From: a virus | Length of the DNA stretch: 12,261 nt | Strand: one strand, 5' to 3' | UHGV virus genome: UHGV-0361364 | In this document: piece after piece, positions 1 through 12,261 of the stretch | How positions within the stretch are numbered: the stretch's first letter is position 1 | Layout of the letters: the number at the start of each line of letters is the position of its first letter | Translations under genes and position numbers: made by a program | The notes under the pieces: model-generated | What the model saw: only the letters and a program-made list of their open reading frames with translations | Told to the model about the DNA's origin: nothing | The model's database searches: none

Positions 1-129
1 TGTCTAGCATTGTCCACTGTAGTTAATTAACTGTCTGTTATAACTCGAAAAACAACCCTTTTTTCACCTGAGTATGTCTACGAACGTCAAATATAGTTGT
101 TTACTGTGCGCTGTTGTCCATGTGATATT

Positions 130-173
130 GTGTACCAGATGTGTACCAAACCATTATTTCTGAGCGTACCAAA
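130..173. repeat. Three direct repeats GYGTACCARA (131-139, 142-150, 165-173) directly upstream of the int start; candidate integrase arm-type or int-promoter operator sites
   Basis: TGTACCAGA, TGTACCAAA and CGTACCAAA read directly in the sequence, all in the same orientation, ending 9 bp before the int ATG. Function is inferred from position only. Confidence 0.4.
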
Positions 174-181
174 TATTATTT

Positions 182-1360
182 ATGGCTATAAGCGACACAA
201 AACTGCGTACTATTTATGGTAAACCATATTCGGGCCCACAAGAAGTGGCTGATGCCGATGGCCTCAGCGTACGAATTTCACCGAAGGGGGTCATCCAGTT
301 CCAGTACCGCTATCGCTGGCATGGCAAGCCTAATCGACTTGGGCTTGGTCGATACCCATCCCTGTCTTTGAAGGATGCCAGACAGATCACTGCTGACTTG
401 CGAAAGCTCTATTTCTCAGGAACGGATCCACGCACCTATTTTGAAGAGAAGGTGGAGAACTCCATGACGGTCGCCCAGTGTCTCGACTACTGGTTCGACA
501 ACTACGTCTCTACAACTCTCAGAGAAAAGACCCAGGCACTTTACCGATCAACGGTTATGAAGCGCATGCATGACGCCTTTCCTAATCGTCCGGCATCTTC
601 TATCACGGTTAAGCAATGGGTTGACCTGCTTACCGAAGAAGAAAGAGATAATCCACGCCGAGCAAGACAGGTGCTAAGTCAACTAAGATCAGCAATAAGT
701 TGGTGCATGCGGCGTCAGTTGATAGATAGTTGCGCAATTATGAGCATCCAACCAAGGGACTTCGGCTCCCGCGCTGAGGTAGGGGATCGGGTACTGTCGT
801 ATCACGAACTGGCTAAGATTTGGCTTGCTATTGAAAGAAGCCGTGCGTCTACGTCAAATAAGCTACTTCATCAGATGCTTATGCTGTGGGGGGCGAGGCT
901 CTCAGAGCTTAGGCTGGCAAAAAAGACAGAATTTGACCTGCTGGAAAACGTATGGACCGTACCGAAAGAGCATAGCAAGATGGGTAATGTTATCCGTCGT
1001 CCAATCTTCGAACAAATTAAGCCTTTTCTCGAAAAGGCCATGACAACGTACAATGATGTTCTTTTCCCTGGAGAAGACATAAACAAACCGATCAGCATCG
1101 CTGCAGCCAACCGATTCGTAAATAGAATAAGGGGAGGGATGGATCTAGGTTACTGGCGAACACATGATTTCAGAAGAACGCTTGTTACACGTCTGTCCGA
1201 GATGAATGTCGAGCCTCATGTTACTGAGCGAATGCTCGGTCATGAACTTGGCGGGATAATGTCCGTGTACAATAAACACGACTGGATAGAGGCTCAGCGC
1301 AAAGCTTATGAGCTTCACGCTGATAAATTGTTCTGGCACATCAGGAGCATTTCTGGTTAA
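182..1360 (+). CDS. int: Tyrosine site-specific integrase, P4-type (DUF4102-like N-terminal arm-binding domain plus C-terminal catalytic domain)
   Basis: 392-aa ORF. N-terminus MAISDTKLRTIYGKPYSG...YRYRWHGK is typical of P4-family integrases; C-terminal HDFRRT and MLGHELGG...SVYNKHD fit the His-x-x-Arg and catalytic Tyr region of tyrosine recombinases. Transcribed away from the left edge, as for tRNA-adjacent P4-type integrases. Confidence 0.9.
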   Translation: MAISDTKLRTIYGKPYSGPQEVADADGLSVRISPKGVIQFQYRYRWHGKPNRLGLGRYPSLSLKDARQITADLRKLYFSGTDPRTYFEEKVENSMTVAQCLDYWFDNYVSTTLREKTQALYRSTVMKRMHDAFPNRPASSITVKQWVDLLTEEERDNPRRARQVLSQLRSAISWCMRRQLIDSCAIMSIQPRDFGSRAEVGDRVLSYHELAKIWLAIERSRASTSNKLLHQMLMLWGARLSELRLAKKTEFDLLENVWTVPKEHSKMGNVIRRPIFEQIKPFLEKAMTTYNDVLFPGEDINKPISIAAANRFVNRIRGGMDLGYWRTHDFRRTLVTRLSEMNVEPHVTERMLGHELGGIMSVYNKHDWIEAQRKAYELHADKLFWHIRSISG

Positions 1361-1532
1361 CGCCACCGTTAAGAATCCACCCTTCAACAGCTTCACGAAG
1401 GTATGATTTTGGGTGGGTTCTGACTGGCTTCGGAAATCCGTGCCGTTTGGTATAGTTCCAGATTGTCTGACGTGATGAAACACCGAGCTTGTTCATCACT
1501 TCTTTCTCAGGAATCAGGCTGGTATCGGTCAT
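1341..1532 (-). CDS. xis: AlpA/Xis-like excisionase or small HTH DNA-binding regulator
   Basis: 63-aa ORF MTDTSLIPEKEVMNKLGVSSRQTIWNYTKRHGFPKP... resembles the AlpA/excisionase family. GGAG sits 8 nt upstream of the ATG at 1532. Its 3' end overlaps the int 3' end by 20 bp in convergent orientation. Confidence 0.7.
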   Translation of the reverse strand: MTDTSLIPEKEVMNKLGVSSRQTIWNYTKRHGFPKPVRTHPKSYLREAVEGWILNGGVNQKCS

Positions 1533-1546
1533 CTTAATTCTCCAGG

Positions 1547-1573
1547 CAAAAAGAAACCGCCATATAGCGGCTC
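1547..1573 (-). terminator. Weak intrinsic terminator-like hairpin (minus strand) between the small membrane ORF and xis
   Basis: Stem CCGC (1557-1560) / GCGG (1567-1570) with loop CATATA. On the minus strand it is followed by UUUCUUUUU and then the xis SD. Short stem, so likely leaky. Confidence 0.3.
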
Positions 1574-1632
1574 TATCAGATATGTACAGGCCTCATCGAG
1601 TGTGAGGCGGTGTGATTTCTTTATTTCCACTC

Positions 1633-1848
1633 TTAATGTTTGTCAGTGAATGGTTTCTCCATCTCCATTAATGCCTTATTCATCTCCTTTCGTAACTCTA
1701 TAGCCATCCTGACGGCTTCAACCTGAGCAGGATGTCGGTTAATTGCTGGAGAATATCGTCGGGAGCGAAGGATTGAGAAAACAAAGATAATGCAAGCAAC
1801 TATCTGAATTGCATTGCATGTTATTGATACAATGTGAATTGCAGCCAT
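1633..1848 (-). CDS. Small hydrophobic protein, 71 aa (N-terminal transmembrane helix, charged C-terminal tail); function unknown
   Basis: ATG at 1848 follows a GGGGG SD. N-terminus MAAIHIVSITCNAIQIVACIIFVFSIL is hydrophobic, followed by a basic/amphipathic tail. Bracketed by hairpin plus U-run elements at 1857-1880 and 1547-1573. Confidence 0.4.
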   Translation of the reverse strand: MAAIHIVSITCNAIQIVACIIFVFSILRSRRYSPAINRHPAQVEAVRMAIELRKEMNKALMEMEKPFTDKH

Positions 1849-1856
1849 CTACTACC

Positions 1857-1880
1857 CCCAAAAAACCGCCATCAGGCGGC
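1857..1880 (-). terminator. Intrinsic terminator-like hairpin (minus strand); the stop codon of the upstream small ORF lies in its loop
   Basis: Stem CCGCC (1866-1870) / GGCGG (1875-1879), loop ATCA, followed on the minus strand by UUUUUU (1860-1865). The TGA of ORF 1872-2039 is revcomp of 1872-1874, inside the loop. Confidence 0.5.
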
Positions 1881-2039
1881 TGGGTGTTCTTTCAGTTCTT
1901 CAATTCGAATATTGGTTACGTCTGCATGTGCTATCTGCGCCCATATCATCCAGTGGTCATAGCAGTCGTTGATGTCCTCTGCTTCGATAACCCTGTCGAA
2001 TGGCTCTCCATTCCATTCACCTGTGACTCGGAAGTGCAT
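1872..2039 (-). CDS. Small hypothetical protein, 55 aa (below the ORF-track length cut-off)
   Basis: Hand translation of the minus strand from the ATG at 2039 gives MHFRVTGEWNGEPFDRVIEAEDINDCYDHWMIWAQIAHADVTNIRIEELKEHPAA then TGA. GGAG (revcomp of 2047-2050) sits 7 nt upstream of the ATG. Sits between two terminator-like hairpins. Confidence 0.45.
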   Translation of the reverse strand: MHFRVTGEWNGEPFDRVIEAEDINDCYDHWMIWAQIAHADVTNIRIEELKEHPAA

Positions 2040-2050
2040 TTATCATCTCC

Positions 2051-2076
2051 ATAAAACAAAACTCGCCGTAGCGAGT
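2051..2076 (-). terminator. Intrinsic terminator-like hairpin (minus strand)
   Basis: Stem ACTCGC (2061-2066) / GCGAGT (2071-2076), loop CGTA, followed on the minus strand by UUUGUUUUAU (2051-2060). Confidence 0.5.
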
Positions 2077-2197
2077 TCAGATAAAAGAAATCCCCGCGAG
2101 TGCGAGGATTGTTATTGTCTTTTCTTCGTGCATTTGTCGCACTTTCGGCACCATCCAGATAGGCACATCCGTCCGCAATTAACACATATAGGCCACA

Positions 2198-2476
2198 TCA
2201 TTTTTCCTCTTTTGGTTTATGAATCTGAATGGTCATGCCACTTTGAGTGGTGACTACAATGACAGAACCAGGCTGAAGGCTGTTAAGATTGAATGCTTCG
2301 TAAAACGAATCCAAGGCCAGTGCTTTTTTATTCTTTCGGTTCCACCAACGCCATCCCTTGCTACAGGCTACACTGACAATCCACTGTCCACTCCTGTAAG
2401 CCATATAAAACCAGATGAGCAAAACCTGAAGGAAGGCTATCCAGTCAATAATCGTATATTTCGCGAAGGAGTCCAT
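2198..2476 (-). CDS. Small membrane protein, 92 aa (one predicted transmembrane helix); function unknown
   Basis: ATG at 2476 overlaps the TGA of the DUF551 gene by 1 nt (TGATG). Strong SD AGGAGGTGA upstream. Sequence MDSFAKYTIIDWIAFLQVLLIWFYMAYRSGQW... has a hydrophobic segment at residues ~8-26. The longer ORF-track start at 2551 was rejected. Confidence 0.6.
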   Translation of the reverse strand: MDSFAKYTIIDWIAFLQVLLIWFYMAYRSGQWIVSVACSKGWRWWNRKNKKALALDSFYEAFNLNSLQPGSVIVVTTQSGMTIQIHKPKEEK

Positions 2477-3006
2477 CACTTCACCTCCTGCGGCGGTTCC
2501 GGTAGCGGCATCCAGTGTGACGGTTTCCACGACGCACCAGGAATTATCCACCCATCATTAGCGTCAGGATGACCCGGGATGTAAGTCGCCCATTTCATTC
2601 GCCAGTCACCTTTCCTGTCAAACTCCACGGCAACAAGAACGGCTGTTTTGGTATCCGGCATTCGCTCACTACAGCTTATCCAACTATCCGGAGTTGCCGG
2701 ATAGTTGCCATTCACAAGGTCAGCTCGAACATATAGCGTGTCATCATGGTGTTGATTGTGGCTGCACCACGTTAATTCGCTTAACTCGCCATCTTCTGGC
2801 CATACTCCAGCTGTTTGCAGCCAGATATGGGCTGGCGCATCTTGGCAAGGTGTATTAACTGGCAACTTGTAAGTTTGGCTTACAGGTTCGGCTTCCAGTG
2901 AGGCTAACGCAATCCGTGCCAGTTCCATTTGTTCACCACGGGTAAGCCCGTTTTCAAGCGGGGATTTAATGAACAATTCGATACGTTCTTTAGTGATAGT
3001 GCTCAT
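2476..3006 (-). CDS. DUF551-family phage protein
   Basis: C-terminal motif SHWMPLPEPP is the recalled hallmark of DUF551, common in lambdoid prophage early-left regions. Start set at the ATG at 3006, preceded by SD AAGGAGAG; the 54-codon upstream extension in the ORF track has no SD. Confidence 0.7.
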   Translation of the reverse strand: MSTITKERIELFIKSPLENGLTRGEQMELARIALASLEAEPVSQTYKLPVNTPCQDAPAHIWLQTAGVWPEDGELSELTWCSHNQHHDDTLYVRADLVNGNYPATPDSWISCSERMPDTKTAVLVAVEFDRKGDWRMKWATYIPGHPDANDGWIIPGASWKPSHWMPLPEPPQEVK

Positions 3007-3007
3007 A

Positions 3008-3631
3008 TCACTCTCCTTTGATGCGAATGCCAGCGGCGCGCTCGGCTTCACTTTGTTCCCAAAACCACTTGTGAAGCGCCATAAGCTTTTCGTCAATCGG
3101 TGCATATTTGCGATTAAAGTAGGCCTGAGCATCTTTCTCAGATTCGTCCGGTAATTCGCCTGGGCCAAACAGTGTGTTATAAATCCATGCCAGTCCGCTT
3201 TTAGCGTCGCCAGTCGATTGCCATTCGATAATGGCAGCCTGCATGACCAGAATGTTTTTCCCGATTAACAGGTCCAGTTCTTTGTACCGGTTGCGGATGT
3301 ATGCATTCTCGCTTTGTAATTTTGCGTTGCGCTTCTCTGCGGCTTCCAGATCAACTCTCAGCTTCCCTACCGTTAGCGCAATATCCTCGTTCTCCTGGTC
3401 GCGGCGTTTGATGTATTGCTGGTTTCTTTCCCGTTCATCCAGTAGTGCCAGCAAGGTTTCTGGTCCGGTCAGAAATTTGAAGGCGTTGAGCGCATCAATA
3501 TCCACACCGTAATCCTTAAGTTCCTGTTCACTTAACAAATCATCATCAACTGGCAACATTAACAGGCGTTCCATTGCCGGAATTGCACGTTCTGCCGCCA
3601 GTCGCAGAGCCTGATAGTTAATCTCGCTCAC
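3008..3631 (-). CDS. Ead/Ea22-like coiled-coil protein
   Basis: 207-aa ORF rich in predicted coiled-coil heptads ([39 protein letters not shown]). GTG start at 3631 preceded by strong SD AAGGAGG. Family assignment is from recalled similarity to Ea22-like prophage proteins, not a search. Confidence 0.6.
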
Positions 3632-3795
3632 TGGTTGCCTCCTTTGCGCAACATCGCATTCAGATATTTGTTTTGATTCACTGATGGAAAAGAATTTCTT
3701 TTAAGCAATTCCTCTCTCGATGGCATTGGCTTTACGCGTTGGCGAATAATCATTTCTGCCGGAAGAATGCCGGGATTGTATGCAAGTCCTCTCAT
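3628..3795 (-). CDS. Small hypothetical protein, 55 aa
   Basis: ATG at 3795 preceded by GAGGAA and located just after the stop (3806-3808) of the upstream gene. Its TGA overlaps the GTG start of the Ea22-like gene (GTGA). Alternative in-frame starts at 3813 and 3828 lack an SD. Confidence 0.45.
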
Positions 3796-3805
3796 GGTAA
3801 ATTCC

Positions 3806-4102
3806 TCAGTCATTACTGATAGCGCCATAGCGTGAGCGGTAATTACGCAGGCGCGGGTCGATATATTCAGGGAAGTGGGTATATGTGGCTTTGCGGAATG
3901 GTCGGATTGATGTCTGGTAAATTCGCTCTCGTTCTTCTTTCTCTGCAAGCCATATACAGTGGCGAAATTCCTTTTCCTCTTTCGATTCCTGCGGTAGAGA
4001 CATTATTCGATCGTAGTTTTTTCTGAATTTATCCAGCACTTCCGATACGGAATTGCCGGAACAGCGGCGTGGGTCATCCGCACCATACAGAGGCGCTGGC
4101 AT
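3806..4102 (-). CDS. Hypothetical phage protein, 98 aa
   Basis: ATG at 4102 preceded by AAGGA at about 7 nt. Tightly packed between the SSB-like gene and the small ORF in the same operon orientation. Confidence 0.6.
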
Positions 4103-4125
4103 AATGGAATCCTTATATTGCTACT

Positions 4126-4509
4126 TTAGAAGGGAATTGAATCGTCGTATTCAGGATGATTTTGATGATTGCTACTTTGCTGCTGTTGGCTGTTTCCTGA
4201 AGTTGCAAATCCAATCTTTGCATTCAGTAATTCAAGAGTGATTGATTGACCATTTTGCCCCTGATAAACATCAACCCTGATGTTTTCTCCGGTAATTTCT
4301 ACAATGCCACCTTCAACAAGAACACTACGGTAGTAATCCGCTTGCGCTCCCGGCTTGGCAAATACAACGGCGCTGTAGTTTGTCCATTCTTTCTTTTTTG
4401 TCTGGCGATCGTAATACTGAACGCCAGCACGGATGTTGAATCCGATATTTTCCCCGGCCTGAAACTCTCTTGCGGGCTTGTTTAGTCTTACAGTAATCGA
4501 ATGTGCCAT
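4126..4509 (-). CDS. Phage single-stranded DNA-binding protein-like (divergent OB-fold with canonical SSB C-terminal tip)
   Basis: 127 aa starting at the ATG at 4509, which overlaps the Erf TAA by 1 nt. C-terminus is a Gln-rich linker ending PEYDDSIPF, matching the acidic DDDIPF-type tip of bacterial SSB. The N-terminal 100 aa have an OB-fold-like beta pattern but low identity to host SSB. Confidence 0.65.
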   Translation of the reverse strand: MAHSITVRLNKPAREFQAGENIGFNIRAGVQYYDRQTKKKEWTNYSAVVFAKPGAQADYYRSVLVEGGIVEITGENIRVDVYQGQNGQSITLELLNAKIGFATSGNSQQQQSSNHQNHPEYDDSIPF

Positions 4510-5114
4510 TAAGCAGCAGCTCCTTCTAATTCGTCTCGTCTGATGTTGTAAACGTCCTGCGCTTTGTGCTGCTCCGGTGTGCCTTCGAGCATCTTCCACG
4601 CTTTGGCGAACGCCTGTTTAAGCTCTTCCACGGTGTTTTTCTGCAATGCTGCGTCAGTGAATGCTTTTAGAACCTGTTCAGGTGTAGGTGATGGTTTTGA
4701 TTGCTTTGCTGCTGCGTTCTGCTGATGTTTATGCTCGTCGGTATCTGCATCTTTCGCATCATCAATGCCGAACAAACCATTGAGGCAATACTTGCGTGCA
4801 TAAGAGCTTGTGGCTCCCGTAACTTGTGCAGAATCCATTCCTTTCTTGCTTTCTTCCTCTCGTGCAAGAGCGGTTGCCGTATGACTGTTTTCGCCATCGG
4901 TAATAGTTGCCGTGGCTTTCACATAATACCGATCACCAATCAACACAACTTCATCGCTGATTGATAAAAACAGGCCATTCAGTAACGGCTTAACGCCTTC
5001 AAGAATGTCTTCGCAGCTTCTGTATTTATATTTACCGAATGAGTTGTACTGATTCTTTGGCGCGTTCAGATTCTCCTGAATAGCTGCCAGTCTTGCGTAA
5101 AATTCTTTGCTCAT
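4509..5114 (-). CDS. erf: Erf-family single-strand annealing recombinase (P22 Erf-like)
   Basis: MSKEFYARLAAIQENLNAPKNQYNSFGKYKYRSCEDILEGVKP...DRYYVKATATITDGENSH matches the recalled P22 Erf N-terminal domain closely. Start taken as the first in-frame ATG at 5114; the ORF-track extension to 5144 begins with TTG. Confidence 0.85.
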   Translation of the reverse strand: MSKEFYARLAAIQENLNAPKNQYNSFGKYKYRSCEDILEGVKPLLNGLFLSISDEVVLIGDRYYVKATATITDGENSHTATALAREEESKKGMDSAQVTGATSSYARKYCLNGLFGIDDAKDADTDEHKHQQNAAAKQSKPSPTPEQVLKAFTDAALQKNTVEELKQAFAKAWKMLEGTPEQHKAQDVYNIRRDELEGAAA

Positions 5115-5215
5115 ATGATTGTTCTCAGAATGGACATGGCCCAAGGAAATAACGCTGATTTAATACTTCGACTCGGGACAAATTAAGGCATACCCGCATT
5201 CCTTCGCGGTCGCCA

Positions 5216-5374
5216 TTATGGCGATACCAGAGAGCTTTCTGTGTGTACATGCGTCTCTGTAACTTGCTCTCCTTCACTGTGGTTGCAAGTGACATGAATA
5301 TCTCCTTCGTTACCGATTAATTCTTTCATCTGACGAATGAATTCTTCGTCTGACCAGTTATCCGTAAAACTCAT
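5216..5374 (-). CDS. Small protein at the kil position, 52 aa (Kil-like by position only)
   Basis: ATG at 5374 overlaps the cIII stop (ATGA). It occupies the position where lambda and P22 carry kil, immediately downstream of cIII. No sequence-level family assignment is possible from memory. Confidence 0.45.
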   Translation of the reverse strand: MSFTDNWSDEEFIRQMKELIGNEGDIHVTCNHSEGEQVTETHVHTESSLVSP

Positions 5375-5541
5375 GGACGGCCTTGTTGTTTCAAAATATC
5401 CCAAAGCTTTTCGAGCAAACTTTTCATTCTTGGTTGTTTAAAGTCTGCTCCGGTTAAAATATTTTTTCGTGAATGCTGCACCGATAAAATTGGGTTGAAA
5501 GGGCGAACCGATGCCGCCCCTGCAATAGCGAACTGTTGCAT
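5371..5541 (-). CDS. cIII: CIII-like regulator (FtsH inhibitor that stabilises CII)
   Basis: 56-aa product MQQFAIAGAASVRPF...KSLLEKLWDILKQQGRP parallels lambda CIII (MQYAIAGW...ESLLERITRKLRDGWKRLIDILNQPG) in N-terminus and the central amphipathic helix. ATG at 5541 preceded by strong SD AAGGAG. Confidence 0.7.
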   Translation of the reverse strand: MQQFAIAGAASVRPFNPILSVQHSRKNILTGADFKQPRMKSLLEKLWDILKQQGRP

Positions 5542-5604
5542 AGGATGCTCCTTCTGTTTGATTGCATAACGAAAACGCCTCGAGTGAAGCGTTATTGGTA
5601 TGCA

Positions 5605-5631
5605 TATAAAAAGGCCCTCACATTGGAGGGC
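5605..5631 (-). terminator. Intrinsic terminator-like hairpin (minus strand) in the cIII leader
   Basis: Stem GCCCTC (5614-5619) / GAGGGC (5626-5631), 6-nt loop, followed on the minus strand by CUUUUUAUAU. Confidence 0.45.
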
Positions 5632-5749
5632 AAAGAAGATTTCCAATAATCAGAACAAGTCGGCTCCTGTTTAGTTACGAGCGACATTGCTCCGTGTATT
5701 CACTCGTTGGAATGAATACACAGTGCAGTGTTTATTCTGTTGTTAGTGC

Positions 5750-5776
5750 CAAAAATAAAGGCCGACTATGCGGCCT
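5750..5776 (-). terminator. Intrinsic terminator-like hairpin (minus strand) directly after the 207-aa gene
   Basis: Stem GGCCG (5760-5764) / CGGCC (5771-5775) with the TAG stop of ORF 5766-6389 in the loop, followed on the minus strand by UUUAUUUUU. Confidence 0.5.
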
Positions 5777-6389
5777 CGGAAGGAAGTCCAATCATCTTAT
5801 TCAAATCTTCTACCCGTAAAGCAGGAAGTGCTGTACTTGCTTTATCTGCTTCTTTTGGTAGCAATTCTTTGCTTTCAGGCCAAACTTCAATAAGTCGCTT
5901 AACTGTTGTTACTGAGTTCAAAGCAGCCCATACATTTGATTCGATATCCTTTTTCAAGGCTTCAAGGTTTTGTTGCAATGCGCAGATTTCATCAAACCTT
6001 TTTGTTATTTCGTGTTCTGCGTCAAACATGCATTTATCTTTGGTCGGAGTAGGGAGCAATATATCTTCGCCGTTGCCGTCTTTCCCATATGAATGCCATC
6101 CAACCCTTCTGCCAGATACAGTCAGATAAATTGAAGTAGAACGAACATCGTATGAATAAAATGAACATCCCATCTTTTCAAGTTCTTCACTTACAGCTAC
6201 CAACTTGGATGATAACTGATCCACTTCCTCAGTTTTCTTTTTACCGCCAAACGCAATAACTCTGGCGTCAAGTGCAAGCTGGTTCTTTAACTTTGTTACT
6301 TCTTCAAGTTCAGTGAAAACCCCAGACTTAATTAAAGCGTTACGAGCGATTTCCTCTTTCATTCTCGTAGTTAAGCGGATTGATGACAT
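5766..6389 (-). CDS. Hypothetical protein, 207 aa, predicted largely helical/coiled-coil; candidate accessory (moron) gene
   Basis: ATG at 6389 preceded by SD GAGAGGAA; the ORF-track start at 6404 is TTG. No family recognised. Lies between ral and cIII and is bracketed by terminator-like hairpins at 6405-6435 and 5750-5776. Confidence 0.65.
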   Translation of the reverse strand: MSSIRLTTRMKEEIARNALIKSGVFTELEEVTKLKNQLALDARVIAFGGKKKTEEVDQLSSKLVAVSEELEKMGCSFYSYDVRSTSIYLTVSGRRVGWHSYGKDGNGEDILLPTPTKDKCMFDAEHEITKRFDEICALQQNLEALKKDIESNVWAALNSVTTVKRLIEVWPESKELLPKEADKASTALPALRVEDLNKMIGLPSEAA

Positions 6390-6404
6390 ATTAATTCCTC
6401 TCAA

Positions 6405-6435
6405 ATAAGAAAATAAAGGCCACCATCAGGCAGCC
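6405..6435 (-). terminator. Strand-specific terminator-like hairpin (minus strand) overlapping the ral stop
   Basis: Minus-strand RNA GGCUGCC-UGAU-GGUGGCC forms 7 bp including two G-U pairs (these would be C-A mismatches in the plus-strand transcript), followed by UUUAUUUUCUUAUU. The ral TGA sits in the loop. Confidence 0.4.
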
Positions 6436-6626
6436 TTGTTGTTCAGTTTACCAAGTTCTCTGGCAATCATTGCCGTCGTTCGTATTGCCCATTTATCGAC
6501 ATATTTCCCATCTTCCATTACAGGAAACATTTCTTCAGGCTTAACCATGCATTCCGATTGCAGCTTGCATCCATTGCATCGCTTGAATTGTCCACACCAT
6601 TGATTTTTATCAATAGTCGTAGTCAT
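6426..6626 (-). CDS. ral: Ral-like restriction alleviation protein
   Basis: 66-aa Cys-containing product MTTTIDKNQWCGQFKRCNGCKLQSECMVKPEEMFPVMEDGKYVDKWAIRTTAMIARELGKLNNKAA matches my recollection of lambda Ral in length and sequence. Located between N and cIII as in lambda. Confidence 0.7.
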   Translation of the reverse strand: MTTTIDKNQWCGQFKRCNGCKLQSECMVKPEEMFPVMEDGKYVDKWAIRTTAMIARELGKLNNKAA

Positions 6627-6696
6627 ACGGATAGTCCTGGTATTGTTCCATCACATCCTGAGGATGCTCTTCGAACTCTTCAAATTCTTCTTCCAT
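6610..6696 (-). CDS. Putative 28-codon highly acidic ORF overlapping the ral start
   Basis: Hand translation from the ATG at 6696 gives MEEEFEEFEEHPQDVMEQYQDYPYDYDY then TGA. Strong SD GAGGTGA 5 nt upstream. Overlaps the ral ATG by 17 nt in another frame. Translation is unproven. Confidence 0.3.
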   Translation of the reverse strand: MEEEFEEFEEHPQDVMEQYQDYPYDYDY

Positions 6697-6806
6697 ATAT
6701 CACCTCAAATAAGTGGTTTGCTGCCTAATTTCATTTTCTGGCGACCAACACAAGTCACACCCATTTCACTGCGTGGCTTGCGGTAGTAAATTAGGTTTGT
6801 TCAGAC

Positions 6807-6830
6807 AATAAAAAACCCACCGAAGTGGGC
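6807..6830 (-). terminator. Intrinsic terminator (minus strand) after the 112-aa gene
   Basis: Stem CCCAC (6816-6820) / GTGGG (6825-6829) with a UUCG tetraloop on the minus strand, followed by UUUUUUAUU. The gene's TAG stop is at 6830-6832. Confidence 0.6.
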
Positions 6831-7168
6831 TATGACCATTTTTTATTTGGATTTCGTTGGTGAGCGTGATTAACAACTCTGTTCATTACATCCTCATATT
6901 TTTCATCTTCAATTTTTTCGACATCGCGAGGAAATGGTGTTGCTAATGCTTTGTCAACTTTGTCCATTGGGTCTTCATTAATCTTATATTCAGGGCCATC
7001 ATCTATAGCATTAAATCCAGGTGTTACACCGTTTTTTAATGCATATGCTATCCTTTTTTCCCATCTCGCTATTCTCCTCCTGTCTCGAGATGTAAGACCT
7101 CTATCAGATACTTTTCTGTTTTGTCCGCGGTCAGGATTAACATAAATAGTCTTTTTCACCATAAGCAT
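6830..7168 (-). CDS. Hypothetical basic hydrophilic protein, 112 aa, at the position lambda uses for sieB
   Basis: First ATG at 7168 lies 2 nt after the N stop (possible translational coupling; weak SD). A second ATG is at 7162. Product MLMVKKTIYVNPDRGQNRKVSDRGLTSRDRRRIARWEKRIAYALKNG... has an Arg-rich N-terminus and acidic C-terminal half, with no transmembrane segment, unlike SieB. Confidence 0.5.
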   Translation of the reverse strand: MLMVKKTIYVNPDRGQNRKVSDRGLTSRDRRRIARWEKRIAYALKNGVTPGFNAIDDGPEYKINEDPMDKVDKALATPFPRDVEKIEDEKYEDVMNRVVNHAHQRNPNKKWS

Positions 7169-7170
7169 AC

Positions 7171-7476
7171 TCAATAAGCACCGTACGGTAGTTTACTGTA
7201 CAATTTTATTTTTTGGACTGCATGTATTTTGTTTCCTAATGGGTTTGAATCTTTGTAATAAATACTTCTATTTTTTCGAACGACTTCTTCTTTCTTCTTG
7301 CAGCAAAGGCTTCCTAGCGATGCTGCTTTGTCTGCTCTGACGCAACCAGAGAGCTTTAGCGCAATTTTTCGCGCCAGTGCTTCATTACTGCGTCGCTCGG
7401 CAATAAGTTCTGCTCTGCGAGCTTTGTAGCGGCTTTTTGCCGTACCTTTGGATTCTTTCCAGACAATGGTTACCAT
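7171..7476 (-). CDS. N: N-type transcription antitermination protein (phage-21-like arginine-rich motif)
   Basis: ATG at 7476 preceded by strong SD AAGGAG. The N-terminal arginine-rich motif GTAKSRYKARRAELIAERR matches, as I recall it, the phage 21 N boxB-binding peptide. First gene of the leftward operon downstream of nutL. Confidence 0.8.
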   Translation of the reverse strand: MVTIVWKESKGTAKSRYKARRAELIAERRSNEALARKIALKLSGCVRADKAASLGSLCCKKKEEVVRKNRSIYYKDSNPLGNKIHAVQKIKLYSKLPYGAY

Positions 7477-7586
7477 GATGGTCTCCTTTAAGTGGCTTTG
7501 GCGCATGACGCGTCGAGGTGCTTATCTTCTCGATCGCTGTCTTGCAGCTGCAATTCGCGCCATCCCCAAAACCACTCAAGTTCTGG

Positions 7587-7627
7587 TCTCAACGGTTAGG
7601 TTGAGAGTCCGTCGATGTTAAAGAGCC
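7587..7627 (-). promoter_or_regulatory. nutL: nutL: boxA-like GGCUCUUUAACA (7616-7627) followed 9 nt later by a boxB-like hairpin with CUAACC loop (7587-7606)
   Basis: Minus-strand reading: GGCTCTTTAACA matches the boxA core GCTCTTTAACA, then stem TCTCAAC / GTTGAGA around loop CTAACC. The loop and spacing are the same as in the nutR candidate while the stems differ. Confidence 0.6.
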
Positions 7628-7673
7628 TGCCAATCTGTTCCGTTTGGCTTCCAGCGTCCTGCTGATGGCTTAA

Positions 7674-7726
7674 ATTTAAGACTTCTTAATTTATTGGCCA
7701 AGTGTATTTTTGAAGAAAACTTAATT
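7674..7726. promoter_or_regulatory. OL operators (P22 c2-type half-sites) overlapping a candidate leftward PL promoter
   Basis: ATTTAAGACTTCTTAATT (7674-7691) and TTTGAAGAAAACTTAATT (7709-7726) fit the P22 operator pattern ATTTAAG-N4-CTTAAAT. On the minus strand a candidate -35 TTGGCC, a 16-nt spacer and -10 TTAAAT overlap the first operator. Promoter hexamers are tentative. Confidence 0.55.
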
Positions 7727-7767
7727 TTATGGGCGTGAATTTAGTTTGTCTTTGATTTTTAACGGGA

Positions 7768-7790
7768 AATAAAAAAGGGGCGAAAGCCCC
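7768..7790 (-). terminator. Intrinsic terminator of the c2 transcript
   Basis: Stem GGGGC (7777-7781) / GCCCC (7786-7790) with a 4-nt loop, followed on the minus strand by UUUUUUUAUUU, immediately 3' of the c2 TAA stop at 7791-7793. Confidence 0.7.
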
Positions 7791-8441
7791 TTAAGGAAGG
7801 TTTGCTAGCTTGGCATCAACGACAACGCCAATGATTTTACAGTTCCCATTGATTTCAATCATTGGGTATTGTGGATTGAGTGGTTTCAGGAATTTTCTAC
7901 CGGCATCAATAACTAACTTTTTGAATGTCGCCTCGTTTTCTCCTTCAAGTTTGGCGACTACCAACTTTCCATTACGTGGTTCGACTTCTGGGTCGACGAG
8001 AATAATCATCCCCTCAGGAATACTCAGTCCTGCCGGGGCAGTCATTGAATCGCCTTTAACGTCGAGCCAAAAAGAGTCTTCAGAACAATCTACCGTTGTG
8101 TCGTACCAGTTATCTATTGCACGCCTATGATATGGCTCTACAGCTTCCATCCAACATCCTGCGCTTACCCAACTAATTAGAGGATACGAACCTCTTGGAT
8201 CATGCCTGCTGTGATAGGCAATGTTTGAAAGACTATCCTCTCCTTTCAACAGGTAATCAGGGGAGCACTGCAAAGCCTTGGCTAAGGCCAATAGGTTTTC
8301 GCCATTGGGCTCAGTTTCAGATCGCTCCCATTGGGAAATAGCAACATTAGACACGCCAACCATCTTGCCAAGGGCAGCCTGCCTAATCTTGAGTTCTTTT
8401 CTGCGAGCGCGAATACGCTCACCCATCAGTTGTGTATTCAT
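7791..8441 (-). CDS. c2: P22 C2-type prophage repressor (HTH DNA-binding domain plus LexA-like S24 autopeptidase domain)
   Basis: 216-aa product is near-identical over its length to my recollection of phage P22 C2 (MNTQLMGERIRARRK...QAALGKMVGVSNVAISQWERSE HTH; GDSM serine motif; C-terminal VVVDAKLANLP). The ATG at 8441 abuts OR3, which suggests a near-leaderless PRM transcript. Confidence 0.95.
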   Translation of the reverse strand: MNTQLMGERIRARRKELKIRQAALGKMVGVSNVAISQWERSETEPNGENLLALAKALQCSPDYLLKGEDSLSNIAYHSRHDPRGSYPLISWVSAGCWMEAVEPYHRRAIDNWYDTTVDCSEDSFWLDVKGDSMTAPAGLSIPEGMIILVDPEVEPRNGKLVVAKLEGENEATFKKLVIDAGRKFLKPLNPQYPMIEINGNCKIIGVVVDAKLANLP

Positions 8442-8507
8442 AGTTAAGACATCTTAAATAAACTTGACTTAAGATTCCTTTGGTGGATAATTTAAGTGTT
8501 CTTTAAT
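8442..8507. promoter_or_regulatory. OR region: three P22-type operators with rightward PR; PRM not mapped
   Basis: OR3 AGTTAAGACATCTTAAAT (8442-8459), OR2 ACTTAAGATTCCTTTGGT (8467-8484), OR1 ATTTAAGTGTTCTTTAAT (8490-8507). PR -35 TTGACT (8464-8469), 16-nt spacer, -10 GATAAT (8486-8491). cro SD GGAG at 8511-8514. Confidence 0.8.
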
Positions 8508-8521
8508 TTCGGAGCGAGTCT

Positions 8522-8707
8522 ATGTACAAAAAAGATGTTATTGACCACTTCGGAACCCAGCGTGCTGTTGCTAAAGCACTAGGCATTAGCGATGCAGCAG
8601 TCTCTCAGTGGAAAGAAGTTATCCCAGAGAAAGACGCCTATCGATTGGAAATCGTTACAGCTGGCGCCCTGAAGTATCAAGAAAGTGCTTACCGCCAAGC
8701 GGCATAA
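8522..8707 (+). CDS. cro: Cro repressor, P22 type
   Basis: 61-aa product MYKKDVIDHFGTQRAVAKALGISDAAVSQWKEVIPEKDAYRLEIVTAGALKYQESAYRQAA matches recalled P22 Cro almost exactly. Divergent from c2 across the OR region. Confidence 0.95.
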   Translation: MYKKDVIDHFGTQRAVAKALGISDAAVSQWKEVIPEKDAYRLEIVTAGALKYQESAYRQAA

Positions 8708-8713
8708 GCAAAT

Positions 8714-8755
8714 TGCTCTTTAACAGTTCTGGCCTTTCACCTCTAACCGGGTGAG
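8714..8755 (+). promoter_or_regulatory. nutR: nutR: boxA TGCTCTTTAACA (8714-8725) followed 10 nt later by a boxB-like hairpin with CUAACC loop (8736-8755)
   Basis: boxA is identical to the rrn/lambdoid boxA consensus over 12 nt. Hairpin UUCACCU-CUAACC-GGGUGAG, which matches my recollection of the phage 21 boxB. Same loop as the nutL hairpin on a different stem. Confidence 0.65.
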
Positions 8756-8822
8756 CAAACATCAGCGGCAAATCCATTGGGTGTGCCGCTATAACTCAAT
8801 ATCAATATAGGAAAATTAACAA

Positions 8823-9119
8823 ATGGCACAAGCAAGCTACAGCAAGCCAACACAGCGAGAAATTGATCGCGCTGAAACTGATTTACTCATCAACCTGTCA
8901 ACGCTTACCCAGCGCGGTCTGGCAAAGATGATTGGCTGTCATGAATCGAAGATAAGCAGAACGGACTGGAGATTTATTGCTTCTGTCTTGTGTGCTTTCG
9001 GAATGGCATCAGACATCAGTCCGATTAGCAGGGCTTTTAAGTATGCGCTTGATGAAATCACAAAGAAAAAATCCCCGGCCGCCACCGAGGATTTTAAGCA
9101 AATTGATATGCAATTCTGA
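8823..9119 (+). CDS. cII: CII-like transcriptional activator (P22 C1 / lambda CII homolog)
   Basis: 98-aa product. The C-terminus KKKSPAATEDFKQIDMQF parallels lambda CII NKKRPAATERSEQIQMEF, and the central HTH region is similar. SD AGGAAA 8 nt upstream. Confidence 0.85.
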   Translation: MAQASYSKPTQREIDRAETDLLINLSTLTQRGLAKMIGCHESKISRTDWRFIASVLCAFGMASDISPISRAFKYALDEITKKKSPAATEDFKQIDMQF

Positions 9120-9151
9120 GGGAATTACTGGATCAATCCACAGGAGTAATT

Positions 9152-9313
9152 ATGACAAAACGTCGTAAGAAATACCAGGAAAAAGAAGAGATTCGACACC
9201 CTGATTCACCTGAGGGATTAGTGGTAGCCGCAGCAAATAACAGGGCGTTCGCAGAGCGCCTTGTTGGTGTTTACAGACTAGCCAAAGCAGGAGTGAAACA
9301 TGGGCGTCGTTAA
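9152..9313 (+). CDS. Small basic hypothetical protein, 53 aa, between cII and the replication gene (below ORF-track cut-off)
   Basis: ATG at 9152 with SD AGGAG (9142-9146). Hand translation gives [53 protein letters not shown] then TAA at 9311-9313. Overlaps the start of the O-like gene by 14 nt. Confidence 0.4.
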   Translation: MTKRRKKYQEKEEIRHPDSPEGLVVAAANNRAFAERLVGVYRLAKAGVKHGRR

Positions 9314-10121
9314 GTTAGCTGATTACAGGCCTCAACTGGAGGTCGTGGAGCATCGCGTGGCAGATACCGAAGATGGTTTCATGCGCGTTGCTAACGAGAT
9401 TACCGACAGTCTGCTGATGGCTGATTTAACCGTCCGGCAGTTGAAGGTGATGCTCGCTATCATGCGCAAGACATACGGATTCAATAAGCCGATGGATCGA
9501 CTCACAAACACGCAGATAGCAGCCATGACAGGTATTCATCACACTCATGTTTGCGCTGCCAAGCGCCAGCTTATTGAGCGTAAATTCCTCATTGCTGATG
9601 GCGTGAAAATCGGAGTGAACAAGGTGGTTTCTCAGTGGATTAGCCAGGACAGCTTAACATTAGCTAAAACAGCTAATAAAACATTAGCCAAGTCGGCTAA
9701 TGGGTATAAGCCAAGTCAGCTAAACACAAAAGACAATATACAAAAGACAATAAATACAAATACCCCCTTACCCCCTAACGGGGGCGGCGATGGGCAGGTT
9801 AAACCTGAACGTCGCAAGGCAGAACGAATCGACTACGAATCCTTCCTGAACGCCTACAACACCGAAGTCGGTGACAGACTGCCACACGCTGTTGCGGTCA
9901 ACGAGAAACGCAAACGCCGCCTGAAGAAAATCATCCCACAACTGAAAACGCCAAACGTGGACGGTTTCAGAGCGTATGTCAGGGCGTTTGTGCATCAGGC
10001 CAAGCCGTTTTACTTCGGAGACAACGACACTGGCTGGACGGCAGATTTTGATTACCTGCTGAGGGAAGATTCGTTAACGGGAGTACGGGAAGGGAAGTTT
10101 GCAGACAGGGGGATTGCATGA
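9300..10121 (+). CDS. O: Replication initiator protein, lambda O / P22 gp18 family
   Basis: N-terminal region ([15 protein letters not shown]...[32 protein letters not shown]) parallels lambda O (VADLDDGYARLSN...LTKRQFKVLLAILRKTYGWNKPMDRITDSQLS). Contains the iteron origin internally. The stop overlaps the helicase start (ATGA). Confidence 0.9.
9640..9765. repeat. ori: Replication origin inside the O-like gene: four 17-18 bp iterons with internal dyad symmetry plus an AT-rich tract
   Basis: TTAGCCAGGACAGCTTAA (9640-9657), TTAGCTAAAACAGCTAA (9660-9676), TTAGCCAAGTCGGCTAA (9684-9700), TAAGCCAAGTCAGCTAA (9707-9723), about 20-24 bp apart, then an A-rich stretch 9724-9765 (ACACAAAAGACAATATACAAAAGACAATAAATACAAATA). 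Same architecture as ori-lambda. Confidence 0.8.
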
Positions 10122-11494
10122 GACAGGATATCGAAGCGAGCGTTATCGGTGGCCTGCTGATTGGTGGATTAACTCCAACCGCCAGTGACGTTCTTGCAAC
10201 GCTGGAGCCGGAAGCGTTTTCAATTCCGCTCTACCGGAAAGCCTTCGAGGTTATCCGCAAGCAGGCGCGAAACAGAAACCTAATCGACGCGCTGATGGTT
10301 GCCGAGGCGTGCGGAGAGGAGCATTTCACGTCAATCCTGATGACCAGCAAAAACTGCCCGAGCGCCGCAAACCTGAAGGGATATGCCGGAATGGTCGCGG
10401 ATAACTATCACCGCCGTCTGGTGCTGGAAATCATGGATGAAATGCGTGAACCAATTCAGAGCGGAACCATCGATACATCGAGTCAGGCGATGGACGAGCT
10501 TGTAAAGCGTCTTTCAGCCATCAGAAAGCCCCGTGACGAGGTTAAACCTGTACGGTTAGGGGAAATCATCACTGACTACACTGACACGCTTGACAGGCGT
10601 CTGAGGAACGGAGAAGAGTCAGATACCCTGAAGACCGGAATCGAAGAACTTGATGTCATCACCGGAGGGATGAACGCGGAAGACCTGGTGATTATCGCCG
10701 CTCGTCCTGGTATGGGGAAAACCGAGCTGGCGCTGAAGATTGCCGAAGGCGTTGCAAGCCGCGTTATCCCTGGTTCTGACGTTCGGCGCGGAGTGTTGAT
10801 TTTCTCGATGGAAATGAGCGCATTGCAGATTGCAGAGCGAAGCATCGCCAACGCCGGGAGGATGTCGGTTAGCGTACTGCGAAATCCTGCATCGATGGAT
10901 GACGAGGGCTGGGCACGTGTTGCTAAAGGCATGAGTCAGCTTGCAGATTTGGATGTATGGGTAGTCGATGCCTCGCGGTTATCGGTCGAAGAAATTCGCT
11001 CAATCGCAGAACGGCACAAACAGGAAAATCCAAACCTGTCACTCATCATGGCAGATTATCTTGGCCTGATTGAGAAGCCGAAAGCAGACCGCAACGACCT
11101 CGCAATTGCTCACATCTCAGGAAGCCTGAAGGCGATGGCGAAAGACCTGAAAACACCGGTTATCTCCCTGAGTCAGCTTTCGCGCGATGTTGAGAAGCGA
11201 CCAAACAAACGCCCGACAAACGCAGATTTGCGTGATTCAGGAAGCATTGAACAGGACGCAGACTCAATCATCATGCTCTATCGGGAAGCGGTATATGACG
11301 AGAACAGTAGCGCCGCGCCATTTGCTGAAATCATCGTGACAAAAAACCGTTTTGGCTCGCTTGGTACGGTTTACCAGCGGTTCTGCAACGGACACTTTGT
11401 TGCATGTGACCAGGATGAAGCCAGACAGATTTGCACAGCATCAAATGCACCTGCTGCGCGTGGCAGACGATATGCACAAGGGGCTGACGTATGA
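10118..11494 (+). CDS. Replicative DNA helicase, DnaB family (P22 gp12-like)
   Basis: 458-aa product with an N-terminal DnaB-like domain and a RecA-fold ATPase domain. Walker A reads [16 protein letters not shown], and a DnaB-type C-terminal arginine region is present. Translationally coupled to O. Confidence 0.9.
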
Positions 11495-11519
11495 CCATCT
11501 ACATCACTGAGCTAATAAC

Positions 11520-11550
11520 AGGCCTGCTGGTAATCGCAGGCCTTTTTATT
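11520..11550 (+). terminator. Strong intrinsic terminator downstream of the helicase gene
   Basis: Perfect 8-bp stem AGGCCTGC (11520-11527) / GCAGGCCT (11536-11543), loop TGGTAATC, followed by TTTTTATT. Confidence 0.7.
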
Positions 11551-11551
11551 G

Positions 11552-12261
11552 TGCACAGAAAACCCCCAGCTAGGCTGGGGGTTCCGGAAAGCTTTCAGCT
11601 TTGAGCCAGTTATTAAAACCCCTTTTGATTTGTTAAAACACCTTGCGGTCTGGCAACTGCAAGTGTCAAACAAGAAATCAAAAGGGGGTCCCAATGGGGA
11701 ACGAAAAGAGCTTAGCGCACACCCGATGGAACTGTAAATATCACATAGTTTTTGCGCCAAAATACCGAAGACAAGTGTTCTACAGAGAGAAGCGTAGAGC
11801 AATAGGCAGTATTTTGAGAAAGCTGTGTGAGTGGAAAAGCGTACGGATTCTGGAAGCAGAGTGCTGCGCAGATCATATCCATATGCTTGTGGAAATCCCA
11901 CCCAAAATGAGCGTATCCGGCTTTATGGGATATCTGAAAGGGAAAAGCAGTCTGATGCTTTACGAGCAGTTTGGTGATTTGAAATTCAAATACAGGAACA
12001 GAGAGTTCTGGTGCAGAGGGTACTACGTCGATACGGTGGGTAAGAACACGGCGAAGATACAGGATTACATAAAGCACCAGCTTGAAGAGGATAAAATGGG
12101 AGAGCAGTTATCGATTCCCTATCCGGGCAGCCCGTTTACGGGCCGTAAGTAACGAAGTTGGATGCAAATGTCAGATCGTGTGCGCCTGTTAGGGCGCGGC
12201 TGGTAAGAGAGCCTTATAGGCGCATTTGAAAAACCTCCGGCTATGCCGGAGGATATTTATT
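11552..12261 (+). mobile_element. IS200-family insertion sequence (IS200/IS605 group, single Y1 transposase, no terminal inverted repeats); boundaries approximate, right end at or near the window edge
   Basis: Contains tnpA plus the structures recalled for IS200: left-end hairpin CCCCCAG / CTGGGGG (11563-11581); a long-range pairing CCCCTTTTG (11619-11627) with CAAAAGGGG (11679-11687) that sequesters the tnpA SD; right-end hairpin CCTCCGGC-TAT-GCCGGAGG (12234-12252) followed by ATATTTATT. Span of about 707 bp fits IS200. Confidence 0.7.
11694..12152 (+). CDS. tnpA: IS200 transposase TnpA (HUH / Y1 single-strand transposase)
   Basis: 152-aa product MGNEKSLAHTRWNCKYHIVFAPKYRRQVF...ADHIHMLVEIPPK...RGYYVDTVGKNT carries the HxH (HIH) motif and catalytic Tyr region, and closely matches recalled IS200 TnpA. 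Start at the ATG at 11694 after SD AAAGGGGG; the ORF-track upstream extension was rejected. Confidence 0.9.
   Translation: MGNEKSLAHTRWNCKYHIVFAPKYRRQVFYREKRRAIGSILRKLCEWKSVRILEAECCADHIHMLVEIPPKMSVSGFMGYLKGKSSLMLYEQFGDLKFKYRNREFWCRGYYVDTVGKNTAKIQDYIKHQLEEDKMGEQLSIPYPGSPFTGRK

Follow-up and report, generated by a model that had tools for sequence, protein, structure and literature searches.

The locus lies on the minus strand of a viral DNA of 12,261 nucleotides (UHGV virus genome UHGV-0361364; the whole stretch analysed is called the window below), where a series of small genes and hairpins leads from a DUF551 gene to an excisionase gene. Its features, with those further upstream that bear on its expression, are given in the direction of transcription.

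7752-7724, minus strand: pL-like promoter, from a promoter scan.
7626-7618, minus strand: boxA GCTCTTTAA, read by eye downstream of the pL-like promoter.
7606-7587, minus strand: boxB-like hairpin, also read by eye downstream of the pL-like promoter.
7171-7506, minus strand: N-peptide gene (Pfam N_peptide, E=0.004; 18.1 bits, below the gathering cut-off of 27.9).
2476-3006, minus strand: DUF551 gene, 176 aa (Pfam PF04448, E=2.9e-21), the upstream neighbour of the 92-aa gene.
2198-2476, minus strand: gene of a DUF4752/phrog_667 protein, 92 aa (Pfam PF15944, E=2.4e-36; phrog_667, E=2e-38).
2111-2198, minus strand: microORF cys28, MWPICVNCGRMCLSGWCRKCDKCTKKRQ, 28 aa (29 aa if the start is at 2201), its ATG overlapping the DUF4752 TGA stop.
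2080-2110, minus strand: hairpin t3 (stem 2110-2089) and U-run; scan match, 9 pairs, -13.1 kcal/mol, z=-5.5.
2049-2078, minus strand: hairpin t4 (stem 2078-2059) and U-run, then the orf55 Shine-Dalgarno motif (SD) GGAG; scan match, -11.9 kcal/mol, z=-4.2.
1872-2039, minus strand: orf55 (lambdap35)/phrog_676, 55 aa (phrog_676, E=1.5e-38 over 1-55).
1860-1880, minus strand: t5 (hairpin 1880-1865), GCCGCC-TGAT-GGCGGT then T6, a clear fold with the orf55 TGA (1874-1872) in its loop.
1633-1848, minus strand: ORF C/phrog_15342, 71 aa (phrog_15342, E=2.9e-52, positions 1-71 of 71).
1529-1630, minus strand: 33-aa open frame; the 5' stump of a P22-type excisionase gene makes up its first ~16 codons (…LTLDEACTYL).
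1546-1573, minus strand: fourth hairpin, t5-like, AGCCGC-TATA-TGGCGGTTTCTTTTT, then the xis SD GGAG; scan match, -10.5 kcal/mol, z=-3.3.
1341-1532, minus strand: AlpA-type excisionase/regulator gene, 63 aa (phrog_66 'excisionase and transcriptional regulator', E=1.9e-8; weak Pfam Phage_AlpA match), named in RefSeq.

The order thus runs from DUF551 through DUF4752, cys28, t3 and t4 to orf55 and t5, and continues with ORF C, the P22-type xis stump, the fourth hairpin and the AlpA-type xis. A first-pass annotation had described this region as a repeated array of three small genes, each preceded by a hairpin, a U-run and an SD, with the upstream stop codon in the hairpin loop. The three ORFs (92, 55 and 71 aa) are all present, including the 55-aa ORF with its ATG and SD, and an SD-like motif stands 6-7 nt upstream of each of the three ATGs; a fourth gene, the 28-aa ORF, had been overlooked. 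The hairpins stand after genes, and only the 55-aa ORF, the 71-aa ORF and xis have one upstream. The 92-aa gene has none, its ATG overlapping the DUF551 stop (TGATG at 2478-2474), and the 55-aa ORF is preceded by two in tandem (2110-2089 and 2078-2059) instead of one. A stop codon lies in a hairpin loop in only one case out of three, that of orf55 in t5, since the 71-aa ORF stops 60 nt before its hairpin and the 92-aa ORF 88 nt before the first of the tandem pair. What had looked like a repeated architecture is not an array of paralogous units, and consists of unrelated cassettes patched together at conserved terminator linkers.

Our results suggest, with a probability that we put at about 0.8, that minus-strand positions 1533-2476 are the promoter-distal variable exo-xis/ea region of the early-left (pL) operon of an E. 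coli lambdoid/P22-like prophage, made of hairpin-delimited cassettes that are exchanged by recombination and read through under N. The four small genes would be non-essential and would fall into three mosaic cassettes of unrelated origin. The first would comprise DUF4752 and the translationally coupled, Cys-rich cys28, with t3 at the end; the second t4, the SD, lambda orf55 and t5; and the third ORF C with the stump of its former neighbour, a P22-type xis, from which the t5-like hairpin would lead into the AlpA-type xis.

The second cassette ties the locus most directly to lambda. The DNA from 1860 to 2115 is 96.5% identical to, and collinear with, lambda 29106-29361, and the 55-aa product shares 52 of its 55 residues (95%) with lambda NP_597778. 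By this match the product is lambda Orf55, a soluble acidic alpha/beta protein (PMC8614690), with 580 relatives in IMG/VR. The gene is flanked by the t4 and t5 hairpins, as expected of the distal exo-xis gene, and is here the second-to-last before xis because ORF C has been inserted. Three of the four hairpins correspond to lambda's predicted terminators: t3 and t5 match exactly, and t4 differs at one stem base (PMC4195576 Table 4). For t5 the match covers the hairpin and the T-run, whereas the flanking bases differ; the same element is annotated as a rho-independent terminator in HK140. The fourth hairpin belongs to the leader of the AlpA-xis module. Lambda tL3 was also considered as the identity of the hairpins and dropped, as tL3 adjoins exo.

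The earlier annotation had placed terminator-like hairpins with U-runs ending near 2051, 1860 and 1550, and these are indeed found there, with folding energies of -11.9, about -10 to -11, and -10.5 kcal/mol. A consensus scan returned three hairpins on the minus strand between 1546 and 2115, where about 0.28 would be expected from shuffled sequences (12.2 per 12,261 nt on both strands; Poisson P ~0.003). The scan rule missed t5, we propose because greedy stem extension consumed the T-run, and this hairpin was judged by inspection. All four fit the anatomy of intrinsic terminators, with a GC stem of at least 5 bp, a loop of 3-8 nt (4 nt here) and a U-run immediately 3'. Their stems are maintained across variants by replacement hairpins and a few compensatory changes, and their fold energies are well below those of shuffles. 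The t4 stem, for example, is kept via G-U pairs and one double change, and other upstream genes carry alternative hairpins at the position of t3, whose stem here begins directly 3' of the cys28 TAA stop, with zero spacer. The hairpins are thus elements of the intrinsic-terminator type, whose activity is predicted in silico both here and in earlier work (PMC4195576).

The same strand carries cI, the pL-like promoter, boxA/boxB, N, Ral, Nmad5, Erf, Abc2, Ea22 and DUF551; the genes are co-oriented and the cI/LexA-type repressor is clear. A related prophage carries the annotation 'transcriptional antitermination N peptide'. A strict promoter scan found no sigma-70-like site on the minus strand from 1341 to 7700, a weak negative compatible with a weak internal promoter. 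With no promoter-like site between pL and xis, expression would occur mainly through antiterminated read-through from pL. Expression mainly under N antitermination, as first proposed, is therefore the natural reading, as in lambda, although the N match is below the cut-off and boxA/boxB were read by eye. RNA polymerase modified by N at pL would read through the hairpins and allow early expression after induction or infection. Polymerases lacking this modification would stop at them, so that xis and the cassettes would be insulated from spurious transcription. In addition, t3 and t5 may be masked while the upstream ORF is translated, because t3 abuts and t5 contains the upstream stop codon, and the ribosome represses terminators lying a few bp after a stop codon (PMC4824070).

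This last effect also speaks for another view of the hairpins, namely that they act mainly in RNA processing, RNA stability or translation control, as protectors of 3' ends, as RNase III sites like lambda sib, or by masking SD motifs. We regard this as rather unlikely, even if termination at t3 and t5 is what the ribosome would repress (PMC4824070), and even if in the predicted minimum-energy structure of 2040-2125 t4 gains six further pairs, with AGAUGA immediately 3' of the SD of orf55. The literature leaves room for such roles, as terminators within operons were noted in P22-like phages and their role given as unknown (PMC8022706). Yet every hairpin has the full anatomy of an intrinsic terminator, including a U-run, which would be superfluous in an element for stability or processing alone, and covariation is lacking in the SD-masking helix, whose columns are invariant. 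Such functions are in any case compatible with terminators that are read through under N, and do not displace this explanation.

Two of the products of the small genes had been described as single-pass membrane peptides, and the 92-aa and 71-aa proteins do each have one N-terminal hydrophobic helix, by Kyte-Doolittle profiles and in AlphaFold models. The 92-aa protein matches PF15944 over profile positions 2-84 of 84, with 124.1 bits against a gathering cut-off of 27. It combines an N-terminal membrane anchor (~residues 8-30) with an invariant GWRWWNR motif and a small C-terminal domain, and homologs at 48-66% identity keep both length and motifs. Its Kyte-Doolittle 19-residue maximum is 1.78 (residues 8-26), and a low-confidence AlphaFold model (pLDDT 68) has helices at 9-45 and 50-61 followed by a beta hairpin. 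A literature search with the term DUF4752 found no paper. ORF C has a 19-residue maximum of 2.38 (residues 6-24) and is modelled as two plain helices (pLDDT 78), a membrane helix at 2-31 and a second one at 40-63, separated by a basic loop. Both proteins are predicted to lie N-out and C-in, which for the DUF4752 protein follows from the positive-inside rule, and would be anchors presenting small cytoplasmic domains.

Prophage early-left regions commonly encode small membrane proteins that are lethal to the host or protect it. This, and the presence in both proteins of a strongly hydrophobic N-terminal helix with a basic stretch behind it, is what speaks for the original suggestion that they are small toxins, holin-like peptides or superinfection-exclusion factors, each attenuated by its own upstream hairpin. 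On balance we consider the suggestion unlikely. Neither product matched a toxin, holin, Sie or defence family in Pfam, NCBIfam, PHROGs or PADLOC, and specifically for known superinfection-exclusion and defence families there was no match in PADLOC, Pfam or NCBIfam. The holin reading is also contradicted by location, since the genes are not part of a lysis cassette but of the early-left recombination/accessory operon, between DUF551 and xis. For an exclusion gene to be expressed from a prophage, a promoter of its own is normally required; here none was found and terminators lie upstream. A type I toxin-antitoxin system (of the Hok, TisB or Ldr type) finds no more support, as no Rfam family, antisense or toxin-antitoxin RNA, reached the gathering score between 1500 and 2500 and no toxin family matched. 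Individual attenuation fails for the 92-aa gene, which lacks an upstream hairpin. Most likely, all four proteins are early host-modulating accessory factors and not lysis proteins.

Could the two smallest unnamed frames, of 71 and 28 aa, be chance open frames in an intergenic spacer? A few observations point this way. No CDS is given for ORF C under the full-length matches listed in RefSeq complete E. coli genomes (69 genomes carry it), nor for cys28 at the matches listed in RefSeq complete genomes (183 carry it). Among close copies of ORF C the dN/dS is ~0.5, with a split of synonymous and nonsynonymous changes not clearly better than in other frames, and a word-indexed protein search gave only relatives above 93% identity. 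We nevertheless hold a chance origin to be very improbable. The homolog P0051, of similar length (74 aa) and architecture, is 46% identical and occupies the same slot just before xis/int; at 55% nucleotide identity, the pair has a pN of 0.35 and a pS of 0.82, which indicates purifying selection. The frame is intact in all 31 near-identical copies, one of which has an in-frame 6-nt insertion. The ORF C protein is in GenBank as hypothetical. Two other candidates for distant relatives were rejected, one as an IS-disrupted remnant (L037) and the other as a chance match within an integrase (L038).

For cys28 the case against a chance frame is that the Cys pattern, a length of 24-28 aa and the stop/start overlap are kept behind at least five unrelated genes. 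The peptide has two CxxC knuckles, hence its resemblance to a zinc ribbon, and every intact copy retains C5, C8, C17 and C20; in three degraded copies the second knuckle is wholly or partly gone. It was searched by tblastn on phages and by a degenerate DNA pattern on IMG/VR. The pattern found 77 loci with 20 peptide variants (24-28 aa in intact copies), and itself forces conservation of residues 1-12; the tblastn matches are independent of it. These are variants, 64-77% identical, from the virulent phages C1, KFS-SE2 and Citrobacter Tr1; in unrelated virulent sipho- and myophages the peptide is kept at 65-77% nucleotide identity. In the IMG/VR loci the 1-nt stop/start overlap is nearly always kept behind the different upstream genes, one recurrent partner being a DksA/TraR-type zinc finger gene. 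Substitutions are concentrated at synonymous sites (pS 0.8-1.3 against pN 0.10-0.21), where change is saturated. The species-representative genome collection gave no match to the pattern, and cys28 was therefore taken as absent from reference genomes.

Annotation of cys28 is limited to HK106 gp30. The peptide has no match in Pfam, NCBIfam or PHROG, a literature search with the peptide string found no paper, and it weakly resembles the structural-zinc loop of alcohol dehydrogenases (E=0.036). Some GenBank TPA copies are labelled 'DUF1244', which Pfam did not reproduce at E<=1, and an apparent 'NinF' partner (H130) proved to be a deletion junction, with ninF on the opposite strand. Judged from its sequence, cys28 is a probable zinc-ribbon microprotein. 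We advance more tentatively, at slightly less than even odds, that it represents a genuine mobile zinc-ribbon family (24-29 aa, Cys4), translationally coupled behind many unrelated genes (DUF4752, TraR/Orf73-like) in temperate and virulent enterobacterial phages, with a host-directed function of its own, and that together with the 71-aa protein it shows how annotation misses small genes. It recalls the ATGA-coupled small genes of the lambdoid nin region and small zinc-finger proteins such as lambda Orf73/TraR, Ea8.5 and NinF, with which it shares the stop/start overlap and the short Cys4-type design. It differs from them in being much shorter, in belonging to no Pfam, NCBIfam or PHROG family, and in occurring also in virulent phages.

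Downstream of ORF C, the region appears to record an exchange of excisionases. The 33-aa open frame is probably a relic and not a gene, a stump that ends at the next hairpin. A full-length P22-type xis (MESHSLTLDEACAFLKISRPTATNWIRTGRLQ…) follows the ORF C homolog in another locus (L201), and in E. coli ET82 the same stump and hairpin precede the AlpA-type xis, after yfdT. The frame was also considered as a leader peptide controlling the fourth hairpin; it is absent at HK140-type junctions and is explained as the P22-type xis stump. The AlpA-type xis is the last gene of the leftward operon, convergent with, and overlapping, int (182-1360, plus strand).

To examine the mosaic nature of the locus, joints were mapped in 110 related IMG/VR viral loci against the window. 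Homology ends at 1860 in 77 of the 110 loci, at 2115-2118 in 82, at 2093-2094 in 13 and at 1578-1590 in 18; because shared ancestry enters these counts, the number of independent events is smaller than 77 or 82, and because the loci were picked for carrying orf55 or ORF C, breakpoints beside these genes are favoured. The independence of the joints is judged solely by the number of distinct neighbours: the t5 U-run is abutted by at least five different genes, and the linker of t4 and SD is followed by at least four. In HK140 a t5/t5' hybrid hairpin joins orf55 directly to the AlpA-type xis, so that 1564-1859 is an insert relative to that phage. In HK106 a tgt-like gene separates t3 from t4, and in Sf101 and IME10 most of orf55 is replaced. 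The conserved linkers of hairpin, U-run and SD may thus provide the short homologies at which phages swap cassettes, presumably by relaxed homologous recombination with annealases of the Erf or Red type, an Erf being encoded in the window.

That the hairpins are instead structure-specific sites recognized by a dedicated enzyme, like integron attC, would fit joints that are nucleotide-sharp at hairpin edges in many contexts and single-gene cassettes lying between imperfect inverted repeats, but is extremely improbable. The linkers include hybrids (the HK140 t5/t5' fusion and CTTGC|CTGATT downstream of t5) of the kind that homologous exchange within short stretches of shared sequence produces, and there is neither an integrase of the integron type nor a conserved attC-like signature of extrahelical bases. 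The int of this locus is a tyrosine integrase of the ordinary phage type, placed at the end of the prophage, and selection for intact genes would by itself also leave joints between genes. A bolder addition to our reading of cys28 supposes that the terminator hairpins might be selected as portable joints that make cassettes exchangeable.

Among known systems, lambda exo-xis (ea8.5, t3/t4, orf55, t5, xis; lambda 29078-29374) is the closest. It has in common with the window orf55 and the three predicted terminators, their place immediately before xis and, as predicted for the window, transcription from pL under N (PMC4195576, PMC8614690). The two differ upstream of t3, where lambda has ea8.5 and the window DUF4752 and cys28, and downstream of t5, where the window has an extra cassette (ORF C, the xis stump and the t5-like hairpin) and an AlpA-type instead of the lambda xis; int is convergent in the window and co-directional in lambda. 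The early-left 'ea' region of P22-like phages (Sf101, IME10, HK620, ST104, phage L) shares Erf, Abc2, Ea22-like, DUF551 and DUF4752 genes with the window, as well as extreme mosaicism and predicted terminators inside a single operon, and Sf101 and IME10 carry ORF C, unannotated in both records. The comparison with P22-like ea regions that the first-pass annotation called for thus revealed accessory genes in common, but none of the three ORFs has a counterpart among the named ea genes of P22. Reading frames, whose loss in related prophages would have told against these genes, are all conserved in relatives.

The cassettes also recall morons (Hendrix/Juhala), units of promoter, gene and terminator. 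They too are accessory genes between conserved genes that end in a rho-independent terminator and spread horizontally. A hairpin follows each cassette, and the cassettes vary between related phages, that of ORF C being missing from HK140 and an additional one being present in HK106, a pattern of presence and absence like that of morons. In contrast with morons, no promoter of their own was detected in a strict promoter scan; being apparently promoter-less and dependent on pL and N, the cassettes fall outside the definition of a moron as an independent transcription unit.

Overall, our results support the view that the small genes are real and conserved, and that they form the distal end of what is probably an N-antiterminated early operon. 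In substance this adds little to what was known, as the region is of the lambda exo-xis type, with lambda t3, t4 and t5 and lambda orf55, and the remaining genes are in catalogued families; the overlooked gene of a 28-residue Cys-rich mini-protein is the only mildly new element. The locus does offer a clean, quantified example of lambdoid mosaic joints at the nucleotide edges of conserved terminator/SD linkers. It also raises the testable idea that terminators abutting or containing stop codons act only on transcripts that are untranslated or not antiterminated. Finally, it provides evidence that the 71-aa and 28-aa ORFs, which have no CDS in the RefSeq records examined, are real genes. If the wider reading of cys28 and the 71-aa protein is true, standard annotation would systematically miss functional small genes in the best-studied group of phages.

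The window is the end of an E. coli lambdoid/P22-like prophage. Its closest complete genome is E. coli M160133, where the same prophage adjoins sbcB and matches positions 1300-2517 at 98.8%. From 7752 down to 1341 the minus strand holds a single leftward string of genes, in which N is followed by Ral, a gene with an Nmad5 domain, Erf, Abc2, an Ea22-like gene, DUF551, the region of small genes studied here (about 1547-2476) and an AlpA-type xis. This gene order makes the region the promoter-distal tail of the early-left operon, which goes by exo-xis in lambda and by "ea" among P22-like phages. The landmarks are:

182-1360, plus strand: tyrosine integrase gene (int)
1341-1532, minus strand: AlpA-type xis
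7171-7506, minus strand: probable N-peptide gene
7606-7587, minus strand: boxB-like hairpin
7626-7618, minus strand: putative boxA, GCTCTTTAA
7752-7724, minus strand: pL-like promoter
7791-8441: LexA-type cI repressor gene

Here xis and int are convergent and their 3' ends share 20 bp (1341-1360); int can be transcribed from pL in lambda, whereas in the window it cannot. The Nmad5 gene (nucleotide modification associated domain 5; 5766-6404, minus strand; 212 aa, full-length domain, E=1e-70), between ral and erf, is an unusual passenger of an early-left operon. Just downstream of a DnaB-type helicase gene lies a full-length Rfam match to the Hfq-binding sRNA STnc490 (11561-11684, plus strand; 146 bits, E=1e-30). 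Across the window as a whole, matches to sigma-70-like promoters fall far below expectation (3 versus 17.2 +/- 3.7 in shuffles), and terminator-like hairpins are enriched (27 versus 12.2 +/- 3.1).

The coding strand of the region carries four terminator-like hairpins with U-runs, three of them named after lambda's predicted terminators:

2198-2476, minus strand: DUF4752 gene, 92 aa
2111-2198, minus strand: cys28, Cys-rich microORF
2110-2089, minus strand: stem of t3, -13.1 kcal/mol
2078-2059, minus strand: stem of t4, -11.9 kcal/mol
1872-2039, minus strand: orf55, 55 aa
1880-1865, minus strand: stem of t5, not folded separately; the 42-nt stretch containing it gives -17.7 kcal/mol, z=-2.8
1633-1848, minus strand: ORF C, 71 aa
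1573-1554, minus strand: stem of the fourth, t5-like hairpin, -10.5 kcal/mol

The first-pass annotation had described three small genes, each behind a hairpin, a U-run and a Shine-Dalgarno (SD) motif. All three ORFs are present, each opening with an ATG behind an SD-like motif, and the hairpins are real, but none lies upstream of the 92-aa gene, whose ATG overlaps the DUF551 stop (TGATG). Two hairpins, rather than one, precede orf55, a fourth gene (cys28) had been overlooked, and the upstream stop codon, thought to lie in the loop throughout, does so only for orf55 (TGA, 1874-1872, in the t5 loop GCCGCC-TGAT-GGCGGT). The supposed repeated architecture dissolves into unrelated cassettes with common linkers. 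The t3 hairpin follows the cys28 stop with no spacer; t4 and the fourth hairpin stand 30-60 nt from a stop. Folded separately, t3, t4 and the fourth hairpin are far more stable than their own shuffles. A consensus scan found three hairpins in about 570 nt of one strand, against about 0.28 predicted from shuffles by our own arithmetic, and missed t5 because the stem extension apparently used part of its T-run.

Most of this is lambda sequence: positions 1860-2115 are 96.5% identical to lambda 29106-29361. Bloch et al. predicted t3, t4 and t5 with ARNold in the lambda exo-xis region (PMC4195576, Table 4); our t3 and the t5 hairpin match theirs exactly and t4 is one stem base off. In HK140 the t5 equivalent is annotated as a rho-independent terminator by the Hendrix laboratory. 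A t5-like variant, the fourth hairpin (AGCCGC-TATA-TGGCGGTTTCTTTTT) is part of the AlpA-type xis leader, which is also found, with this hairpin, after yfdT in E. coli ET82. Further upstream in the window, the terminator-like hairpins after ral (6437-6416, minus strand) and after the Nmad5 gene (5777-5758, minus strand) hold a TGA and a TAG stop in their loops, and those at 6831-6814 and 7792-7775 begin at a stop codon. Placing a stop codon in or at a hairpin looks like a feature of the operon at large. According to the phage L genome paper (PMC8022706), P22-like phages commonly carry terminators inside their operons, with a role not yet known.

The hairpins are conserved, and the joints of the mosaic fall at them, as seen in the homology endpoints counted against the window.

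Ends of homology to the window across 110 IMG/VR loci
2115-2118: 82 loci, just upstream of t3, beside the upstream gene's TAA
2093-2094: 13 loci, between t3 and t4
2040-2042: about 10 loci, between the SD and the orf55 ATG
1860: 77 loci, last T of the t5 run
1578-1590: 18 loci, just upstream of the fourth hairpin

Because these counts share ancestry, distinct neighbours were counted too. GGCGGTTTTTT is joined to at least five unrelated sequences (the xis of lambda, a second xis and the AlpA-type one, besides an MSDLAMK gene and ORF C); no fewer than six different gene ends stand ahead of TAA-C-t3, and the t4 and SD linker leads into at least four different genes. Loci without t3 have a different hairpin at the same place, ahead of the conserved TTTCTTTTATCTGAAC-t4 linker, and hairpin variants across loci show compensatory change at a few stem pairs. 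In HK140, orf55 runs through a hybrid t5/t5' hairpin straight into an AlpA-type xis with nothing between, so that positions 1564-1859, with ORF C, are an inserted cassette. HK106 (locus L003) has a tgt-like gene between t3 and t4, annotated queuine tRNA-ribosyltransferase (3238-4038), which is larger cargo in the same linker slot; Sf101 and IME10 retain ORF C and have most of orf55 replaced. The hybrid linkers point to homologous exchange within short shared linker sequences. Such exchange fits the relaxed recombination of annealases of the Erf or Red type, and the window's early-left operon includes an Erf gene.

A 33-aa open frame (1529-1630, minus strand) crosses the fourth hairpin, and its stop overlaps the xis start in an ATGA. 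We rejected it as a leader peptide. Its opening ~16 codons (LTLDEACTYL) come from the start of a P22-type excisionase gene, and it is a recombination scar; the P22-type gene is intact, after an ORF C homolog, in another locus (L201), and the ET82 xis has the same stump and hairpin ahead of it.

The ATG of cys28, at 2198, overlaps the DUF4752 TGA stop, and the frame encodes 28 aa (MWPICVNCGRMCLSGWCRKCDKCTKKRQ), or 29 with a start at 2201. It is almost never annotated, HK106 gp30 being the only case; it is carried by 183 of 5426 complete E. coli genomes, with no CDS of its own among the RefSeq matches listed. Unannotated versions (tblastn, 64-77% identity) occur in the virulent phages C1, KFS-SE2 and Citrobacter Tr1. 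A degenerate pattern finds it at 77 IMG/VR loci in 20 peptide variants, with intact copies of 24-28 aa and the consensus MWPIC-xx-CGRMC-x4-WC-x-[KR]-CDK. The one-base overlap with the preceding stop is there nearly always, whether the preceding gene encodes DUF4752, a lambda Orf73-like zinc finger of the DksA/TraR type or one of at least three other unrelated proteins, and temperate and virulent phages alike keep this design. Synonymous change has reached saturation (pS 0.8-1.3), with pN at 0.10-0.21; the pattern fixes residues 1-12, and the unbiased tblastn matches and residues 13-22 agree with its result. No family matched in Pfam, NCBIfam, PHROG or PADLOC, and none of the papers searched contains the peptide string. 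We read cys28 as a real, mobile, translationally coupled Cys4 microprotein, which probably binds zinc. In five IMG/VR contigs (L133, L142, L147, L157, L186) it lies directly behind the Orf73-like C4 zinc-finger gene and is followed, again with a GTGATG overlap, by a gene starting MDYSKL.

ORF C matches the profile phrog_15342. Its segment is in 69 RefSeq complete E. coli genomes, with no CDS under the full-length matches listed, and the Sf101 and IME10 records have none; the exact protein is in GenBank, labelled "hypothetical". The close copies (34 variable sites, dN/dS ~0.5, no frame disrupted, one in-frame 6-nt insertion) would by themselves hint only faintly at coding. An exhaustive HMMER search found a 74-aa homolog (P0051), 46% identical and of the same architecture, whose gene occupies the corresponding position, immediately before xis and int, in a different lambdoid prophage. 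At the nucleotide level the two genes are 55% identical, with pS 0.82 (saturated) and pN 0.35. By sequence comparison, ORF C is a real gene. Its model (pLDDT 78) shows two helices, a membrane one (2-31) and another at 40-63, with a basic loop between them. In a decayed prophage end (L037; 1016-1342, 2244-3026) its N-terminal half is replaced, and the flanking ORFs look transposase-like by eye.

The 92-aa product is DUF4752 (phrog_667) by profile matches. In homologs down to 48% identity the hydrophobic helix at the N-terminus and the small C-terminal domain are kept, and the GWRWWNR motif is invariant; the AlphaFold model is of low confidence (pLDDT 68). Charge distribution (positive-inside rule) predicts an N-out/C-in topology for this protein and ORF C. 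With 52 of 55 residues identical, the 55-aa product is lambda Orf55; it is acidic and without hydrophobic character. Published modelling makes Orf55 a small alpha/beta protein and, speculatively, likens it to T7 Gp2 (PMC8614690), and the lambda segment holding it was at one time linked to a block of host replication initiation (PMC9239242). The holin-like reading of the membrane peptides does not stand in this gene context. In Pfam, NCBIfam, PHROGs and PADLOC no known family of toxins, exclusion factors or defence proteins was matched, nor was an Rfam antisense RNA found in the region; that the two membrane proteins are toxic or act in exclusion is no more than a possibility.

The N dependence suggested earlier for the small genes is reasonable. 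RNA polymerase modified by N at nutL would read through all four predicted terminators, and the cassettes and xis would then be expressed early after induction; unmodified polymerase would halt at them. Li et al. found that a ribosome ending translation almost fully represses a terminator placed a few bp past the stop codon (PMC4824070). Since t3 abuts the cys28 stop and t5 holds that of orf55, both would chiefly affect transcripts that are not being translated; t4 and the fourth hairpin, at their distance from a stop, would escape masking by the ribosome.

This kind of element is already known, and one gene and all but one of the four hairpins are lambda's own. Our additions are modest: the particular combination of cassettes, the evidence that ORF C and cys28 are real genes often missed by annotation, and the sharpness of the joints at the linkers.

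Follow-up and report, generated by a model that had tools for sequence, protein, structure and literature searches.

The closest described relatives of the locus analysed here are found in lambdoid phages. In a survey of 325 such phages, published in Genome Research in 2025, SSB genes were placed inside recombination (Rec) modules, and a module type composed of "anti-RecBCD + SSB + SAP" was recognised in 27 phages (PMC12315714). One of the proteins concerned, HK97 gp40, was named "SSB-1b"; its fold, as predicted with AlphaFold 3, resembles that of bacterial SSB at a sequence identity of no more than 15% (<=15%), and an acidic C-terminal tip goes unmentioned in the main text of the survey (PMC12315714). 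The SSB of phage HK620 (HkaK) is encoded in a slot that was first annotated as abc1. This protein binds ssDNA and stimulates the annealase Sak4 in vitro as well as in vivo, an effect for which its six C-terminal residues, NDYPPF, are needed (PMC5928155). Contact between an annealase and the C-terminal tail of SSB has been established for Red-beta and RecT (PMC13490951).

The DNA examined in this study (UHGV-0361364, 12,261 nt, referred to below as the window) is a lambdoid prophage, in which a gene for a 127-aa protein lies between erf and abc2. The protein is 100% identical to the product of HK022 gene 40 and to the proteins of mEp213 and PhiR12, and it shares 94% identity with HK97 gp40 over 127 aa. 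The gene, its slot and the SSB-like fold of its product are therefore already known from the literature. What is added here is the conservation of the tip and the logic of its distribution in the family, a frameshift in the HK97 record, and a portable C-terminal domain of the annealase, which travels with IPF-tipped SSB genes.

Layout of the window and of its recombination module

The early-left operon of the window is located on the minus strand, and its recombination module has the order small ORFs - erf - ssb - abc2. The arrangement erf - ORF - abc2 is also found in HK97 and HK022. The features considered in this work are the following:

182-1360, integrase gene
3806..4102, minus strand, abc2, anti-RecBCD protein (Pfam PF11043, Anti-RecBCD_p2, E=2e-61; 93% identity to P22 Abc2)
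4509..4126, minus strand, ssb-like gene ("SSB-1b" family), 127 aa plus stop, read from the sequence, identical to HK022 gene 40
4192..4509, minus strand, predicted SSB-type OB fold (aa 1-106)
4153..4191, minus strand, short Q/N/S-rich linker, predicted to be disordered (aa 107-119, pLDDT <50)
4129..4152, minus strand, C-terminal tip EYDDSIPF (aa 120-127, pLDDT <50), in agreement with the family consensus
4507..4511, minus strand, TAATG, where the erf stop codon overlaps the SSB start codon, read from the sequence and conserved in related loci
4520..4526, minus strand, GAAGGAG, Shine-Dalgarno-like motif inside erf, 10 nt 5' of the SSB ATG, read from the sequence
5114..4509, minus strand, erf, Erf-family single-strand annealing protein, 201 aa (Pfam PF04404 ERF)
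4686..5102, minus strand, annealing core of Erf (aa 5-143, delimited by the Pfam ERF match; 90% identity to the P22 Erf core)
4512..4676, minus strand, Erf C-terminal domain (aa 147-201), portable, predicted three-helix bundle (AlphaFold2 pLDDT 91.6)
5125-5295 and 5216-5380, minus strand, two small ORFs upstream of erf, with an overlap in different frames, at the place occupied in P22 by arf (phrog_1723 and phrog_2123)
7791-8441, CI-type repressor gene
9300-11494, replication genes (O-like and DnaB-like), on the other arm with respect to the recombination module

A gap of 23 nt separates the ssb-like ORF from abc2, which is followed in the operon by a DUF2737 gene and an Ead/Ea22 gene. Upstream of erf lie the two overlapping small ORFs, an Nmad5-domain gene and ral. 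Both small ORFs carry the PHROGs label "recombinase" (phrog_1723, phrog_2123); comparison with P22 Arf revealed essentially no similarity apart from one 7-residue match (SDEEFI), which concerned one ORF only, and they can be assigned to the recombination module by position only.

Two further genes of the window deserve mention in their own right. The Nmad5 protein (nucleotide modification associated domain 5; 212 aa; 5766-6404, minus strand), with a full-length match to PF18757 (E=1e-70), is encoded in the early-left operon, where ral flanks its gene on one side and the kil/arf-slot genes on the other. Directly 3' of the DnaB-type helicase gene there is a 169-aa ORF (11643-12152, plus strand) whose translation presumably resembles a TnpA transposase of the IS200/IS605 family; on this assignment the nin region would begin with an insertion sequence.

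Junction between erf and the downstream gene

The stop codon of erf (TAA, 4511-4509) and the start codon of the downstream ORF (ATG, 4509-4507) have base 4509 in common on the minus strand. This one-nucleotide overlap (TAATG) had been pointed out in the first-pass annotation and is read directly from the sequence. The C-terminus was also exactly as first read: the product is MAHSITVRLNKP...SGNSQQQQSSNHQNHPEYDDSIPF, with the ending EYDDSIPF (end of the ORF product: ...NHQNHPEYDDSIPF). The Shine-Dalgarno-like motif that precedes the start codon has the form GAAGGAG or GAAGGGG in related E. coli loci.

The one-base overlap is kept in nearly all of about 100 (~100) related loci, including those in which the upstream gene encodes a Sak4-type or Rad52-type annealase, and the same overlap joins erf and abc1 in P22. 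Overlaps of this kind are routine in compact phage operons and constitute no specific sign of a functional partnership. The overlap shows that the two genes are co-transcribed, and it allows translational coupling.

Identification of the 127-aa protein as a probable diverged SSB

A Pfam scan of the 127-aa protein gave no match even at E<=10. PF00436 produced weak matches in only 6 of 43 family members (best E=0.0056), and the score obtained with TIGR00621 (16.4 bits) was below the cut-off of this model (53.95). The closest PDB sequence match in a single-protein query was an SSB (E=0.042). With the family profile, only marginal SSB matches were obtained among PDB sequences (E ~0.6), which means that sequence alone cannot place the protein. 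In the PHROG collection the protein matched phrog_44, "single strand DNA binding protein" (E=1.8e-28).

The AlphaFold2 model, built on 43 homologues, has a mean pLDDT of 84, with values above 90 in most blocks of aa 1-100. It consists of strands, one helix (aa 55-63) and further strands, followed by a disordered tail (aa 107-127, pLDDT <50). When this model was compared with the PDB using Foldseek, all 47 matches at E<=0.001 were bacterial SSB, mitochondrial SSB or PriB, and structure-based alignments gave 13-19% identity to solved SSBs. A profile comparison (hhalign) with the canonical SSB of Salmonella phage S9-5 yielded a probability of 80% (E=1.4e-5, 59 columns).

In this alignment Y32, W42, F50 and Y82 are paired with SSB residues W40, W54, F60 and W88, which we take to be the ssDNA-stacking aromatic residues of E. 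coli SSB. Within the family alignment no variation is seen at Y32 and F50, conservation of W42 reaches at least 90%, and Y or F occupies position 82 in the sequences shown. His55 matters for the E. coli SSB tetramer; hhalign aligns it with Thr43, and this residue is thus not conserved.

The first-pass annotation had described the body of the protein as only loosely SSB-like, a view borne out by the missing Pfam match, the low TIGR00621 score (16.4 versus 53.95 bits) and the 13-19% identity to solved SSBs. Structure prediction, which had been suggested there as a check for an OB fold, revealed one of the SSB type (AlphaFold2 and Foldseek). Clear identity to P22 Abc or Arf-type proteins had been named there as one result that would speak against an SSB. 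BLASTP produced no alignment to Abc1 at E<=100, on which ground we rejected homology to Abc1, and the Pfam and PHROG family scans linked the 127-aa protein to no other protein of the P22 recombination module.

The interpretation of this protein as a phage SSB is well supported by its predicted fold, remote homology, tip and genetic context. We consider it to be a highly diverged homologue of bacterial SSB, belonging to the "SSB-1b" family and acting within the erf module, and we put the probability of this reading, including the mechanism proposed below, at about three in four. Judging from the predicted fold and the conserved aromatic residues, the protein would be expected to bind ssDNA.

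Conservation of the C-terminal tip

A profile search of 1.84 billion representatives yielded 211 clusters of the family, and the tip was surveyed in 211 members whose OB domain is complete. In 136 of them the C-terminus consists of acidic residues and then x-P-F/Y; in a further 13 of the 211 the motif is followed by a short extension, and in 56 (about a quarter) the tip is absent. Every one of the 136 tip-bearing members has P at position -2, F is found at -1 in 135 of the 136, and the consensus reads aromatic-D-D-(D/S)-I-P-F. Conservation on this scale (136/211), with a fixed P and a nearly fixed F, indicates that the tip is not a chance ending, and the 56 tip-less proteins indicate that it is not essential to the family. 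Among the enterobacterial members of the family the tip is thus a conserved trait maintained by selection, but it is not universal.

Some members (P0094, L100, L101) carry the exact tip of the enterobacterial host protein, MDFDDDIPF. The tip of the window protein, EYDDSIPF, has Ser at -4, where the host SSB has Asp. The linker that precedes the tip is Q/N/P-rich in the family and varies in length and sequence, with Q/P/N-rich insertions of up to about 90 (~90) aa.

Post-tip residues were observed in two groups of proteins. Some SSB-1b members (P0101, P0119) end in ...DDDIPFNQGGR. At locus L176 (IMGVR_UViG_2558860226_000001) and about 12 (~12) related loci, canonical prophage SSBs encoded after Sak4-type annealases bear a 15-aa extension (...MDFDDDIPFAPIGLQFNKHSIHSI); in these proteins the IPF motif thus lies inside the chain, without a free carboxylate.

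Distribution of the gene and the HK97 record

The deposited sequence of HK97 gp40 (NC_002167, ~23786-23830) contains one extra C near the 3' end, as a result of which the protein ends in DDSNPILI and not in DDSIPF. The insertion was seen by comparing the HK97 locus (L004, 3787-3830) with positions 4126-4160 of the window, and removal of the extra base restores ...DDSIPF followed by the stop codon. The extra base is due to a sequencing error or else marks a genuine frameshift in the "SSB-1b" prototype, and it may be the reason why the tip of HK97 gp40 has gone unremarked.

A separate observation concerns phage mEp234 (PV340539.1, 3367-3513), in which the match to the SSB-like protein, at 100% identity, is confined to its first 49 residues, beyond which the similarity ends. 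The pattern looks like a mosaic junction inside the ssb-like gene. The 2025 survey uses mEp234 as the prototype for another class of Rec module (PMC12315714).

The SSB-1b family is small yet widespread. Of 5426 complete E. coli genomes, 579 (~11%) carry the gene, with up to four copies each, and its RefSeq/PGAP name in the E. coli records listed is still "hypothetical protein", because curated SSB models miss SSB-1b. Its recognition in about one in nine complete genomes of this species (~11%) is consequently of value for annotation.

Annealase partners of SSB-1b

The window Erf matches Pfam PF04404 (ERF) over aa 5-143 with E=2e-44 (151.6 bits, cut-off 25) and phrog_155 with E=1.6e-57, and its overall identity to P22 Erf is 75%. 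The SSB-1b gene is located directly 3' of an annealase gene in loci of E. coli, Salmonella, Serratia, Rahnella, Yersinia and Leminorella, as well as in Vibrio phages. The preceding annealase is an Erf in the window, in Serratia and Rahnella, in the Vibrio phages and in metagenomic contigs; it has a Rad52_Rad22 core in Yersinia and is of the AAA_24/Sak4 type, with the one-base overlap, in Leminorella. In other loci SSB-1b comes directly after RecT and YqaJ genes. The Erf of Salmonella phage S9-5, with 92% identity to the window Erf in the core and 82% in the C-terminal domain, directly precedes a canonical SSB that resembles the E. coli protein and has MDFDDDIPF as its last residues.

These data bear on the proposal, made in the first-pass annotation, of a phage SSB dedicated to the Erf pathway. 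The SSB part of the proposal stands, in view of the SSB-type OB fold, the linker, the tip and the slot 3' of erf. Dedication to Erf finds no support, since the gene also follows Rad52-type, Sak4-type and RecT plus YqaJ genes and a near-identical Erf in S9-5 is paired with a canonical SSB. The variety of annealase partners, together with the S9-5 arrangement, indicates that SSB-1b is an interchangeable SSB of recombination modules and is not Erf-specific. Among the comparative arguments for an SSB function of SSB-1b, the strongest is that a canonical SSB can take up this slot behind an almost identical Erf.

A portable C-terminal domain of the annealase

The last approximately 55 (~55) residues of the window Erf (PEQVLKAFTDAA..EELKQAFAKAWKML..KAQDVYNIRRDEL) make up the C-terminal domain, for which the AlphaFold2 prediction was obtained with a shallow alignment. 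Taken alone, this domain matches positions 194-250, the C-terminal end, of phrog_1097, a Rad52-type family. It recurs on the Rad52-type annealase of Yersinia, on Sak4-type annealases of Leminorella and Erwinia, and on divergent Erfs of Rahnella and of Vibrio phages, with 31-50% identity to the window domain, and the ERF, Rad52_Rad22 and AAA_24/Sak4 cores that carry it are unrelated to one another. A homologue search of a large database with a 62-aa query covering the Erf C-terminal domain returned only 16 near-identical fragments, which held no architecture information.

Comparison of the window with P22 (27257-27420) placed a mosaic junction between HK022-type and P22-type modules within erf, at the point where the core gives way to the C-terminal domain. 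The identity is 90% for the Erf core and 93% for Abc2 versus 39% for the C-terminal domain, which indicates that the exchanged cassette comprises the C-terminal domain together with the gene that follows, ssb-1b in one module type and abc1 in the other.

To count how often the domain is accompanied by an SSB gene, loci were fetched by similarity of the annealase, not of the SSB, and unique annealase/downstream-gene pairs were scored; viral contigs were scanned for the C-terminal domain with three single-protein queries. An SSB gene was found directly after the annealase gene in 43/43 cases for Erf cores with the C-terminal domain, in 7/7 for Rad52-type cores with the domain and in 52/72 for Sak4-type cores with the domain. 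For Rad52-type cores without it, the corresponding figure was 1/6. Tip-less SSB-1b genes come after Erfs without the C-terminal domain.

A strict rule, by which the C-terminal domain would occur if and only if the SSB has a tip, was rejected because it fails both ways: in Erwinia phage EhrS_59 the domain is present but no SSB gene lies downstream, and tip-bearing SSB-1b proteins are encoded near annealases with other C-termini (L093, L291).

It is conceivable, and we advance this only tentatively, that the unit which travels (nearly always, in the loci sampled) with a gene for an x-P-F-tipped SSB, be it SSB-1b or canonical, is the C-terminal domain and not Erf itself. An equally tentative suggestion is that this domain of about 55 aa, found on ERF, Rad52_Rad22 and Sak4/AAA_24 cores, might be a dedicated docking module for the SSB tail, swapped together with the SSB as a cassette, for which P22 would possess an alternative in the form of a diverged domain plus Abc1. 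Red-beta and RecT offer the analogy that makes docking plausible. When the alignment of the C-terminal domain was compared with lambda Bet by hhalign, no similarity emerged. Such a module, if real, would be the Erf/Sak/Sak4 counterpart of the Red-beta C-terminal domain.

Proposed mechanism and alternative explanations

The following sequence of events may be envisaged. The ssb-like gene is co-transcribed, and possibly translationally coupled, with erf. RecBCD modified by Abc2 would resect DNA ends, as described in the P22 literature, and the exposed single strand would be coated by the phage SSB, a role suggested by its fold and conserved aromatic residues. The tip of the SSB would then bring the annealase onto the coated DNA and thereby stimulate annealing, by analogy with the HK620 SSB and Sak4. 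The likely docking site of the tip would be the C-terminal three-helix domain of Erf. Owing to the host-like character of the tip, partners of the host SSB could possibly also be engaged, and the tip might compete with host SSB for them, as had been suggested in the first-pass annotation.

This last point leads to a different view, in which the tip acts mainly as a decoy that titrates or redirects the partners of host SSB (ExoI, RecQ, RecO, PriA, the chi subunit and others), DNA binding being secondary. The close resemblance of EYDDSIPF to the host sequence MDFDDDIPF, conserved among the members from Enterobacterales and exact in P0094, L100 and L101, is what such a competitor would display. 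However, conservation is stronger in the OB fold and its aromatic residues than in the tail, members that have no tip are retained in this genomic slot, canonical SSBs with full function replace SSB-1b in the same module, and the HK620 tip acts positively on the phage's own annealase (PMC5928155). We therefore regard a main role as decoy as quite unlikely. It is also unlikely, in our opinion, that we are dealing with a general-purpose phage SSB which serves phage DNA replication and ssDNA protection and is adjacent to erf merely through operon packing. SSBs are multifunctional proteins, SSB-1b is paired with many different annealases (at L092 and L292 none is recognisable nearby), and one-base overlaps are generic in these operons, all of which fits this explanation. 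Nevertheless, in most of the loci examined, L092 and L292 being the exceptions, the gene has an annealase gene immediately before it or is embedded in a recombination module rather than in the replication module; the O-like and DnaB-like replication genes of the window (9300-11494) are situated on the other arm, and in the 2025 survey SSB genes fall inside Rec modules (PMC12315714).

The GenBank record of HK022 describes gene 40 as a "likely analog of P22 Abc1"; on this view its product would be no SSB but an accessory factor acting with Abc2 to modulate RecBCD. The gene does occupy the exact abc1 slot between erf and abc2 and shows the same one-base overlap. The lack of sequence similarity to Abc1 (BLASTP, E<=100) and the SSB-like predicted fold nevertheless make this function very improbable, as does the occurrence of family members in loci without an Abc2 gene (Vibrio phages, Leminorella, contigs with RecT/YqaJ). 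Moreover, the "abc1" product of HK620 proved to be an SSB (PMC5928155). A phage SSB of the recombination module remains the interpretation that we prefer.

Significance and comparison with known systems

The discovery value of this analysis is modest, considering that the SSB-1b gene, its slot and its fold were known and that HK620 shows the role of a tip-bearing SSB beside an annealase. In recombineering, Erf-type annealases are little used, and a cognate tip-bearing SSB may be an obvious way to raise their activity or portability. Confirmation of docking through the C-terminal domain would extend to annealases of the Erf, Rad52 and Sak4 types what holds for Red-beta and RecT, namely docking of the annealase on the SSB tail, and would identify an interaction module that was left unanalysed in the 2025 survey.

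HK97 and HK022 gp40 belong to the same protein family as the window protein and occupy the same erf/abc2 slot; the HK97 record differs by its frameshifted end, DDSNPILI. P22 Abc1 is the positional equivalent, encoded directly after erf with a one-base overlap and followed by abc2, but its sequence is unrelated to that of the window SSB-1b. HK620 HkaK ("SSB-2") shares the slot annealase - ssb - abc2, and its NDYPPF ending resembles the host tip, whereas the protein is longer (195 aa) and its partner is Sak4, a RecA-like, ATP-dependent annealase, in place of Erf. Homology between HkaK and the 127-aa protein was rejected (hhalign probability 0.4%).

The bacterial and canonical prophage SSBs ("SSB-1", as in S9-5, ES18 and Sf6) resemble the window protein in their OB fold and ...DD(D/S)IPF tip, in the disordered linker between the two, and in the aromatic residues, which can be aligned. 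The window protein differs from them in its low identity (13-19%), its position below the Pfam and NCBIfam thresholds, its much shorter linker (~13 aa) and the Ser at -4. For the annealase, the closest parallel is lambda Red-beta, in which a small helical C-terminal domain docks the SSB tail; the C-terminal domain of Erf is likewise predicted to form a three-helix bundle.

Follow-up and report, generated by a model that had tools for sequence, protein, structure and literature searches.

The gene between ral and cIII in the 12,261-nucleotide stretch of viral DNA analysed here (the window) almost certainly encodes a full-length member of the Nmad5 family (PF18757/PHROG 1965), and it is carried among lambdoid phages on a short cassette without a promoter. 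As the best reading overall we tentatively propose, from sequence comparison, that its 207-amino-acid product is a dispensable, non-catalytic early accessory protein of phage DNA metabolism. The features on which this reading draws are collected in Table 1.

Table 1. Features of the Nmad5 cassette and its surroundings (window coordinates; hairpin free energies in kcal/mol).
Feature	Coordinates	Strand	Evidence or description
Mobile cassette (Shine-Dalgarno sequence, gene and own terminator, no promoter)	5748..6409	minus	homology breakpoints across 81 loci
Nmad5-family CDS, 207 aa (23.1 kDa, pI 5.6)	5766..6389	minus	ORF, Pfam PF18757, PHROG 1965, dN/dS, AF2
Shine-Dalgarno GAGG	6397..6400	minus	7-nt spacer to ATG of the 207-aa gene
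Terminator-like hairpin after ral	6406..6437	minus	stem 6437-6416 (9 pairs), then UAUUUUCUUA, U-rich tail to 6406; dG -14.6, z -3.2
Terminator-like hairpin over stop codon of the 207-aa gene	5748..5777	minus	stem 5777-5758 (7 pairs), then UAUUUUU, U-run 5757-5748; dG -11.0, z only -1.5
14-bp hairpin without U-run, gene-cIII spacer	5692..5723	minus	dG -19.7, z -6.7; 0/200 shuffles fold as well
Two more terminator-like hairpins upstream of cIII	5631-5614, 5593-5574	minus	z -3.4 and -2.9
ral (antirestriction), upstream neighbour	6426..6626	minus	Pfam PF11058, E 2e-48
cIII, downstream neighbour	5371..5541	minus	PHROG 550, E 1e-22; HK542 counterpart annotated CIII
PL-like promoter (7752-7724) and nutL-like boxA/boxB (~7631-7587)	7587..7752	minus	
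N-like gene	7171-7506		

That a real gene lies between ral and cIII, as the earlier note had it, is borne out by the open frame, by purifying selection (median dN/dS 0.30 over 62 alleles) and by the family match. The frame is open from a TTG (5766..6404, minus strand) and the ATG at 6389 yields the 207-aa product, whose N-terminus, MSSIRLT, is the common start of this protein and its homologues. The gene does have the Shine-Dalgarno sequence of its own that had been claimed for it, a GAGG shared without change by almost every one of the 81 related loci, with a G-to-T change just 3′ of it in a single locus. Allelic variation falls in residues 58–145, residues 146–205 are almost invariant, and internal stops are present in three of the 62 alleles. 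Both AF2 models (pLDDT 86.2 and 92.6) agree with the helical character read earlier from the letters, predicting a mostly helical protein with a small beta insert, and the central segment singled out at that time is present as GWHSYGKDGNGED (residues 97–109). An antisense ORF of 120–133 aa overlaps the gene, but the chance that the 207-aa frame is non-functional, or that the true gene is the antisense one (133-aa ORF, 5728–6129), is negligible: the sense frame has the selection just described, a confidently modelled fold and a strong match to the family, whereas the frame and length (52–212 aa) of the antisense ORF vary among homologues and track GC content, and we reject it as a gene.

The protein had been thought to match no recognised family, a view that profile searching overturned. 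Pfam PF18757 (Nmad5) matched residues 4–203 over positions 1–206 of its 206-position model (238.4 bits against a cut-off of 27; E 1e-70), PHROG 1965 matched with an E-value of 3.7e-83, and RefSeq already uses the name: 211 (3.9%) of 5,426 complete E. coli genomes have a protein labelled ‘Nmad5 family putative nucleotide modification protein’. At E <= 1e-3 the family comprises 2,299 clusters (50% identity); nearly all of the best 150 are ~200 aa long (about 190–230), and PF18757 stands alone in each of the 120 listed of 130 profile matches, the window protein sharing this single-domain, stand-alone form of ~200 aa. Alignments of 150 and 110 members (median ~30% identity) showed the strongest conservation at R5, G48, G93, T162, L166, W170-P171-E172, L176, P178, L196-N197 and G201-P203, with I14, A18 and R43 also conserved family-wide; all of the family-wide conserved residues are found in the window protein. 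Nmad5 is common in λ-like prophages and is found in many other phages besides: members occur in phages of Enterobacteria, Pseudomonas, Vibrio, Aeromonas, Bordetella, Acinetobacter and cyanobacteria, virulent phages included, and have an almost invariant C-terminal motif. Their pI ranges from 5.0 to 9.8, which fits neither a DNA mimic nor a strongly basic DNA binder. Yamashita et al. (2025) cite Iyer et al. (2013) as the source for the family (PMC11846954).

The gene and its family are, by these comparisons, already known, with near-identical copies in sequenced phages. HK542 gp33 (YP_007151768) and its mEp235 homologue are the same gene, with 98% DNA identity to HK542 over the gene, terminator and spacer, and the only local peculiarity of the window relative to these copies is the ral junction on the 5′ side; mEp235 and Stx phages likewise carry copies with 98% DNA identity. 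The association with modification genes on which the family name is based was found neither in the window nor in the complete HK542 genome, which has no recognisable hypermodification cassette, but this leaves membership intact because it is a matter of context and not a sequence criterion. The HK542 genome does carry two annotated glycosyltransferase genes without an assigned target.

Homology to the window ends at 6409, and the cassette thus starts 20 nt before the ATG, in 69 of the 81 loci, while on the downstream side it ends at 5747–5518. The gene had been described as bracketed by terminators of its own. Both hairpins exist, within 1–2 nt of where they had been placed, yet only the 3′ one belongs to the gene: it is kept with it in almost all of the 81 loci, whereas the 5′ hairpin precedes the Nmad5 gene in only ~13 of them, those with ral, and is by this distribution the end of the ral module. 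Through the 14-bp hairpin of the gene-cIII spacer, window homology continues in ~59 of the 81 loci, as counted from homology breakpoints. At least 15 upstream and at least 16 downstream flank types surround the cassette, so that its contexts in lambdoid relatives, the conservation of which the earlier note had wished to see checked, vary widely. It is found alongside differing N types, cIII types and recombinases, with Erf in 18 loci, Red in seven and neither of these two in 41; since it occurs with either or neither, the gene is not a dedicated cofactor of a single recombinase. An IS element splits it in 48 Stx2a phage records. A narrow-alignment scan of the genome collection gave only four loci. 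Taken across the loci, these comparisons show that the cassette recombines freely among lambdoid phages and that the gene is dispensable; the claim that it is an accessory gene stands, given its presence in a small fraction of complete E. coli genomes, its many contexts, the IS-split copies and the internal stops.

Upstream of the cassette stand a PL-like promoter, an N-like gene, two or more terminator-like hairpins and a nutL-like site, whose boxA and boxB we take to be those of Table 1 from what is generally known of lambdoid nut sites. On both strands of the interval 5000–7600 no sigma-70-like promoter was found against 5.0 ± 2.1 expected, and the same interval holds seven terminator-like sites against 2.0 ± 1.3 in shuffles; Rfam detected no RNA family in 5300–6700 except a chance-level match to the ToxT thermometer. 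As the cassette has no promoter and the hairpin upstream is that of ral, expression should need PL and antitermination by N, and early expression is very probably N-dependent. The protein would be made only in lytic growth or on induction, from N-antiterminated PL transcripts. The window also has a Nun-like exclusion gene, 440 bp upstream of the 207-aa gene, and abc2, farther downstream in the operon.

The slot itself is variable, as the earlier note had asserted: λ has ea10 there and P22 has orf78, orf87 and gene 17, and the Nmad5 gene is not a housekeeping gene present there in most lambdoid phages. Both ea10 and gene 17 share the ral-cIII position, the orientation and the dependence on PL and N with the Nmad5 gene, and the annotated terminator of gene 17, which is described as allowing growth on a Fels-2 lysogen, overlaps the stop codon in the same position as that of Nmad5. 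Homology to λ Ea10 and P22 gp17 was nevertheless rejected (hhalign probability 0.2% each), and because their homologues co-occur with the cassette (Ea10 in 13 and gp17 in four of 80 loci) they are not alternatives to Nmad5. The screen of 200 accessory genes by Silas et al. did not include the Nmad5 gene, and orf184 of that study, the ral-region trigger of gop-beta-cII, is another protein (~107 aa) with no copy in the window.

A structure search with the first model (pLDDT 86.2) returned no relative among solved structures, and neither the protein sequence nor a profile of 110 members matched anything in the PDB. The searches revealed for Nmad5 neither a known enzyme fold nor a cofactor motif, domain fusions were absent from the 120 listed profile matches and from the 150 best representatives, and among the weak Pfam matches across the 110 members no second family recurs, HTH families included. 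This last result, together with hhalign probabilities of at most 1.8% for family residues 126–207 against Xis, Cro, cII and the c2 N-terminal domain of the window, leaves an HTH reading of SVTTVKRLIEVWPE (SVTTVKRLI motif) unsupported. Nmad5 is probably non-enzymatic, although its conserved residues (basic, acidic and Gly-Gly) might make up a site for a small ligand that a structure search would miss.

In 13 of 15 sampled distant genomes, Nmad5 lies among genes of replication, recombination or nucleotide metabolism. In some relatives it immediately precedes the DNA polymerase A gene, adjoins helicase or primase genes, or is followed by DEDD exonucleases near PolA; it also occurs between RecE and a replication initiator and in an operon with SSB. 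Three N4-like genomes have the order PolA-HNH-DUF6378-ThyX-Nmad5-x-primase (HNH and DUF6378 from two metagenome contigs). Head genes surround it in two lineages (Dhillonvirus and contig L101). Elsewhere it adjoins a 5-hmdU hypermodification cassette (M6-like phages), PurZ/MazZ/DatZ-type genes of a Z-genome-type cassette or Dam, C5 and MT-A70 methyltransferases (Aeromonas-type prophages), but most neighbourhoods consist of replication genes without modification enzymes. The M6/SN1-like Nmad5 of Yuavirus is of the same family, its C-terminal 87 residues being 30–44% identical to the window protein, and is linked to 5-hmdU kinase, aGPT-Pplase, rSAM and PLP genes, whereas the window has none of these. 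Experiments on the M6 5-NedU pathway used gp51–gp55 and rebuilt every enzymatic step from pure recombinant enzymes, the account of that reconstitution naming no further protein (PMC8989533); judging from SN1 gene order, the M6 Nmad5 gene would lie outside gp51–gp55.

The family's only published phenotype comes from Dhillonvirus, in which the missense change K216E/K296E in Nmad5 escapes Tmn defence while deletion of nmad5 leaves Tmn sensitivity unchanged; the authors take escape by substitution but not by deletion to suggest a gain of function, and cloning of the homologue failed, apparently through toxicity (Yamashita et al., 2025; PMC11846954). As deletion does not alter sensitivity, Dhillonvirus Nmad5 is not the sole Tmn trigger. 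The protein of these phages (PhiSMS22/PhiSMA8) belongs to the same family (PF18757, E 4e-43) and has the same C-terminal motif, but its identity to the window protein is ~30% and confined to the C-terminal half. It is also longer (254 aa, or ~334 aa counting an N-terminal extension), its beta insert is far larger, and its gene stands by itself on the opposite strand within the head genes of a virulent phage. The escape residue K216, mapped via the sister phages SM_A2 and KS_S9 and not SMA8, aligns with R165 of the window protein, within the most conserved motif of the family. T2 RIIB, an early protein that is described as anchoring the replisome, triggers a Tmn homologue directly (PMC13001434). 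T2/T4 RIIB and Nmad5 are both early phage proteins genetically implicated in Tmn sensing, the one described as replisome-associated and the other sitting in replication modules. RIIB differs, however, in its size (312 aa), N-terminal HTH and membrane association, and its loss of function leads to escape whereas nmad5 deletion does not; homology to T4 RIIB was rejected (hhalign probability 0.4%).

Taking these lines together, an accessory role in DNA replication or recombination is what we would cautiously suggest. Nmad5 would have no catalysis of its own and would bind its partner, DNA or else a conserved protein of replication or repair, through a conserved surface. This surface may comprise the N-terminus (R5, L6), the G48-G49 loop and the C-terminal T162-x-K-R-L-x3-W-P-E ... 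L-N-x2-I-G-L-P module, which appear to be adjacent in space according to DSSP strings of the models, and could be the same surface that Tmn appears to read out in Dhillonvirus. Against this, the neighbourhood evidence is circumstantial and includes the two lineages with head-gene surroundings and the several relatives next to base-modifying or DNA-methylating genes, the pI range of the family is unlike that of a dedicated DNA binder, and the adjacency to ral, the patchy distribution and the natural knock-outs fit a counter-defence function at least as well.

Under that counter-defence alternative, on the unlikely side though a serious competitor, the early protein would bind a component of host or prophage defence, or else a nuclease of the host, and neutralise it in the manner of Ral, Abc2 and P22 gp17. 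It accounts for the sharing of an accessory region with ral and abc2, for the annotation of gene 17 in the P22 slot and for a highly mosaic, patchy distribution of a dispensable gene; substitutions under a dN/dS of 0.30 cluster in the beta sub-domain, leaving room for partner-driven variation, and the Tmn escape by single substitution but not deletion, with the suggested gain of function, also favours it. Known anti-defence proteins are usually narrower in range than Nmad5, and the wide host range of the family, its near-invariant C-terminal motif and its syntenic place in the replication modules of virulent phages speak against such a function, as do the lack of a profile link to gp17 or Ea10 or of any other recurrent Pfam family and the position of the gene outside the screen of Silas et al. 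The earlier note had ranked the gene as a candidate for an undescribed host-interaction, defence or anti-defence function; on the present comparisons, an anti-defence or host-interaction role is possible and a defence role unlikely.

Defence or superinfection exclusion by a prophage expressing the gene in the lysogen is very improbable and largely refuted. It would suit a region where sieB lies near N in λ and P22 and where the window has its Nun-like gene, but a defence gene active in the lysogen is hard to reconcile with dependence on PL and N: no promoter lies in or near the cassette, which is oriented with PL, placed behind terminators and part of a repressed operon. Moreover, PADLOC gave 0 families at E <= 1, the family occurs in strictly virulent phages and the Dhillonvirus homologue could not be cloned. 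Modification of nucleotides or DNA, with Nmad5 as an enzyme or as a specificity or targeting subunit for phage base modification, is improbable but less so. The Pfam and RefSeq names imply it, relatives adjoin the 5-hmdU cassette, the PurZ/MazZ/DatZ-type genes and the methyltransferases described above, and the neighbouring ral is annotated for antirestriction or restriction alleviation, Ral being said in a preprint to act by hyperactivating the methyltransferase. The absence of modification genes from the window and of a hypermodification cassette from HK542 (its two glycosyltransferase genes notwithstanding), the failure to find any known enzyme fold, any cofactor motif or any fused domain, the M6 experiments confined, as reported for the reconstitution, to gp51–gp55 and the predominance of replication genes without modification enzymes all stand against it.

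The name Nmad5 looks misleading: the family shows no sign of catalysis, and its neighbourhoods point to phage DNA replication and not to base modification. HK542 and mEp235, sequenced E. coli lambdoid carriers of the promoter-less cassette, would be convenient systems for studying the role of the family. A bolder extension, which we regard as speculative and unlikely to hold in its entirety, is that Nmad5, widespread, early and without enzymatic activity, has a fold with no counterpart among solved structures and docks on a conserved component of host or phage DNA replication or repair, that its conserved T-x-K-R-L...WPE surface is monitored by Tmn-type membrane NTPases and that the lambdoid cassette is a host-takeover or counter-defence module. 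If this were true, the presence or absence of the cassette would alter the set of defence systems that a prophage sets off or evades.

The product of the 207-aa gene aligned end to end with the Pfam family PF18757 (Nmad5, 'nucleotide modification associated domain 5'; E 1e-70, 238 bits against a cut-off of 27) and also matched PHROG 1965 (E 4e-83), which is annotated as 'unknown function', so that the earlier note's statement that it matches no family does not stand. No match was obtained with the PADLOC defence models or the NCBIfam models. Database homologues carry the name 'Nmad5 family putative nucleotide modification protein', and under the Nmad5 name the cassette (the gene with its Shine-Dalgarno sequence and terminator) is found in 211 of 5,426 complete E. 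coli genomes. The DNA at 5300-6409 is 98% identical to that of each of the lambdoid phages mEp235 and HK542, the latter encoding the gene as gp33, a 'hypothetical protein' directly 3' of N; further carriers include PhiR12 phages, Kapi1 and many Stx1/Stx2 phages. Given these near-unchanged copies in sequenced phages and its catalogued membership of Nmad5, the gene is not novel. It is neither among the 200 accessory genes that Silas et al. tested nor the same as their orf184, a different protein of about 107 aa that the window lacks.

Features of the Nmad5 locus (window coordinates) and of the predicted protein (residues)
Feature	Position	Strand	Details
cIII	5371-5541	-	PHROG 550
Downstream hairpin + U-run	stem 5777-5758	-	tail UAUUUUU; overlaps TAG stop; dG -11.0, z -1.5
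Nmad5 ORF	6404 (TTG) to 5766	-	ORF call
Shine-Dalgarno GAGG	6400-6397	-	7 nt before ATG
Upstream hairpin + U-run	stem 6437-6416	-	tail UAUUUUCUUA; dG -14.6 kcal/mol, z -3.2
ral	6426-6626	-	Pfam Ral, E 2e-48
Nun-like gene	6830-7174	-	PHROG 5632, E 6e-70; transcription-termination (exclusion)
N-like antiterminator gene	7171-7506	-	end overlapped by 4 nt of Nun-like gene
PL-like promoter + nutL-like boxes	7587-7752	-	AAGACA-17-TAAAAT
Three long N-terminal helices	8-22, 24-46, 50-72		AlphaFold2 model
Small beta sub-domain	~86-122		AlphaFold2 model; holds Gly-rich loop
32-residue helix	127-158		AlphaFold2 model
Compact C-terminal module, short helices	163-176		AlphaFold2 model
Flexible linker	185-189		AlphaFold2 model
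Final helix	194-200		AlphaFold2 model

The gene lies in the PL operon behind terminator-like hairpins, as a promoter-less cassette. Its proposed neighbours, ral and cIII, were borne out by profile matches, and both hairpin and U-run elements noticed at its flanks are present. Translation from the ATG at 6389 yields the 207-aa product, whose MSSIRLT N-terminus is common to all homologues. Between 5000 and 7600 we found seven terminator-like sites (2.0 +/- 1.3 in shuffles) and, on both strands, no sigma-70-like promoter (5.0 +/- 2.1 expected from shuffles), and the early-left operon of the window looks poor in internal promoters and terminator-rich. Between cIII and the gene, a spacer of 225 nt contains a candidate 31-aa ORF (MSLVTKQEPTCSDYWKSSLPSNVRAFLYAYQ, 5592-5687, minus strand) with GGAG just 5' and no match in PHROG. 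A perfect 14-bp hairpin (CUGUGUAUUCAUUC/GAGUGAAUACACGG, 5692-5723, minus strand; dG -19.7 kcal/mol, z -6.7), lacking a U-run, lies about 25 nt past the gene's terminator; about 59 of 81 related loci keep homology to the window across it, and it may serve in RNA processing or belong to the cIII leader. A lead towards an RNA element at the locus failed, Rfam giving only a chance-level ToxT thermometer hit in 5300-6700.

The PL-like promoter is surrounded by P22-type operator-like repeats and adjoins a P22-type repressor gene. The nutL-like elements 3' of it comprise GCTCTTTAACA, which resembles boxA, and the hairpin TCTCAACCTAACCGTTGAGA, which resembles boxB. We take GTAKSRYKARRAELIAERR in the N-terminus of the N-like protein to be a phage-21-type arginine-rich motif, so that a P22-like c2 repressor gene is paired here with a phage-21-like N/nut system. 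N and Nun-like genes in tandem are an unusual arrangement for a PL operon, and only 7 of 80 related loci have the Nun-like gene. Beyond cIII are two short ORFs that PHROG labels 'recombinase', followed by Erf, SSB and Abc2. Just past the DnaB-like helicase gene (10118-11494) lies an IS200 copy (11561-12152, plus strand) with an Rfam STnc490 match (11561-11684; 146 bits, E 1e-30) and a 169-aa ORF (11643-12152) that appears to be its putative transposase.

Across 81 related loci with a gene at least 94% identical, there were at least 15 unrelated flank types upstream and at least 16 downstream. Similarity to the window stops at 6409, 20 nt 5' of the ATG, in 69 of these, and its downstream limit falls between 5747 and 5518, so that the portable unit consists of the Shine-Dalgarno sequence, the gene and the stop-overlapping terminator, without a promoter. 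The upstream hairpin closes the ral module at its 3' end. Only in about 13 loci, the ones with ral, does it stand before the gene; in most, another sequence with little structure takes its place. The terminator bracketing described earlier thus holds for the 3' element, which travels with the gene, but not for the 5' one. The cassette co-occurs with three N types and two cIII types; of the recombinases, Erf accompanies it in 18 loci, Red in 7 and neither of the pair in 41. It shares 13 loci with a homologue of lambda ea10 and four with one of P22 gene 17. Whereas ea10 occupies the ral-cIII slot in lambda, orf78, orf87 and gene 17 do so in P22; gene 17, annotated 'allows growth on phage Fels2 lysogen', also has a terminator overlapping its 3' end, so a gene-end terminator is not peculiar to the Nmad5 gene. 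Homology to lambda Ea10 or P22 gp17 was rejected.

The gene is real but dispensable, with mosaic spread. The median dN/dS over 62 distinct alleles is 0.30, and substitutions (69 of 207 positions variable) cluster in residues 58-145, residues 146-205 being near-invariant. Three of the alleles have internal stops and three copies have the substitution G48C, where 97% of the family have Gly, which suggests that the gene is decaying in some prophages. In 48 records of Stx2a-converting phages an IS3-family element interrupts it after about codon 36 (in phage Stx2_716, the split gene spans 1029-3025, with IS orfA/orfB on the opposite strand at 1238-2451); these copies are natural knock-outs, and an ea10 homologue then follows the gene. 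An overlapping antisense ORF was discarded, its frame and length not being kept among homologues.

The AlphaFold2 model is confident, pLDDT and pTM being 86.2 and 0.71 with 30 sequences and 92.6 and 0.83 with 110. The Gly-rich segment already noticed forms a loop inside the beta sub-domain, and the DSSP strings show isolated beta-bridge residues (5 and 162), which suggest that the conserved N-terminus may dock on the C-terminal module. Using the first model (30 sequences), Foldseek found nothing below E 0.4 in the PDB, and the BFVD hits were nearly all to further Nmad5-family members or to phage proteins without a name, with no characterised family among them; PDB sequence and profile searches gave nothing below E 0.025. 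No solved structure is thus related to the fold, which is unlike any known enzyme. When 1.84 billion representatives were searched with a profile, 2,299 clusters matched at E <= 1e-3, of which 698 reached E <= 1e-10; almost all of the top 150 are 190-230 aa long. All 120 profile matches listed carry PF18757 alone, without domain fusions, and no second Pfam family recurs among 110 members; an HTH-like look of SVTTVKRLI found no HTH support. Conservation (median 30% identity; family pI 5.0-9.8) sits chiefly in the C-terminal module, besides the N-terminus and a single Gly-Gly loop, and comprises R5, L6, I14, A18, K21, G23, R43, G48, G49 and G93, then T162, K164, L166, W170, P171, E172, E175, L176 and P178, and finally L188, P189, L196, N197, G201, L202 and P203. 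These positions include no His/Cys/Asp grouping of the kind expected in metal or cofactor sites.

In 13 of 15 distant genomes sampled (with the lambdoid phages, about eleven lineages) the gene lies among replication, recombination or nucleotide-metabolism genes, the exceptions being Dhillonvirus and contig L101, where it lies among head genes. It is directly upstream of DNA polymerase A in Acinetobacter phage Scuro and contig L103, 3' of helicase in ECO1230-10 and of helicase/primase in eiAU-183, between RecE and a replication initiator in Vibrio PvVp04, and elsewhere followed by a DEDD exonuclease near PolA. Three N4-like genomes share the order PolA-HNH-DUF6378-ThyX-Nmad5-x-primase-AAA_24 (HNH and DUF6378 from the two metagenome contigs), and a Z-genome-type cassette reads UvrD-PolA-...-Nmad5-RNaseT-like-PurZ-MazZ-DatZ-type genes. 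Two Aeromonas-type prophage operons (SSB in one) run DUF4406-Nmad5-x-DNA methyltransferases up to int. In both of these prophages (L096 and L098, 4660-5615) the DUF4406 frame overlaps that of Nmad5 immediately 3' of it, with Dam and C5 or MT-A70 methyltransferase genes beyond, and a DEDD exonuclease follows Nmad5 in L097 and L099; DUF4406, DNA methyltransferases and DEDD exonuclease may be recurrent partners.

Dhillonvirus mutants selected by Yamashita et al. (PMC11846954) for escape from the defence system Tmn all had the same substitution in nmad5, numbered K216E in PhiSMA8 and K296E in PhiSMS22. Revertants were sensitive again and phages given the mutation escaped, deletion of nmad5 gave no escape, and the wild-type gene resisted cloning, apparently through toxicity. 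Because numbering was transferred from sister phages (254-aa Dhillonvirus proteins from the same laboratory), we infer that K216 corresponds to R165 of the window protein, within T-x-K-[RK]-L-I-x-x-W-P-E, the family's most conserved motif; on this alignment the conserved surface would coincide with the escape site. In a 2026 preprint (PMC13001434), T2 RIIB is shown to activate a Tmn homologue directly and is described as an early factor by which the replisome is held at the membrane. RIIB and Nmad5 are not homologous (hhalign probability 0.4%), but both are Tmn-linked, early and replication-associated, in agreement with the context analysis.

We tentatively read Nmad5 as an early, non-catalytic binder of DNA or replication proteins that aids lytic DNA metabolism. 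It would be made only from N-antiterminated early transcripts and act without catalysis, binding DNA or a conserved replication/repair protein, and lambdoid phages would draw a non-essential advantage from it; no known enzyme fold, motif or fusion was found for Nmad5. A counter-defence function is somewhat less likely; it overlaps with the DNA-metabolism reading, for instance if replicating DNA or the replisome were shielded from a host factor. The earlier note's observation is confirmed, and its interpretation as a host-interaction, defence or anti-defence gene only partly supported; expression from the lysogen as a defence gene seems very improbable.

A true role in DNA modification, as the family name implies, we consider improbable. 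Yuavirus has the gene beside a hydroxymethylase, a hypermodification cassette and PolA, but across the contexts sampled base-modifying neighbours are a minority, and neither the window nor the complete HK542 genome, which has two annotated glycosyltransferase genes of unknown target, contains a hypermodification cassette. For M6 thymidine hypermodification, the available portion of the source (PMC8989533) describes lysate experiments with gp51-gp55 and each enzymatic step reconstituted with pure recombinant enzymes, and names no protein beyond those enzymes; judging by gene order in the related phage SN1, the M6 Nmad5 gene would lie outside gp51-gp55.

The interest lies in the family rather than in the window's copy: Nmad5 is large, functionally uncharacterised and probably misnamed, with a structurally orphan fold and one intriguing link to Tmn immunity.

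What the first reader, a model, noticed from the sequence alone, without database searches (positions are those of the whole stretch)
6807..7168. Hydrophilic Arg-rich 112-aa protein at the slot lambda uses for sieB, coupled to N
Lambda, as I recall its map, carries the membrane protein SieB immediately downstream of N. Here that slot holds a soluble protein with an Arg-rich N-terminus (RGQNRKVSDRGLTSRDRRRIARWEKR) and an acidic C-terminal half. Its start is 2 nt after the N stop, and it ends at a clean UUCG-loop terminator. The basic segment suggests nucleic-acid binding. An exclusion or anti-defence function is a hypothesis from position only.
Basis: partly seen in the sequence, partly recalled or inferred. 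Interest (0 to 1): 0.55.

Follow-up and report, generated by a model that had tools for sequence, protein, structure and literature searches.

The report
Phage HK022 Nun exclusion gene
The Arg-rich protein is not new: it is Nun, the well-studied prophage protein that blocks infection by phage lambda by stalling RNA polymerase on lambda transcripts, here in its usual place just after a phage-21-type N gene.

Summary
A hydrophilic ORF on the minus strand ends at 6830. Its first ATG (7168) lies 2 nt after the N stop, and a UUCG-loop terminator follows it.

It is a known protein, Nun of coliphage HK022. It matches 107 of 109 residues of the Nun chain in the cryo-EM structure 6ALG. It matches 26 of 26 residues of the Nun arginine-rich peptide solved on lambda boxB RNA (1HJI). 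It hits PHROG 5632, "Nun-like transcription termination factor", at E 6e-70.

The same N-then-nun arrangement is annotated in phages mEp235 and mEpX1. It occurs in about 212 of 5426 complete E. coli genomes.

Nun binds lambda nut RNA and arrests RNA polymerase. The resident phage has phage-21-type N and nut sites and no lambda-type boxB, so it should be immune to its own Nun.

Homologues and the solved protein favour ATG 7162 as the start, not 7168.

Minor extras:
- nun arrived as a 473-bp cassette that left a fossil of the phage-21 N 3' end downstream.
- HK022 keeps a fossil N 3' end upstream of nun.
- This copy carries a rare H93N change.

Novelty: already known. Interest is low.

The parts
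6830..7162 (-). nun coding sequence. The preferred start is ATG 7162, giving 110 aa and a 109-aa mature protein V1..S109. The stop is TAG 6832-6830.
   Evidence: 107/109 identical to PDB 6ALG chain N, 'Transcription termination factor nun', E 2.7e-70. PHROG 5632 'Nun-like transcription termination factor', E 6e-70, full length. Differences from HK022 Nun are S11R and H93N. Homologues start at M-x-K-K.
7028..7105 (-). Codons for the Nun arginine-rich motif, residues 19-44: DRGLTSRDRRRIARWEKRIAYALKNG. This is the RNA-binding helix for lambda boxB.
   Evidence: 26/26 identical to PDB 1HJI chain B, the Nun peptide solved with lambda boxB RNA. Role as described in PMC5386594.
6833..6883 (-). Codons for the C-terminal RNA-polymerase arrest module, residues 93-109: NRVVNHAHQRNPNKKWS. 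H98, R102, K106, K107 and W108 are all present. Residue 93 is N instead of H.
   Evidence: The segment is visible inside the RNAP cleft in 6ALG, and the residue roles are described in PMC5386594. The motif VNHAHQRxPxKKW is invariant across all Nun-like classes. H93N identified.
6807..6831 (-). Intrinsic terminator directly after the nun stop: stem CCCAC/GTGGG, TTCG loop, T6.
   Evidence: HK022 has a terminator at the same place with compensating stem changes (CCCGC..GCGGG).
7171..7476 (-). Antiterminator gene N, 101 aa. Residues 1-57 are identical to phage 21 N, including its arginine-rich motif. The C-terminal ~44 residues are of a different N variant (..EEVVRKNRSIYYKDSNPLGNKIHAVQKIKLYSKLPYGAY). 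The stop is TGA 7173-7171.
   Evidence: PHROG 271, E 1e-31. Comparison with phage 21 N and mEp235 N. The same C-terminal motif occurs in a lambda-type N of locus L007. mEp235, an isolated phage, has this N with one residue different.
6813..7288 (-). Segment shared with phage HK022 at 96.6% identity. It holds the variant N 3' end (a gene fossil in HK022), nun and the terminator, and behaves as the mobile nun cassette. In HK022 the nun promoter P_Nun was mapped just upstream of the coding sequence (my recollection of King et al. 2000). That would fall in 7169-7288 here.
   Evidence: BLAST of the window against HK022, phage 21 and mEp235. Alignment. No strong sigma-70 consensus was found by two scans, so the promoter is inferred from conservation only.
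6705..6801 (-). Fossil of the phage-21-type N 3' end: NLIYYRKPRSEMGVTCVGRQKMKLGSKPLI*. It was stranded downstream of the nun terminator by the cassette insertion.
   Evidence: Phage 21 matches window 6410-6801 and 7254-7900, with 21 bp of phage 21 matched twice. Translation. The same fossil is present in mEp235 and in E. coli BR1220.
7587..7606 (-). nutL boxB of phage 21 type (TCTCAACCTAACCGTTGAGA). boxA (GCTCTTTAA) lies at 7618-7626.
   Evidence: Exact match to the stem-loop annotated as nutL in phage 21. Sequence read. No lambda-type boxB occurs anywhere in the window; the best hit has 3 mismatches, as expected by chance.
8714..8752 (+). nutR: boxA (TGCTCTTTAACA) followed by a phage-21-type boxB (CACCTCTAACCGGGTG).
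   Evidence: Sequence read. Position after cro is as in the phage 21 annotation.

Best explanation
The ORF is nun, the transcription-arrest and superinfection-exclusion gene first described in coliphage HK022. Here it is carried by a mosaic lambdoid prophage with phage-21-type N and nut sites.

**Mechanism established for HK022 Nun.** This copy is 98% identical.
- The N-terminal arginine-rich helix (residues ~20-44) binds the boxB hairpin of lambda nutL and nutR RNA, in competition with lambda N.
- With NusA, NusB, NusE and NusG, the C-terminal ~35 residues thread into the RNA polymerase cleft between the beta' lid, the rudder and the hybrid. This blocks translocation.
- Early lambda transcription therefore stops just downstream of nut, and a superinfecting lambda cannot grow.

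**Steps inferred for this locus.**
1. The prophage is immune to its own Nun, because its boxB hairpins are of phage 21 type and no lambda boxB is present.
2. In the lysogen, nun is transcribed from a weak constitutive promoter inside the conserved 120 bp that here also encode the N C-terminus. That transcript stops at the UUCG terminator.
3. After induction, nun is also transcribed from pL together with N. It is probably translated from ATG 7162, 8 nt after the N stop, possibly by re-initiation. N-modified polymerase then reads through the terminator into ral.
For: **Identity**
- 107/109 identical to PDB 6ALG chain N and 26/26 to the 1HJI Nun peptide.
- PHROG 5632 'Nun-like', E 6e-70, over the full length.
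- All residues reported as needed for arrest (H98, K106/K107, W108) are present.

**Published mechanism and exclusion phenotype**
- PMC5386594 and PMC4124055.

**Same arrangement elsewhere**
- Annotated 'transcription termination factor Nun' next to 'antitermination protein N' in phages mEp235 and mEpX1.
- The cassette is in 221 of 5426 complete E. coli genomes. The N-nun junction is in 212.

**Resident nut sites**
- They are of phage 21 type, with no lambda boxB.

**Cassette and family**
- The cassette, including 120 bp upstream of nun, is 96.6% identical to HK022.
- The terminator is present.
- The frame is conserved in 23 protein clusters, with an invariant C-terminal motif.
Against: - Nothing was tested functionally here.
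- This copy has H93N. H93 stacks on the non-template -10 base in the structure. The exact protein is rare, seen on 2 contigs, and the nearest genome has H. Some loss of potency cannot be excluded, although distant Nun relatives naturally carry N at that position.
- No convincing sigma-70 promoter was found computationally upstream of nun. The paper that mapped P_Nun (King et al. 2000, PMC94296) could not be read.
- That Nun does not act on phage-21 nut sites rests on my knowledge of Robert et al. 1987, not on a tool result.
Confidence: 0.93

Rival explanations
1. It is a Nun orthologue weakened or inactivated by the private H93N substitution, a decaying passenger gene in a prophage that no longer excludes lambda efficiently.
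For: H93 contacts the upstream DNA duplex in the structure, and the authors chose it for mutagenesis. H93N is the only difference from the closest genome copy. The exact sequence was seen on only 2 contigs.
Against: All single substitutions tested in PMC5386594 retained substantial arrest activity at saturation. Asn is the natural residue at this position in three divergent Nun relatives and in most of the second Nun class. The ORF, the terminator and the upstream region are intact.
Confidence: 0.06
2. Because nun sits 2-8 nt after N in the pL operon, its main role in this kind of phage is during lytic growth. It might block co-infecting lambda-type phages or damp host transcription at high Nun concentration, rather than acting in prophage-state exclusion.
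For: About 96% of E. coli nun copies are joined to a 21-type N (212 of 221 genomes). A 47%-identical relative is joined to N with a 1-nt gap in two different N backgrounds. Nun binds non-specific elongation complexes with a Kd of about 300 nM (PMC5386594).
Against: nun mutants of HK022 grow lytically and lysogenize normally, and no function other than lambda exclusion is known (PMC4124055). The cassette keeps its own terminator and the upstream stretch that carries P_Nun in HK022. That layout is typical of a gene expressed from the prophage.
Confidence: 0.1
3. It is a new soluble exclusion or anti-defence protein unrelated to known families that merely occupies the lambda sieB position.
For: No Pfam, NCBIfam or PADLOC model hits it. 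RefSeq calls it 'hypothetical protein' or 'transcriptional regulator'.
Against: It is 98% identical to a protein with solved structures and three decades of biochemistry. The lack of Pfam and NCBIfam models is an annotation gap, not novelty.
Confidence: 0.01

Closest known systems
Nun of coliphage HK022 (PDB 6ALG chain N; 1HJI; PHROG 5632)
   Same: 107/109 residues are identical. The boxB-binding arginine-rich motif and the C-terminal arrest residues H98, R102, K106, K107 and W108 are identical. A terminator follows directly. The 120 bp upstream are 97% conserved. The position is first in the pL operon after the antitermination determinant.
   Different: S11R and H93N. In HK022 there is no N gene: putL precedes nun, and the stretch upstream of nun is only a fossil of an N 3' end with its stop changed to TGG. 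Here that stretch is the working C-terminus of a phage-21-type N.
nun genes of phages mEp235, mEpX1, Kapi1 and PA28, and of Stx1a-converting phages
   Same: The arrangement is the same: cI, pL, nutL (21 type), N, nun, terminator. Identity is 98-99% for mEp235 and Kapi1 and about 91% for PA28 and the Stx1a phages. mEp235 also has the N fossil after nun.
   Different: Downstream genes differ: the window has ral and an Nmad5-family gene, mEp235 a different ORF. mEp235 Nun has H93 and E63.
Lambda N and phage 21 N (arginine-rich-motif antiterminators)
   Same: An N-terminal arginine-rich helix binds a nut boxB hairpin, and the C-terminus enters RNA polymerase. Both depend on Nus factors. Nun competes with lambda N for the same RNA.
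   Different: The outcome is opposite: arrest instead of antitermination. There is no detectable sequence family relationship (no N_peptide or N36 Pfam hit).
SieB of lambda and P22
   Same: Only the map position next to N and the general category of prophage-encoded exclusion.
   Different: By published description (own knowledge), SieB is a membrane protein that aborts infection. This ORF is strongly hydrophilic (GRAVY -1.25). It is unrelated in sequence and acts on transcription.

Membership tests
HK022 Nun transcription arrest factor | Full-length sequence homology to Nun | tested here: met
   107/109 identical to 6ALG chain N, E 2.7e-70. PHROG 5632, E 6e-70, covering 1-112 of 112.
HK022 Nun transcription arrest factor | N-terminal arginine-rich motif specific for lambda boxB RNA | tested here: met
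   Residues 19-44 are 26/26 identical to the peptide solved on lambda boxB (1HJI). Binding itself was not measured.
HK022 Nun transcription arrest factor | C-terminal arrest determinants (H98, K106/K107, penultimate W108) | tested here: met
   All are present. The motif VNHAHQRxPxKKW is invariant in the family. One neighbouring contact residue differs (H93N).
HK022 Nun transcription arrest factor | Expression from the repressed prophage by its own promoter (P_Nun), with the transcript ending at a terminator after nun | tested here: inconclusive
   The terminator is present. The 120 bp upstream are 97% identical to HK022. No strong sigma-70 consensus was found, and the mapping paper is not held.
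HK022 Nun transcription arrest factor | Excludes lambda by arresting transcription downstream of lambda nut sites, dependent on Nus factors | not testable with these tools
   Needs plating and transcription assays. Published for HK022 Nun (PMC5386594, PMC4124055).
HK022 Nun transcription arrest factor | The resident phage's own early transcripts are not targets | tested here: met
   nutL and nutR boxB are of phage 21 type. There is no lambda boxB in the window. That Nun ignores 21-type boxB is from the literature as I recall it, not tested.
SieB superinfection exclusion protein | Membrane protein homologous to lambda or P22 SieB | tested here: not met
   No SieB family hit in Pfam or PHROGs. 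GRAVY is -1.25, with no hydrophobic segment.
N-type antiterminators | Match to N family profiles (PF25694, PF11438, PHROG 271) | tested here: not met
   No such hit for this ORF. The upstream ORF hits them instead.

The most novel reading that the evidence does not exclude
The common natural state of nun is a passenger fused to the 3' end of an N gene. It is found in 212 of 221 E. coli genome copies, and in a 47%-identical relative sitting behind two different N specificities. HK022, the model phage, is then a derived form that lost the 5' part of N when it acquired put. If so, Nun is normally co-expressed with a non-cognate N from pL, and may have an unstudied role in competition between phages during lytic growth. 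Together with the second Nun class, whose N-terminus resembles the phage 21 N motif (seen only in related loci), this would make Nun a small family of retargetable anti-N weapons rather than a one-off.
Probability: 0.2. Interest if true: 0.4.

Novelty: already known. Interest (0 to 1): 0.1.

Why it matters
For the scan, this removes a false lead. The 'unknown Arg-rich protein' is one of the best characterised phage exclusion factors.

It also exposes an annotation gap. Neither Pfam nor NCBIfam has a Nun model, so RefSeq labels the copies seen in about 220 complete E. coli genomes 'hypothetical protein' or 'transcriptional regulator'.

The side observations are of modest interest to people who study lambdoid mosaicism and N/Nun specificity:
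- N fossils lie on both sides of nun.
- HK022 appears to be a derived N-less form.
- Nun relatives exist with swapped arginine-rich motifs.

Tried and rejected
- **Profile libraries.** Pfam, NCBIfam and PADLOC scans of the ORF gave nothing. Only PHROGs and the PDB sequence search identified it.
- **P_Nun paper.** I tried to read King et al. 2000 (PMC94296) for the mapped P_Nun coordinates, but it is not held.
- **Promoter scans.** Two scans of the 120 bp upstream of nun found only weak candidates, such as TCCAAA-16-TAAACT at 7217-7190. I did not assign a promoter.
- **Literature.** Searches for the N-plus-Nun arrangement or for nun as a moron found nothing specific.
- **Exact-sequence look-ups.** The 112-, 114- and 109-aa readings are not on record. 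Only the 110-aa reading is.
- **Whole-window search.** Against complete E. coli genomes, no record covers more than 66%. The source strain is not in that collection and was not identified.
- **Rfam.** It found nothing in or near the nun region.
- **SieB analogy.** Rejected, because there is no homology and no hydrophobic segment.

Full report
**What is at the coordinates**

On the minus strand an ORF ends with TAG at 6832-6830. It has in-frame starts at TTG 7174, ATG 7168, ATG 7162 and GTG 7159. The preceding ORF (7171-7476) stops with TGA at 7173-7171, so ATG 7168 lies 2 nt after it.

Directly after the stop comes a hairpin: CCCAC, a TTCG loop, GTGGG, extendable to 7 pairs, followed by six T. 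The protein is very hydrophilic (GRAVY -1.25). Net charge is +10 over residues 1-45, -8 over 46-92 and +4 over the last 17.

The lambda RefSeq record does list sieB (34482-35036) directly beside N.

**What it is**

The protein is Nun of coliphage HK022.
- A sequence search of the Protein Data Bank gives the 109-residue chain N of 6ALG, 'Transcription termination factor nun', at E 2.7e-70 with 107/109 identities.
- The same search gives the 26-residue Nun peptide of 1HJI at 26/26 identities.
- PHROGs gives family 5632, 'Nun-like transcription termination factor', at E 6e-70 over the full length.
- Pfam, NCBIfam and PADLOC have no model for it. That explains why RefSeq labels it 'hypothetical protein' or 'transcriptional regulator'.
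- The two differences from HK022 Nun are S11R and H93N.

**Surroundings**

The window is the early-left and immunity region of a mosaic lambdoid prophage. In order it holds an integrase, a DUF551 protein, an Ea22-like protein, Abc2, Erf, an Nmad5-family protein, Ral, Nun, N, a LexA-like repressor, Cro, CII, an O-like replication protein and a DnaB-like helicase, followed by an IS200-type transposase.

The ORF upstream of nun is N.
- It hits PHROG 271 at E 1e-31.
- Its first 57 residues are identical to phage 21 N, including the motif GTAKSRYKARRAELIAERR.
- nutL boxB (7587-7606) is an exact copy of the phage 21 stem-loop.
- nutR after cro has a 21-type boxA and boxB.
- No lambda-type boxB exists in the window. 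The only hit, with three mismatches, is what chance gives.

**How nun got there**

Phage 21 DNA matches window 6410-6801 and 7254-7900, and 21 bp of phage 21 are matched by both pieces. HK022 matches 6813-7288 at 96.6%. Relative to phage 21, the window therefore has a 473-bp insertion inside the 3' end of N.

The insertion brings three things:
- a different but genuine N C-terminus (..RKNRSIYYKDSNPLGNKIHAVQKIKLYSKLPYGAY). The same motif ends a lambda-type N in locus L007;
- nun;
- the terminator.

The displaced phage-21 N 3' end survives as a fossil just downstream of the terminator, at 6705-6801, reading NLIYYRKPRSEMGVTCVGRQKMKLGSKPLI*. The same fossil is in phage mEp235 and in E. coli BR1220.

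In HK022 the stretch upstream of nun is the mirror case. It is a start-less fossil of the variant N C-terminus, with the N stop changed to TGG and preceded by put-region sequence.

**How common the arrangement is**

- The N-then-nun arrangement is annotated as such in mEp235 and mEpX1. It is also present in Kapi1, PDP110P1, PA28 and many Stx1a-converting phages.
- The nun cassette occurs in 221 of 5426 complete E. coli genomes, always on the chromosome.
- A query spanning the whole 21-type N plus the start of nun is covered at 80% or more in 212 genomes.
- The N-coupled form is therefore the rule, and the N-less HK022 form is the exception.
- A 47%-identical relative sits 1 nt after N in two contigs. 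Their N proteins have different arginine-rich motifs but the same C-terminus. This shows that the N 3' end and nun travel together.
- In two HK022-like relatives nun directly follows a putL-like sequence. In one of them an N C-terminal fossil lies downstream.

**Start codon**

The solved protein begins at V4 of the 112-aa reading. The literature numbering (W108 penultimate, S109 last; PMC5386594) fits a 109-residue mature protein.

Homologues at 47-66% identity were all called from M-x-K-K, the equivalent of ATG 7162, and lack the upstream Met-Leu. The exact 110-aa reading is on record in the protein collection; the 112-, 114- and 109-aa readings are not.

I therefore prefer ATG 7162, 8 nt after the N stop. 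A weak GAG lies 7 nt upstream of it, read directly from the sequence. This is inference, and gene callers chose those starts.

**Mechanism**

The following is shown for HK022 Nun in the literature.
- The arginine-rich helix binds lambda boxB in competition with lambda N.
- Nus factors and boxA stimulate the reaction.
- Lysogens hold roughly 100 nM Nun, enough for nut-tethered but not general arrest (PMC5386594).
- No function other than lambda exclusion is known, and nun mutants of HK022 grow and lysogenize normally (PMC4124055).

The following is inferred here.
- The same activity applies, given 98% identity and retention of H98, R102, K106, K107 and W108.
- The prophage is immune to its own Nun because its nut sites are of 21 type.
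- In the prophage state, nun is expressed from the conserved upstream 120 bp. My recollection of King et al. 2000 places P_Nun there; the paper is not held.
- Those transcripts end at the UUCG terminator.
- After induction, nun is co-expressed with N from pL.

The promoter could not be confirmed computationally. Only weak sigma-70 matches are present.

**The H93N change**

- H93 stacks on the non-template -10 base in the structure.
- H93N is the only difference from the nearest genome copy, and the exact protein was seen on just two contigs.
- Against a defect, every substitution tested in vitro kept substantial activity at saturation.
- Asn is also the native residue at this position in divergent Nun relatives.

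**Family view**

The family is small: 23 clusters for Nun itself. The C-terminal motif M-x-x-x-VNHAHQRxPxKKW is invariant, while the N-terminal basic motif varies.

In locus L007 a Nun orthologue is followed by a second 97-aa Nun-like ORF, which overlaps it by 7 nt.
- Its first 30 residues resemble the phage 21 N motif (12/30 identical to the window's N).
- Its C-terminus is Nun-like.
- This class has 14 clusters, all unnamed.

This suggests retargeting of the arrest module to other nut types. It lies outside the window and was not tested.

**Verdict**

The functional guesses of nucleic-acid binding and exclusion are right. The protein and its arrangement are already known and already annotated in phage records. 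Interest is low.

Noticed in passing
window 6705-6801 (-): A fossil of the phage-21-type N C-terminus (NLIYYRKPRSEMGVTCVGRQKMKLGSKPLI*) lies just downstream of the nun terminator. It was left by the 473-bp cassette insertion. It is conserved in mEp235 and E. coli BR1220.
   Followed up: yes
L001 (HK022 NC_002166) about 8065-8184 (-), just upstream of nun: HK022, which has no N gene, keeps a start-less fossil of an N C-terminus (EVVRKNRSIYCKDSNPLGNKIHAVQKIKLYSKLPYGAYW..), with the N stop changed to TGG. This implies descent from an N-nun phage. I could not check whether it is already described in the literature.
   Followed up: partly
window 6881-6883 (-), Nun residue 93: H93N is a rare substitution at a residue that stacks on the non-template -10 base in the Nun-RNAP structure. 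The closest genome copy and HK022 have His. Distant Nun relatives have Asn.
   Followed up: partly
L007 3324-3617 (+) (Logan ERR3406188_276): A second Nun-like ORF (97 aa) overlaps the end of a Nun orthologue. Its N-terminus resembles the phage 21 N arginine-rich motif and its C-terminus keeps VNHAHQRRPDKKWS. There are 14 unnamed clusters, from Klebsiella, Enterobacter and metagenomes. It may be a Nun retargeted at 21-type nut sites.
   Followed up: partly
L007 4117-4440 (+): A lambda-type N (MDAQARRRERRAEKQAEWKAAN..) is encoded downstream of putL and two nun genes, in the same phage as a Nun with a lambda-boxB-type motif. This is an odd combination. Whether that phage has lambda-type nut sites was not examined.
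   Followed up: no
L009 2637-3291 and L010 46-643: The same 96-aa Nun relative (47% identical, divergent basic motif) sits 1 nt after N in two contigs. Their N proteins have different arginine-rich motifs but an identical C-terminal half. This points to recombination inside N that carries nun along.
   Followed up: partly
window 5766-6404 (-): An Nmad5-family protein ('nucleotide modification associated domain 5', Pfam E 1e-70; PHROG 1965, function unknown) lies in the pL operon just after ral.
   Followed up: no
window 11561-12152 (+): An IS200-type Y1 transposase (Pfam E 5e-38), preceded by the Rfam STnc490 element (146 bits), is inserted right after the DnaB-like helicase gene.
   Followed up: no
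window 3008-3631 (-): The Ead/Ea22-like protein also matches the PADLOC DpdH model (E 9e-37, residues 96-194). Whether this is shared domain content or a defence link was not examined.
   Followed up: no
RefSeq E. coli genomes, e.g. L005 2524-2862: This is an annotation gap. Nun has no Pfam or NCBIfam model and is labelled 'hypothetical protein' or 'transcriptional regulator' in the RefSeq E. coli rows listed. The N gene beside it is also 'hypothetical protein'.
   Followed up: yes

Follow-up and report, generated by a model that had tools for sequence, protein, structure and literature searches.

In phage lambda, the arginine-rich motif (ARM) at the N-terminus of the N protein binds a boxB hairpin carrying a GAAAA pentaloop next to boxA, and the nut sites built from these two elements follow PL and cro. 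For phage 21, the complex of the phi21 N peptide with boxB RNA has reportedly been solved (PDB 1NYB), and its hexaloop is said to be recognised differently from lambda boxB. It is also said to be a classical result that the operators of phage 21 and P22 are related, while the N/nut determinants of the two phages are reportedly not conserved.

The stretch analysed here (the window) comprises 12,261 nt of the virus genome UHGV-0361364, and all positions refer to it. A sequence-only reading had described 7171-8755 as a mosaic, in which a P22-type repressor, cro and operators were combined with a phage-21-type N protein and nut sites. From its close match to known phages, the region is almost certainly imm21, the module for immunity and early regulation of coliphage 21, in a lambdoid prophage. 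It is by all appearances already known and ordinary, namely the classical, well-studied imm21 and N/nut antitermination region in a functional-looking form.

Repressor, Cro, operators and promoters

Positions 7254-8755 match Escherichia phage 21 (OL657228), as well as the imm21 regions present in lambda imm21 (OM418625) and DE3 (EU078592), in a single ungapped BLAST piece at 98.7% identity, and only 4 mismatches to phage 21 have been found over 7331-9055. BLAST aligns the complete 7171-8755 with mEp235 and Kapi1 at 99.5% identity. Among 5,426 complete genomes of E. coli, 438 cover at least 80% of the same 1.6 kb. Every element that had been described was found in its place (Table 1).

Table 1. 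Features of the control region and its neighbours, in order of position.
Feature	Position	Strand	Description
Intrinsic terminator just after nun	6814..6831	-	on the PL transcript
nun	6830..7162	-	110 aa, transcription arrest factor of the HK022 type; lies 8 nt past the stop codon of N
N antiterminator gene	7171..7476	-	101 aa; ORF end at 7171
nutL boxB hairpin	7587..7606	-	UCUCAAC / CUAACC / GUUGAGA
boxA of nutL (GCTCTTTAAC)	7617..7626	-	10 nt upstream of boxB stem; annotated boxA-L in phage 21
PL promoter	7673..7701	-	-35 TTGGCC 7696-7701, -10 TAAATT 7673-7678, start about 7666
OL1	7674-7691		repressor operator, base-identical to phage 21
OL2	7709-7726		repressor operator, base-identical to phage 21
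OL3	7738-7755		repressor operator, base-identical to phage 21
Intrinsic terminator after repressor gene	7775..7792	-	terminator annotated at same place in phage 21
cI/c2 repressor	7791..8441	-	216 aa; HTH_3 and Peptidase_S24 (Pfam), LexA-like
Three OR operators	8442-8459, 8467-8485, 8490-8507		overlap PR; identical to phage 21 annotated sites
PR promoter	-35 at 8464, -10 ending 8491		TTGACT-16-GATAAT, 10/12 matches
cro	8522..8707	+	61 aa, P22_Cro family; Pfam PF14549, E = 5.7e-28
boxA of nutR (GCTCTTTAAC)	8715..8724	+	11 nt upstream of boxB stem; identical to phage 21 boxA-R
nutR boxB hairpin	8736..8755	+	UUCACCU / CUAACC / GGGUGAG
cII activator gene	8823..9119	+	Pfam Phage_CII, E = 2.7e-33

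The P22-like character that had been claimed for repressor, Cro and operators has been borne out, with 94% identity to P22 C2 and 98% to P22 Cro, and by sequence the three belong to the P22 family (the P22/21 C2-Cro family). Both proteins are nevertheless 100% identical to those of phage 21, the repressor also to that of mEp235, and OL1-3, the three OR sites, boxA-L and boxA-R as well as nutL and nutR are base-identical to the phage 21 annotation. Since the whole block 7331-9055 matches phage 21, the apparent mosaic is phage 21's own build, and the combination is its native arrangement. As OL657228, lambda imm21, DE3, HK629 and mEp235 all agree on this arrangement of c2, cro and operators with N and nut, it is unlikely that the phage 21 reference is a laboratory hybrid.

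The PL hexamers have been assigned from the sequence together with the pL start annotated in OL657228. The -35 hexamer carries a private A-to-G substitution relative to the TTGACC of phage 21, mEp235 and P22, which may weaken PL.

N protein and nut sites

The likely start of N is the ATG at 7476 (MVTIVWKESKGTAKSRYKARRAELIAERR...), which has been preferred over a longer ORF from 7506 (MRQSHLKETIM..., the mEpX1 annotation) because AAGGAG stands 6 nt upstream and the same start is annotated in phage 21 and mEp235. The protein matches PHROG 271 ('anti-termination protein N-like', E = 4.6e-31), while the Pfam N_peptide model scores 18.4 bits, below its cutoff of 27.9. The first 58 residues, among them the ARM (residues ~8-29), do not differ from phage 21 N, and the phi21 N peptide in chain A of 1NYB has the same sequence as residues 8-29. 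Identity is 35% to P22 gp24 and about 28% to lambda N. The ARM is accordingly of the phage 21 type and not that of P22 gene 24, as had been proposed. The overall identity to phage 21 N is 80%, as the C-terminal third (from about residue 59) represents a different allele, common to mEp235, mEpX1 and Kapi1, in which only scattered residues (IYY, QKIKL) of the phage 21 and lambda proteins are kept. Judging from lambda N, this third would be the part that binds RNA polymerase. Identity with the characterised phage 21 protein is therefore incomplete.

Each of the two hairpins is preceded by the exact boxA 10-mer, and both fall within early transcripts, with nutL lying between PL and N and nutR between cro and cII. 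Both have been found to be stable upon folding, at -7.3 kcal/mol each, with z = -5.8 for nutL (0/200 shuffles as stable) and z = -2.6 for nutR (3/200). The nutR stem forms 6 bp in RNAfold; the seventh, terminal pair is U.G, as is the pair closing the loop. nutL agrees in every base with the stem_loop of that name in the OL657228 annotation, and 8737-8754 is identical to the one annotated 'nutR'. The description of two boxB elements that share the CUAACC loop but not the stem holds at both sites: 6 of the 7 positions differ between the 5' arms and pairing is kept. The spacing from boxA, which had been called identical, is only nearly so (Table 1). Alignment of the nut regions likewise separates the boxB elements, identical to those of phage 21, from the P22 ones with their different stems and GACAA-type loops. 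N and both hairpins are thus assigned by sequence to phage 21 specificity, not to the P22 gene 24 type.

Among the 21-type nut sites in IMG/VR, three stem versions have been found, that of nutL, that of nutR and a variant of the latter (GCUCACCU/GGGUAAGC) in which one pair is a C.A mismatch. Because there are only these three, the covariation evidence is drawn mainly from the comparison of nutL with nutR and from the joint variation of ARM and boxB between phages. The remaining IMG/VR matches are chance occurrences without a stem. As a separate observation, several distinct immunity modules have 21-type nut sites at their flanks.

From the established knowledge of lambda and phage 21, on which the RNA binding, the Nus dependence and the choice of terminators are modelled here, the following course would be expected. 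The LexA-like repressor would keep the divergent PL and PR off by occupying OL1-3 and OR1-3, and Cro would be made from PR. Transcripts from both promoters would each carry a nut site, with boxA (GCUCUUUAAC) followed 10-11 nt later by the boxB with its CUAACC hexaloop. N, as the first gene of the PL transcript, would supply the protein whose N-terminal arginine-rich helix binds boxB and which, together with host NusA, NusB, NusE and NusG on boxA, would render RNA polymerase resistant to termination. Such a polymerase would read through downstream terminators, e.g., rightward in the tR1 region, ahead of cII, and leftward at the terminator behind nun, for which a role as a target of N-dependent readthrough is plausible.

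Alternative readings, integrity and the N tail

A chance origin of both hairpins, combined with an N-like ORF that is not an antiterminator, has practically no probability. Such a reading could draw on nutR being only modestly more stable than its shuffles when folded in a 34-nt context (z = -1.0), on the sub-threshold Pfam score of N, and on Rfam, in which none of 4,227 families, searched over the whole window at gathering thresholds, matched at the nut sites (the sole match in the window, STnc490, lies in an IS200 copy). The composite GCTCTTTAAC-N15-20-CTAACC, however, occurs 2 times in the window and not once in 200 shuffles, a non-random recurrence of exact boxA and loop at the right spacing, and the two sites stand downstream of PL and of cro, where nut sites are expected. 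Their identity to the annotated sites of phage 21, that of the ARM to the peptide in the N-boxB complex of 1NYB, and the co-variation of ARM and boxB across phages speak further against chance. The claim that the boxB hairpins are real RNA elements rather than accidental palindromes has thus been upheld by fold stability, composite pattern and phage 21 annotation. A recent recombination, which would have joined a P22-type immC (c2, cro and operators) to phage-21-type N and nut sites in a new hybrid, is very improbable as well. Homology to P22 is indeed confined to 7612-8722, at 83.6% nucleotide identity, and stops just past boxA on either side and before boxB, so that the module boundaries relative to P22 fall between boxA and boxB. 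The c2-cro-operator block is, however, clearly less similar to P22 than to phage 21 (100% in protein and ~99.8% in DNA), and it runs on into the N/nut sequences without a break, just as in phage 21; an identical cI and cro at the same spacing are found in 31 of the 47 IMG/VR contigs with both 21-type nut sites, among the matches listed. The boundaries relative to P22 are therefore old and belong to phage 21 itself, not to the window. According to the alignments, the actual joints with respect to phage 21 are inside N (~7254-7330) and near the end of cII, where sliding identity to phage 21 places the end of the identical block near 9055, inside the 3' end of the gene.

It is somewhat less remote, though still unlikely, that the module has been identified correctly and belongs to a defective or decaying prophage in which N/nut antitermination no longer operates. 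The private substitution in the PL -35 hexamer would fit such decay, as would an IS200 copy inserted ~3 kb rightward, just after the helicase gene, which raises the possibility that the prophage is not intact in all its parts; furthermore, at most ~66% of the 12-kb window is found together in any single phage record or complete E. coli genome. Low coverage by single records is, however, what one normally sees with mosaic lambdoid prophages. No recognised ORF is interrupted by the IS200 copy, and every ORF of the module is intact, with near-identical counterparts in deposited phages. Among the latter, mEp235, Kapi1 and mEpX1, which carry the same N allele and were deposited with named E. coli host strains, are taken by us to be propagating phages.

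The product of nun shares 108 of 110 residues with HK022 Nun and matches PDB 6ALG_N (E = 2.5e-70) and PHROG 5632; the ARM peptide of 1HJI is identical in it. The gene is a neighbour, standing outside the imm21 block. The alternative C-terminal tail of N is linked to this HK022-type nun, as in mEp235, mEpX1 and Kapi1, and contains sequence annotated as nun's own promoter, which suggests that the tail may be constrained both as coding sequence and as promoter. HK022 is without N, yet it keeps ~115 nt of exactly this tail upstream of nun, and the retention suggests an origin from an N-plus-Nun phage: the put-using HK022 lineage may have arisen when nutL and the 5' part of N were replaced. That N is a natural hybrid of a phage 21 ARM and central segment with a nun-linked tail beginning within ~7254-7330, taken together with these ideas on HK022 and on the dual constraint, is put forward tentatively and is rather doubtful as a whole. 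In the literature searched, with the older HK022 papers outside its reach, no description of a hybrid origin of N tail and nun was found. This linkage is the sole aspect that might merit a short follow-up. Beyond that, the region matters little except for its correct annotation, the fitting label being imm21-type with N/nut of phi21 specificity. By sequence, immunity to both phage 21 and lambda imm21 would be predicted for the host, and N would be predicted to act only on boxB sites with a CUAACC loop.

Comparison with known phages

Relative to phage 21, lambda imm21 and DE3, the window shares cI and Cro at 100%, base-identical operators and nut sites, and the first 58 residues of N, with cII nearly identical to that of phage 21 up to ~9055. 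It differs from phage 21 in the last third of N, in the gene after N (nun here, ral in phage 21) and in the rightward replication genes, which encode a replication-O-like initiator and a DnaB-type helicase here and are lambda O/P-like in phage 21. The N tail allele recurs in the deposited phages mEp235 (JQ182731) and mEpX1 (JQ182727), in both of which the same tandem of N and then nun is annotated. N of mEp235 is 99% identical to that of the window, from which mEp235 differs at 8 points, including the PL -35 base. In mEpX1, N tail and nun are identical to those of the window, and an unrelated gene occupies the repressor position beside a window-type N and nutL. vB_EcoP_Kapi1 (MT813197) matches the nun/N stretch at 97.4%.

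The immC region and gene 24 of P22 (BK000583) share the gene order (24/N, nutL, PL/OL, c2, OR/PR, cro, nutR, c1/cII), the same boxA, and closely similar operators and promoters, at the protein identities given above for c2 and cro. P22 differs in its gene 24 protein with another ARM and in boxB, homology ending just after boxA on both sides. The lambdoid podoviruses CUS-3, N7 and Gally likewise carry a c2-cro of the P22/21 family (83-87% nucleotide identity) and the same boxA, and they share the central N segment ARKIALKLSGCVRADKAASLGSL with the window; they differ by a third ARM and by a third boxB with a CCCGC stem. Lambda itself shows the same N/nut architecture and presumed mechanism. Among phages that have this c2-cro family and boxA in common, ARM and boxB thus co-vary as three specificity pairs, GNAKTRRHERRRKLAIER with GACAA-type loops in P22, DNARNRRRARRQAQREQ with a CGAAAU loop in CUS-3, N7 and Gally, and GTAKSRYKARRAELIAERR with the CUAACC loop in phage 21 and the window, a textbook case of lambdoid module shuffling.

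Phage 21 identity of the early control region

The window has been found to carry, at 7171-8755, a standard lambdoid early-control layout, the features of which are collected in the table. Among phage genomes searched by megablast, 7254-8755 gave a single ungapped match, 98.7% identical to Escherichia phage 21 (OL657228), lambda imm21, lambda h434 imm21 and DE3, and mEp235 and Kapi1 have shown 99.5% identity across the full 7171-8755. Compared base by base, phage 21 has 19 mismatches, 15 of which lie within 7258-7330, and just four have been counted from 7331 to about 9055, near which identity collapses in the cII 3' end. The repressor and Cro are both 100% identical to the phage 21 proteins, compared with 94% to P22 C2 and 98% to P22 Cro, and OL1-3, the three OR sites, boxA-L, boxA-R, nutL and nutR, as annotated in OL657228, show no base difference in the window. 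Residues 1-58 of N are identical in phage 21 N, and residues 8-29 match exactly the phi21 N peptide (22 residues) in PDB 1NYB, the solved N-peptide/boxB complex (Cilley and Williamson, 2003). Because repressor, Cro, operators, boxA/boxB sites, N residues 1-58 and the 1NYB peptide share this phage 21 identity, we identify 7171-8755 by its sequence as the imm21 module, i.e., the immunity/early-control module of coliphage 21. The imm21 finding is already known, and the module is common: of 5,426 complete E. coli genomes, 438 contain at least 80% of its 1,585 bases, and identity reaches 99% or more in 96 records.

Features of the control region and its flanks (window coordinates)
Feature	Position	Strand or direction	Remark
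nun	6830-7162	minus	8 nt beyond N stop codon
N-like gene	7171-7476	minus	
boxA + hairpin (nutL)	hairpin 7587-7606	minus	UCUCAAC-CUAACC-GUUGAGA; between N and left operator/promoter region
Left operator/promoter region			AT-rich; between nutL and repressor
PL	-35 7696-7701, -10 7673-7678		start near 7666
Repressor, 216 aa	7791-8441	leftward	LexA-like; Pfam HTH_3 + Peptidase_S24
Second operator/promoter region			between repressor and cro
PR	8464-8491		TTGACT-16-GATAAT
Cro, 61 aa	8522-8707	rightward	Pfam P22_Cro
Second boxA + hairpin (nutR)	hairpin 8736-8755		UUCACCU-CUAACC-GGGUGAG; after cro
cII	8823-9119	rightward	Pfam Phage_CII

The PL -35 box, on the minus strand, reads TTGGCC in the window versus TTGACC in phage 21, mEp235 and P22, a private substitution at 7698 that could weaken PL; position 7705 carries another private change. 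An IS200-type element (11561-12152, +) directly follows the DnaB-like helicase gene, with a leader (11561-11684) matching Rfam STnc490 at 146 bits and a transposase ORF at 11643-12152. Neither the -35 change nor the IS200 copy alters the imm21 identification. A strong intrinsic terminator at 9068-9095 (-), antisense to the cII 3' end, lies where lambda and P22 have their oop RNA terminator. At the left end of the window, a tyrosine integrase (182-1360, +) and a small excisionase-like ORF (1341-1532, -) have been found, and since matches to the window in several E. coli genomes adjoin sbcB, this neighbourhood suggests the attachment region.

The nut sites and the relationship to P22

Both hairpins carry the CUAACC loop on differing stems, as the sequence-only reading had proposed, and folding has borne this out, with -7.3 kcal/mol for each boxB 20-mer and z-scores against shuffles of -5.8 (nutL) and -2.6 (nutR). 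The 5' arms differ at six of seven positions with pairing maintained, the nutR stem including two G.U pairs. The exact 10-mer GCTCTTTAAC (boxA) stands upstream of both hairpins, and GCTCTTTAAC-N15-20-CTAACC is present at two places in the window but at none in 200 shuffles. Of the loop and boxA spacing described as identical, the loop has held, and the spacing is only near-identical, with 10 nt (nutL) and 11 nt (nutR) between boxA and stem. The annotated phage 21 nutL coincides exactly with the tabulated hairpin, and the nutR stem-loop lies one base inside it at both ends.

The same reading had taken the region for a mosaic, combining P22-type c2, cro and operators with phage-21-type N and nut sites. 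P22 homology (83.6% nucleotide identity by megablast) is limited to 7612-8722, where the alignment continues through boxA and stops just before boxB, at left and right alike. P22 has its own boxB hairpins, of the GCGCU-GACAA-AGCGC and CCGC-CGACAA-GCGG types, whereas the window loops are CUAACC, and its gene-24 protein is just 35% identical to the window N, so that N and nut specificity follow phage 21 and not P22, as had been claimed. Old module boundaries therefore separate the P22/21-family c2-cro block from the N/boxB specificity determinants, but these boundaries belong to phage 21 as such and do not set the window apart. The supposed hybrid is the native phage 21 arrangement; its features are real and were correctly described, with small corrections to the boxA-stem distance and to the start of N, which is placed at 7476 instead of 7506. 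Poteete et al. (1980) reportedly described the relationship of the phage 21 and P22 operators, and an N/nut comparison is said to be that of Franklin (1985).

The joint inside N, nun and the proposed regulation

The left joint lies within N, at 7254-7330, and further left the sequence is the mEp235/HK022 allele, not that of phage 21. From about residue 59 the N tail (…CCKKKEEVVRKNRSIYYKDSNPLGNKIHAVQKIKLYSKLPYGAY) is unlike that of phage 21 N, which is lambda-like. The hybrid N is also present in mEp235 (99% identical) and in mEpX1, where the gene in the place of the repressor is unrelated, and the Kapi1 DNA match over the N region is 97-99%. The nun product is identical to HK022 Nun at 108 of 110 residues, its arginine-rich motif (ARM) is identical to the PDB 1HJI peptide, and N followed by nun is annotated in mEp235 and mEpX1 as well. 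The HK022 match to the window extends from 6813 to 7288; HK022 is without N, yet retains about 115 nt of exactly this N 3' end upstream of nun (window 7174-7288, -; 1051-1176 in the HK022 sequence, L127). Phage O276 has an annotated nun promoter in a nun-putL-pL stretch labelled HK022-type; this promoter maps to 7195-7200 (-10) and 7218-7223 (-35) within the N 3' end, where window and HK022 are identical in sequence. Since nun adjoins N with near-identity to HK022 Nun and the 1HJI motif, the prophage is predicted to encode a phi21-specific antiterminator together with a transcription arrest (exclusion) factor specific for lambda boxB. Nun binds lambda boxB and arrests transcription on lambda DNA, and its action on the prophage's own CUAACC sites would not be expected.

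By analogy with established lambda and phage 21 biology, repressor bound at OL and OR would silence PL and PR, and derepression would give a PL transcript on which nutL precedes N and a PR transcript on which nutR follows cro. The CUAACC hairpin would be bound by the N ARM and boxA by NusB/NusE, and the joining of NusA and NusG would yield a termination-resistant polymerase. Candidate readthrough targets are, on the left, a strong intrinsic terminator after nun (6814-6831, -) and, on the right, the tR1 region preceding cII, annotated in OL657228.

Specificity pairs in other phages

In a scan of IMG/VR contigs for the boxA...CTAACC pattern, both 21-type nut sites have been found in at least 47 contigs. 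Among these 47 as listed, 31 share the nut-site spacing of the window (1087-1090 bp) and have the identical cI and cro; the other 16 show spacings of 1243-3126 bp and repressors that are 34-40% identical to the window's or without similarity. Non-imm21 immunity regions flanked by 21-type nutL and nutR are seen in contigs L009, L024, L033, L046, L048, L072, L098, L105, L106, L113, L116 and L123. Given the varied repressors between 21-type nut sites, N/nut specificity has therefore been shuffled against several immunity modules. Real 21-type boxB occurs in three stem versions only among the matches listed, and within-class covariation is therefore limited. The nutR boxB variant of L009, L014, L021, L032, L062 and L105, GCUCACCU-CUAACC-GGGUAAGC, contains an internal C.A mismatch, yet two additional pairs at the stem bottom.

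CUS-3, N7 and Gally share with the window the P22/21-family c2-cro, boxA and the central N segment (ARKIALKLSGCVRADKAASLGSL), but differ in a third ARM (DNARNRRRARRQAQREQ) together with a third boxB, of loop CGAAAU, at both nut sites, a comparison that adds evidence for ARM and boxB as a predicted specificity pair. The right joint relative to phage 21 lies near 9055 in cII; beyond it phage 21 has lambda O/P-like replication genes, and the window an initiator of replication-O-like type followed by a DnaB-type helicase.
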